Positions 1 to 64,000 of a stretch of 64,000 bases of DNA are shown here, piece after piece. A program made the position numbers and the translations under genes. How positions within the stretch are numbered: the stretch's first letter is position 1; each line of letters opens with the position of its first letter. The stretch is from assembly GCA_964234715.1 (NCBI GenBank), contig OZ174278.1; one strand, written 5' to 3'. Below the pieces are notes generated by a model. The model saw only the letters and a list, made by a program, of their open reading frames with translations, had not been told where the DNA came from and searched no databases. This stretch comes from Podarcis melisellensis. Its lineage: Eukaryota.

Positions 1-327
1 GGCTTGAGGGGGCCCGAGCCCCCTCAAAAATTCGTTTGGGGGGGCTCCGCCCCCCCAATAATCTCCGGCGCCCCTCCAGCAGAGCGCCATCGCCGCCCCT
101 CCCCCAGCCCAAAATGCACAGGGAGGGGCGGGCTGCATGCCTCCTGCCCTCCCTCCCGAGCAAAAGCTCCACCCAATTTCCTTTGGAGCTGATTAATAGG
201 CGCAGCACGCTCTCCCCTATTCGCTCACGAGGAGGCGGCGCCACTTTATTTGCATATTCATGAGCTTATTTATTATTCATGAGCTTTCCCGGGCCCCCCC
301 AATATTTTTTATAAGTCCGCGTCCCTG
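1..327. mobile_element. GC-rich MITE-like DNA element, left end outside the window
   Basis: G/C-run sub-repeats (gggggcccgagccccc, gggcccccccaatattt) similar to 380-562, ending in ..gcgtccctg; CpG-rich, suggesting youth. Confidence 0.5.
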
Positions 328-379
328 CCGCAGGGTGTTGGGACTAAATGACCCTTGGGGTCCTTCCAGCTCTATAACT

Positions 380-562
380 CAGGGGTGCCAACTTGAATAA
401 AATATTGGGGGAGGCCTAAGTAAGCCCCACCTCACATAATCACATGACACAGTGCATGCTCACCATTTGAATGACAATGCCCATCAAGTTTGGGGGGCTG
501 TCCCCCTCAAATATTTTGTGGGGGGCAAAGCCCTCCAAAGCCCCTAGGAGTTGGCTCCTATG
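380..562. mobile_element. Non-autonomous hAT-like MITE inserted into a CR1-type 3' tail
   Basis: Imperfect TIRs caggggtgccaact / agttggctcctatg; 8-bp TSD ctataact/ctacaatt; the flanks rejoin as gacccttgggggtccttccagct...ctatgat. Confidence 0.65.
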
Positions 563-1509
563 CTACAATTCTATGATCTGGAGAGCAACACATTGGCTAC
601 CTCTGCTCTAACACTGCAGCAACCAAGCCGTACAGTAATCTGAAATAAATACAGCGAAGTCACTGGGACTAGTCTACAGCCAATTGCGTGGTTTTCTTAA
701 CTTAAGCCCTGCTTCAATGGAAATACCCAATAATCCAGGTAAAGTTTCCCGTTAGCTTATGTTTAGCCTGAATTAGTACACTGTAAAACAGAGAAGCACA
801 TGTTTACATCCTAGATAACCTGTACCATTAAGGAAGGCAACCCTGCAAGCAACTAGTTGGGGAAGGGCTGCCGCTCAGGGGCTCCTGCTGCCAAAAACTC
901 CCCTCCCCCTTGGTCTCCAAGAACTCCCAGAGCAATGCAAAGAGCTGAATGGAAGCCAGAGGTGCACAGACACAGTTTTGAGGCTGCTTGGGAAACATCC
1001 AGGAGAGGAGGATTAGAGAGGTGTGGAAGGTGAGGACCTTCAGTCCTGGCAATTGCTCTGTAGGGGCAAGGCCTGTTGGGAAGTGCTGCTGAGGCCACTA
1101 GGCTTAGTGCATGTTCGTTTCCTTGAATAGTTAAAAAACTTCACTGACAACAGATATCTGCTTCTTTTATTGCTGACCTGCATCTGACTCCAGCCCTGGC
1201 AACGTGGCACTGGGGGCAGCACTTCCTGTCTCCGCTGCTGCCTTCTGACAACAAAGGCTAAAAGGTACCTCTCCTTCTGTCACTGCACTGTGACCACCAG
1301 CAGTTTTGAAACTGCAACACTGCCCAGTTCTGCTCTATTCAAAATGGTGACAAGGTGTTTTTAGAAGACAAACCTGTACCATAAGGAGCAGCTAGGGGGA
1401 TATGGGAAATTTCTGGTGCAGCTTTACTCCTATGAAGGCATGGGTGCCAGCTGGGGTTGGATAGGGCCCTAGTTCACTTGAGGGTCATGCACAAAACCAA
1501 GTTACCTCA

Positions 1510-2349
1510 ATATAGTTTTCAACAGTTTTATTGCCTTTAAGGGTTTTTTTTTGTAAAATATAAATACAAAGGCAGAAGAATTTACTTACAAAGTTAAAAC
1601 ACGGATCTCAAACATAAACACACAATTCAGAAAAGATTTAGCTTCTGTACAGTTTTAACCTCAACATATGTTAGTTTTCAATATTTTACAAGATACAGAA
1701 AAAATAGTTCAAAGTCTTCTTTTAAATAAAGAGCATCAAATGTTTAAACATACATATATATATATAAACAATCCAGTTTGCCTTGTGAAAACTAAATTTC
1801 ACATCTTTTAAATTAAGATATAAAAGTTCACACAACTAGCTGATGCGCATGGATATGTTTTAAATTTATATTACAGTCCATTGAATTATATTCAATAGGG
1901 TTTACCTGGCCAAAGCAGGCAACTCTGTAAACAAAAATGAAAATTTTATGAAGTGCCTTACCCAATACAGTCTCCCAAGACAACCATATGACTTTGATCA
2001 CACTGCCTGTCACAGGCATCTCCCGTGAAACCAAAGCTTTGTGTGAAGCAATACCACTTCCTTTATTTAAAAAAAAGTCCCAAGTAAAAACAAATTTATA
2101 CCAAAGTTTGTGTGCATTTAAAGGAACATTATATAACAATTTGTAAAAACTGAATGACATCTCTAAAAAAAAAAAAAGAAATCTTCCAAAAGTCCACCCA
2201 TCTGGAATTTATTTATATATTTATAATATGTATATAAAGGAAAGGTATCTTATTTAACAGTGTCCTTTATTTACAGAAATGGTGGCATTAACACATATAC
2301 ATAAAGACATAACTTTACAGAGAACTGTACATTAAAGCGGCCTGGAAGT
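1510..2349 (-). other. BCOR: BCOR 3'UTR (about 840 nt, AU-rich)
   Basis: Follows the stop codon, is U/A-rich and free of obvious TEs, and ends at AATAAA with a downstream GU-rich tract. The 3' end is approximate. Confidence 0.75.
1527..1532 (-). terminator. Probable main polyadenylation signal AATAAA
   Basis: tttatt on the + strand; GU-rich element ttggttttgtg about 30 nt further downstream (1489-1500). Confidence 0.7.
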
Positions 2350-2635
2350 TCACCAATGATCCATATCCTCATCTGGATGCAACCACTCGAGTGAAGCTCC
2401 CAGCAAAGTCTGTAGCTCACTTGTATATTCCACCAAGTCCAGCATTTCCTTGCCTTCCGGGTTGAAAGCTTCTAGATCCTTTTGGCAAGAGAACAGCTGA
2501 CTCAAAGATACCTGTTTGAAAAATTCTGCCTCCATGATGCTGACAACTTCCACGCTTGGGAAACTGCTACGAAATATCCGGGGCGACATTTTCAGCCTCT
2601 TTGCTGCGTCAGAAAGCAGCAACCAATTCCGTGGT
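2350..2635 (-). CDS. BCOR: BCOR exon 15 coding part (PUFD domain; PRNWLLLSD...[13 protein letters not shown])
   Basis: Acceptor ttgttctatag|A; ORF 2350..2646; TGA at 2352-2350. Confidence 0.97.
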
Positions 2636-3150
2636 CTATAGAACAAAGTAAAGAAAGAAGTTCAAATTACCAGTAAGATGGCACAAAGGCTTCAGTCATT
2701 TCAATTATGTCAGTAATTATTTGCGTAACTGGCCACATTCCCTTTTTTGTGATATTGATGAGAAAGAGCTCTACATCAGGCAGTCAATGCTATATACTTT
2801 ACTTGGACATTGCAAAAACGTGAAAAGAACTCTTAAGTAGCCAGTTGACAGGAATGGGGACCTTTAATAACAGTTTGAAATACAGGAGTGGATTTTGTTC
2901 TGCATGTAGCTCTAAATCAGCACACAATCCATGCAGATACAGACACACAAAATCATCAAGAGAGATGCACAATGCAATGTGGGTGGATTGTACCCTTCCA
3001 GAAGCTGAATATAAATAAAAAATGCAAGCCAAAGCCCATTTCCACCAAAACCAATGCCAAAAGAATCACAAAACCCATTTGGAGAGGCTACATGAAAATC
3101 ACAAGACTTCACAACTACCTCAAATATTTATACCATCTCCATTTCCTTAC

Positions 3151-3301
3151 CCTTGAGAAAGAGACACTTGGATGTTATAGCATGGCAACAGAGGTACATC
3201 TGAAAATTCAAACTCAAAGATGTCACTAAGACCATCTTCATCCTCATCACTTGAGCCAGGTGGATTAGATAGGATGTCAAAACCTGTTTCCCCCTTTGGC
3301 T
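3151..3301 (-). CDS. BCOR: BCOR exon 14 (151 nt; [51 protein letters not shown]), linker/PUFD start
   Basis: Acceptor tttaaatag|AG, donor CAAGG|gtaagg; [17 protein letters not shown] motif. Confidence 0.95.
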
Positions 3302-3453
3302 CTATTTAAAAGAAAAAGAAAAAAAGAAATGAGAACCAGTGTGAAACATACAGCAAAATGTGCATCTTGCGTGGCTTTCCACCTGCACCTCCTATACACC
3401 CACCCACACAAAAAAAAACCCATGCATAATACAAAAAAGGAATGTTTGCTCAC

Positions 3454-3531
3454 CGCACACAGAGCTGCCATAGAAGTCCCAGGACAAGCCGGGGTCATCG
3501 ACACTTCGACCTTGCAGGTCAGTTAAGTACT
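3454..3531 (-). CDS. BCOR: BCOR exon 13 (78 nt; EYLTDLQGRSVDDPGLSWDFYGSSVC)
   Basis: Acceptor tgcccctag|AG, donor TGCG|gtgagc; manual translation matches human YLNDLQGR...WDFYGSSVC. Confidence 0.95.
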
Positions 3532-5418
3532 CTAGGGGCAGCAACAATAACAACAAATTTAGTCAAAACAAAATGTTGGCGAGTTTTAAAGACAATCTTG
3601 TCATAAAGCATCACAATATTCATACTCCAAGAAGTTTTGCTTTTGCAAAGCTCTTGAATACAATGTACGGTAATCTGTTTTATTGATCAGGCCACTGCAG
3701 ATGCCCAAATGAGACACTATCTCTCATCTTACTTCCTTTCTAAAACCCTTCTCCTGTTTCCACCTACTTATCTCTTCTGTCCTTTTCCATTCCTGTCCTC
3801 GGCATTCTCATTTGGCACACTCCTAAAACAGACTCTGAACATAGAGGCTACAATGACCTTAGATTAATCTTGCTATAGATTACATGTGCTCTATATGAAC
3901 TCACCCAGCCTCAGAGACACTTTTCCAGACATCCCTACATTATTCTGAGGTTAGAGGAGTAGCTACCAGAGAGGGGACCTTTTCAGTGGTTGTGCCCAAA
4001 CTTTGCAAGTCACTCCCCAGCACATGTGCTTAACATCTTCCTTATTATCTTTTAGGTACCAGGCAATATCAAGTCATGCTCCTTAGGCTTTTGAACAGCA
4101 TCTGATTTGACCTTTCAGAGTATCAATTCCTTCTGCTTGTACCTTGTTTTATTGCTCCAGGCCTGCTTTTCTTTGATTTTATACTGCTTGCTATTTATTT
4201 ATTTATTATTGCTGGTTTTGATTAGGTTTTATTATTTTGTTTTGTTTTAATTCTTAACTGCCTCAAAAGTAACCCTTGGAAGTAACGTTTTGAAATAGGC
4301 AGGATTTTATTTTATTTTATTTTTAAAGGAAAGGAAACATAGCCTATTGCAGTGAGCTGGGCTGCTCTGTAGAAAATGGTTCAAATACTCCCAGCTGCAT
4401 GAAGCTTTGATAGGCAGGAAGGGAAAGAAGCATATGGACCATAGTAAATCTCTGCCTTCTTGCTGTAAACTCCCCTGAATTTTGCATTTCATCCCACCAG
4501 AGCCCCAAAGGATTGTAATTTTACCCTCACCACTTTTGCCAGATGGGTGGGAAAGACCCTTTGACCTACTAGCAAGACCAAGCTGTTGATATTGCATCTT
4601 TTAATGCAGCTAACAGCACAATCCTGGGTCTTGCTCTCTCATAAATGTATTGATGGTTGCCGCCTAAATCCAATGGCATATTATTATATAACATAGCGGT
4701 TATGTTTTCATAACAGTGCTTCTGAAGTCCTAAAAGACCTGTATTTCTGTTCTAAACTAGCCAATTAACGGACTAAATTTTACAGCCTGAGTTTGTATTG
4801 CTGTTCCCTAAAATGAGTCATCGACTTTGGTAGAAAATTATTTATTTACCTGTTGCATTTATTAGTTGCGTTTTTCACCAAAAAATGACCCAAAGAGACT
4901 CACATCGCAAAGCAAACATTAAAACAAAGTAGAAATAAAAACCTAAAGATCCATGTATGTGGCAGATGAACTCAGTCCACTAAGATGAGCAAAAAAGAGA
5001 GATATACCTAATACCCTCCATATTAAGAGGCAAAAGCTTGAGCAGATAGAAATGTTTTTGCCTAGCATCTCAAAATGGATACTGACAGCATCAGGCAGGC
5101 CTCCCTTATGACAGCATTCCACAAGCAGGGAGCCACCAATGAAAGGGCCCGTTCCCATGCTGCCTCCCTCCACACCTCCCTCAGAGGTTTGCCTCAAATG
5201 TCAAACACAGGCCCAGGTAAGTTCCTCCACAGAGAAGCAGCAATTTGGGTACTGGGATCTTGAGTAAAAACAAGTACTTTGAACTGAACCCAGAAACTAA
5301 TTGGTAGTCACTGCAGTCATACCAGAATTGCTTTTATAGGCTTCAACTGTCTTGCCCTGGTCAGCAGTCTGACCGATGACTTCCATAAACAAAGAAACAA
5401 AGTAATAGTGTTGCACAC

Positions 5419-5564
5419 CTGTTAGAAACGTTTCCATTAGTTCGCTGTGTGTCATTTTCACAATCGTTCGACCAGAGTACGTTGCAAGCGTTGGATCAGC
5501 ACCATACGAAAGTAGTAATCGGACAATTTCCAGGTGATCGTTTTCCACAGCATCATGAACAGGC
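5419..5564 (-). CDS. BCOR: BCOR exon 12 (146 nt; [48 protein letters not shown])
   Basis: Acceptor ctctgcccccag|G, donor ACAG|gtgtgc; ORF 5297..5548. Confidence 0.96.
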
Positions 5565-5971
5565 CTGGGGGCAGAGAGGGGGAAAGGACACCTTCATTTC
5601 AAATTCACATACTGTACCGAGACACATTTTGTTTCCATTTGAAGCAAAAACACCATTATCTTTATCATAAGGTATGGCGGGTGACCATCTACTAATTGCT
5701 TTTCTCAACATTTTAAAATCAAATGTTAACTTCAGGAATTAAACAAAGCTTACATGGCAAATGAATAGACATACGATATTAAATGGCATGCTCCCTTAAA
5801 GATAGGCAACAGCGATTAATCACTACTGTGATGACTTTGACCAAGTAACTTCAATCTCATCTTTTAAACAAATTCCCATTTTTAACAACCACCGAATTCT
5901 ATTCAGCTTCCATGTTTGGTACCTTGAGGTCACTTAATAAAATTGTTGTACAGGGCTATGTATGGTGGTCT

Positions 5972-5973
<2 letters not shown>

Positions 5974-6014
<41 letters not shown>

Positions 6015-6028
6015 CATGTGTGTGTGTA
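5974..6028. repeat. (GT)n microsatellite
   Basis: Direct reading. Confidence 0.95.
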
Positions 6029-6232
6029 TGGCCATAATCATCAGTGTTAGACTTGGATATGAAGCTAGCTGTGATGATACAATTGCAAGGGGAAACCCTT
6101 TCAACACTCAAAAAAATTTTTCTTAGTTTTCCCCATATGTCTGATAACAAAATAGGACTGGAAGACTCTACTGCCAGCCTCCTTCCTGCACATAAAAATC
6201 TGCAGCTAGCTTAGGAGAGCAACATTCCTGAA

Positions 6233-6369
6233 TTCATAGAATCATAAGAGTTGGAAGGGACCACAAGGGTCATCTAGTCAAACCCCTTGCAATGGCCAAC
6301 ATCTTTTGCCCAACATGCAGCTCGAACCCATGATCCTAAAACTACCTCGTGCTCTACCAGCTGAGCTAT
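6233..6369 (-). mobile_element. Short tRNA-derived SINE with CR1-type 3' tail
   Basis: On the - strand: tRNA-like head (atagctcagctggtagagc...gggttcgag), then ...gacccttgtggtcccttccaactct and (attctatg)n tail; related to the copy at 61583. Confidence 0.75.
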
Positions 6370-8457
6370 TTGAGAACATAACATGCCAACTCTAAATGCA
6401 CAATAATTCCTAAGATTTTCACACACACACACTTTTATTTAGGGCTGAGGTCTTAAGCATCAAATGCACAGAAAGTAGGAAGTTATGAGCTATATACAGA
6501 TTTGCTATAAGCAGAGCAGCACAGGTTTTGAAAGCCACCAACGAGGGAGACAATAAAATTCCTGCTCTCGCTGTTTGCCTAGCATAGTAAAAACGGGGTT
6601 GTGAAGAAATTGGCAGGCAGCATGCAGAGCTGGGGGGCTGCATTTGTTTGGGAATGGCAAATTGTTCAGGGCTGCTGTGCACTGAATATACAACTGTCTT
6701 CCACACATTTGCTGTATAGGAGGCAAACACAGCAGCACAGGGACAACCTTAATGGCCTGGCAAAGCATCTACACCAGTGCAATGAAGCAGCAACACACGT
6801 ATTTTGCACAAATTCCCCCCAGAAGTGCATATGGGCATCATGCCATTCAGAGACAGAGAGATTCCTGCAACCATTTAGATTGGTGACCAGCAAAACAGGG
6901 CGGAGGATAGCAAAAACTGGATGCCCCTATGAACTGGGGGAACGCTTTAGAAATCCCAGTTCTTGCCACTTCTAGAAAGGGCAAAATTTATCCAGCAAAT
7001 CCGTGCAACTCTGATCTAGCGAGTGCTTGCTCCCAGTTTTAAACGAGAGAGCAGGGTTTTTTCTGGTACAGAAATCAGGAGTACCTCAAGACCACAAGGC
7101 ATGCACACCTGCTCAGGCTTAAGAGAGGGGGAGATACTGAAAGACCCTGCTGTGCTCATGTCAATTCCTCTGGGGGAAGACTTGGCCTGAGTTCCCATTA
7201 CGGCTGCGGCACACAGAGTCGGTTCTACTGCAGTCACTCCCCGGCTCCCTGCCTATAGAGATCACATCACTCTCAACAGCAGCTGCCTTTCCTAGGCTGT
7301 AGCTTCATTCATCCTCCCACCAGCCTCACGACCTGCAAGAACTGCTTCCTATCTCAGCTGTTGCAGGCAGCCAGCACAGGAAGCAGCTGCTCTTCAGGCT
7401 TCATAACCCAATCTCTCTCAACACACACACACCAACCAGTGGCTAACCAAGTTGTCTGGGTTTCCTGACCCCATTGACAGGCTCCATCTTAGTGTATGAG
7501 AGCCAGAGTACAGGAAAGAGGCTACGAAAAACTGAATGAGGAGCAAACTTAGAAGTAATGGAAAGCGACAACAGGAGCAAGGGGGCAAGGGAGAGATTAT
7601 ACTAGCAAACATTTTATATATCCAGCAAGTAATAATAAAGCCACCTTAAAGTAAATATAAGACTAGTTAATATTGGACCACATAGCTAGGTAAACTCAAT
7701 TTAAGTTTCTTAATGGTTGAGATTACATGCACAACACCATCTTTTGGTTCATTTTATCTACAGCAGCTACCAAGCACCAAAGAAGCACAGTAGTCTTTGG
7801 GGGCATCAAACAGGACAGGGCAACTTCAATATCAGGTTGCAGAGAAGTTAAATATCCATACAGAAACAGAAATTGAGCAGTGGTTGTGCGAGTGGAACGC
7901 AGTTCACCATAGTTTAAGCTGTGGGGAAGCTGAACCTTTTGATCTAGAATCCAAATATATATAGTGGGAGAGGGAAGTCACTGAGTGCAAAGGGAAAGGC
8001 ACTCTGCATATGCTCAGATGCCATACCTTTAATTACAACTTCCCATGCCCCTGGCATCCAAAACAAGTTTCTCAAGCTAAGCCTTTCCCATGAAGCTCTA
8101 CACACACCACTAGTTGAATTGCCCTGGTCCATTTACCAGACAAGATATTTCACATGACATAAGTGACCTCTTGATTCGGTTGGCAGTTTTTAATATCTCA
8201 GTGCAAGGTTTTCCCTGAAGAACATTAGGTTAGGTGTAACCTAGTGGCAGTGTCCCACCCCACTGCTCTCTTAAAAATTAGCTGTTACAGTATGTCGGCT
8301 CATGAGCCAGCAGACCTACAGTAAGAAAAGAAAACGAAGCCATTTTGCCATGTTCCTCTCTTAAAGGAAAATGGGCTAAATCTATCTGCCATCATGATTG
8401 CTGTGCAGAGATATTAACATGGAACGTGAGGGCACTTAATGCAACAGGATCATATAA

Positions 8458-8500
8458 TATATTATTATTATCATTATTATCATTATTATTATCATTATTA
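8458..8500. repeat. (ATT/ATC)n microsatellite
   Basis: Direct reading. Confidence 0.9.
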
Positions 8501-8942
8501 TGACAGGCATAGTAAATGGAGGAGTATTGCCTAGAAAAATAAATTTGTATTAAATATACCAATATATAAAACGAGTCATACATGGTTGTAAGTAAGTAGA
8601 GTATGTATACTTTCCTGTGAATAAGTCTAGTTTCTTGGGGTGGGGTGAATTGAAGACACTTCTATGATGCCCAACTTTTAAGGTGAGACCTGCCCCCCAC
8701 AAGCTGCTTGAAAACTGCCCATTTAAAAAATCACATTCATCTTCCTAATCCTTAACACACACAGCTGCCAATCACAAAGTGAAAATGGCAAGAGGGAGGC
8801 TGAAGAGGGAAGCAGTCCCTGACTCTTAAAGATTTTTTCCAAAACGTGCTGCAGGGTTTTTGCTTTGGGTAGATTTTGTTTTATATGGCACTGTGTTGTC
8901 GTTTTGTTTGTTTGTTATATATATATATATATATATATATAT

Positions 8943-9140
8943 GCTTTCGTAGATTTTCACGGGTACAGGAATGCAGGTTTTGGTGTCCTCGGGTGTCTTC
9001 CCGTGTAAAAGTTGGGGTGTCTAGGCGACGTTTCGACGAGGTCTCACTCGTCATCTTCAAGATGACGAGTGAGACCTCGTCGAAACGTCGCCTAGACACC
9101 CCAACTTTTACACGGGAAGACACCCGAGGACACCAAAACC

Positions 9141-9191
<51 letters not shown>

Positions 9192-9448
9192 TTTCGTAGA
9201 TTTTCACGGGTACAGGAATGCAGGTTTTGGTGTCCTCGGGTGTCTTCCCGTGTAAAAGTTGGGGTGTCTAGGCGACGTTTCGACGAGGTCTCACTCGTCA
9301 TCTTCAGGCTGGTGCTTTCGGCTTCTTGTTCCAGTAACAAGAAGCCGAAAGCACCAGCCTGAAGATGACGAGTGAGACCTCGTCGAAACGTCGCCTAGAC
9401 ACCCCAACTTTTACACGGGAAGACACCCGAGGACACCAAAACCTGCAT
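8943..9448. mobile_element. Penelope-like retroelement terminal fragments: four copies of a ~90-115-bp unit in two tandem inverted pairs embedded in (TA)n
   Basis: Perfect palindromes 8971-9145 and 9218-9448; hammerhead-like CTGAAGA-stem-GAAAC motif typical of PLE pseudo-LTRs; (TA)n target. Family assignment is inferred. Confidence 0.7.
9359..9392 (+). ncRNA. Minimal hammerhead ribozyme-like motif (mirror copy on - strand at 9274-9307)
   Basis: CTGAAGA-T-GACGAG[TGAGAC]CTCGTC-GAAA-CGTC: both core boxes, a 6-bp helix II and a GTC triplet; helix I is weak. Confidence 0.55.
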
Positions 9449-10458
9449 ATATATATATATATATACATGCTGTCGTTTGTTATTTTGTAAACTGCTTAGA
9501 AACTGATTTATTATTAAGCAGCATGCAAATATATGAATTGATAACAATAGGTTATTTCACTGAGGAAATGGGAAAATGGAGGAGGAGAAGCCAGTGGGTC
9601 AAATGCAGCCAAACCTGCTCCCCTCCAGATGTGTTTGGCAGTTGCAGCTGCAAGAGGGAGGGACAAGGCGGCAGGGGAGCTCAGTGTGGATACAGATGTT
9701 CCTGATGCTGCAACCCACACCACACACACACACGCCTTGCCGCTCCTCTTCTCAGTAACTGGCAGTGAAGTGCAGTGTTTGGAAGCAACACAGCCCTGTC
9801 CTGCCAGCCACAAATGTGTTCTGGTCTACAACTCCTGGCTGGGGCTAATGAGTTTTAATTCAAAACATCTGGAGGGCACCAGGTTGGGGGAAATGAAAGG
9901 CATAAGTAGTCTGGCGTGAAGAGTCGTGGCTTTTCAGCATGTGTAGCCACATCAATGTGAATCTGAGTGAGATGGTAGCTCATTCCAAGCACATGCATTT
10001 GTTACTGTGAAGGGAATTAGGAATTTCATAAAAACAAATGCATCTCGACAGCAAATTTTAAAACCGCACGGAAGGGGAGTGGATTGTGAAAGTAGGGAAC
10101 GAGAAGCTGGGGGTCCTTCCACTTCCCAGACTGATAAGTGCATGAAAGGTTCAAGATTACAGATAAATAGAAAGACATCAGATGAGAACTCTCAAAACTC
10201 TCAAGGACACTTACAGAGGACAGATCAAGTCGCACGTCAGATGGAACAGGGCAGAAAACCCTACTGGATTTTCTCCCAACCCTATATGTGGATGATTTTG
10301 GGATGCAATCCTACACACACTGTCCAACACACCAACCATGGAGCATGGGAGGGTGTTTCTGCTTCAGCATATCCTAGGGGCAGTGACAAATTGTTGTGAG
10401 GAGCCTGAATTTATTTCCTGTTTCTTTAAAATTCAGAACAGTCAAGGACCTGATAGAT

Positions 10459-10544
10459 TCTGATTGTATTTTATATACATAATCTCTGTTGAACGAGTGA
10501 ATCTGATTGCATTTTATATACATAATCTCTGTTGAATGAGTGAA
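10459..10544. repeat. 43-bp tandem duplication (2 copies, 2 mismatches)
   Basis: tctgattg(t/c)attttatatacataatctctgttgaa(c/t)gagtgaa x2. Confidence 0.9.
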
Positions 10545-11097
10545 TTTGTACTATCTAAAAACAATCGAAGTGCAACAAAAGCCATACTTGGAAGACCTGT
10601 CTCTAAAGAAAGAAGACAGCCTTGATCTGCTCCTTCACAGACATTCCCCCTTGAAATGATATTAGCTTTTTAGTAGGGTAGGACCTCTTTGGCAAATTTT
10701 GAGAGAGAGAGAAGTGTTTGATCGGCCTGCTGGGCCCAAGACAAAGAGGACTTAATAGGTCAAGGCAAACTGACTACTAGCAGCTGTTGGAAGGCTAATA
10801 CTGATGCCTTTCTATGCAAGACATCACTGCTACACACTTAAGTCACAAATATGAGGAGAGGTGCCAGCCTGGAGAGCACAGTATGCTTGCTAGGTTCATT
10901 CTCAGGAGATGGCAGCTCCAAGAATACTATAGTTCTAGGAGTGTAGCTGTTGTGGGGATGGCATGTGAATCATGGAAGACAAACTCTCACCACTGAAAAC
11001 AGCGCATGGACACAGGATTTCTATACCACAGCTGGTGGACGTACAAAACCTTGCAATGTGGTTTGCACCAAGTGGTCCCATTGCATGGATTCTACAG

Positions 11098-11233
11098 CAG
11101 GCTTCCTCAAACTCGGCCCTCCAGATGTTTTGACACTACAATTCCCAGCATCCCTGACCACTGGTCCTGCTAGCTAGGGATCATGGGAGTTGTAGGCCAA
11201 AAACATATGGAGGGCCGGGTTTGATGAAGCCTG
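11098..11233. mobile_element. Non-autonomous hAT MITE (136 bp)
   Basis: TIRs caggcttcctcaaactcggccctcca / tggagggccgggtttgatgaagcctg; perfect 8-bp TSD ttctacag. Confidence 0.9.
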
Positions 11234-11978
11234 TTCTACAGAGTTGTGCTGAGATCCCAAAGTACCCTCTCCCCCCGTTTTAAATTCTGTGGTTGCTGGG
11301 ATCCCCAATCCAAACATGCCCACTGATAATTTGCATTTCCTTTCCTTGTCAACATCAAATTACAGAGTTTGCACAACCTCGTTCTCTGCAATGCTAGCAC
11401 TACTGATGCCATATTCACTTTGCCATAGGATGGTTCATACATTGGTTTTCCATAGCAAAGCAGTGATTTACGGTAAAAAAAACCCAGTAATGCAGAATAC
11501 CATTGCATTGCTGCTTGGGGGCTCTGAATCTGCGCCTGCTACCTTGATAAGAGCACCATTAAACCCAGACATACATGTGCACTTCCTTCCTGCTGTCGCC
11601 TGTGTCACTTTCATGATGGAATGGGGAGCCATGGAAGTCACATTCAAATACATGGGAGAGGAAAATGTAGAGGCAGAACATTGCGGAGTTGACTCTCAGG
11701 TCCAGCAGGAAAGGGAGACAAATGCATCTGCTGAGCTCCACTTCACAGCACATCATGCGGCAGCAAAGGATGGAAATGGAAGGCCCATGCAAGGAGGCTG
11801 GTGGGTGTGTACTTAATCCAGTGGTTGCTGCTCCTACATCGTGGGAGGGCAGGTAGAGGGCACCCTAGCACTAAGCAATGAGAGATTCTGGTGCTTGGTA
11901 GGTGAAAGGGTATGTCAACCTTTAGCCATGTAAGAAATGCTCAGGAAGCTGGTGTTAAGAAACAATGCTAATGTAGAA

Positions 11979-12172
11979 GCATAAGAACCCGCTGCCTTAC
12001 CCAGAGTCAGGCCATTGGGCCTATCTAGTTCTGTATGGTCTATGTGATGACCAGCAGAAGCTCTCTGGGGTCTGAGACAGGAGGACATTCCCTGTCCTAC
12101 CCGGGGGGGGGGGGGTTGAACCTGAGACTTTCTGCATGCAAAACAGGTGCTGTCTACCGCTGAATTATGGAA
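11979..12172 (-). mobile_element. Older tRNA-derived SINE
   Basis: tRNA-like head (tcagcggtagacagcacctgttttgcatgcagaaagtctcaggttcaa) and a gcccaatggcctgactc..aaggcagc tail; related copies at about 16215-16420 and 58679-58856. Confidence 0.65.
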
Positions 12173-13457
12173 CATTATAGAAAAGAAGTGGCTGCCGAAT
12201 CTCCAGTTTTCAAGGAGATACCTTCTTTTTATGGTGCTAAGGAGGTCTGAGTGGCTTGACCCGCTCAATAAAAAACCCCACACGGGGGGGGGGGCTGCCC
12301 AGCCTCAGAGATTCTTATTTAGTTAGATGGGGAGAAGGGACAATTTCCGCCCTCCCTTCCCCACAGGTGGGCGGGGTTTGCGGCACTGAGTGGGGCTCAT
12401 CTGGGCGGGTGCCACCCACCTGCTTGGCCAGGGAGGACAATGGATGGCCAGCTAGGGGGTGGGCCTAAGGCCAAAAAAAAGAGGCTGACCCCCTTGTCCA
12501 AGCCTCTTTCACTGTTCTTCCTTCCAGGAAGCATGTTTCTATAGACCTGATAAGGTGATAATGACAGAGTGCTCAAGAGTAATAGGCCGCCTTAACCAAG
12601 ATTAAATCTTTTGTGTGTGTTTTCTTGAAATCTTTTGACTATTGCAAGTTGATAGGCAAAGACCAATAACTTAAGAGCTCTTGGCTCACAGACATGCTAA
12701 TGTAATGTCCTCTGGGCTGTCAGGTTTGGTGGTAATTGATAAAACATTCAAATGGAAGAACTCCAAAAGGCGACCTCCATCTTGTATCTTAGTACAGTAA
12801 TTTAAAAGCAACAATTATCAACATTATGCACAGAAATGTTTAGTGAATCAAAAAGAAAAAGAGGAAGGACTTAATAATTAGAAAAAGATGTCGCCATTAG
12901 AGGACATGGGTAGAAGGATAAAAGGTTGAAGAAGGTGATTTGCCTGCGTATCACTAAGAATGAGTAAAATTAAGCAATGTTGTACACTAAATTATAAAGT
13001 GTGTGTACAAATTACTTGCACTTTTGACCAGTTTGATATTTAAAAAGATATTTAGAAGTATAAGTAAGATATAAACAGAACTAAAAAGTAGGATCTTTCA
13101 ACTGTTCAGTAAAACTGCAAGAGATCCTATTCCTATAACAATTATAGCCACAAACAGTTTCCTAATGGAAAAAGAGTTAGGCACATAACAAAGAGAATTT
13201 ACACAGAAAATTAAAGTGTACAAGGTAGGGTGAGGGGAGGAATATATCAGAAATTCTTAGCAAAATGTTATTGTCCAGTATAGTTTCTCATATATCAGAA
13301 CATGAATTGTGAGTGGCTAGCCACCTGGACCTCCCACAAAACTAGGCTATATTGATTCCAGTAGGATTAAAATGTGGATAGATATGCAGCCTAAATTTGC
13401 AAAAGGAGGACACAGCATTTTTTGAGGAACCAAATTTTATGCAGTAGAATGCAATCA

Positions 13458-13850
<393 letters not shown>

Positions 13851-14630
13851 TTACTTTAACATGCTGGGAATACCCTTCTCATTGGGCTATTAAGGAGTAA
13901 CAAAAGCAAGAAGGGAAGAAACTACACAGCTCTTCTCCCCGTTGAAGAAGTCAAAACTTAGAAAAACAAAACAAGCCACTAGCCCCCAAAGGCAGATTCG
14001 GAGAACCCAAACAGCTCCGCATCTCAACCCATTTATTTATAAGCAAGTCTCAGGAGCAGAATGAATATGCAAATAACATACTTAAGACTGTGATGTAGGG
14101 TGTTCACATACAACAAGTAACTTTCCAAACTAACAGAAGGGTGTCTTGGCGATGCCAACATTTTACAGCTGCTATTGTAACCCTGAATATTTCCTCTATG
14201 GCAGAATGGAACGTTGGTAGCCGCTGAAAGTATAATCAAAAGCCTTCCTCTTCTTTCAGATCCTGAAGAAAACAGGTCAGCTTCTGCTTTTGTTCGACTA
14301 AACCTCTTTGCAGCATCCTGTATATTAACTACTGAAATCTTAATTCCTTCCAAATAATGTTAGAGCTGTTCTATACATTAACTTATCTGTGCCTCAACTG
14401 CTCCCTGGGGTCACAGGTTTCACCCCAGTGCCACAATGTGTACAAACACCATGAAGACATGGAGCAGCCACAGCCATCATGTTGTGAGTTTCCCTGCCTC
14501 TGCTCCATGCCAATGGCAGCCACTAGCATGAACAAAGAAACACAACATCATGATGCTGGACTACACAGGGTATGGTCTGTGCACATTGCAGTGCCAGATG
14601 GAAATTTGCCATGAGGTAAGGTAAGGAGTA

Positions 14631-14973
14631 AAGGTAAAGGGCCCCCTGACCATTAGGTCCAGTCGTGGATGACTCTGGGGTTGCGGCGCTCATCTCTCTT
14701 TATTGGCTGAGGGAGCCGGCATACAGCTTCCGGGTCATGTGGCCAGCATGACTAAGCTGCTTCTGGCGAACCAGAGCAGTGTACGGAAACGCTGTTTACC
14801 TTCCCGTCAGAGCGGTACCTATTTATCTACTTGCACTTTGATGAGCTTTCAAACTGCTAGGTGGGCAGGAGCAGGGACCGAGCAACGGGAGTTCACCCTG
14901 TCGCGAGGATTCAAAGCGTCTACCTTCTGATTGGCAAGCCCTAGGCTCTGTGGTTTAGACCACAGCGCCACCA
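14631..14973 (-). mobile_element. Near full-length Sauria SINE
   Basis: Reverse complement of the 30932 copy; 17-bp TSD aggtaaggtaaggagta at 14614-14630 and 14974-14990. Confidence 0.93.
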
Positions 14974-16214
14974 AGGTAAGGTAAGGAGTAGACTAGTCTA
15001 AATACTGTGGCCTTTGTCTACATTTTTATCACTGATTTGAGATGCCTTTATGGAAACAAGAACAACCAAGATAATTGATTGGGAGTGTGTGCGTGTGTCT
15101 CACATACACACTCCTTACATTTTCATAGGAATGTAGGGTTGGGAGGGATCCCAAGGGTCATCTAGCCCAACCCCAGGATTTATATCTTTCCTTTCTTGCA
15201 CCATGGAACCCAAGGTAGTGCTTTGGCAGTAGTGATAACACAATCAAGCTCACAGGAATTTTCCCAAGCTCTTGACAGTCATGGAAACATTTCATTAGTT
15301 CTTTTATTTCATAAAACGTGTGAAAAAAATGACTGTAAGGGGCGGGGGGAACCAAAGCGGTTTTGCAAAAATGAGACTGTGATCCTTCAGTCACCTGGAA
15401 CAAAGGCCTGGGGTAGCAGATCCTGTTCTATTGGCCCTCAGTAGGTGACAAAGTGCTACAAATGCTGTCAATTTAGCAGGACCCTTCACAAGTTCAGTTA
15501 ACCATTTTGTTCTCAAGTAAAGGCAGAGAGAAGAAAAGAGAATAAAGAGCATTGTGATGCCTATTTTATTACAGCATAAGCTTCCACGGACTAGAGTCCA
15601 CTTTGTGAAATGCAGGAAGCCCATTTCCCCAGCGCCACAGACTTATCCTTGCAGTTCCAAATCTGCCGGAAAGCCCACAGTAATCTGCACTCTTCACATA
15701 CCTGACCTGAGGAGTTGGTAGCTAGGATACAGCATGAAGCTGTTTGTGTAGCAGGCCTTTGCTAACCAGGTTAAAGTGGATCGCAGGAATCTAATGAACT
15801 GGCTGTCCAAGCTAAAGAAAGAAGTCCAGTCATATGACTTTTAGGATTACTAAGTGCTTCAGCCACATACTATGAACAAGGTCTGTCTTGTCAAAATGGG
15901 GAAGACTTAAAAGGCTCTCCCAGATAGTGTTCCCTGCCCACCCCACCCCACCCCAACGCCAGCCATGATGGAATCTGTCAGTCTGGTACCCAGGCTTTTC
16001 TCTGCTGGTCCAAACAGCAGGCTGGGACTAACAGCACCGACATGAGCAATATAATTCAATTAAAAAATAAAAATCTGGGAAAAGTTGTTTCATACATTTC
16101 CTTCCATTTCTGGCTTGCAGAAACAGTACCAAATCATCTGTGAGTGGGCAGTTTGTTAGTACAAACAACTGCCACTTGTTTAATTTTAAACTGAACTAAA
16201 AAAGGGTGCTTTTA

Positions 16215-16420
16215 AACATATGAAACTGCCTTGTAATGAATCAGGCCATTGGTCCAGCTAGCTTGCATCATCTACTCTGGCTGGCAGAGACTCTGCAACA
16301 GAGCTAAGCTCGACAACTAGCTCTTTCTCAGCCTTGCAGCCCCAAATCCATTGCCTGGAAATCCCAGGGACTGACTAGAGTTGTGAGAGCTCATGCATGC
16401 AAGCATTTCACAGCGGCCAC
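16215..16420 (-). mobile_element. Diverged copy of the same tRNA-derived SINE family
   Basis: actgccttgtaatgaatcaggccattggtccagctagc... matches the 11979 copy. Confidence 0.55.
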
Positions 16421-17129
16421 ACAATGTCACTGGCATCTAATTGCTCAGCCCTTATTTTTCTCCATTTAAGCTGGATTTATCCCTTCTGCAGAAAATTCAT
16501 TAAGGTTGCAAATGATCCATTTGAGATTGCAAGACCTTATCTAGATGCTCCCTGGGCCTCTTCCTGTGCCCAATCTATGCATTGTGCCACACTGAGCTGT
16601 GGACCATCCAGAGTTTTGGCTTTCAAACAAAAAACATTAGCACAGAAAACTCAGGACTAATTCAGAGTTTTAAATCTACAGACAATAAGCATTTGCCTAT
16701 ATTTAAGTGACACGTACGTCAGAAATTGTCAGGGCTAGTTGTCATTCCCCCAACCCCACCCCATAAACCCCCAGCACATGCCTTTGTTTAACTCCCATTC
16801 ATTCAATCTGCACGAAGATCCCTGAAGGAGGGCACCCATTCTGCATACACTCAGCCTCTTGCCACAGAACTAGAGAAGTTCCCAGTGGATTTCATCCAGT
16901 GTCATTAACCATGAGATGTAACAATGTAGAGTTTTATGGTTAATTAATTAAATGCCTCATTAACTCTTTAAACATGATTTATTCAATTCATAGAAATCTC
17001 AGCCTTCTCTGTCGAATTCCACAACATGTGGCTGATAGCACATGACTAGTTTGGATCTGAAATTGGGAATCCTGGAAAAAACACATTGCAGAAGCTTGTG
17101 TAGAACAATTAAGATTGATGAATATAAAT

Positions 17130-17275
17130 ATGGGTGTGGCCAGGATTTATTTTAGAGGGGCAGGCTTTATGTTTGGGGGGGCGGGCAGAACAGAATTTTC
17201 TGTGATGCAATTGGCCGGCTAGTTAAGTATTTCTATTTATTTACCTGGTTTATTTACTCCCTTGGCTATGCCCAT
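17130..17275. mobile_element. MITE-like element
   Basis: Imperfect TIRs atgggtgtggccagg / cttggctatgcccat. Confidence 0.45.
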
Positions 17276-17641
17276 TAATTCCCCATTGTGATGCCCTCAG
17301 GCACCATGATGCCCACTTGGTGACCACCATTGCACCCGACTCTCCTCATTTTTTCCATTAAAAAAAACAGCCTTCTTCATTACCATTGGTGATGCTAAAC
17401 TGACTGGAAAGCCACCCTACCCTGGCTCTTTTACCTCCCTTTCCACTAGGAAAGCCTCTGGGTCCCAAATGGTGGCACTTTGCCAGAATTTTTTTTGTTT
17501 CTTGGTGTGTGTTTCACCTGATTTTTGTGTTTGTATGTTGGGGTTATCTGCTTTTTGGAGGGGGCTCTGTGTGTTTGTGGTACGGACTCATTGTTAAAAC
17601 CGTGTTTATGGAAGACAATATTACTCAGCTATGAGTGATCG

Positions 17642-17643
<2 letters not shown>

Positions 17644-17688
<45 letters not shown>
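17644..17688. repeat. (AG)n microsatellite
   Basis: Direct reading. Confidence 0.95.
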
Positions 17689-17691
<3 letters not shown>

Positions 17692-18323
17692 GATTTTTCT
17701 TTTGCTTGGATGCAGATTGCCTTGCCTGGTTTTGCCGTTGGATTGTGAGCATTTTGCTTGGGAGTGGGAGAGCTCAGCTTTTTGTGTTTTATTTGTTTTA
17801 GGAAGTATGTGGGTTATTTGTCGGGTTTTGGTGTATCACCAGCTTTTCTTCTGCAACACGTGTATTTTGTCATCACGTGGCAGTTTCTAACATTTTCCAA
17901 ATGTGCCCCTGAGCCCAAAAGGGTTGGAAACCCCAATATAGAGAATTTAAAACTGCATTCACCATGACACCTACTGGCCAGTTCTAGCCCATATGCCATT
18001 TTAATGCAACCGTGTGTTGTTATTTATAAGATGCATAGTTATTTATAAAGTCATCTCAGTTTCCACCAACCAAAGCACAGAATTATTTTCAATGCTTCCA
18101 TGACAGCTAGAAAGTGATGCATTCTAGCCTAGTAGAAATGGGAATCCTATTTAATGTGTGTGTCTGCGTGTGAGAGGGGTGTGTGCACGTCTCATTTGCT
18201 GCTTTAGTACGTGTGGCAGGCTGCCTCTCTAGATCCATGTTCCATGAGTACGGATCCACAGAGCATTCTGTGCATCATCCTCCGTCCAAGCCAGCAAAGG
18301 AAATCACTGAAAGAATAATGTGC

Positions 18324-18410
18324 CTAAAGTCTCTTTACAACGCAACAGCCAGCCCTGTCATAGTGATTTACATCACAGACCTTGTTTTCCAAACAATGCA
18401 GAACCACTTC
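18324..18410 (-). pseudogene. Degenerate tandem duplicate of BCOR exon 11 ([28 protein letters not shown])
   Basis: 59/69 nt identical to the 5' end of exon 11; intact polypyrimidine/CAG acceptor at 18412-18411; in-frame TAG at 18326-18324. Confidence 0.85.
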
Positions 18411-20819
18411 CTGGAGAAAGGCAGGAAGGGTGGAGAAAAGAAACTGTTTGTTGCTATGGAGATATCTTTAACACCAGAGGTTATCACTTAAAGAAAACAG
18501 GAGGGAGGGGCACAATTCATCTGGGAAATGTTTCAATTGGGGAGGGGGAAGAGAAGAGGAATGTTCCAGGGGGAGTCCTTCTATAAAGCAGTCAGATAAG
18601 AAGGGCATTTGGAAACGCAAGGCCTATGAGCAAATATCCCTCACAGCCAAAGTATCATGGCAGCCAACAGACTTTCCTAGGCTGAGGCCTGCAATGCATT
18701 CTACCAGCAAAACCCCATTCCTCTGGGGAAACCATGAAGAAAACCTCGGATTTCCTGTCTACAACCCTATCCACAATGCACACACACCCCTCACCACTGC
18801 TCCCAAATTCACTGACTTTTCTAGCATGTTCCTGTACAATAACAGAGGGAAAATGTTGAGAGCACACACTTGGGTGAGAAATTTTATTTTTTAAAAAACA
18901 AAAAAACAACTAGAAAAGTCATATAAAAACCACCACAAAAAACAAGTTATTTTAACATCCCTCAAGATAATATATTCCCTGTCAATTTATATTTAAGAGA
19001 TGAAGAAAACAAGTTTGTCAACAAACAAATCTCAAAACTTTGTTGTATTGTGGGTCTGAGACACTTTTCTGGCTGTCTTACGGACTACAGCATTTTAGCT
19101 GATTATGCCTATCACATGAGAGAGGTAATTTGAAAGGTTGCCAGCTGCACACCAGTGCAGGGCCAATCTAGTCCTGACAACAGTTGTGCATGTTGTAAAC
19201 ACGTAAACTGTCCAAATCACAGAGAGAGAAAAGAGTGTGCATGCCTGACTTTAAAGCAATGTACAGGTGTTGAGTACAGACTTTCCCTCACCTATGGCTT
19301 ATCTGCCATTAACCTCTGCCTACACATCTGCAAGGTGATGGGCGGGAGGCGGGGGAGAGAGTGTTAATTTATTACTCCAAAGAAATAAATAAAACATAGC
19401 TAGCATCAAACTAGATCTGTTGACTGAGTAGTGGCAATGAGCCCTGGGTAGATATGGCCTCTGGGAAAATTGGGCGCCAGGTCTATTTCTCTGTTGTTTT
19501 TCAATTTATACATCTGACTTTCTTCTAGGCAACATCTTTCCACTCAATGCTGAAACCTGCAATTCTTTACCTGCTCCTTTCACACACCTCTAGCCCTTAA
19601 TGAATGGCACTGCTGCTATAATCAATTTCACAACCCTCCCTGCCAGCTGCATCTCTCTCTAAAAAAATAAACCGCACACACCAGGATAGCACTGGACAAC
19701 ATTTGAGGGTTGACGTGCACTACACAAAACCCCTACAAAATAAGTGCAACAACACTTTATTCCCCAATCACAGCTACACATGAATCCTGAATAAACACAT
19801 TGTTTTCTATAGGGCAGCAACCCCTTCTCCACCAGGGAAGACCAGAATAAAAGGTGGAAAAGTGAAAAGCAAGCGAAGGTGTTTCTTCTCTAGAGTTTCC
19901 ACAATCGGGCTGCACATTTTGCTTCACAGCTTGGGTTCTAAAAGTGCCATAAACTTTCTTTTTCTTTTTTTCCTTAATGAAAGTTGGTGATCTGGGCATT
20001 ACGGTGCATCTCTTGCCCGCCCCAGCCCCACAGCCAAGCTCTGAAACACAACCAAGCAAAAAGCTTCTGGAGAGAAGGTCCAGCAATAGGTACATAGTGG
20101 AGTCGGCACCCAACCTACTACACTCACATTGCTACTAAAATCTTCCTCCTACAGAGTGTTTCAATACACAAAACTGAGCTGAAACAATCACATCTCGTTT
20201 GGCCCTGAGCAGACATGATGAAGGAAAAGGAGACATGTAACTGATATCTGCAAGTCAAGACACAGAGAGTACCACCTAGGAATGCCTCTCCCTTTCCCTG
20301 TCAAACTGTGCATTCAGTACAGCTGTTTCAGGAGGAGTTTTAATCTGGTATTTGCCGCTGTTTACTCTGGAAAGGGCCTTCAGCACTGTCCTTATTTGTT
20401 TTCCTTGAAGCCTCGTGGAATACAGTTTGAATTAATTAAGCTATGGGACACCTCGTCAAAGTCAGAGGCAAGATTCCCAGTGGCATGTGGTAGCTATAAA
20501 AGCAGAACGTTTCCAAGGGCGTCTCATGTAAAATGTTGTTACATATATAAATAAGGTGGCGCTGAACTCTTGTTGTTCGTGCTCAATGTGGCTGAAGAAC
20601 AGAGGTTCAGAACTGTCTCCACTACTAACACCAATAGATCCTACAGAGACAATTGGGTCCTGCAACAAAATGCTGCAGCATGGGAGTGCTCCTAGTCAGC
20701 CAACCATTCCTTTTCTATTCTGTTCCTACACACCCCATTGGCACTCAGCAGACACAACTAACATACATAAAAACAGCTCCAGATCCATCACACCCTGCTA
20801 AAATTAAGATCCCAAGGCC

Positions 20820-21090
20820 TAGGTGAATAAGAATGGCTCTGCCTGGTACCTAGAAACAGGCACTGGTGTGCCTCCCTGGAGAGAGCACTCCACTTACAGG
20901 GGAGAGGGGCCACCATTGAAAAGGCTCCTTCTCCTGTTGCCACCCTCCACACCTCCTACAGGAGGTCACACAGAGTAGGGTCTGGGTTGCTTCATGCGGG
21001 GAGAAGAGGCCCTTGAGGAACTGGGGTGCTGAGCCACATAGGTCAAAACCAGCACACACCACCCTCTGAAAACAACCATCCAAGTCAGAT
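20820..21090 (-). mobile_element. L2-like LINE 3' fragment
   Basis: On the - strand: gtgctggttttgacctat...ggctcagcaccccag...gagccttttcaatggtggg, typical of an L2 3' region. Similar remnants at about 3950-4330 (+) and 4830-5260 (-). Confidence 0.55.
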
Positions 21091-22823
21091 TGGTAGTGGT
21101 GCTACCTAACCCCAGCTCAGACAGTCATTCCAGAAGCATAGAATGACCAATGGTGTCAAAAGCCCTTGAGAAATAAATTAGCGGCAACAGGAACATACTC
21201 TTCTGACTCTCTCCTAACAGGGTCACCCAAAGCAAGCCTACATCCCAACTGAAATGGAACTAAAAGATTGGTTTCACCCAGGATACCCAAGATCTGTCCT
21301 GCAACCCCACAAGAACCTTGCCCAAGAAGGAAACATTAGTGACTGACCAATTTCTATTTAGATTTTCTGAATCCACAGAGTGTTTCTTAAGGAGTGGTCT
21401 TAACACTATCGCCTTTTGACAGGTGGGGGGGGCCCACCCCCTCTTGCAAGGAGGCTTTAATCACCTCTCTGATGTGGTCAACCCTGCTGTTTTAAAAAAC
21501 CATGAGCATCAAGGGAGAAGAGCAGAAGTAGTTGCCCAAACCAAGTCAAGCACCTTGTCCATGTCCATAAGTCTTGCTAACTGAAACTCATCCCAACACA
21601 ACAAGACTAGAAAGTGCTCCATGATGCGGTGGAGAATGAAATTGTCTGTTGTGGCTTTAATCACTGGACTTTTCCCATATACAAGATGCCACATTGCCCT
21701 ACCACACAAGAAGTTAAATATATCACCACTACCTGTATTTCAGTTGCCACATTGCTATCTAGCCCCTCAACACAGGCTTCAACATACTGAACTGATTCTC
21801 TTCTCTTTTTCATCAAGGAAAAGGGGTACAGCAAATTGACTGCTTCTTGATTAAGGATCAGAACAGGTAAAGTTCTGATTGACTTGTGCTTGACTAAGCT
21901 CTATAACCACCACTGGAAGCAAGTCATTCCCATCATCCCTGGGGTTTATGGGAGCTGGAGTCCAGGAACATATGGAGGGCACCGGTTCCCCAGTCCACAC
22001 CCCTGCTTTTGAAGATCTCACATTTTATTGCTACAGGTAGAAGTAAACAAAACCTTTCCATAAAACAAAATTAACAGAAGGATTCATCAGGACCCATCCC
22101 CCGCCCTCTTTCTCTCTCTCTCTCTATATATAGCATTTTAAGGATGGCAGCACTCTTACAAGCAATGTCTAAAAATGTAGAAAGGAAAATAAACCCAAAG
22201 ACATAGGCACCTATAGAGCTGCTTTGCTAATAAGTCTGATCTCCAAACTATTTGTACATATGACTATTTTCACCTGAAGTCTGTAAGTCCCAGTGATTTA
22301 CCAGCTCTAAATGCCAGTTTGTTTTTCAAATATGGGAATGCATCACAAAATATATATTCATAACATTAAAATGCGAAGTTCAAAAGCAGCCCTGAAATGA
22401 AGCGTGTCCACACTCTCATGCTGCCAAAGCTGTGCTGGTAATTAACCTTCCTGAAATGTAGCATATATGTTAACTTTGGCTGTGTATCGGGGTATCTATC
22501 CCCATCCCCCACTACTTACTCACGATCCCCATCCTGCAAAGCACATCAAGAACTGACTTCTTATTGAAAATGACTGGCGCCTATTCAGGCTCAGGGTTAT
22601 TAACTTACAGGGGTTTATATTGTTTCTTTCCTAGCCCTGCTCACAAAATATACTAATTGCACGCTTGAATAAAGAAACAGAACAGAGAGCCTGGAGATAT
22701 TTCGACATGTTGAGAAGGAACACAAAGAGAGACTCCAACCACGTGCACAGTTAGAATTATGTGTGACACCAAGCATCTTCCACATTGTAATTCAGAGTAG
22801 TGAACTTCAGAAACAATGCTTGC

Positions 22824-22961
22824 CTCGTATCCCAGTCGGGCTGCCCTTTGCAGAAGAGTTTCTCCAGCGTTCTTATTGACAATAAGCCTTCGGGCTTCTG
22901 GCGGCATGGGACGACTTGGGGGAGTCTCCTGAGGGGCACTTGCAATCTGCAGCTGTGAGGG
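22824..22961 (-). CDS. BCOR: BCOR exon 10, frame-preserving form (138 nt; [46 protein letters not shown]), start of ankyrin repeats
   Basis: ORF 22653..23048 frame. Internal acceptor ttgcctgtctcttcag|CCC is phase 0; donor is GAG|gcaagc (GC). The 5' boundary is inferred. Confidence 0.8.
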
Positions 22962-23098
22962 CTGAAGAGACAGGCAATAATGAGGGACTCTGCTGCTGCA
23001 GGCGATTGTACAATGCCTGCTCATGTGATGTGACTGGCGAAGAGTCACAGTCTGAAGGAGCCTCTGGTCGCTTCCAGATTCTCCTCATTAACTATGAC
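22962..23098 (-). pseudogene. Frameshifted, apparently intronised 5' part of ancestral BCOR exon 10 (VIV / [17 protein letters not shown]...LLPVS)
   Basis: Homology to human [20 protein letters not shown]...LLPASQ is split across three reading frames. The old acceptor ttttgacag|GTC reads into TGA at 23047-23045. Confidence 0.7.
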
Positions 23099-23444
23099 CT
23101 GTCAAAATCATTACTGGATTCCACACCCCACCCATCCATCCTTAATAATTCATTGAAAATCCATTTTCCTTTCTCTCTCTTTTTAAAAGTGTAGTAGTGT
23201 TGGCTTCTAGATTTATACCATCTAAAAGTTTTAAGATCAAAATCCTGAAAGAATCTGAGGAACCCTCACAGATTTGTCCTGGAGTAAAGTGGATTGAGCA
23301 CTGCAGAACAATACAATGTGTTTTAAAGTAAACAGAAAGGGCTTGGAAGGGCCACTACATAAGACAACAAGCTAAGCGTTTAAAGTGGCTGATATTAGCC
23401 AAACCTGAAATATTAGCGGGACAACTGGGTTGGAATAAAGATAC

Positions 23445-23773
23445 CTTCTCCTCAGCACTTTCGAGATCAGTGACATCATCTCCTGTCAGGGATGACCTCC
23501 TTCTCCTCTCCTGCAGTGCCAAATGTTTTGTTTTACACTGACGTTTCCCTGGTGGCTTCTCACAGTCGCCATGTTTCTGCAGCAGGGATGCAGCTTGGAA
23601 ATCTTCTTCCTCGTCTGTGCACAGCACATCTGTCTTCCAGTTTTCTTTCATTTTCTGCTGCTTGGCAGCCAACCTTGAAACTGGAGTACAGCTTGGCTGG
23701 GCTTGCCTTTTGCTGTTTATATTGGTAGATGAAAGGGTCTTCATATGCGGAGATGCTGGGAATGGAGGGATAC
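23445..23773 (-). CDS. BCOR: BCOR exon 9 (329 nt; [11 protein letters not shown]...DLESAEEK)
   Basis: Acceptor ccccatttag|GT, donor GAGAAG|gtatct; phase 1 to 0; ORF 23355..23858. Confidence 0.93.
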
Positions 23774-26527
23774 CTAAATGGGGAGGAAAGGCATTGTACA
23801 TTGCATACTGTGTTGAAAGGAAAGAGAATACACACACCCACACCCCAATACATGACACATTATTTTAAAACTTTTACATTCGCATTAAGCAATTCCACAT
23901 TTGGACTATAAGCAATAAAAAGTAATTGTAATGGGCGGGTACATCTGCTAAGCAAAGTTTGATGTTCTGAGATCTAAGCACAGTAAACAACCACACAGTC
24001 TAGCACTGCACCATCTAAGCATCGTGGCAAAGGAGATATGAATCAGGCCTCCTTCTCAGGGTACTTGTTTATATGGATGCAGATGAGAGAAGAGGCTTCC
24101 TTACCTGTAATGACATGCTAGCAAAGTGGGAATATACTGCTCTTTCAGGTATAGAACTGCTGAAACCTTTCCACCTCAGGAAACCCATTTTTGCTTTTTG
24201 TAGAGCAGAGTGGAGTGTAAAATTCAATGGACACAGAAACGGTTTCCATAATCAGAAACGCTGGTTGAGTGCCCAATTCCCATTTCTGCCTTTGAAAAAG
24301 TCTCCCTTTGTGCACCAAAAATGAGGAAAGCATTGGGTCTGTTTCTTGCAGCATTCTGAAAAGGGATTCATGGACCCAAACAGCAATTTCTCAGTGTTAT
24401 ATGGCTCTTAACCATTAAGCAGCTGTCTCTCTTGTCTGCTGCATTGCAAGGACCTAACTTTCAAGAGTTGCCTTTTGCAAGGATGTCATGTACACAATCC
24501 AATCAGAAACAGGATATATTGACCCTAAGTGAACTTTTCAGCTTCTCTAAAATACCAACAATGCATTTCTCATAGCTTCAATGTTCATTCCACTTTTGTA
24601 ACATTCTACTGACCATGCCTGAAGAGAGAAAAGGATTCCCTAAGACATGAAGGAAATGTAAAGAAAGCAAAGAGGTTCATGATGAGTTTGTTTACATGAC
24701 AATTTTCAGGTAAGAGGAATCAGAACTAAACTTCTACAGAACCCAAAAAGGACCAACAACTGGAATGAATAAAAATGAATGACTAGCTGTGGTTTTAGAG
24801 TAAGAGCAGTATCTGAATTCACAGTGCATCAGATCAAGGTTTCTTAAATTCTGTTTCTGTAAGATCAAGCAATGTATGAATGGAATAGAAACCAAGGGCT
24901 TGACTCATGAGTCTGATCTGTCTATCTAATGAAGGATTCTCTCTCGTCTTAAAAAAACTTTTAAAAAAACATGTAAGAAAGTGGTGAATCCTCTAGCTGT
25001 TGTAGACTTAGGCCTAGTTTTCACCAGGGTGAAACTTGTGGCTGGACTTTTCAGGCAGGAAATAGGGGCTTGCACTTCAATGTTCCTCTGTTCCAAAAAT
25101 AAATAAATATCCCCATACCTGGAAAACTAGCATGTTGCAAAGAAGGCTCATTTTGCATATGATTGCTTTACGGGCGCAGGGAATCTTTTTGTATAGGAGA
25201 ACATTCAACAATTCAGATCTCTGCTCTCAATAGCAGAATGTTCTCCCATATAAAAACAAAAAACCAAAACTCTGCCTATCACGGTCTGAAATGGTAGAGG
25301 CCAAACTATGTGTTACATTAAATGCATGATTTGATTTGATATGTTTCAGGTTTTGTTTTGATTTTAACACACAGCAGCTGCAATCTGGAGCACAGCACAT
25401 GGGAAGGGCATTGACCCTTTCCCCCTGCACCACGGTCCTGATTAAAATCCCTCCCTCCTCCAGCTGCTATTTGCTCTTACAAGGAACCTGCTGTTGGTAC
25501 CTATAGCAGCTCTGAGGAGTGATATTAGTCAGAACAACAGTGCAAGGAGAAAGGGTTAAACAATAATTTAACATAACATATAATTTGACCCTCCGAAGCT
25601 CTTTCCTAAAGACCTGCTCCCAGTTGGAGATGAAATCTTATATTCCAATGTTATAGTAGGTTTCTATAGATTTTTATTGTGTATGACAGCTACATTGCTT
25701 GTCATTATATTTAAATTGTCATTTTATTTCCTGTGAACTGGTTTTCAGTACAATCTATGTGTAGAAGATGCAGTATGGACAAAACTGACGACGACTAATT
25801 AGGAAAGAGAAGAAAGAAGTGGTAAAGCAGGCTAGGTAGAAGAATTCAGCTAGTCTGCATTTAACCACAAAGTGGAAAAGATTTGGGAAAAGACACCTGT
25901 GCACCTTTCCTGGCATAAAAAGAATGGAACACAAGGAGACCACTTTCTTCCCTCCAGCTTTCCAGAGCAGGAAAAAATTAACTCAGAAGTTCAAACCTAA
26001 TGGAGCAGTGAATTCCCACAAGTGGTTAAAAGACGCAGTACTCTTCATACTGTCTTCCTTAATCTACACTCATTCATACGTGTCAAAAATTGTTATGAAA
26101 TCAAAATCATTCCTGACTGGTAAAGATGAAGGGGGGACTGTTATGAAGTCAAAAACTGTTAAGAATATCAAAAAGCAAAAATGACCAAAAAGAACCTACA
26201 GACAAAAATATTTTAGGTTTTTGGTATTCTCTCCCCCCCCACACCCCCAATTTGAAGCGGGGAGGGAATCACACGACACAGACAGCACACACATCTAGGA
26301 TGTGGCATTAAAACACAATTAGCACCACACACTACAGATTTGGCAAAACAAGCATAAGTGGTTTAATAGTGGCACTTTAAGTCCTTTATATGATCATAGT
26401 AAAATTTTATATTATATATATAATATAATATAAAACTTCTACCCAAAAAACTACCGACAGCTTCTTAGCACTGGTGGCAGCATGCGTCACTAAGTAATGC
26501 TAGATGTCCCTAGTAATCTCTGCATAC

Positions 26528-26881
26528 CTTGTTCATTGTCACTTGTTTTGAGGGACTCTTCAGACCAACTTCTATTGCTTTTGACCTCTGACCTTTTCTT
26601 GGTGTGCCTTTCTTCTGTGCAGTCTTTGACCTTTGCAGTGGCCTCTGGCTGAACAGCCTCAGCTAAATCTTTCCTGCTTTGCCGGCCCAACTTGCCGGGT
26701 GGGGATCTCTCTGGTGACACCTGCTGCTCCCACAGTTCCCTAAGATGCTGCAGGTGACGCTGCTTTTTGGGATGGAGCCCTGTTAATTCAATGCACACCT
26801 TCAGGTTGGTCACCTCATTACAATTGGGCTCTTCTAAGTGGTTAGAGGAATTGTTTGTCATTTCCCTCTCAGGCCAGTCAT
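26528..26881 (-). CDS. BCOR: BCOR exon 8 (354 nt; DWPEREMTN...[18 protein letters not shown]...SDNEQ) with internal alternative acceptor at 26779
   Basis: Acceptor tttttccattag|AT, donor CAAG|gtatgc; ORF 26490..26861. Confidence 0.96.
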
Positions 26882-27213
26882 CTAATGGAAAAATAACTAA
26901 AAATTAATCAAAAGGCCCTCAACTTGAAACAAAAGCTATAGTTCACTTGTGGGGCAGATTGTTTCAGCTTCACCACCACACTATGCATTTTTAAAAGATT
27001 AGCTCAGGAGGGGTTTGCATGCACTACAGCAATTTGCATTGGCCAAAGATTACGTTGTCCAATGACTATTCTTGTACCTTGTAGGTACCCAAACATAATT
27101 CAGGCGAGGATTTGGGATTGGCACAACACAGGTCATAAATGGACATAGGTTAATCCAAAGAGTGTTCACTTCACAAGCCATGCCTTAAAGAGTGACCAAC
27201 TTGGCCGGGTTAC

Positions 27214-27492
27214 CTTTGGAGTTCTTCCTCTTTTTTGCTTTTGATGCAAATTCATCTTCCTGTTCCTCTACAAAGTTTTCTTTAAGGCTTCCATCGTTCT
27301 GCATTTTCTCACCAGAATGTTTACGCTTCCTGTCCTGGTGGGGGCACAGGGCCTGGTTGACATCTTCTGCGGACTGGTCGCTGGCCTTTTCATATACAGT
27401 AAGTCTCTCCACACAACTGTCTGCTGGAGGAACTTTCTCCTCAGGAACTTCAAAACCGTGGTCCTGGGTGCTCTCTGTATTGTGAAAATCAC
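27214..27492 (-). CDS. BCOR: BCOR exon 7 (279 nt; diverged, retains basic NLS-like DRKRK and KAKKRK clusters)
   Basis: Acceptor ttaaatgaag|GT, donor AAAG|gtaacc; phase 1-1; ORF 27185..27532. Confidence 0.9.
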
Positions 27493-29549
27493 CTTCATTT
27501 AAAACAAAACAAAAAACAAAAAGGGTTACCACATCACTAACTCAACGAGCATCTCGCGCAATTGCTTCCATCTCTTCAGAGCAATTGTAGCACCAAGTGC
27601 GTGCTTGTAAAGAGAATTTACAAAGTAGATGAAAAAGTTTAGACACAACTATGGATTTTGGTAAAAATGAATATTATTACATCAAGGACCAATAGGAAAA
27701 CTAGACATACAGTACACTAATATTGCTGGTATTTCACTAGGAAAAGAAGGTATGGTGCAAAATATTGATTTTTCTCATGATGCAAAATAACCAGTTGTCA
27801 TGAATTAATTCTAGCGGCTCCAAGTCAAATTTGCAAACCCAGGGAATGAAAGACTACAGAGTGTGACGATACACCATAACCTGAACTGCTGGAAACACTT
27901 ATTGCAGGGATGGGAAACCCTTTTCTGTTGAGAGTCACGTTCCCTAGAGAGTAATTAATCAGGGGCAACATACTGAGGGCCAGAGTGAAAAGTGAGAAGG
28001 GCCAATCCGATTTGCTCACTCTCTCTGCTTCCCGCCCCTGCAACCTGCATGAAATTAGACTGACGCTGAAGGTGGCCCTCTCTGACCTATGACACCACCA
28101 GTATCCACGTATTCGGGGATTTAGTAGTGCAGTTAACATATTGCAATGCCACTCGTCTTCAAAAAATCTACAACTTTCTTCCTTTTTTGCAGCAGGCCTT
28201 GAAAACCTGGCTGACATTTTGTATCCTCAAGGTTATGCTTAACCTTAGTCAAGGATATATACAATATAACAAAAACCACAGTCTTCAACCAACAGACAAA
28301 CATTTCTGAACTAGACCTAAATAAATCAAAGTTGTATATCAGCAATGCATAAGAAGGATCCCACGCCTTGAACCTGAAATTTTTAAAATTTAAAAACTTT
28401 TTCCCCCCTGTGCAATCCTGTTAAAGCTTCTTTGCCCTTCCCACATTATCTTTCTCTGTAGATAAGGGCTTTTTTAAAGGATGCAGCCGGAGCCCTCTTC
28501 CATGTATCTGCCTCTGGTCTCCTTTGTTCCCACCCTCCCGCACATTCCTCCTCTAATTTATCCCATCAATCTTATCACCCGCTTAACTTCCTCCTCTTCC
28601 ATTTTGCTGCCTGCCTTATCTTCTCCTTCCATCAGCCCCATCTTAAAAGTTTGCCTGACACCTGCTACTTCAAAAAGCAGACTGAAATGAGTTTTGAAAC
28701 CCAGCAAAGGAAGATTATAAAACAGTGAGGGTTAAACTGAGCCAATTTGCAGGAGCAGCTCGTTTACATTGAAACTTGATGATGTCAAAGCACAAGAATC
28801 TACACAATATTTAGTGTTGTTGCTATTATTATGAGTTAGATTTACATGCAGATAAAACTGACAGCAGATTAATAGGACTAGGTTACCCTCCTATCATAAT
28901 ATTTTTAGTTACATTGAAACAAGTTTTGCCTGGGACTGGTTTATAGGAAAGGTTCAACATGTATTGAGATTATAGGGTGAAGAGAACAACATCATGCTCC
29001 AAACATTAGCTTTGATGAACTCATGATGACCAGCAATCTAAACAGGTGTTTCCCTTAACACAGTTCTAGGCGGTTCTTAGTGTGAGATCTTTTTTTTTTT
29101 AAGGGGGTGTATATCTCAAGAAGACACACAAAATGAAACTTCTTTTTTTTTAGCATGTGTGATTTTGCTGAAATATATGATCTCTTACAGATAATGAAGA
29201 AAATGAGGTATAAAAATTTGTTTGCATTAAAAAATGATGAGCAGGGCACAGCACACAACACTGGATCAAATCTACAAAACGTTTGGATTTGCAAACTTGG
29301 AAAGAAGGAAAATACTACAACTTATTTTTCCTCTGGTATAAAGACTTGACTGGTGGCATTTCATAGTCTTTATTATTCGATGTTCTATTGACTGGATGCT
29401 GGAAGAAAGCATTTGCTCTAATTTTGTACAAAGCTTCATTAGTGAATACTAGCAAGCTTCTTGCAAATATTTAGAGGATTGGGATGTTGCTAGCCCAGAG
29501 AAAAGTCCATGTTTTGAAGATTATAAGTAAACCTGGAATATGACTAGAG

Positions 29550-29798
29550 CAGGGGTCAGCAAACTTTTTCAGCAGGAAGCAGGGTCCACTGTCCCTCAGA
29601 CCTTGTGGGAGGGTGGGCTATATTTGGGGGCAGGATGAACGAATTCCTATACCCCACAAATAACCCAGAGATGCATTTTAAATAAAAGGACACATTCTAC
29701 TCAGGTAAAAACACACTGATTCCTGGACTGTCCGTGGGCTGGATTTAGAAGGCGATTGGGCCGGATCCGGCCCCCGGGCCTTAGTTTACCTGCCCATG
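29550..29798. mobile_element. Non-autonomous hAT (Charlie-like) element
   Basis: Ends caggggtcagcaaact / agtttacctgcccatg; degenerate 8-bp TSD gactagag/ctctggag. Confidence 0.7.
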
Positions 29799-30931
29799 CT
29801 CTGGAGTATTAATTCATAGTTACATAAGAATTTTGCAAACCGGGCTTAAACCAATGCACCAACCATTTAAACAAAGCATTTAAACGAAACACAAAGGCAT
29901 ACAACCATCAAGCACAGCTCCCATATAACCATCATTAGTTCCAATGGGCCTTGAATAACAAGAGCTCCAGTGGACCTCAGATGGATTCCACTCCAGGCTG
30001 TTAACCTGTTTTTGACCTGAACCGTAACAAAAATCTGCTGAATAGGTTCTCTACCATAACATGCAACCACCTTCTCATTTAGGCTGATTCACATCTCTAA
30101 CCCAAATCCTAAGTCCAGTTTCTAAAACAAGTCCAGGTGTTTGGACCAACCCCTAACCCTCATTCTATCAACAGTGGATTTTTTAAAAACACATTATGCC
30201 CACATGTGTGCTACACTTGCAGTTCAGAATCAGCAGTAACAGAAGGGCCCAGAGGGAGGGGGGAGGGATACACACAGGGATTTGGTCAACAAACCAATCT
30301 CTATATGAAATTGAAACAGGGCTAAAAACAAAACAAAACCCAACTGACTGATAAGTCCAACAGCTAAGAAGCCAAATATAGGGGGGAAGTTTCTGTTCTA
30401 CCACAAGAGCCTGATAGAAGATGACTTCACTAAACTTTTTTATTAGCATTCCGTACCAGTTTGCTACCTACTGAGAATCTGTTTGGGGAGGGAGGGAGCT
30501 TTAAATCAAAAACAGTTCTTCTTACAGATAAGAAAGCACACAGGAATATCAGCATAAAACAAGGTCATTTCCCTCCTTTAACAATCTGGGAATTCCCTAC
30601 ATCTAAAAATCAGGCAAAAAGGAGACCCTGAATTTACAGAGATGGTGAAGTCAAGTAACCATCTGCTGCATGTGTGTGTTTTATGTAACTTTCCTTACAA
30701 CTCCTCAGGATAAGGCCATTTCAGGTCTTTCTTGCATTCCAAATCTACCACCACAAATTGCATGCATTTTCCAGCTTCAGTCCAACCATGATAACACAGA
30801 AACTAAAATACGACCTTGCATTCCACAGCAAGAATGAAAATAGTCTACTTCAAGGACTGTTTGTTGCCCAGAGTACACTTATCATACTTGGAGCAGCAAA
30901 TAATTTTTAACTTTGCCTAAGTATACGTGAA

Positions 30932-31300
30932 GGGGACGCGGGTGGCGCTGTGGTCTAAACCACAGAGCCTAGAGCTAGCCAATCAGAAGGTCAGTGGTTT
31001 GAATCCCCACGACAGGGTGAGCTCCCGTTGTTCACTCCCTGCTCCTGCCAACCTAGCACGTCAAAAGCACGTCAAAGTGCAAGTAGATAAATAGGTACCA
31101 CTCCGGCAGGAAGATAAACAGTGTTTCCATGTGCTGCTCTAGTTTCGCCAGAAGCAGCTTAGTCATGCTGGCCACATGACCCGGAAGCTGTCTGCGGACA
31201 AACACCAGTTCCCTTGGCTTATAGAGCGAGATAAGCGCCGCAACCCCAGAGTCGTTCACGACTGGACCTAATGGCCATGGGTACCTTTACCTTTACCTTT
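30932..31300 (+). mobile_element. Full-length Sauria SINE
   Basis: GGGGACGCGGGTGGCGCTGTGGTCTAAACC head, (ACCTTT)n tail, 13-bp TSD aagtata(c/t)gtgaa at 30919-30931 and 31302-31314. Confidence 0.93.
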
Positions 31301-31797
31301 AAAGTATATGTGAACAGGAAACAAGCAAGTTCACTTCATTATAAAAATGAAGTCGTTTATCTTCTTCAAACATGGTAGCAGACACGTTTCCTTTCTTCAG
31401 TTTAGTTCTGATCCAGGGAACTTCTTTAGTTCTTCTAATGTTATTAGACCACCCAGACTCTAAAATTATCCAGTGTCCTCATCCAAAAGTATATCACAAT
31501 TGGCAAAAGCCAGCCTATGTTAGTCACAGCTAAGCCCAACTTAGACTACATTCCTATGGGTCTGAATTTAATGGAAGTTACTTCTCAGGGAAACTTACAC
31601 CAGAGTAAATACCCTAGGACTATACACCATTCACATGCACTCTTGCCTACACTGGAAAGAAACAGGACCCCAACTGCAATCCTATGACACTTACCTAGAA
31701 GTAAGCCCCATTGAACTCAATTGGGTTTACTTCAGAGTATGCACTGAAACTCACGTCTTATCTATCAAATGGGTATAATAAATATATTACCCAGGTC

Positions 31798-32161
31798 TAG
31801 GGATAGGGGAGAAATTTGTTTGGTTTGAAACTAATTTTCACTTCCTGAATCCATATGAAAACCAAAGCACAACTACTCATCAAATTTCATGCTTTTCTGA
31901 ATTTTACAGTGCAGCTCTCCAACCAAAATATGCATACAAAAATGTGTATTGAGAAAGCACAAACAAAAATGCTTACGTTAGTGAAGATAACATTAAAAAT
32001 GTATTACCTATGGGGAAAGTGCTTGCAAAAAATATGTATACTAAGATAACTTATTTCTTGCAAATTAAAAAAACCACACATGAATGACAACAGAAATTGG
32101 CCAAACAGAATTTAAGATTGGAAAAACAAGAAGTCGAAATTGACAGAGTAATACATCCCTA
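31798..32161. mobile_element. Old AT-rich non-autonomous DNA transposon
   Basis: Termini tagggat...atcccta; no recognisable TSD. Confidence 0.45.
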
Positions 32162-32479
32162 TTCCGAGCCCTACATGAAAGAATACAAACTATCAGCTAT
32201 CCTATACTTCTGCCACATGCATGATGTTTCCACCTTTGTTTATTTCTCCCTCCACAACAAATCATGGATTTGGCTTTTTTATCACTGGCAAACATGCAAG
32301 ACAAATAAATGTTTGTCACTTTGCATTTTCATTGTGCTTAACAGTCTTGTTCATTCTGAGCAATCTCCCCAAAATGGCCTTGATCTTCCCAAAATGAGAC
32401 AAATGAAAAGTATCTGTCAGAGCAATGGAGAAGCACTGAATTAGTCTGTTCCTCCCAAAAGAATGAACAACTTCTGTTG

Positions 32480-32525
32480 TGAACCTTATAAAGCAGCAGA
32501 AATGAACCTTATAAAGCAGCAGAAA
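32480..32525. repeat. 23-bp perfect tandem duplication
   Basis: tgaaccttataaagcagcagaaa x2. Confidence 0.9.
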
Positions 32526-35500
32526 GAGAAGGACAGCCCTGGAAAAATATTCCTAGACAGGTTGAACTTATTGTAGAATAAATGGAAAATATCAGAAGCA
32601 CAATGTCAAATGTAGAGATCATAATTTAGTCCCCACCCACTTACCCAAATCTCCTAAATTCTTGGCTTAAAAATAAAGAAGTTTGGTTTGAGGAACCCAG
32701 ATATCTCCAACATGCTACGGATTCATTCTCAATATAATTCCTAACAGCCTGACAGATATAAGCATTTCTCTTCTGCTTGTCGTACATTATACCCACTGTT
32801 CATAAATTCATTTTAAACAACAAGTGCATTTTAAAATCATCTACTCCAATGTTTTCTTACATTCTGGTAGTTAAACGACACTTATCTCCTGAATTAAGGT
32901 TGATATACATCACCCTTACACCTGAAAAATGTTTACTTCTTTAGAGGTTGAAGGCAGGAGTAACAATTATCCCCCTCACTGGAAACTATGCCTTTGTCTC
33001 AACAGGGTCATGAATCCAGGGGTGCTTCTTGACCAGAAGGGCCAGCTTAGAGCAGCAACTCTTGCAAAGATGCAGTTGGTAGCCTCCTCTTGAGCTTGAG
33101 TAATGCTGCTGAATTTCTGCATGAGGAATGATTGAAAGATCCAATGACATCTGAAGCAGAGATGCAAGAGGATCACTTGCCAATCAGCAGAGGCTGATTG
33201 GAAGGAGGCAAGTCCACAGCAGTGAATCATGCAGAGACCCAGCCAGAGCTTCCTCTGCAAATGAGTACTTGGTGCTTGCAAGAGCTTTTTAATTGGTTAA
33301 TTTATTTCTTGCAGCAGACAGGTAGTTTAGGAATCATCCTAAACTTCAGCCCTCTACTTTCTAAAACAAATAGGAAAAGGGTTATGGATCTCACTGCTTT
33401 TGCTACATGGCCTGCGGGGAAGATTCATTGTTCCACTAGTTGTCCCACTTTAGGTTTCTTTGGTGCAGAACAGTGGTCATGCTGCAGCAGCTAAAGCCTT
33501 AAAAAGGGTCAGAATGCCTAAAAATTATAGTATTTCACAAAGAACGAATGACACTTCCTTTTAGCACTATTAAGCCACCATGCCCATTTCAAATGGATCC
33601 ATATACCAGGCTGCTTAAATCATTCCTCTGCTGAACACATCCCATAATTTATCACATTTGTGGCAAAGAAGCTCTCCATAGCAACGTTTATAAGTCTCCT
33701 TGGCAACAAAGCAGTTTTTGCTATGGCTCTTCCCGTTCCTCCTGATTTTTAAACTCCCTGGAAAAAAGAATACCTCTCATTTCGGTTTTCGCTTGCCTCT
33801 CATTTCGGTTTTCGCATTTTCAGGTTGCATGTACCTGGCACCGTTTGGCCCTCTACCACCGCCCCCCAAAAAATTATGCAATTCACTGATAGAGAATTGC
33901 GACGCATTTTCAAATGCAGTGGAAATAGCCTGGAGGTCAGATGAATCATTGGTTTTAGGGAACTTTCTCTCTGTGCCTCAGTTCTAAGTCTGCTTCAGTA
34001 CATGTGGATGCATGGATAAAAATTATTTAAAATGAAATAAATTTGCACCAATCTGTCTGCAGGCAGCACAATGTAATTTGTTTTGCACCACTGCACCAGA
34101 AAAAAACATTCAGAGCGCACTTATGAGAATGAAAATAATTAGCTGATTATTAAGGATGAATCTAGAAAACAGAAATTAATACTTTGACCAATCCTATGAG
34201 AGCCACTGCTTTTATTCAGACCATTTAAATTTAGCAACCAGACCTAGGAGTTGGGCATTGCAGAAACTTGACTCAGACTGCCGGCAGGTGTTACAGCCTT
34301 TCTTCCTCTATATTAGGAATGTTCTAGGCTGCACTTGAGCAGGCAGATGCTTCGACCTCCCCAGCATTTTGCTTGCTTGAATGAGACTCTGCCTGAGTGT
34401 GGCAGTTCCATATGCACACCACAAAAGACTCCACTCATATAAATTCACAGTAGCCCAACTACTCTTGCTGTAAGGAAGGGAAGTATAGACAGTTACCTGC
34501 AAACATGCAATCTCTTCCTAGCCTAGACTTTCCCTCTCACCATTTCAGGTCCGCTGCAGTGAGCCAAGTGGCCGGCCTCTAGCATCACCTAATCCTAGTT
34601 GGAAGATGCTGGAGCAAGTGGCTCCCCAAAGGGTTTACTCGGCCAGCACAACTCTGCACTGAAAAAGGGTTCCTATGGAGTTTTTAAAAAACCACCTGGA
34701 CCTTATAGGTTCCCCGCCCCGCTCACTAATCACTCATGTGGCTGCATGTATGGAGTGGGCCCACAAATGGGGGGGGAGGACCACCTGTGTTCAGGTAATT
34801 AGCAGCACTGAGAACCAATGGGGCATCTTACTTCTCCACAGACTTCCTGCTTTGGCAAGAACCTTCCCTTGGAGAACTTAAGACAAGCCAAAGCCTTTCA
34901 TGGCTTCAGCTAATTCCACTTCGGTCAGAGATAAGGAAAATCTCCAGTACTCAGTCTTTTACTATCACATCTAACTTTGTTTTGCTGGTATTTGGGGGGG
35001 AAAGGTGGAGAAAAGGATGCTTTTTACCAGGATTTTTTATTTTTAACTTGTTTTTTTTTTAAATAATAATAAAAGTTTGCCATAGGTATGTAAGAGTCCC
35101 AAAGGAGGCAGCTAACAGTTCCCATAAGGGCCTGAGAACGTTCTGTCCAATCTCAGATCTATAAACGAAAAAAGCAAAGCAAAGAAATCTACCAGTCCAG
35201 AAGGTAACAGGCAGCAGAATTAAGTGGTAAAGTGGACTATAATATAGCACTTCAGATGGCAAGTGAGGTTACCATTTGTAAATGCCCGCACCTCACAGGG
35301 GGAAAAACCCTAACTTAGTAGAGAGAAAGGATCTCACTGGCCTCTATAGTTTTCCAATTGTAGACCATTGTATTTGAGGGTCTTTTTACACATAGAAAAA
35401 CCTTCAAAAAGGAAACCTCACCTCACTATAGTCTGTGTACAATCCATTCTGTTGAATGTGTAAACCCCTTTTCCAAGTCACATTGTACATAAGAAAAGTG

Positions 35501-36335
35501 AACTCTCAGGACCCATCTTTATGTAGCCAAAAGAACCACCATCCACACACAAGAGGGAGGTATCAAAAGGATTGTGGAAGCCCCAAGGTGTGTGGACATA
35601 CAACAAAAATGCTTAGGGGGCAGGGGAGGAAGGGAATGAAAAACCACCCAAAACAGCCCAACAAGGACAGAGCTTGCTCAATGGCCACAAAACAATGAAA
35701 GTCTGGCGAGGGGCAGAAAATTGGGGAACAGGCAGAATGGAGACCTTTGGGAGAGACATGGCTGGCTGGAATCCTGAATAGGAATACTTCACACTGCAGT
35801 GTTTTGTTAAGCTCCCAGCTATGCTACTAAAGATCAAAATGTTATCCAGATTTAAGGCTCTCAAGTCTGACTATAAACGTGGTAACATTAGATGTAAGAC
35901 ACTGATCAACTGAATAACAGCAACTCTCCATGGGAAAAGCTGAACCTGAAAACTTTCTGACCACATCAGGTACTTATGCCAATTGGCATGATGAATGTCA
36001 GGTGCTTAGGTTCAAAATGCCCTGAAGTACCAAAAACCTAGCGCTAAAGGCTTTCTGTTTAGCTGTCTTTACTAGCTGCTGTTGCAAGGAGCAAAAAGTG
36101 AATAGACGTGGCAAACTTTTGTAGTAATGCTGTGAAAACTTTCCGTGCTTTGCAGGCATAGTAACCATAGACATCACCACATCAAAGAAAAATGCACTTT
36201 TAAACATCTCGTCTACCACATTGGTTTTAATATGTTTATTAATTTTTAAATACTTTATGCAATCAGCCTTCCTTTACCACCTTCAGACAGCTTAGTCTAC
36301 AGTAGTCTCATTTTTTCATTTTGCTGAAATCAATA

Positions 36336-36580
36336 CAGCCGTACCTTGGTTCGCGAACGCCTTGCGAGTCAAACGTTTTGGCTCCCGAACGCCACAAACC
36401 CAGAAGTAAGTGTTCTGGTTTGCAAATGTTCTTTGGAACCCGAATGTCCAATGTGGCTTCTGCGGCTTCCGGTTGGCTGCAGGAGCTTCCTGCAGCCAAT
36501 CGGAAGCCGTGCTTTTTGAACGTATTGGAAGTCGAACGGACTTCCGGAACAGATTCTGTTCAACTTCTGAGGTACCACCG
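36336..36580. mobile_element. Tc1/mariner (Tigger-like) MITE
   Basis: TA|cagccgtaccttgg ... tgaggtaccaccg|TA; internal palindrome ttccggttggctgcaggagcttcctgcagccaatcggaa. Confidence 0.8.
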
Positions 36581-39529
36581 TATGTCTATTCCCTAACGCC
36601 TAAGCAGAACAGAATTGACAAGATTCCAGGCTTTGTGTGTTGAAACTTTTTTGCAAAGCTAAGCCCTGTGATGTGCACAAAACCTATTTTGTAAACACCT
36701 TATCAGTCCACACATAAACAAAAATCACAAACTGCCACGTCAAAGTAACTTGAAGTTAATCACATTACATGGAACTTAACAACAGAGCTATATAGGGCAG
36801 TCACTGTGGGGATCAACAACCCTATGGCACCTTTGCCTCCCTGCAGAGATAACATTTGATAGTATTTACTATGTGCATCAAGATAATCAGGTAGTGAGTT
36901 GTCCTGCCCCTCCCCCTTCAATGGCCACCAATTGCGTGGAGCAGAAGCAGGAAGATTCTCCTGATGGCCCTGATTGATGCAGCGAGTACAGCTGAATCTA
37001 ATAGCCGCAGGAAATGAAAACCTTGCCACAGGATGCCAATCCCCTGGCAACAGCAATATGTAATCTGGCTCCAAGACATAGTGTAATCCATTGTATCAAC
37101 TATTTGCTTCTTGCACACAGGTGTTCTAAATACAGCAAATTTTAAAGAACTGATAAAATCCTGTTAGTTCACAGCAAACCTAAAAGTGCAGCTACTCCAC
37201 CCCTCTCACCTTTTGCAAAAGCAAATGAAAATAGCAGAAAACATACAATGCCCATTTTCATTTTCAGGGACCCTGTTGTACGTTCCATCCTCAAGAGAGG
37301 CTAGATTGGGGCGTCCTATGTGTGGCACTCGCTCCCTAGTTTTAGGCAGGCTGTAAAAACTGTTTATACTGCCTGGTGTTCATTGGGTTTGAATTCCACT
37401 CTGATTTTGTTCTGGCCGCTCCTTTTTAAACAAAAAACAAAAAACCACCCAATAATAAATAATAATAATAATAATAGCAACAACTGAAATCTTTGAAATG
37501 TTGTTGGTGTTGTCAATAATAATAAATAATTTTAGTAACAACAACATCCCAAAGATTTCAGTGCCTTTGAAACAATGAAGCCATGAAGAATGAGGCATCA
37601 TAGCAGGGAGTAAATGTCAACTTGGAAGAAAAAAATGCCACTGCTGGATAACGTAAAGTGTCAAGTTACGCTCAATCTTACATAAAGCTTGACACTTGCA
37701 TGCATACAAGAACAGTTGCAGTGGAGTAAATAACCTGAATTGTGTTCCTAGATAACCCATTCCAACAGACTTCGTCCTCACATCTGCACCCGCAGGATCA
37801 CAGCAACATGGTGCTCCCTTCACAAAACAGATGTTTGCCTCCCCCGCAATCAACCTCCATGTTCAGAGACCTTTTTGTCTCCTTCCTTCTTTCATTCAAA
37901 CCCTGGTTTGTCCTTCCCTTCCTTCTTCACACCATTAGTTTCTTGGGCTCCAGCTGCCTTTCAAAAAGACAGCTCTTCCCTTCACCCTACTGCTTGATGA
38001 GGATGTGTATGAATTGCCCCTCCACCCACTGTATCAGCTGGGGGAATAGACAGACTGCAACTGCTTTCCTTTTAACTGAACAGCACTTTTGAGTTTTCAG
38101 GGCTCATGGGGAATGCACTGAAGCACAAGCATTTACTGAAACTGAAGGAAGCCACAAAAAGGAGGAGGAGGAGCAGGCAGAATGGGGCATCAGGTCTCCA
38201 GGTTCAGAAGGAAGCCTAGGATGCCTTCTTCAACTACCTGAACTCAGCTGAGCATAGCTGAGAAGAGAAGACTCTCTTCAAGAGTCTTAGCCTAGTCAAG
38301 TGCTCCCCAACCCCAACCCTGTTCTGTGCTGGATTAACAGTGTTTATCAAATACAGCCAACAACTGGTTTACACAGGGGTTACGTTCCTTTCCCCAGGCA
38401 CTTTCAGGTCACCGCAATGCGAGGTTGCACGTCAGTTGGAAGCACGCAAATCATTGCCTGTAGATCTGGATTTTATAGATGAATATATGAATTTGTGGCC
38501 AACCCATTATGAGATAGCAACTTGTAATTAACATCTCTTATTGACTCAGTTTACCAGCCATGGCAGACCAGCCCCCACAAAGTTACACACACTCTAAAGA
38601 ACACCCATTTTTCTATTAGCAAGTTTGTGGGAAGGGAGAAGTAATAGGTTATCACATCTGAAGAGGTTTGGATACACTGAGGCGACAAACCCTCCAATCT
38701 TTTTGTTCATTGCACACTTACTGCTGCTGAAATCACTAGAAATTAGCAGGCACTTCTTCCATTCTAATGGTGGGAAGAATACAGCCCAAATCAAGAACAA
38801 ACAACCCCCAATTTTAAAAGATAATGGGCAGCTGTTGGGGCACTAGATTGGCTCCACCAGTATGGCCAGGCTGCGTTGGCATCACCACTGCCCAGCTCCC
38901 ACATCACCCTGGTAAGCAACAAGCAGCAGTGCTGGCAGGAGTTCAGAACCTCGGTGCTGCCACACCATCTGGCCCTGTTGATTCATGGCATAGTTTTATT
39001 CTTTACTGGTCTGATGGAAGTTGACAAGCCTATGAATGGAAAATTTGTGCACAGAACAGTTTGCTGATATGGAGGGAGAGGGCAGGCTTCTACTACACAA
39101 TACAGATCACCACATTGCAGTGGCTTTCTGCAAAAAAAGCAACAACACACACACACAATGTTAATGTTCACACTCTTCAAATAACTAAATGGAAGGTTTT
39201 CTGATTATATGACTTAACTCAACCCTCCCATTACCTGTCTTCCTTTCTCCCTGCTTAAGACAACAGAGAACCCACACTAAGACCGACGCAACTTTTAAGC
39301 TACACAAACGACGAGCTGCAGTTGATAAATGTTTACATGAAAGAAACTTGTTTTCACTTCTTGTCAAGGGAAACTTAGTAGGCGATATGCAACATTAGTC
39401 ATGTTCAGAAAAGACCCACTGACATCTACTGTTATCAAATGGTCTACTCTATGACTAATGTTGTATATCACCCAGTAGGTATTGCTATGACTGTGCAGCA
39501 GCTTTTTGGAGCTGAATGCTTTCTACGTA

Positions 39530-39754
39530 CAGTAGTACCTCGGATTAAGTACTTAATTCGTTCCGGAGGTCTGTTCTTAACCTGAAACTGTCCTTAACCT
39601 GAAGCACCACGTTAGCTGATGGAGCCTCCTGCTGCTGCCGCACCACCGCCAAAGTGTTCTGTTCTCATCCTGAAGCAAAGTTCTTAACCCAAGGTAATAT
39701 TTCTGGGTTAGCGGAGCCTGTAACCTGAAGCGTATGTAACCCGAGGTACCACTG
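39530..39754. mobile_element. Tc1/mariner (Tigger-like) MITE
   Basis: TA|cagtagtacctcgg ... ccgaggtaccactg|TA. Confidence 0.85.
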
Positions 39755-39835
39755 TAATGGCATCGCCATGTTTTGCTCTAAATGACTACAGGAGGCACAC
39801 AGAAATTTCAAAAAGGCATATAAAACTTTGCTTAC

Positions 39836-40019
39836 ATCTGTCATTGTCATTTTGCCCGGCAATGGCATCTTCCAAAGTGACAGACTTAGGTTTCTTTTCA
39901 TTATTTCCTTTCAAGTTTTCCCAGTCTGCCTGGTTGAATCGGCAGACCTCCGGCTCTTTGGTTGCTACGTGGCCTTCTCTCTCTTTCATCTCCAACTCTG
40001 AGAAGCGCATCATTGCACG
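39836..40019 (-). CDS. BCOR: BCOR exon 6 (184 nt; [16 protein letters not shown]...QNDNDR-C)
   Basis: Acceptor ctctttctag|CGT, donor AGAT|gtaagc; ORF 39786..40013. Confidence 0.96.
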
Positions 40020-40405
40020 CTAGAAAGAGAATTGATATGGGGGAAAAAGACACCTCACAATAAGAACTACTTCATTTACCTTACCTTCTATGAAAAGTAT
40101 TTCCAAAAGAAAATATCTGCTCAAACCCAAAGTTTTGAGATACACACAATTCTATATAAAGTTTTAAAATGCCATATGTTCAATATGCAAGGCATGTAGT
40201 ATCTATACACAAATAATATACAGTTCTTCCATATATAAAAGTAAATAACATTATCTATATATATATATTTATTTATATATGTGTATTAAAAAGCATTGTC
40301 TTTTGAGAGGTATAACAAAGAAACAAAACATAAACTGTACAATGAATAAAGACGACCATGGCCCACAACTTCCCTTTGTGTACTTGGAAATGAAATTTTA
40401 ACTCA

Positions 40406-40553
40406 NNNNNNNNNNNNNNNNNNNNNNNNNNNNNNNNNNNNNNNNNNNNNNNNNNNNNNNNNNNNNNNNNNNNNNNNNNNNNNNNNNNNNNNNNNNNNNN
40501 NNNNNNNNNNNNNNNNNNNNNNNNNNNNNNNNNNNNNNNNNNNNNNNNNNNNN
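40406..40553. other. Assembly gap (148 N) between exons 4 and 6
   Basis: Run of N. Confidence 1.
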
Positions 40554-41140
40554 TCATCCATTTTTATAAGCATCAACTAATTCTTTCTTTTTTTAACAAC
40601 GCAAAACAATTTGGCTTAACTCATTCTTTCACAAATCTAAAAAATAACCTACAATACTTGCCATCATTCAACGTCAAATTCACTACAGCTTCTATTCCTT
40701 TAAGCTACATTTCTGCTTGGTAAAGAAGTTGCATTAAACCCGCTAACATATGGCTGCTACTCCTTTTTAATCAAATGTCCTGTATGAAATAATCATCAGA
40801 ACTTCTGCCTTTCCTTTGGTATTTAATAGTGCTAGCCAAACACAGGCAAGCTATAGCAAACTACCTTTAAAAACAAACATGTCATGCATTCTTCAGCTTC
40901 CTTTCACTACTACATGTTATGCTTATGAGATTAAATTATTTGTTACACCAATTAACTGCATATAATTCTTATCTATTAATGCTCCAATACCCCTGGCTTC
41001 ATAGCAGAACCCAAATATACACAAGATTACCACTGCTAGTTAAGTTCAAGATAGACTTATAGAGTTGTACATATTTCATTCTCAACTGTGAACTGTGTTT
41101 TCTTTAAAAACTGCTTTGGTAGTTAAGCCTCAGAACTCAC

Positions 41141-43945
41141 CTGCAGAGCCCGCTGTTCTCGACTAAGTTGGCTAGAATCTGCATACAGTTCTGTCGTAAC
41201 ACACTTGAATCGATCACCTACGTAACCAGCAGAGTTTGCGATTCTCTTTGCCAGGTTAGATGGCTTAGGTTTCAGGAATTTGCCGTCATTAGGTTCCGCG
41301 CCCTCAGTTCCCTCTTTGGCGTATGCCTGACTGACTTCCATACTTGACTGCGTGTTTCCCATACAAAGCTGTTTAGCATCATCTGGCATTTTGCAAAAGG
41401 ACATAGCTAGGCCATCGTTTCCGGGAGCAGCCTCCAAGAACCCAGAGGAAGTGGGAACCGTTAACCTCTCCCTATTCTGGCTCAAGGAAAGGTCCTCTTT
41501 CCTTAAGTTGAACATTGATGGGTGTGGGCTCTGGGCTTGCTTGAAGTTATAAACTTCATGGAAATTGCTTCTCCCACAGTCTTCCCTCATCACAATGAAA
41601 TCTCTGTGGGGGAAGCCTTGTTCTACCTTGTGCTTTGTGGGGTCGCTTGCTTGATTACTGCTTTCAACAGGAAAGCTAGGTTTCGTCAGGTTCGTTTCAC
41701 CTTTCACATCTTGCTCCTCTCTTGGTTCTGCAAACAGGTGCTTGTCACTTTTGGTAGTATTTTTACCATGACTTGAACTTTGGTGCAATTTCGCGTTTCT
41801 GTCTGCAGGTACTTCAAAATGTAGTTTTGTGCTGGTTTCCAGCATCTCGGGCAATCGGTTTCTCAAGGCTGGGTCTTCATAACGGAGCCGTTCATGCGAT
41901 CTAGACCTCCTTTCCGATTTCTCATCTTTCAGCTCCAAAGCTGTATGGGGTAACAGCATTGGGTGTACCATACCCATACCCAAAGCATCCTGGTAGGTCA
42001 TGAACTCACCTCTGCTGGCTGGCAGGCTGTATGGAATGGTAGGTTTGGGAGCTAGATGTCCAGGGAAAAGACTCCCATTGGGTAACAGAACAGGGTGAGG
42101 ATATACAGGTCCTTTCCCATGTAGAGACAAAGGGCCTATAGCTAAGCCTTCTGGAACTGGATATGGGAGATAGCTTCTCGGATAGGGCAATGGTGGAGAT
42201 CGGAATGCATCATTGGGAGGGAAAAATATGGAAGTTGGTGCAAGGGTGTTCTCATTTGCTTTGAAGATAGGTTCTGGATTATTGCATTTAGCTGCCTTAT
42301 TACTATGCTTTGAAGACGCTGCTGCTAAAGGTTGTCCTATGTGCTGTATGACAGATGCAGTGGTCTCTACTGAGCTAGTCGTCTTAGGGCAATCGACATT
42401 GGCATTTGGAGCAGGAGAAGCAGATGCTGGGCGACCTCCGCTTGATACAGACCCTGAAATATTACTGACAACTGCTTCTGTACCCCCCATCCTAGGGCAA
42501 GAAGAACTCCGCTGTTGTGGCGTCACCCAGTCCAATGCTTTGTTTTTCAACTGCATGTTTTTACCACCGTTATCTTCATTGGGACCTGGACCAGGAACAA
42601 CCCAGGAGGAAGGCGCCGTGCTGATTATTTCAGGTCTATAGACAGGGCAACCACTTCCAGGAGAAATGGTTTCTTTTGGAAGATCACCTCCAGGTAAAAC
42701 CAAGCCACTTCCGGCCCTGCTATGAACCAGCACAGTTGGCGCCATTTTCTTAACATGATCAGATTTGGTTGTCTCCATGTCAACAACTTTTGATGACAAA
42801 TCCAATGGTTTGTCTATAATCTCTTTGGTAACAGTTTGTTGTTTTTCTAACAGTGGAGGGGATCTGCTGTCCTTCCTGTCGTGACCTGTTTTCCTTGCAT
42901 GCACTGTAGGCTGCTGAGAGATTTCGCCTGTGTCGTGTGTTTTAGGAGCTTTCCCCCCGGAGACTCTTGGAGGAAACTCATTGCTTACATTCACGTATGG
43001 CTTTGGGAGTGTAACTGAAGAAGGAGACGTTGAAATCCTGGAAAAGTGTTTCTGAAACTCCGAGTAAGCGTCCCCAACCTGCGTTGGGAGGTGAACTCTA
43101 GGTGATGGTCTCGGCGAATGAGACAAGAGAACAGTGGGGTCTGTTGGCATATTACTAGCCGCTGGCTTTGCAGATGGGACTCTGGGAGGCTTGCTGTTCT
43201 GGATATGTGGATAGGCATGAGAGTCCACAGGAGTTCCGGGACCGACTCCCATCTTCCAAGACAAACTCTTTTCTGGACAGTGTCCTAGAGGGGGAATAGC
43301 TGGAGCTGCAGTTGCAGCAGAGATCCTCATTGGTGAAGCTAACGATGACGGAATGTGGGGAGCAACATAATGAGAAGGTGGCAAGTATAAAAAACGTTCA
43401 CCATTTGTACATACGGGCGAGTAGGTCAGATGCTGTGGCAAGCTGTAATTGGACTGCTGAGGTAGCAAGGCCTTATACATGTTCAACGAATACTTATTTG
43501 GTGATTCGAGAAAAGGATAAATAGCACCCTCCATGTAAGGATTTACCCAGGGTAGCCTTAGGTAACTAGCACCATTGACATTGAGAGGACTCGGTTTGTC
43601 ACTTGAGCTTCTGTCCAAGCCTAAGGTCTCCCCAGTCGGAAGCGAACTTTTTTGTATTCCAGGTGGCGTTTTGTACATAGCACTGAAGCCATTTGGGGGT
43701 TTTCCAGCTGCATTTTCAATTGCTTCAGTGGGATTAGACTTGAACTGCATCTCTGGATTTCTTTCAGGAGCAAATCCAAGGCCAGCAATAGCACTTGTAG
43801 CGTCCCGGGGCTTGTCTGAGCCAAGTCCACATAAACTGGAATAGACAATACTGCTGGGGACTCTAAGCCCTTCCCGCATAAGTCCAGACCGGTCCATGCT
43901 CAGAGCTGCAAGGCTGTCAATGCGATGCACTGCCGTGGCATCCAC
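41141..43945 (-). CDS. BCOR: BCOR exon 4 (2805 nt, 935 codons); contains PLDLS CtBP motif (42794-42808) and BCL6-binding peptide (42587-42637)
   Basis: ORF track 41123..43978; acceptor cacaaag|GTGGAT, donor CTGCAG|gtgagt; extensive identity to BCOR. Confidence 0.98.
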
Positions 43946-44511
43946 CTTTGTGAAATAAGAGAGAGGTGACTTTGGCATTTAATCAAGTACTATTCAAGGC
44001 TACAGGTACTTAAAAAAAAACATGGCGGGAAACAAAAGGAAGCAAATACATTGTTTTCATTGTGAAAAACTAATGTGGGCTGATTAAACTGATAAATGCA
44101 GAGGAATAAAGTAAATCAAATTTTAAAATTTTAGCCTGCTTCATTCTTCTGTCTGTGGAGTCTGAGTCCTGCCAAGTTTGATTATTATTTTTTAAGTAAG
44201 ATTAGTTTAATAGGTCTCTAGATCCTTTCATACTTAGCAAAACATCTACATGGATTTTAGGATAATATCCTTAAATCTTTGCTACTCAACCAACTGTCCC
44301 ATTTAAAAAAATTGATTTCCAGAACCATGTGTGTACTCGCTTCCAACAAGGGACATTTCATAAGGTATGCTTCCGGGGGGGGGGGGGACACCCTCAGATG
44401 CAAAGTTATTTATATTCCAAAAATCATTTAAATCAAATAATGACACTGAGTCTTTTTTTTTTTTTTTACTTCTGTTCCTCTGCTTATTGATAGCCAAAAT
44501 AAGTGATATTT

Positions 44512-44603
44512 AGGCTGCAATCCTATATATACTTACCTGGGAGAAAGTCCCACTGAACTCAATGGGGCTGACTTCCAAGTAGACACATATAGCATTGTGC
44601 GTT
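44512..44603. repeat. ~90-bp palindromic interspersed repeat (ggctgcaatcct...taggattgca family); other copies at about 31674-31746, 51797-51885, 58246-58334 and 61487-61574
   Basis: Shared cttacctgggag(t)aag(c)cccattgaa(c)tcaatggg(a)(c)ttactt..gagtagaca core with dyad symmetry. Confidence 0.7.
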
Positions 44604-44755
44604 AATAACTTTCACAGGCCAGCAGAGGAGCTAAACTACTGCCTTTCCCAGCATCCTCATATGAACAAAGAGGAGCTTGCGGGAAAGGAGAAAGCAAGAT
44701 CGCGTCATGTAGTTGTATTACAGGAGACCTCTGGGTATAGGGTGGTGTATAAGTT

Positions 44756-44815
44756 GGAGGAGGAGGAAGGAGGAGGAGGAGGAGGAGGAGGAAGAAGAAG
44801 AAGAAAAAGAAGAAG
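44756..44815. repeat. (GGA)n(GAA)n polypurine repeat
   Basis: Direct reading. Confidence 0.9.
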
Positions 44816-44966
44816 GTCTCTCCTCTGTTCCAAATGTTTGCTCCTACACAAGATGAGAGAAAGTAGGCTACCCAATTCTAAGAAGCAAAACACACTACAG
44901 TGAAACCAGGCAAAGGCCTTGCCTCCACAGTCCTTCTACGCCCCAAGAAAAAACAGCAGCCCTGGG

Positions 44967-45036
44967 CAGTGCTTTTCCCCGGGGGTACTCAGGGGTACGC
45001 AGCCCCAACACCTTTTTTTCTAGAATAAAAGCATTG
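44967..45036. mobile_element. Tiny non-autonomous hAT MITE (70 bp)
   Basis: TIRs cagtgctttt / aaaagcattg; perfect 8-bp TSD gccctggg. Confidence 0.8.
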
Positions 45037-45557
45037 GCCCTGGGGCACTTTCTCTCCAATCCCATTCCTAAACACCCAGCCAGCCCTAAACTGCAGATTG
45101 TACTAGTTCTAGTTCTTCCAATTTTCTTATATTTATATCCCACCATTCTTTCAAGAAGCCTGTGACATCTTTAGGATCATCTTTAGGTGGTTCCTCTCTA
45201 GACACTGAAACTATAGCAAAGGCTCACACACCCCATTCTGTCCACCCATGGCTACCAGCTGTCAGTCACTGAAATTCTCAAAAGGCTAACTGAAATATGC
45301 CAAGCAAAGTTATTTAGAGCAATCATGACTTAGAGTGTTCATGATGTGCTATTAAGCATATGACGAAGTAAAAAAATGCTTAAGACTCAGATACTAGAAA
45401 TATATACAAAAGGATGCAACCGTAACCCGATATTTGAATGCCACCTCTGGTTATCAGCAACTTTCATTAGTCCCAAATAGTTATTTGAAACGGAAGCCAT
45501 AGCACAAAAATCCAGTGAAAACCCTTTTGTCATCAAAGGGAACTATCAGTTTCTTAC

Positions 45558-45636
45558 CACACTGTGGTTCAGGTGATTTTCTTCCCTTAATTCCAACCTG
45601 CTTTTCGAAGCATCTCCATCATTAACTGGGATTTTC
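45558..45636 (-). CDS. BCOR: BCOR exon 3 (79 nt; [26 protein letters not shown])
   Basis: Acceptor aaatag|G, donor GTG|gtaaga; phases 2 to 0; homologous to human [26 protein letters not shown]. Confidence 0.95.
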
Positions 45637-45931
45637 CTATTTTCAAGAGATATTTTTAAAAAGTGACTTACAGACACAACGTTAATGGTTTGACATTTTG
45701 ATCTGACTGCAGTGTTTCTATTAAATTACCTTTATCAATACATCAGTGCAGAAGAAAATTAACAGATTTGCCCTCTAATTGGGCTTTTTCTCTCTCTATA
45801 GAGTTCAGGGATGAAAAAATGTTTTTGGACTTTATTTCCAGTTAAGGAGTTTTGCTAAAGCAATACATGATAGTAAATTTTCTTTCTTTATTTAGAAACA
45901 AACAACCCTGTATAGTATCGTTTATATACAG

Positions 45932-45968
<37 letters not shown>

Positions 45969-45988
45969 TACACACACACATATATACA
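45932..45988. repeat. (TA)n(CA)n compound microsatellite
   Basis: Direct reading. Confidence 0.9.
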
Positions 45989-47330
45989 AAGACAGGAAAA
46001 ACCCACACACTTCTAATATCATACAAATGTCAGCTGTTCAGTGCTGAAGAAGGAACCATACATCTGTGTGTTAGCAGCGTAGCAGCTCAGGGACTTGTTA
46101 TCACAGAAAACACAGATAAAAGAATGCACCTCAGTGCCAACTTTCAAATCCCAGGGACACAATTGCTGACATACAGCAGAAGGGAAGTTTCATCATTACC
46201 CAGAAGGATATTTAAAGTGGTGGCACTATCAATTTTTAAAGTAAAAGCAACACCCACATTTTTGCCCTGTTTCCAGCTATTATTGTTACAACCCACACCT
46301 ACTGGAAAAGCCACAGGATGCAATTGGATAGAAACAGAACAATAGCATTTTGCTCATGTGCACCTCCTTCCTTTGACATTTGATAACAATATACACAGCC
46401 ATGGCATTCCCCCTCAGTGTCTCAGAACTCATAATTTTCGCGTGCTGTTTTCAAACAATCAGAGAAAGTTATTAAATGACCCAATGCTGTCCTGATTTTA
46501 TTTTCTGTAGGGTGCAAGTCTGACCAAAAGTACTTGCAAACACAGTGTGCTTGCTTCGTTTTAATAATTAGAAGTAAAGAATTATAGTATTGTCCACTAT
46601 TTTGTAAAGTCTCTTTAAAAAACTGTGTTTGGTATGCTTTTACAAGGCCCCAATCCAGAGAAAGTTAGCCCTGCTTCAGTCTCGTTGCAGCGAATGTGGC
46701 TTAGATTAATCATGACTAACTTGCCCCATTCATTTCAATGAAGAATGACGAATGGTTTCTGAACTGGGGCCAAACTCTGACCTTTGTGCTAGTTTACGGA
46801 AAGTTATAGAAATATCTAATTGCTGGGCAAATTATCTTAAGTTGCAGGCCACATAATGTGGACCAATTGAAATTAAAAACCTGAATCCATGTTGTTCTTG
46901 TCTTTTTCACAAATAAAAATAATAAACTAAAAATAATAAAATAATAAACTTACAGGGACAACCTTAAGCACGCATGCCATGAAATAAGTTTCATTAAAAA
47001 TCACAGACGTTTGCTTTCCAGTAAATACACTGAAGATTGGGAGAGAATGTATGTAATATATGTGAGGAAGAGGTGACTTTGGGAGCTAATCTTTTATAAG
47101 CCCCCTTCTGGTTTCCTGAGCAACACTGATTGTTAAAACAGTACACGAAGGGAGAGTCTGTGCCCATAACATCTCTCTTCTCCAACTCTTGTCTCATAAA
47201 AGCGCTCTCCATGAGTTATCTCCATGCAAGCTATTAAAAAAAGAGCTATACGCTAAGACAAATTAACGCTGAAACCCCCTTCTCCAGAAACACCGCGTGA
47301 TTTAACTTTCCTGAAACTTAAAATATTTAC

Positions 47331-47416
47331 CTCTCTTCGTTAATCCCACACATGCGGACTCTCTCATTGCTCATCCAGCTATGAACGTTGCCATACAGGG
47401 GAGTTGCAGAAAGCAT
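47331..47416 (-). CDS. BCOR: BCOR exon 2 coding part (86 nt; [29 protein letters not shown]). Exon starts at 47461 with 45 nt of 5'UTR
   Basis: ATG at 47416-47414; donor AG|GTAAAT at 47330; acceptor ttctttctcaccaattag at 47463-47462; N-terminus matches BCOR. Confidence 0.95.
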
Positions 47417-48039
47417 GACTTCTCCTTAAAACAGAGGCTTTTCTTCACACGTGTGTATAATCTAATTGGTGAGAAAGAAAAAAAAAGAAGTTGAGAAGAT
47501 TGACCGGGGAGGAAGGGCAGACATCATAGTGGAATCACCGGTCTCCCTCGAGATAATTAACAAGGAATATAGGCTTGGTACAAGGTCGTGAGCAGCCAGA
47601 GTTAAAACACATGTAACAAAAAGTAGGAAGTTGAGGGAATGCACTGGTCAGATACGCTATAAATCTAACATTGTGCAGGACAGGAGAAGAATGTTACTCC
47701 CATCGAGTTTAATTTGAAATAAAAACTATTACACACCCATCAGCAAAGCACACCTTACTTGTAATGAAGCCAGAGATATTTGCTTGATACTCAAGCAAAT
47801 TACATCTCAAGAATTCATGGTGCACACAGACAAGCAAATGAAAACCAACTGGGACATTATAGCGTTTAGTTACCACACTACGGATTAAAATTGCTTAAGG
47901 TGGCATACAAAAAAAGTGGGGACTTTTGCAAAAACAAAAACACACACACACAACAATATATCCATAAAACTTAGTAAACAGGACCAGCAAAAACCCACCC
48001 AAAAGTAAATGCTTTTGGATCCTATTGATTTCAGTCTGG

Positions 48040-48255
48040 TGCATTGTGGTGGTGAGATTGTCTGCGTGGCAAAACCTAGGTTCCAATCCCCACTTGGCCA
48101 TGAAGCTCACTGAGTAACCTTGGGCACTCACTTTCTTATCTCACCCTAACCTATCTCACAGGGTTGTTGTGCAGATTAAATGAGGAGAGAGAGAACCATG
48201 TATATACCACCTTGAGCTCCTTTTCCTTGGGGGAAAAGGTAGGAAATAAATAAAT
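48040..48255 (+). mobile_element. MIR/CORE-like SINE with L2-type tail
   Basis: ggttccaatcccc B-box, accttgggca..ctcacagggttgttgtg core, and aaataaataaat tail. Confidence 0.7.
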
Positions 48256-51200
48256 TCACTGGGAGTGTTGGGCATCTGCATAACTTCTACAGGATGTAAG
48301 AGTACTCGACTTTGGCGGCATAATTCTGTCTGTGTGTTTAACCCTTCGTAAACAGCAATATATCTTTTGCATTGATACAGACACCAGTGGATTTTCTTTT
48401 CCACATGTAGCACAACCAGTGTGTGTGATCCAGCGGCAATTGTGACACCCCCTCCCTCTGAAATCAATGGTACCGAGTGTCACTAAATGTACTTTTTAGC
48501 CTGATTGTCCCCATTATGTTGAAATAACTTTCAGTGAAACTTTAAATCCAAATAATAGGGACAATCCAACCAAAATTACCGTAAGCAGGACAAATTCCCG
48601 CAGGTTTTCATTTATTCACAAAGCAGAGCTCAACATCGGCGGGATCTTACCCAGTGCACAAAAGAACTGGGTTGTGTTTGAAGAGATAACTTTAGCAAGG
48701 AGGAAATCCAAATATGAAAACACTGCCTGGGAGTGGGAACGGGGCCAGACTGAAGGCACAGAGTGATATCCTAACATTCACTTTTTTAAAAAAGCAAAAA
48801 AGCAAGGTGTCAAATGTCAGTTTCCACTTCAAATTAAGTTTCTAGCGTTTCTATCTGTGAAAACAAGCTGGCGCAGAAGGCCAGAGACAAACAAGAGCTC
48901 CTATTTTTAATAGGGCAACCATTTTCCTAGAAGTTCGTCTCCCAGCCCAGAAAAGGGTTAAGGGGAGAGGAAAAAAACATTAAGTAGGTTGGTGAGATCC
49001 CCAGCCCTTGATTTGATTAAGTAACCCAACCCTGGTGGCTTCCACCATTGGAGCTGCTGTTGTTGCGCCGCCGCCGCCGCTGCTGCTTTGAGTGCTTTCA
49101 GTAATTCAATGACGCCTGCTCACTCCAGGGAAAGAAATCATTAGCGGGCTCACTGGAGAAGCATTAGCAGTCCGAAAGGATCGGCGCTGCGTGCAGCAGG
49201 GAAGGCAGGTGAAAGGCAACCGGATTTTCGCGTCCAGCAACAGAAGGGCCTCGCCTGCCTTTCTTCCCTCCCGAACGCGCCATCTCCGCCCGCATTAAAT
49301 TCTAGTTTGCTGCATGAGTGAAGTGTCAGGACAAGCTGCGTTTTATTAACACGATTATCGCGGCGCGTGATTTATTCCAGTGCCGGATTTTAATTGCTCT
49401 TTGGAGGTTCAGTCGTTTCTTTTGACTGAGCTTCAGCCTGCATCCCGCTGTTAAATGCTGGGTTAATAAGTAGGGGGAGCCTTTAATGCACAGGATACCC
49501 CTTCAGCTCTTCCTCTCACCAAAAAGGAGGGAGGGGAGGGGAAAGTGCGCGCAGGCACAAAATGCCTCGCCAAGGGGAGGAACGGCGAACGCGGGACGCG
49601 CTGCGCTAAATTGCTTTTCTGCAGAGAAGGGAGGCTTCCCGAGCTTTTTCGGTTTTTTAAACGGAGACGTACTAGGGCGCAATCCTTAACGTAGCTACCA
49701 CCGAGGAAGTCGCTCTGCACAAATCGGGACCCATTTCTAAGCTAAACGCGTTTAGGATCGCGCGGAACGGATGGAGCCCTTAACCTTTGTATTCCTAATA
49801 AGGGGCCATCCTACACACGGTTAATAACTTGGGGATACAGCACCACTGAAACTAACTCACTATCCAATATAAGTAAGCGATTAGGATCGGGCTCTGCTGC
49901 TGCAGCCCTTCAACCCCTGTGGCTCAACCAAGCCCAGTGGGATTACCCGAGAGTAAACGGTGGAGGAGCCCAGGGGTCTGGTCGGACCTATCCACGCAGC
50001 GGCCAGTGGAGAGCGCCACGCACGCACGCACCGCAGTTTAAAAGCCCCCGTGCTCCAAAACAGACGAATTAACCCTTAAAACCAGAGCGGAGGCAAAACC
50101 TAGGTTGCGTTTGCGCACAAATGCTCCAACCACGATCAGAGGAGGACCTCCGTATAAGCGCCAAGGAAAGCCCTGTGTTCTCTCAAGCATTTCATGAGCC
50201 CTTCTTGTTCCCCCTCCCAGCTCCTTGAAGAAGCCTTTTGTGCAGATCCCCACGCACGGAACATATTTTACTGAAATGGCACCGTCCCCTCCCTCCCTCC
50301 GCAGCAGCTAGCTTGCAAGAGCTGACCCCAATTGCTGTCAAGGAAGAGGAGCTGGCCCCTTCTCTTCTCCTCTCCTTCCTTCTCGCACCCCCCACCCCAC
50401 CGCCCCAGTAAAAGCTAGGACGAAATATCGCCCTATCATTCAAAAGTTGTTGTTCCAGGGGAAAGACGGGTTTTGCTGACCAGATTTAGTGTTTTCCAGA
50501 TGCACGGCTCGTAATGTTTTCAAATGGAGCAGCCGCAGCCTGGAGAGTGATTGAGAGTTTTACATACGGTTAGTAGCCGCCCAGAGCGCTGCCTCATCTG
50601 TAAGGAATGGAGGGGACACAAAGTCCAAAGAGATAGGGCTGTCTGCACGGAGGGAGGGGACGCCGCTCCCTCTGCCCTTTCCCCCACCCCTTTTCTGAAA
50701 AGCAGGAGACATGCCCGGGAGCCTAATCTTACTTTTTATAGGCTGGAACTGAGCTAAGGCTCTGGGTTTCCTCGCGGGGAAATGTATCGTTGGTTGCCAT
50801 CGGCTGGTGCTCCTGAGATCTGCAAAAGTCGACCCCAGGAGCGCGATCTGAGTCAACCCCAGATACTTGGGGCGGTGTGTGGGGAGGGGGAGCCATTGGC
50901 TTCCAAAGGCAGATATGCAAGCGAAGCTACGCCCTGAATGCAAAGGTTTCCTAAACAGGGAAGAGAGGAAGGTCAAAGGCAAATTGCCAAATAATCGGCC
51001 CAGATTATGATAGCTCCCAAAGCGCTACAGTGCGTATTTAAAAATAAAACAACAAAACAAGGAGAAAAAGAAAACTATGTTGCCTTCTGCTGCAAGACAA
51101 CCATCTCTCTTTGCTAGTCCACGCCGCGAAACTCGCCCCGGGCAAAGGTGTTTGCACAGAAGGGGATTGCTTAAAGTCTGCCGCGGAGCTTTTGCAACAG

Positions 51201-53140
51201 AAGAAGTTGCCAAATTCCCCTTTGGAGCGTCGCCGCTGCATCCCAGCGACACGAGGCGAAAGGGAGGCGGGATCAGCGGGCTGGGAGAGAAAGGCCTTTT
51301 CGGAGGCCGGGAGAGGAGTTGCAGCAGCCGGGAGCGCGCAGCGCCTGAGCCGGTTCTGTGCAAAAAGTACAACCGAGCGCGCGCGATCCCTTCCCGGGGA
51401 GGTGGGCGAGGCGAGATGTTTGCTCGTTTCTGCTCGTTTTCAGGGTCGCGCTTCCCAGCGCATACATACGTTGTTTATAATCACCGCCGCCCTGATGAAC
51501 TTTTTGTGAACTGTTTAAAAGTGGAGGTCTGTTGAACAAACAGCGGCGCCACTGCCAGCCATAATTTCATTGCAACAAGCAACAGACTTTTAACCCTTCG
51601 GCTCCAGGAGGAGACGTTGCTGGCAAAGCAGCAGCTCTTTCTGCTTTGTGGCTGTGAGCATGGAAGGTTACATATAAGCAACCACTCCGCTTACGGAGCA
51701 ATGGATCCACAGCTCAGTTAAGTCCGAGCATTTGGATCTACGGTCCAGAGCAGGCTTTACCCGCAAGTCCCTGTGAAATCAAAGAAATGCGCTCAAGGCT
51801 GCAATCCTACCCGCTACTCGTTTACCCGGGAGTAATCCCCAGTTAATGCATTGGGACTAGAGTAGACATGCACTGGTTTACCCTGTAACTACCCAAACCT
51901 TCCTCTTACCTGAAGATAAATCCCAAGAGGTCCACTAAAACAAGAATGGGGGACCGGAATCCCACTCTCCTTAGGCCGCACCCCACTGGCCCTGCCCCCA
52001 CAAACCCTTCGGAGCCCTTTTGTCTGGTTTGAATGTGTCCTTGGCCGAAGATAATGCCTCTTCGCTTGCCTTGACGCACTTTATAGAGAAATAGAACACA
52101 GAAACCTTTTGACTCTTGCGCGGTTAGAATGTAGGCTGCCGTAACATCCAATGGAGCCACCGCCGCCTCTGGCCTCGCCCACCGCCGGCCCCGGAAGGCT
52201 CCTTCAGGTGGGACCCTCAGGCTGAAAAGGAGTGCCCCCCCCGCACCGAAATAAAGACAGACCCAAGTCCCGCTTGTATTTTGCGAGGCCTAGTCCCCAG
52301 AAAGTGCACGCAGAATCGGGGCTGTTCAGGACTACTTGTTAGCTCTAGGTATTAATCGCCTGCCTAGACATGCTAATAAAAGGCGACATATATAATGCAT
52401 AGTGTAAATTAAAATGCACAAGCGTCTGAGAAAGTCACGCTTAGAGACACTGTCAAAAAGACGTGGGGTTTGGGCATAAGGAGGGCGGGTAGGCCGTGGC
52501 TGCTAAAGTTTGTTAGTGTTTATTGTGATTATTTCCCACCCCATCCCCCCAAAAATCAGTACTTTGAATTGGTGTGTATGCTTTAGCTGAGATTCCGGCT
52601 ACACTAGAGAGTTGGACTAAAGACCGCAGTTTTATCTAATTCGTCCTGAAAATTAAATAAACCACCTCCCTGGCTGTTTCTCCGCCTCCGTGGAGCGATT
52701 CAGGGCTTGGCACTTTGCTTTTCCGAGTCCCCGCAAGTCTCCTTCTACCTTCGGGAATCTCCCCGTTATGTAACACTCTTTTGCTTTATACATAGAAGGG
52801 GGGCGGAGGGGACATAAGTTAGGAGACAACAGGAAATAACAGAACCGAACATACGTCACGATTCCCCCCCCCCCAAAAAAAAAACTAGATTTAAAAGCTC
52901 TCCTCGGTGCCTCCCCCTCCCGCATGCTACTTTGGAGAGCACACCCCCTCCACCTCGTTTATATGCTGCTAGCACATGCCCAGCACCTCGGCCAGAGTTG
53001 CTAGAAGCTGCCATAGCTGCAGCAGCTTCCGACCGTACCAGCCCGCGACGGAAAGCAAAACCTCCTCCCCGGGGTGCGGATCGCGCCGCGCCTCCTGCCG
53101 AGCAAGGCGAGCTCGCTGGCTGCGCGAGAATGTGACCTAA

Positions 53141-53196
53141 GGCGGCGGCGGCGGCGGCAGCAGCAGCAGCAGCAGCAGGCAGGCAGGCAGGCAGGC
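53141..53196. repeat. (GGC)n(CAG)n(CAGG)n compound repeat in the CpG island
   Basis: Direct reading. Confidence 0.9.
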
Positions 53197-56100
53197 TCCG
53201 AGCGCCAAAGAGGCCACGCGGAATTTCCTCCCCGGAGGTGTCCGGCTGACAAATCCGTCAAGCTCGCCTGGGAGGAAAAGGGGGGGAGCTGCACGGCGGG
53301 GTTTCGCTGCAAAACCTGCTCGGTGTCCGCTGCCGAGAGGAGCCTCCTCTCCCCCCCCCCCCCCATCAAGCTGCTGCGCTCATGTTACAGAGCAGACTCG
53401 AAAGGAAAAGAAAAAAGCGGCCCCGGCGCTCGGCGTGTCTGGCTGAACACCCAGTTCTCCGGGCACCACTGGCAGCCACCGCAACTCCACATCATTGGGT
53501 GGGAGGCAAATGCATTCACGCAGCGCCCTGCTTGGCTGTTGGATCCTCCTCTGCCCTCCCCGTTCTCGTCCTCTCTCTTTTCAAAAAGGGAACCGCTTGC
53601 ATCGCCCTCGCAACGGCAACAGACTCTTGGCAGCCACTGGAGGCGGGCGCAGGAGCAAACTTTTGCTCGCACGCTCCTGCCTTCGCAAACTCAACAAACC
53701 TGGTGCCCGCGGCCAGGGGAAGCAGCCGCAGCGCTTTGCGCTTCGCCTCCCCGGGAAGGAGGGTCCGGAGAAACCATGCCGAGCGCGTTGGCGGCCTCTC
53801 TTTCCCGCCATTCAAGGTGGCGAAGGCGCCTTTCTTGCCAATCAGGGCACGAAAAAGGGTGCAAGGAGGAAAAATAACCAAGAGAGTAAGCCCCAGCCGG
53901 GCTTCAGCGAGCCAGGAAGGAGAGCGAAAGCCGCGAGCACACGAGTTCCCTGTTGGCGCCTTTCCTCTTTCCACCTCTTGCTCCTTTTGGCAGCCGGCCA
54001 CTTTCCACTGCATAAACCACAGGCCCGCCGTCAGCTGCACGGCAGGCGGGTCGGAGCCGTAGAGCAAGCGGACGTGGATAGCGAATGTCAGGGGGGAATG
54101 GCGCTAACCCAGCGGGGCTTTCGCGTTAATCAGAGAAGGCCCTCCTCTGTAATCAAAACAAGACCATACATAGTTTGCCCATCTCTAGCTCCCTGCCCGT
54201 TTCAGGTCTCCCCTAAACAAGCTGCAGAGCATCTGATGGGGAGGCAGCCTTTTCTCCTATATTTCAATAATGACGCGACGTACACTTAGCCTATTCATGA
54301 GCCTGCCCATGTACTCAAGCCTGAACTCGGGGGCAACTACACGCTTTCTGGCTCTACATTACTGGAAATGTATTTATTGCATTTATATATCTCTTCCAAG
54401 GAGGTCAAGGTGGCAAACGTTCCCCAATTTTAGCCGCACATCAATCGCGCGAGGTAAGATCAAAGGAAAGGGCAGAGCGAGTCAAGGTCACTCGGAGCAT
54501 CTTGGTCTACACTAAGCACTACACTGTCCCGGCTTCCCTTTAAGTCAAACCACCTTTTCTTCCATTTACAATTTCGAATTGGCCCAGCCCTTCCTATCTT
54601 CTGTCTGAACCAAGCCCCGCTGTGTTAAACGGGCCTCGCCCCACGGTATTACAACTGTAACCTTAAGATATTAGTGCAGTTTGCTATTATAAACAAAGCT
54701 GCAGTCTTGTGCACACTTGCCTCGGAGTAAGCCCCCTTGAACACAGAAGAATTTATGAAGAAACATGCACTGGGTCGTGCAAAATACGGTGGCATACATT
54801 TGAACACGCCGTTGCGCGGAGGTGGCGGGGAGCTACGTTGTACGAGAGAGCTTGAAGCATGTTTGTTAAGCGAAGTAGGAAACAGCAAACTAAGTATCCA
54901 CGGCGGGGAAGGAGGCGGCTGACCTTTAGCCGGGACGTGTGGCATTTTGTCTGGCCACAAAGCTAAGCACAATGCGCCTGCGACGTCTCCAACCCGATTT
55001 CCTCATGTGCGTATCGGAGGCGCGCAGAACGATGCCCAAGTTTGCCCAAGCAGCGCGCGGAAAAAGAGAAGAACCGGTTGGGTGGCTATTTCAGGGGCTT
55101 TTAAACTTCCCCTTTCTTCTGTCTGCGCACGTTCCTCGGGAGGCTTCCTGCGCCGTCACGTGCGCCTTCGCGATCCGGACTTTCTTCTCATGTCATGTAA
55201 ACAAAGCGCTGTGTAGGCATTACGGGGCGGCCGCGATCGATTGGGCACAGGCAACGGCATCCGGAATGGGGATTCCGGCTTCGAGACTCTCCTGTTTTCC
55301 CTTGGCATTTGTAAGGAACAGGAGCTGCAAGCCTTGGGGAAAGGAGCCGTGTGCATTGCAAAAGTGAGGGGTGAGATGTCGAGAGCAGGAGGACGAGGGG
55401 AAGCGAGGACTCCACAACCCCAGCCAACTGCTGTGTAGCCGCAGGAAAGGAAAGGACTTCCCTGCCTTTTGCCAGGCAGACCCTGCTTCGAAGGGAGAGA
55501 GTGGCTTCAGACAGCCTTTGCCTTCGTTTCCCTGAAAGATCGGGGTTCAAAGGGGCCGTGCACAGACCGGCAGCGCATCCAAAAACCTCTGGCAGCAGCC
55601 CGTCATTTCCTCCACCGCCGTGCGCAAGGCTTCGGACCGCAGCAGCCTCCTTTGCACATCAACCGCGAAGCAAAGCGCAGTGACTTCGACCCTTTACCGC
55701 CATTTGCCAGGAAAACTTGTGAATAAGTGATGTTCGGGGACGGGGAGGGGCGGGGAGAGGAGGAGGACGCAAGGCCGTCAATAAGGGAAAGGTAAAATGG
55801 CTGGCGAGCCTTCAAATAACCCTGCCCGCCGTCTCTGTCTCTCTCTCTCACTCACACACACACACCTCGTCTTCTGCCAACGTTTTCTGCGCGGTGGAGA
55901 AATAGCGCCCCCGCTTCTCCTAGTACGAGACCCGGGGGAAGCTGTGGGGCCCGTTTGTTCCACCCAAATGAACTCGGAGGTGGGGGAGGTGGAGCGGCCA
56001 CGCGGGGGGGGGATATTGGGGGGTCGTCGTGCGCCTTAATAATCTGGTCCCTCGTGAAATAGCCCAGGCACACGGGGCGTTGCAGGAAGCAGAAACGAAA

Positions 56101-58678
56101 CAGAATGAAGGCGAGAGAAGTCTTTCTCTCGCGACCTCGCGTCTCTCCTCGCGAGTTTGATCCGAGAAAGTCCCCGAATTGACTTGTGCCATTAAGGCCC
56201 AGTTCCCGCACTACGTGCACCGCGAAAAGCACCTTCGCCTCGGGCGCCGATGTGGGGGTCTCACCCCGTCCCGCGGGGTCCCCTCCTCCACCCTTCCGAG
56301 AGGATTCTAGGCTCGGCAGCCCCGTGGCCAAGGGCGCTCGCCTGGCCTGTACGGAGCGCAGGCACCTCCTCGCGCTGCCGCCTCCTGCAACTCTCCTTCG
56401 CTCTTTCAGCCAGACCGAATGAGTCATCCCAGCCCGTTTCGTCTCTGAGATCCCCGACCGGCCGCGCCATTTTAGGCGCGCGCTCAGACACGGGCTCGGT
56501 TTCCGCTGCTGCTGCTTGGAGAGACAACAAGCAGGCGGTGACAGAGGCGGAGGAGGGGCGGCGGCAGCAACGGGCCAGAGGAAAGGAGAAGGGCCTCCGT
56601 GCAGCCTACCCGCTTGGCACTCAGTGGGTCTTTCAGGTACCTAAGCGGACGCCGCCTCCCTGGGTGTCAGCCAAGCGAGAGCGGGGGAAAACGCAGGCAA
56701 GGCCCCGTCGGCGCCTGCGGCCCATTAACCCCTCGCACGCCACCCAGCCCGGACAGCAGGCAAGCTGGCTGGCTTGCAAAGACGGAAGGAAGAGGTTCCT
56801 CCCAGCCCAGTGTTGGTCTCACAAGGTTATGCAAAGAATCCAGGTTAGGGAGGGAGTAGGCTGAAAGAAATTTTTTTTAAAAAAAAAAAACGTGTTTGTT
56901 AATAGGAAAGTTTAAGAAAGAAAACCAGCCCAAGTATCGAGCTATGTGCGTGACTAGTACACATAAACAAACCAGCCCAGACCCAGGGTTGGCTGCTGAG
57001 AAGACCAGGATGAAATGGTAAACCCGCTTGGTCCACACCCTCTTGCTTTTGAAGCCCCACGGTCTACAGCAGCGCGCGTGCACGAGGGAGGCGCACACCC
57101 ACAGCCGAGTTTCTCCCCACCCCCTTCGTGATTAATGCGCTCCCCGCCCTTTCTCTCTCCCATTGCCTGCCCCGCCGCTCGGGTCGGCGCTGCCCTTTGT
57201 GGCTTTTCGGCCCGGCGGCCGGGCTGCGAGAGCCCAAAGGAGGTCGGCGTCGGCCCCCGTATTCACCGGGGAAACGAGCAGATATTGATCACGGGCGAGT
57301 TGATTTTGCTTAATTGTGGCTGACAGTGCCTGTGGTTTCCTCATTTACGGAGCAACAGCATCGAGGGTCTGATTGATTGGGAGCGCAGCGCCTCCCACTC
57401 CCCGCTCTCCCTCCCGGCAGACACACACACACGGGGGGGGGAGCGAGCAGCCACCTCCGAGAGGAGCCTGTGTGAAGGCGAGTCCCTCGGGAGGGGAAGG
57501 AGCAGCTTCTCATTATTCAGCAAATGGCCGGCGCGCCGGCAGCTAGAGATGCAGCTTGGTTGCTTCGCTGTCGAGCGCTCGGGCGAGCTTAAGTAGCCTT
57601 AAATCCTCCCGCTCCCCCCGCAGGACCGTCTGCCTGCTTTTGCCTGCGTCGTCGGCCCCTTCGCCTCCACCGCCGCCTCCTCCTCCCCCTCTTCGCCCGC
57701 CAGCAGATTGGTCCGCGAGTTAAGCGCTCGCGAATGGAGAGCTTTTAACCGGGCGGGGGGTTGCAGTCCTCGTCGCCTAAGCGCTCGCTCAGCCGAAGTC
57801 CCCACGCCGAGGTGGCGAGCTCGTCCCCCGCAAACTTAACTCAGGAGCAACCTCGCTCTCCTGTCAATGAAATGACGCCATAGCAAAGCAGCTTAAGGCG
57901 CAATCCAGCGCTCACAAGCCCCGGTTGAAATTAATTGCTAAAGGACAGCCGCCGCTCCCTGCGCAGCTCTGTCAGCCGGGCTTGCGCAGGAGACCTTCCC
58001 GTTGGCTTGCGCCCTTAGCCATCTCTTCCTGCGAAGAAGAAGCGAAAATCCAAACCACCAGCACCATCACACTTCGTCTGTACAAATCCTACCAGTAAGG
58101 AGTTTTGGTGCCAGCGCTTTCTGGAAAATGTACATTAAACGTGCCTTTTAAAATAGAGATGAGCGCAGCAGACTTAAATGTCAGAAAAGGAGCTGTGTGG
58201 CAACCATCTGCAAGCCGCTTGATCCAGGGTGACTTCACAATTACCCTGCGACCCTTTTTGTATCTACTCAGAAGTAAACCTCGTTGAGCTGAATGGGCTT
58301 ACTCACAGGTGAGCGGGCATAGGATTGCCGCCTTAAATGTGAAATCTGGGCCCAGTCCCTAAACCTGCCTATCAGTTGCAGGAGGGTTTCTTCCACGAAT
58401 CATGTTCTCCTGTCCAGATTTCCCTACATTAGCATTTCTAGCTAACTGTCCCATCCCAAGTGCTTTCCGCTCCTTTAACTTTTTTTAGCCCCCCTAAAGT
58501 GCATTCCTGCACCCCGGGGTGGGTTCCATCGTAAAGTAAATGAGCACAGGATTGCAGGCGGCCCAAGGGTCACCGAGAGGAAGACACAGAATACACAGCG
58601 ACACCTGCTTCCAGGTAAACATACATAGGATGGAGCCGAAAGACAATTTTTGCGAAGACGACTAGGGCTTGGGCATCA

Positions 58679-58856
58679 TTCATAGGAACAAAGGTTTATC
58701 ATGAACCAGAACATGGGCCTATCTTGCTCATATTGTCTACACTGATCGGCAGCAGCTCTCCAGGGTTTCAGGAAGGCCTACCTGGGGACGCCAGGAATTG
58801 AAGCAGGGATTTTCTGCGTGCAAGGCAGATGCTCTACCACTCAACCAGGGACTCCC
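58679..58856 (-). mobile_element. tRNA-derived SINE (same family as 11979)
   Basis: Head tgagtggtagagcatctgccttgcacgcagaaaatccctgcttcaattcctggc on the - strand; body gagagctgctgccgatcagtgtagacaata. Confidence 0.7.
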
Positions 58857-61014
58857 CAAGTCCAAACAGGGCCGCTGGTGGGGATAGGAAGCGTTCCTCA
58901 ATTCTAACTGTACATCGCCTAGCATCCTGAGGACAAACCCTCCAGTCTCCCAGAGGCATCTTCAGCAGAATCTATTCCGCCTTTACTAAAAGCATGGTAC
59001 GTGTCCTCAAGCAGCAAGCAGCGATCTAGACGAATTCTCCGGTTTTAATATCCCAGCAATGCGCAGGGCAATAACCGGCCGAGGGAGCACAGAGCAGGGC
59101 CTCGCGGACAAAGTTTCACGGCGCAGCTGGGATTCCTCCTCGGGCTGCGAAGCTGCGCGCCCCCTCGGCCTTCCTCGGAAGACTTAAGGAGCCCGGCGCA
59201 GCCTGCCTTGCCATCTTGAAGTCGTCGGCTCCGAAACGGGAGGGAGACGAGGGGGGCTGAGCGCGGAAGCAACTGCGCTGCAGATGGGCGGCTATGAATT
59301 TTTGCTGCTGCTTCGAGCCTTAATTACTGGCTCTTGATCCGTGGGACTACGACACGACACCGCCAAGGTTAAAATGCCCGGAACAGCTCTGAGCAGATGT
59401 GAGCGAGTTGGCAGACGCGCAAATGAGGTCTGCCTCCAAGCACGATAACAAGTGACTAATACATTGCATATCGCTGAAAGAAAATTATTTTCCTCTCATT
59501 TGCATTAGCTCTCTCCCCCCCCCCCTTAAGACCAAAATAAAAAGCCAACGACAGCACCACCACTCGCGCGCCCCGCTCAGAGGCAGCAGTCTAATCCTGG
59601 GGTGAGTGGGGGGAGAGAAAGATGCTGGGTGACTTTTAGAAATTTGTGGAAGCAGGAAAAGATTTGCCAGTGTTTTGGCAAGGCAGCCGTGTTTATCTTT
59701 CCGCCTTTGCTCCAAGGCAAAAGTAGTTTCGCAAGCAACATTCCTGCAGAAAATGGCAGACGTCACGTTAGAGCTCGATTTATTGCTCTGGCGCTTAATG
59801 AATGACTGCTGGGGGTATCTTCCACCCAGAGTGCCTCGTGCACAGAAACTGGAGAGTGACAGATATGCCGCATGAGAGTGACGAGGAATGAAATTCGATG
59901 TACAGTTGCCAGTTGCCCTGAAACAAGCCGGCATTGCCCAAAACAGAAATTCTATTCACAAACCAGAAGTGCTCGGATTGAAGACGATCGGCGCCACAAT
60001 CCAAAACAAAATAGAATAATCCTTATTCCCAGGTTTGATATGACTTGCCTCCCCGCTGCATGCATGTTAATTCCGAAGCAAGTCCCACAGTGCTGAATGG
60101 AGCTCATCCGCTTCCAAGCAGGGTTAGAGCTGTATCGCTAATGGCTTCCCGTTGAAATAAAAAAGACAGATTTCCAAGCTGTTAAGGACGGGCGGGGGGA
60201 GACCCATTTCAGACAGGCTGACCCCTCACTTTAGCGAGACTAATCATCTCGGTACTAAACCTGTTTATTAAACAGATCCCATTTAAATCAATTGAACTTC
60301 CCTTAACGTGATTCGTACTGGGATCACAGGTTCCTCAAAAAGCACCGAAAGATTTAACTGCCAAGTGTAAATCTACTTTCCTGTATACTCGCAATCAATT
60401 TGAAAACAATAGGACATTTTCACACAATATGTTAAAGGTTTTCTTTTCTTTTCCCCACATCTTTAATTCAAATATAAGACCTAAACAAGCTAAAATGCCT
60501 GTTCATTTTAAACATGGCTCTTTTTCTCTCTTTGTCACACTTTAAGTGTTTTTGCAGCCATAGTGTATCAGTAGTGCAAGAGAATACTCAGAAGTATATT
60601 TCATGTTGTGTGCATGTGCCCTTATAGGTCTTTCCCAGATGCACTCAAATGGCACAAGTGAGATGGAAAAAACATATTGAAAACTGCTTCAGCTTCACTT
60701 TATGATGTGTGGGAATTCAGACACACTTTTGTACTTCCAGATTAATGTGTGAAACAGGAAATTGCACGGGTGAGATGCACAGGAAACATATGGGGGGCAG
60801 TTCATGCATTCCATGCAAGGAGAAATTGGGTGTATTCTTCACATATTACACCAAAGCATTAAAAGCCCACTTTGCCATCATGTCTCTAGCCATTCTGGGT
60901 CATTAGCAATAAGGCCCTGATGCACTTTCCAAGGTGGGAAAGCTGCATAAGCTACTAATTGGCTATATTGATATAGTTGATACACAAAGAAGTGCTCGCT
61001 CCATTACCTACAAT

Positions 61015-61257
61015 GGTAAAGGTAAAGGGACCCTTGACCGCTAGGTCCAATCACGGACAACTCTGGGGTTGCGGCAGTCATCTCGCTTTATTGGCTGAGG
61101 GAGCCGGCATACAGCTTCCGGGTCATGTGGCCAGCATGACTCAACCGCTTCTGGCGAACCAGAGCAGCCCATGGAAATGCTGTTTACCTTCCCGCCAGAG
61201 TGGTACCTATTTATCTACTTGCACTTTGACTTGCTTTCAAACTGATAGGTTGGCAAG
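61015..61257 (-). mobile_element. 5'-truncated Sauria SINE
   Basis: ggtaaaggtaaaggga tail and body highly similar to the 14631-14880 copy. Confidence 0.9.
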
Positions 61258-61582
61258 GAAGCATCAAATTTCTGTAGCAGAATGATTCCCACCTAATCTG
61301 AAAAGTTTATGAAGAGGAGTGAAGCTACCTCACTCTGCTAGGGGGACAGGAAGGCTGTGGCAAAGCAGAGTATTTCTTGCACATGTGTGATCAAAGAGCC
61401 ACTCTGGATAACAGGTTTCACTCCCACTGAGCCAAAGCAAAGTCTAGGAACCATGTCAATGTGATGCAAGTAAAGCAATAGTCCAGGTTACAGTCCCTAA
61501 CTACATTTACCTGTAAGTAAGCCCCATTAAATTCAATAGGATTTACTGCAGAGTAGACAAGGTTAGAATTGCACATTGCTAG

Positions 61583-61725
61583 ATTTCATAGAACTGTAGA
61601 GTTGGAAGGGACCACAGGGATCATCTACTCCAACCCCTTGCAAGACAGGAATCTTTTGCCCAACCTGGGACTTGAACCCACAACCCTGAGATTAAGATTC
61701 TCATGCTATATGACTGAGCTATCCC
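61583..61725 (-). mobile_element. Short tRNA-derived SINE with CR1-type 3' tail (same family as 6233)
   Basis: Aligns over its whole length with 6233-6369. Confidence 0.75.
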
Positions 61726-64000
61726 TCAGGGTTTTGTTCTGTTTACTGTTATGCAAATGTTGGCCACATTGAAATAAGCATTGTGTAACCACCATTTTTG
61801 AAGTCAGTATGCCTCAGTATATCAGTTTCTGCTATTAAACGTATGGCCTGCTTCCCATAGATATCTGGTGGACCAGTCTGAGAAAAGGATGCTGCACCAC
61901 CTGGGACATGGGCCTGATTCAGCACTCATTTTCTTATTAAACCTGACTCTCAATCAAGAGAATCAGGAGCAGGATCACACAAACAGGATGTCGTTTGCCC
62001 CTAACAAAATCGGTGTATCTCAGTCATTGACATTACTGTTTATGTAAAAGCAGGGAGAAAACCTGCAGACAAAGCATCATGAGATAGATTCCTTTTGCTG
62101 CAAAAGTAGTTTTGCTCCACGTTTTAACACTTAGACATTGTGAGAATAGCAGCCTAGTTTTCTCAGAATAGATTCAGTTTATTTCGGAACTTGATCGTAC
62201 AATATTTAAAAACAATGGAAAGTTAACAGATTTGTTCAATAAATACAATGGAAATTTCCTCACATTACAAACTAATCTAACTCTGTTTTGAATTACCATG
62301 CAAATCAGAACACACAAAACAGACTGTGTGTAGCACTGATCTTCTATTTCTCTCACTCACACATACATGCACGCCAAACCTTATCTTACTTCTCCTAGGA
62401 AAGCAGGGCAGTTTTGACTCAGTCTTCAGTAAAAAGCAGTTTTCTCCCACTATTTGCAAAAGGTATGCCTATCTTTAACTCCTCTATCACTTTTTAAATA
62501 CCAGTTTGATTCAGAGTGATTAGAACGCAGTAAATTCATGGATTTCACTTGTAAGCTTAGGATCACAGCCCTAGACCTCACCCATCTTGGATGAGCTTTC
62601 CTTGGTATTTTTTATGTTCTGGTTTCAAACAAAGCCATACTCATTTAGCAAGGGGTGTGACTGCATACTGGAGCTGGTCTTGTGCGAGGTGAAATACTAT
62701 TTAATCCTGAAAGAATGTGAAATTTTACTTCCCACTTGCCTCCCACAATTTAATTCTCCCCTTAATAAACCCATTTGGAAAGATCAAATGTGAGATCTGC
62801 CTAAAATTGTGCAGTTTATACTTGGTTTTAGTCCCAAATTATGAAAAGGGTTTAATTTGAACCAGGAATTTCCCTTTCAGTGCCTGCATATATAAATTGC
62901 ATTGACATTGCTAATTGTGCCTGACATTGCTAATTGTGCCTTGGTATCTGCTGCTAAAGGAGAAGGTCCCAGGCATGCCAACTCTTATTCCAGAAGGAGA
63001 TACTGGAATAGGTTGGTTCCTACCCAGGGTGGGACAAAAACAGCTTCAGTGCTTAAATTCAGATAGGACTCTCCAGGGCAGAAACCTAGTTGCATTGACA
63101 TCTGGAGCCAGAATCTGGTGAGAGTCATTTTTCTTTGCACCTGCAAGCTGGCTAGGGACTACAGTTAGCATATATAGAGTGCACCTGGAATGAAAAGTGA
63201 GGCTTTTGGATCAGAGAGTTTGGCTACTACAATTCCTGAGCATTGGCAGTCCTCAGACTATGCTCTGGAGACATGTGAAAGCATTGGGGTATTAGTACAC
63301 AAGTCACTACCTACAGTTCTGCCTTCAAACTATTTCCTCTAGAATTTGTAAGAACATTTCTATCCTGCCTTTCCATTATAGAGTGTCCAAGGTAGTCACT
63401 ATATAACTTAAGATCCACAGAATGTTAACACCTGGACTTCTTCCTAATGAACCAATATCATCTATCATGCACGTATAAATGAACTTACTCTAAAATCTAT
63501 GGCTTGAGTATTGCAGCAAAAATATCAAGAAATCAGTGATCATCCAGTCCTGCTAGTATGTCCCCCTCTGAATTCAGTTTGAGACACCTAGACTGCAATA
63601 GTCACAATTTGTGCGTTAGAAGGTGGAGCACAACTATTTCCACAACAGAATGAATCCTGCCTAAGTGCCAGACATGCCATGCTCACTGGCAGGAGGACAA
63701 GCAGAGCCTCCCCCAGAGATCTTAAGGCACAAGTTGGCAGGTGTTAGTGAAGGTGCTTTGGCAAGTACTTGTAATAAATCATACAAGTTTAACAAAAGCA
63801 GTTTCTTATGACTGAACTATTTAGACTGTCTCGAACAACTTTCCAGTATCCTTGAAGGACAGGGGCCTTCTCTGTGGTGGCTCCCAGATTATGGAACACT
63901 CCCTCCCTGTAAAGTTGCATATGTCTCCCATGTTGGCATCATTTTGCTGACAGTTAAAAATATACTGGGTGACAAGGGTTGGCAGTCTGTTATTCCTTGC

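What the first reader, a model, noticed from the sequence alone, without database searches (positions are those of the whole stretch)
22824..23150. BCOR exon 10 appears half-intronised: two frameshifts in the ancestral 5' half, rescued by a new internal in-frame acceptor
Seen: from the ancestral-position acceptor (ttttgacag|GTC ATA GTT at 23098), homology to human [20 protein letters not shown]...LLPASQ-STQL runs through three frames. It needs a 4-nt insertion (AATG) after VIV and a 1-nt insertion (T) in GTC TCT T CAG. The 275-nt exon is out of frame and hits TGA at 23047-23045. The extra T sits within ctcattattgcctgtctcttcag|CCC, which has a branch-like CTCAT about 20 nt upstream, a pyrimidine tract and CAG. 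This acceptor is phase 0 and gives a 138-nt exon that restores the full ORF into the ankyrin repeats and PUFD. Upstream of the old acceptor the sequence is purine/G-run rich (ggatggatgggtggggtgtgg), so its pyrimidine tract is poor. The Trp codon TGG where human has Arg fits CpG decay under relaxed constraint. Inference: a lineage-specific 3' splice-site shift deleted about 45 aa, including a basic RRxxKRP patch, from a conserved dosage-sensitive PRC1.1 subunit. The old acceptor may now yield a nonsense-mediated decay (NMD) poison isoform.
Basis: partly seen in the sequence, partly recalled or inferred. Interest (0 to 1): 0.78.

Follow-up and report, generated by a model that had tools for sequence, protein, structure and literature searches.

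The report
Squamate-wide BCOR exon 10 shortening
In this wall-lizard BCOR gene the first half of exon 10 really is frameshifted and spliced out, but all eight lizards and snakes examined share this state, it uses a splice site that turtles and crocodiles also use, and the discarded half is still unusually well conserved.

Summary
Homology to the long sauropsid exon 10 runs through three frames. An independent DNA run of the same species and a sister species show no indel there. RNA joins the exon 9 donor (23445) only to 22961: one assembled contig plus 9 raw reads, with zero depth over the old 5' half. This gives a 138-nt exon with a GC donor.

- **Not lacertid-specific.** Eight squamate genomes (gecko, skink, monitor, iguanian, amphisbaenian, two snakes, Podarcis) share the same +1, +3 and +1 changes. 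Every squamate gene model seen has the short exon. The event therefore dates to the squamate stem.
- **The acceptor is not new.** Turtle and crocodile annotations carry both long (+44 aa) and short isoforms that use the same site.
- **The relic is not decaying freely.** Across six lizard lineages it evolves as slowly as coding exon 9, at about 3.4 to 4 times below the flanking-intron rate. Changes fall evenly on all ancestral codon positions, so the constraint acts on the nucleotide sequence, not on a protein.

A poison isoform from the old acceptor is possible but got no RNA support. No published description was found in the papers searched, so I class it as a new member of a known kind, of moderate interest.

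The parts
23445..23775 (-). BCOR exon 9, ending ...SAEEK in phase 0. The donor GT is at 23444-23443.
   Evidence: RNA contig piece 23445-23775 and read depth. ORF.
22962..23444 (-). Intron 9 as actually spliced (483 nt, GT..AG). It contains the relic.
   Evidence: Joint 22961/23445 'skips 483, CT..AC' in the X15 contig (depth 37.9) and in 9 X23 reads with 8 starts.
23099..23107 (-). Ancestral (upstream) exon 10 acceptor ttttgacag, with AG at 23100-23099. It has a weak, purine-rich tract upstream.
   Evidence: Same position as the turtle long-exon acceptor. The motif is present in 8 of 8 squamates. No RNA use was seen.
22962..23098 (-). Relic of the long-isoform-specific 5' extension of exon 10 (137 nt; 132 nt and coding in turtle). 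Now intronic and frameshifted, but constrained.
   Evidence: Frames. Alignment. Rates. No codon periodicity. Zero RNA depth.
23090..23091 (-). Frameshift site 1: one extra T (GTCATAGTTAAT against turtle GTCACGG-TAAC).
   Evidence: MAFFT alignment of nine species. Shared by all squamates; Candoia and Crotalus carry further small deletions in this stretch.
23045..23047 (-). TGA, the first stop reached if the old acceptor is used.
   Evidence: Translation from 23098. Hand translation of the alignment gives the same TGA in Gekko, Sceloporus and Tiliqua, and other premature stops in Rhineura, Varanus and Candoia.
22965..22966 (-). Frameshift site 2: one extra T in the pyrimidine tract (CTCTTCAG against turtle CTCTCAG).
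   Evidence: Shared by all eight squamates.
22962..22984 (-). Internal acceptor: branch-like CTCAT (22984-22980), pyrimidine tract, and AG at 22963-22962.
   Evidence: Used in RNA. 95% mean pairwise identity among lizards and 91% to turtle over the last 37 nt of the relic.
22824..22961 (-). Exon 10 as used (138 nt, 46 aa, PSQLQIAS...RAARLGYE; phase 0 at both ends).
   Evidence: RNA contig piece 22823-22961 and read depth. Identical boundary in all Podarcis and other squamate gene models.
22822..22823 (-). GC donor of intron 10 (GAG|GCAAGC), a GC-AG intron of about 9 kb.
   Evidence: Loose ends at 22823 continue with the start of exon 11. GCAAG is conserved in all nine sauropsids.
13590..13787 (-). 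Start of exon 11 ([10 protein letters not shown]...), with acceptor ...ttttccag.
   Evidence: Sequence matches the loose-end consensus. tblastn.

Best explanation
The window is the BCOR gene of a Podarcis wall lizard, on the minus strand.

**Ancestral state.** Judged from turtles and a crocodile against squamates, the sauropsid ancestor had two alternative acceptors for exon 10. An upstream one gave a 270-nt exon. An internal one gave a 138-nt exon that lacks 44 aa.

**What changed.** In the squamate stem, two +1 insertions, plus an in-frame +3, destroyed the reading frame of the 132-nt extension. That stem is roughly 200 million years old or more by published divergence dates, quoted from general knowledge. 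Only the internal acceptor can now give a productive mRNA. It is used apparently constitutively: exon 9 (23445) joins to 22961.

**Shown.** These steps are shown: the frames, the reality of the indels, the junction, the sharing across squamates, the dual isoforms in the outgroups, and the slow evolution of the relic.

**Inferred.** The relic and the old acceptor are kept by selection as a cis-acting RNA signal for exon 10 splicing. The relic holds the branch point and pyrimidine tract of the acceptor in use. Beyond these, it probably acts as an intronic enhancer or structure, or as a decoy or poison acceptor, for an exon that also depends on a weak GC donor. My odds:
- enhancer or structure role: about 0.35
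- residual poison or truncating use of the old acceptor: about 0.3
- another non-coding function: about 0.2
- no function: about 0.1
For: - **Identity.** The exon 4 translation is 99-100% identical to Podarcis BCOR models. The public Podarcis and turtle models carry the Pfam BCOR, Ank and PUFD domains.
- **DNA.** Runs X4 and X12 show no indel against the window.
- **RNA.** One 2115-nt contig and 9 reads join 23445 to 22961. Depth is zero over 22996-23435.
- **Gene models.** All squamate models seen carry the short exon, including the longest isoforms. They span Gekkota, Scincoidea, Lacertoidea, Anguimorpha, Iguania and Serpentes.
- **Outgroups.** Long and short isoforms are both annotated in more than nine turtle species and in Crocodylus porosus. 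Bird models in the lists are long.
- **Shared changes.** The nine-species DNA alignment shows the same +1, +3 and +1 in all eight squamates.
- **Rates.** Tree length over six lizard lineages is 0.375 for the relic and 0.336 for exon 9. It is 1.286 for mid intron 9 and 1.516 for distal intron 10.
- **Invariant columns.** 94 of 130 in the relic against 64 of 193 in mid intron 9, Fisher 5e-12. The relic is not different from exon 9, p = 0.18.
- **Local peak.** Podarcis, Sceloporus and Gekko are 100% identical in the 50-nt window across the old acceptor.
- **No coding signature.** Variable sites in the relic fall 15/14/12 over ancestral codon positions, against 2/3/13 in the short exon.
Against: - **Thin RNA sample.** RNA evidence comes from one contig assembly and one raw-read run of a close relative or the same species (coded organism G). 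With 9 junction reads, old-acceptor use below roughly 25-30% cannot be excluded. An NMD target would be rarer still.
- **Read filter.** The tool removes human-like reads without notice, so zero depth alone is weak evidence. The positive junction evidence is not affected.
- **Annotation only.** The turtle and crocodile short isoforms are annotation models. I did not see their reads.
- **Gaps in sampling.** No tuatara, mammal or amphibian DNA was examined. 'Stem squamate' rests on Gekko plus seven other squamates, and 'ancestral alternative acceptor' rests on turtles plus one crocodile.
- **Alignment quality.** Intron alignments at this depth are imperfect. That would bias intron rates downward, which makes the contrast conservative.
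- **Tolerated insertion.** In Crotalus a roughly 360-nt SINE-like insertion splits the relic, so the relic need not be contiguous in every lineage.
- **Unidentified function.** The function of the constraint is not identified. The consensus fold shows no covariation.
Confidence: 0.8

Rival explanations
1. One reading: a recent, lacertid-level 3' splice-site shift onto a newly created acceptor. The old half is decaying under relaxed constraint.
For: The frames, the stop and the acceptor in use are as described.
Against: The same frameshifts occur in Gekko, Tiliqua, Varanus, Sceloporus, Rhineura, Candoia and Crotalus. The same acceptor gives annotated short isoforms in turtles and a crocodile. 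The relic evolves 3.4 to 4 times more slowly than flanking intron.
Confidence: 0.03
2. Assembly or sequencing artefact: the two single-base insertions are errors and the long exon is intact.
For: Single-base indels are a common error class in long-read assemblies.
Against: The independent run X4 and sister species X12 agree with the window, base for base, at both sites. Seven other genomes from different projects share both insertions. RNA skips the region.
Confidence: 0.01
3. The relic is a maintained poison acceptor. A fraction of transcripts uses 23098 or 23091 and hits a premature stop (TGA 23047-23045, or later stops in exon 10). These transcripts are then removed by nonsense-mediated decay, or they give a BCOR that lacks the ankyrin repeats and PUFD. 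Either outcome would tune the dosage of a dosage-sensitive PRC1.1 subunit.
For: The old acceptor motif is kept in 8 of 8 squamates, and local conservation peaks across it. By hand translation of the alignment, each of the six old-acceptor reading frames checked ends in a premature stop despite lineage-specific indels; Crotalus was not checked. The same gene has a second squamate-wide stop-carrying pseudo-exon in intron 10. That pseudo-exon matches the C-terminus of an annotated Heteronotia isoform.
Against: No read and no contig uses the old acceptor. No annotated squamate isoform among those seen uses it. Premature stops are also what chance would give in a frameshifted sequence. The old acceptor has a poor pyrimidine tract.
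Confidence: 0.3
4. The relic is neutral DNA that merely decays slowly, for example through a locally low mutation rate or its position next to an exon.
For: Proximal intron 10 is also fairly conserved, with tree length 0.605. The last 40 nt of the relic must hold the branch point and pyrimidine tract. Lineage-specific indels do accumulate: Varanus +2, Sceloporus +12, Rhineura -7, and a SINE in Crotalus.
Against: Mid intron 9 lies less than 300 nt away and evolves 3.4 times faster. The best-conserved part is the far end of the relic, around the old acceptor, not only the part next to the acceptor in use.
Confidence: 0.1

Closest known systems
Alternative 3' splice site of BCOR exon 10 in turtles and crocodilians (annotated long and short isoforms, for example Chelonia mydas 1648 against 1604 aa and Crocodylus porosus 1772 against 1728 aa)
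   Same: The same two acceptor positions and the same 46-aa short exon starting PSQLQIAS. The same GC donor occurs in the one turtle genome read.
   Different: In turtles and crocodiles the 132-nt extension is an open, in-frame coding segment of 44 aa. In squamates it is frameshifted twice, so the choice is no longer between two proteins.
Unproductive splicing coupled to nonsense-mediated decay through conserved poison exons or splice sites, as described for SR-protein genes (recalled from general knowledge, not checked here)
   Same: An alternative splice site whose use brings in a premature stop, embedded in sequence conserved far above the neutral rate.
   Different: No transcript using the site was seen. 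Conservation is at the level of a coding exon within squamates, not ultraconserved across amniotes. NMD sensitivity was not tested.
Known mammalian BCOR isoforms (34-aa AF9-binding segment and others; review PMC13703134)
   Same: In-frame internal segments of BCOR are included or skipped, which changes its interaction surfaces.
   Different: The known segments lie elsewhere. Neither the review nor the preprint searched has any hit for the terms used for an exon 10 acceptor choice or for a localisation signal in this 44-aa segment.
Exon-11-like pseudo-exon with an in-frame stop in BCOR intron 10
   Same: A squamate-wide element in the same gene that would truncate BCOR before the ankyrin repeats and PUFD.
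   Different: It arose by duplication, not by frameshift of an existing alternative region. It also appears in an annotated transcript, Heteronotia binoei isoform X5.

Membership tests
BCOR orthologue (BCL-6 corepressor, PRC1.1 subunit) | Pfam BCOR (PF15808), ankyrin repeats and a C-terminal PUFD (PF16553) in one protein, with top hits being BCOR of related species | tested here: met
   Exon 4 is 99-100% identical to Podarcis BCOR models. The Podarcis muralis X1 model scores PF15808 at 5.6e-81 and PUFD at 2.9e-53, and also matches Ank. A PUFD-like ORF lies at 2350-2646 in the window.
Alternative 3' splice-site pair inherited from the sauropsid ancestor | Both acceptors are present at homologous positions in outgroups, and both isoforms are annotated there | tested here: met
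   Pelodiscus DNA has both AGs in place. Long and short models occur in many turtles and in Crocodylus porosus. The reads behind those models were not seen.
Constitutive use of the internal acceptor in Podarcis | Junction reads from the exon 9 donor go to 22961 and not to 23098, 23091, 22952 or 22946 | tested here: met
   One contig (depth 37.9) and 9 reads with 8 starts. No other joint is listed, and depth over the relic is zero. The sample size limits this to 'at least about 70% of transcripts'.
Poison splice site / AS-NMD element | The alternative site is detectably used in RNA | tested here: not met
   No read or contig in the two RNA runs laid. Depth is too low to exclude rare use.
Poison splice site / AS-NMD element | Use of the site brings in a stop more than about 50 nt upstream of the last exon junction | tested here: met
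   TGA at 23047-23045 in exon 10 of a 15-exon gene. Hand translation of the alignment gives premature stops in six of the seven other squamates; Crotalus was not checked.
Poison splice site / AS-NMD element | Sequence conservation above the local neutral rate | tested here: met
   Tree length 0.375 against 1.286 and 1.516. 72% invariant columns against 33%.
Poison splice site / AS-NMD element | The transcript is stabilised when NMD is blocked | not testable with these tools
   This needs cycloheximide treatment or UPF1 knock-down in squamate cells.
GC-AG intron | GC at intron positions +1 and +2 with a strong flanking consensus, used in RNA | tested here: met
   GAG|GCAAGC at 22823-22822. The loose ends of one contig and 6 reads continue into exon 11. 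Conserved in nine sauropsids.
Conserved RNA structure | Compensatory base changes that support a consensus helix | tested here: inconclusive
   RNAalifold pairs the old acceptor (23103-23091) with the internal pyrimidine tract (22981-22969), but 0 of 45 pairs covary. The single-sequence z-score is -2.76.

The most novel reading that the evidence does not exclude
When the squamate ancestor lost the coding frame of the long exon 10 isoform, the dead extension was not discarded. It was converted into a regulatory cassette kept for about 200 million years. This cassette is a decoy or poison acceptor. Together with the squamate-specific stop-carrying copy of exon 11 in intron 10, it tunes how much full-length, PUFD-containing BCOR is made. 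That would be a datable case of a protein-isoform switch turning into a dosage switch in a Polycomb subunit.
Probability: 0.25. Interest if true: 0.65.

Novelty: new member of a known kind. Interest (0 to 1): 0.45.

Why it matters
BCOR is a dosage-sensitive PRC1.1 subunit. All lizard and snake models seen make it without a 44-aa segment that turtles, crocodiles and birds encode. That segment contains a basic patch and the end of the Pfam BCOR domain, and turtles and crocodiles can include or skip it. Squamates are therefore a natural knock-out of the long isoform, which could help work out what the segment does.

The relic is also a clean, datable example of an alternative coding region that lost its frame yet stayed under selection as nucleotide sequence. 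That bears on how splicing-regulatory and poison elements originate.

In practical terms the finding is not an assembly fault, and existing gene models already handle it correctly.

Tried and rejected
- **Look-ups that gave nothing.** A look-up of a short isoform (P0004) found nothing, because only the longest product of a gene is indexed. DNA for Podarcis lilfordi X1 was withheld, so the window itself served for Podarcis.
- **A productive long isoform by another route.** An acceptor at 23091 puts the RRxWKRP frame in phase, but the second +1 leads to a stop inside exon 10. I found no in-frame micro-exon and donor combination by hand inspection of the sequence.
- **The 71-aa ORF at 22873-23088.** This ORF starts at the ATG in the relic. 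It is interrupted in Gekko.
- **Residual coding constraint.** No codon periodicity was found.
- **Conserved RNA structure.** A helix is predicted but shows no covariation.
- **CpG-decay origin of the Trp codon.** The turtle codon is AGA.
- **Literature.** One search and two papers give no description of this acceptor choice or segment.
- **Tuatara.** It did not appear among cluster representatives or listed members. I ran no further search on it, nor the large representative search.
- Searches used exon 4 by reference and public protein ids. The N run near 40.3-40.5 kb was left as it is.

Full report
**What is in the window.** The minus strand carries BCOR. The large exon 4 ORF (41123-43978) is 99-100% identical to Podarcis BCOR models. 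A PUFD-like ORF sits at 2350-2646. DNA for the P. lilfordi model was withheld by the look-up tool. Exon 4 differs equally little from the P. lilfordi and P. muralis models, so I say only 'Podarcis'.

**Checking the observation.**
- From the old acceptor (AG 23100-23099) the frame gives VIV and then 14 unrelated residues up to the TGA at 23047-23045.
- The second frame carries the homology RRxWKRPE...LLPVS.
- The third frame gives PSQLQIAS...RAARLGYE from 22961 to 22824.
- Exon 9 ends in phase 0 at 23445.

**Are the indels real?** I laid four public runs on 22600-23900.
- An independent DNA run of the same organism (X4) covers the whole stretch in one contig. It differs only by intronic substitutions and has no indel.
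- A close relative (X12) likewise has no indel in exon 10.
- So the frameshifts are not assembly errors.

**Which acceptor is used?**
- An RNA contig of 2115 nt (X15, depth 37.9) joins 23445 to 22961, skipping 483 nt with GT..AG ends. Nine raw reads with eight different starts (X23) show the same joint.
- Depth is zero from 22996 to 23435 in both runs, and no other joint is listed.
- Downstream, the contig and six reads leave the window at 22823. They continue with letters that match the start of exon 11 at 13787.
- Exon 10 is therefore 22824-22961, which is 138 nt, and intron 10 has a GC donor (GAG|GCAAGC).
- Caveats: the RNA comes from coded organism G, which is at least 99% identical here. 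Nine reads bound old-acceptor use only to below about 25-30%. The tool silently drops human-like reads, so the zero depth is weaker evidence than the positive junctions.

**Is it lineage-specific?** I searched exon 4 by reference and then a public Podarcis protein.
- The hits included about 100 squamate BCOR models and members from geckos, skinks, cordylids, lacertids, an amphisbaenian, a monitor, iguanians and snakes. All of them, including the longest isoforms (1707-1732 aa), read ...EEK|PSQLQIAS.
- Anolis and Sceloporus read ...EEK|LQT instead.
- Turtles have both forms: ...EDK|[13 protein letters not shown]...LLPVSQ|PSQLQIAS and ...EDK|PSQLQIAS, 44 aa apart, in more than nine species and in two annotation pipelines.
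- Crocodylus porosus also has a short isoform (P0227) beside the long ones.
- The bird models listed are long.
- So the internal acceptor is an old alternative site, not a new one.

**Genomic comparison.** I fetched the BCOR loci of seven further squamates: Sceloporus, Gekko, Crotalus, Rhineura, Varanus, Tiliqua and Candoia. I also fetched the turtle Pelodiscus.
- In the nine-way alignment the turtle long exon is 270 nt and open.
- All eight squamates share one extra T just after the old acceptor, an in-frame CAG, and one extra T in the pyrimidine tract before the internal CAG.
- Because Gekko shares both shifts with the other seven squamates, they date to the squamate stem. Published divergence dates, quoted from general knowledge, put that at about 200 million years or more.
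- Lineage-specific extras exist. Varanus has +2, Sceloporus +12, Rhineura -7, and Candoia -3 and -1. In Crotalus a roughly 360-nt SINE-like insertion flanked by a short duplication lies 30 nt into the relic. The old acceptor survives upstream of that insertion.
- In Sceloporus the internal CAG has become CAA, and the next CAG 9 nt downstream fits the protein model.

**The surprise: the relic is conserved.**
- Sliding identity between Podarcis and Gekko is 0.4-0.7 in mid intron 9. It rises to 1.00 in the 50 nt across the old acceptor and stays at 0.84-0.96 through the relic.
- With a fixed species tree, tree length over six lizard lineages is as follows:

| Region | Tree length |
|---|---|
| Relic | 0.375 |
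| Coding exon 9 | 0.336 |
| Short exon 10 | 0.152 |
| Mid intron 9 | 1.286 |
| Distal intron 10 | 1.516 |
| Proximal intron 10 | 0.605 |

- Invariant columns are 94 of 130 in the relic and 64 of 193 in mid intron 9 (Fisher 5e-12). The relic cannot be told apart from exon 9, p = 0.18.
- Variable sites in the relic fall 15/14/12 on ancestral codon positions, against 2/3/13 in the short exon. The constraint is therefore on the nucleotide sequence, not on a protein.
- This contradicts 'relaxed constraint'.

**What the constraint might be.**
- The last 37 nt hold the branch-like CTCAT and the pyrimidine tract of the acceptor in use. They are 95% identical among lizards and 91% identical to turtle.
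- The rest, including the old AG, has no proven role.
- A consensus fold pairs the old acceptor (23103-23091) with the internal tract (22981-22969), and the turtle sequence is complementary at the same place. Every pair is invariant, however, so this neither supports nor refutes the structure. The single-sequence z-score is -2.76.
- By hand translation of the alignment, use of the old acceptor would end in a premature stop in Podarcis and in the six other squamates checked. No read, contig or annotated isoform shows such use.
- I therefore rate an enhancer, structure or decoy role slightly above a true poison isoform, and cannot separate them here.

**Consequence for the protein.** Pfam's BCOR domain matches profile positions 1-219 in the turtle long form but only 1-197 in Podarcis. 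Squamate BCOR therefore lacks the end of that domain and the basic RRxRKRP patch. The review and the preprint I read have no hit for an exon 10 acceptor choice or for a localisation signal. They discuss the 34-aa AF9-binding segment instead.

**Seen in passing.**
- I find it at 18336-18410 and at the matching place in all eight squamates, but not in the turtle.
- Its reading [28 protein letters not shown]-stop is exactly the C-terminus of the annotated Heteronotia binoei isoform X5.
- That pseudo-exon is therefore spliced in at least one gecko model.
- So squamate BCOR does carry a conserved truncating element, which is circumstantial support for the poison reading of the relic.

**Verdict.** The feature is real, ancient and already reflected in gene models. 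The unreported parts are its squamate-wide dating, its origin from an ancestral alternative acceptor, and the selection still acting on the dead half.

Noticed in passing
window 18336-18410 (minus strand); also L002 34484-34606, L007 32282-32404, L005 31741-31815, L006 35391-35459, L001 27539-27604, L003 18057-18131, L008 24944-25018: An exon-11-like pseudo-exon in intron 10 is present in all eight squamates and was not found in the turtle locus. In Gekko and Tiliqua it ends in the same in-frame stop (...CCIVKRL-stop). That reading is identical to the C-terminus of the annotated Heteronotia binoei BCOR isoform X5 (P0238, 1464 aa). It therefore looks like a conserved truncating or poison exon.
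   Followed up: partly
window 22822-22823 (minus strand): Intron 10 is a GC-AG intron. The donor GAG|GCAAG is used in RNA and is conserved in all nine sauropsids aligned, including the turtle. The first 250 nt or so of intron 10 are also well conserved among squamates.
   Followed up: partly
L003 about 13144-13504 (Crotalus tigris): A roughly 360-nt SINE-like insertion, flanked by a short duplication (AACTAGAG), splits the exon 10 relic 30 nt after the old acceptor. Candoia lacks this insertion.
   Followed up: partly
L001 about 23270-23285 (Sceloporus); protein models of Anolis and Sceloporus: In Sceloporus the internal acceptor CAG has become CAA, and the next CAG 9 nt downstream is used. 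Anolis and Sceloporus proteins therefore start exon 10 with LQT and lack PSQ. The agamids Pogona and Phrynocephalus keep PSQ.
   Followed up: partly
window 23091-23103 with 22969-22981 (minus strand): The old acceptor (GACAGGTCATAGT) is complementary to the pyrimidine tract of the internal acceptor (ATTATTGCCTGTC). The turtle has the same complementarity. All pairs are invariant, so there is no covariation test.
   Followed up: partly
window 22662-22811: A 155-nt low-depth contig (3.7 against 37.9 for the exons) from the RNA-like run X15 lies in intron 10 just after the GC donor. The raw-read run X23 shows nothing there. It may be unspliced precursor RNA.
   Followed up: no
proteins P0198, P0194, P0014, P0267, P0272: Several squamates have an annotated BCOR isoform of about 1617 aa that ends at ...NIQVSLSQG and lacks the PUFD. 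Rhineura X1 (P0195) has 21 extra residues somewhere outside exon 10.
   Followed up: no
window about 40400-40560: A run of N lies in the intron just downstream of exon 4. It shows up as X's in an ORF listed at 40273-40557.
   Followed up: no
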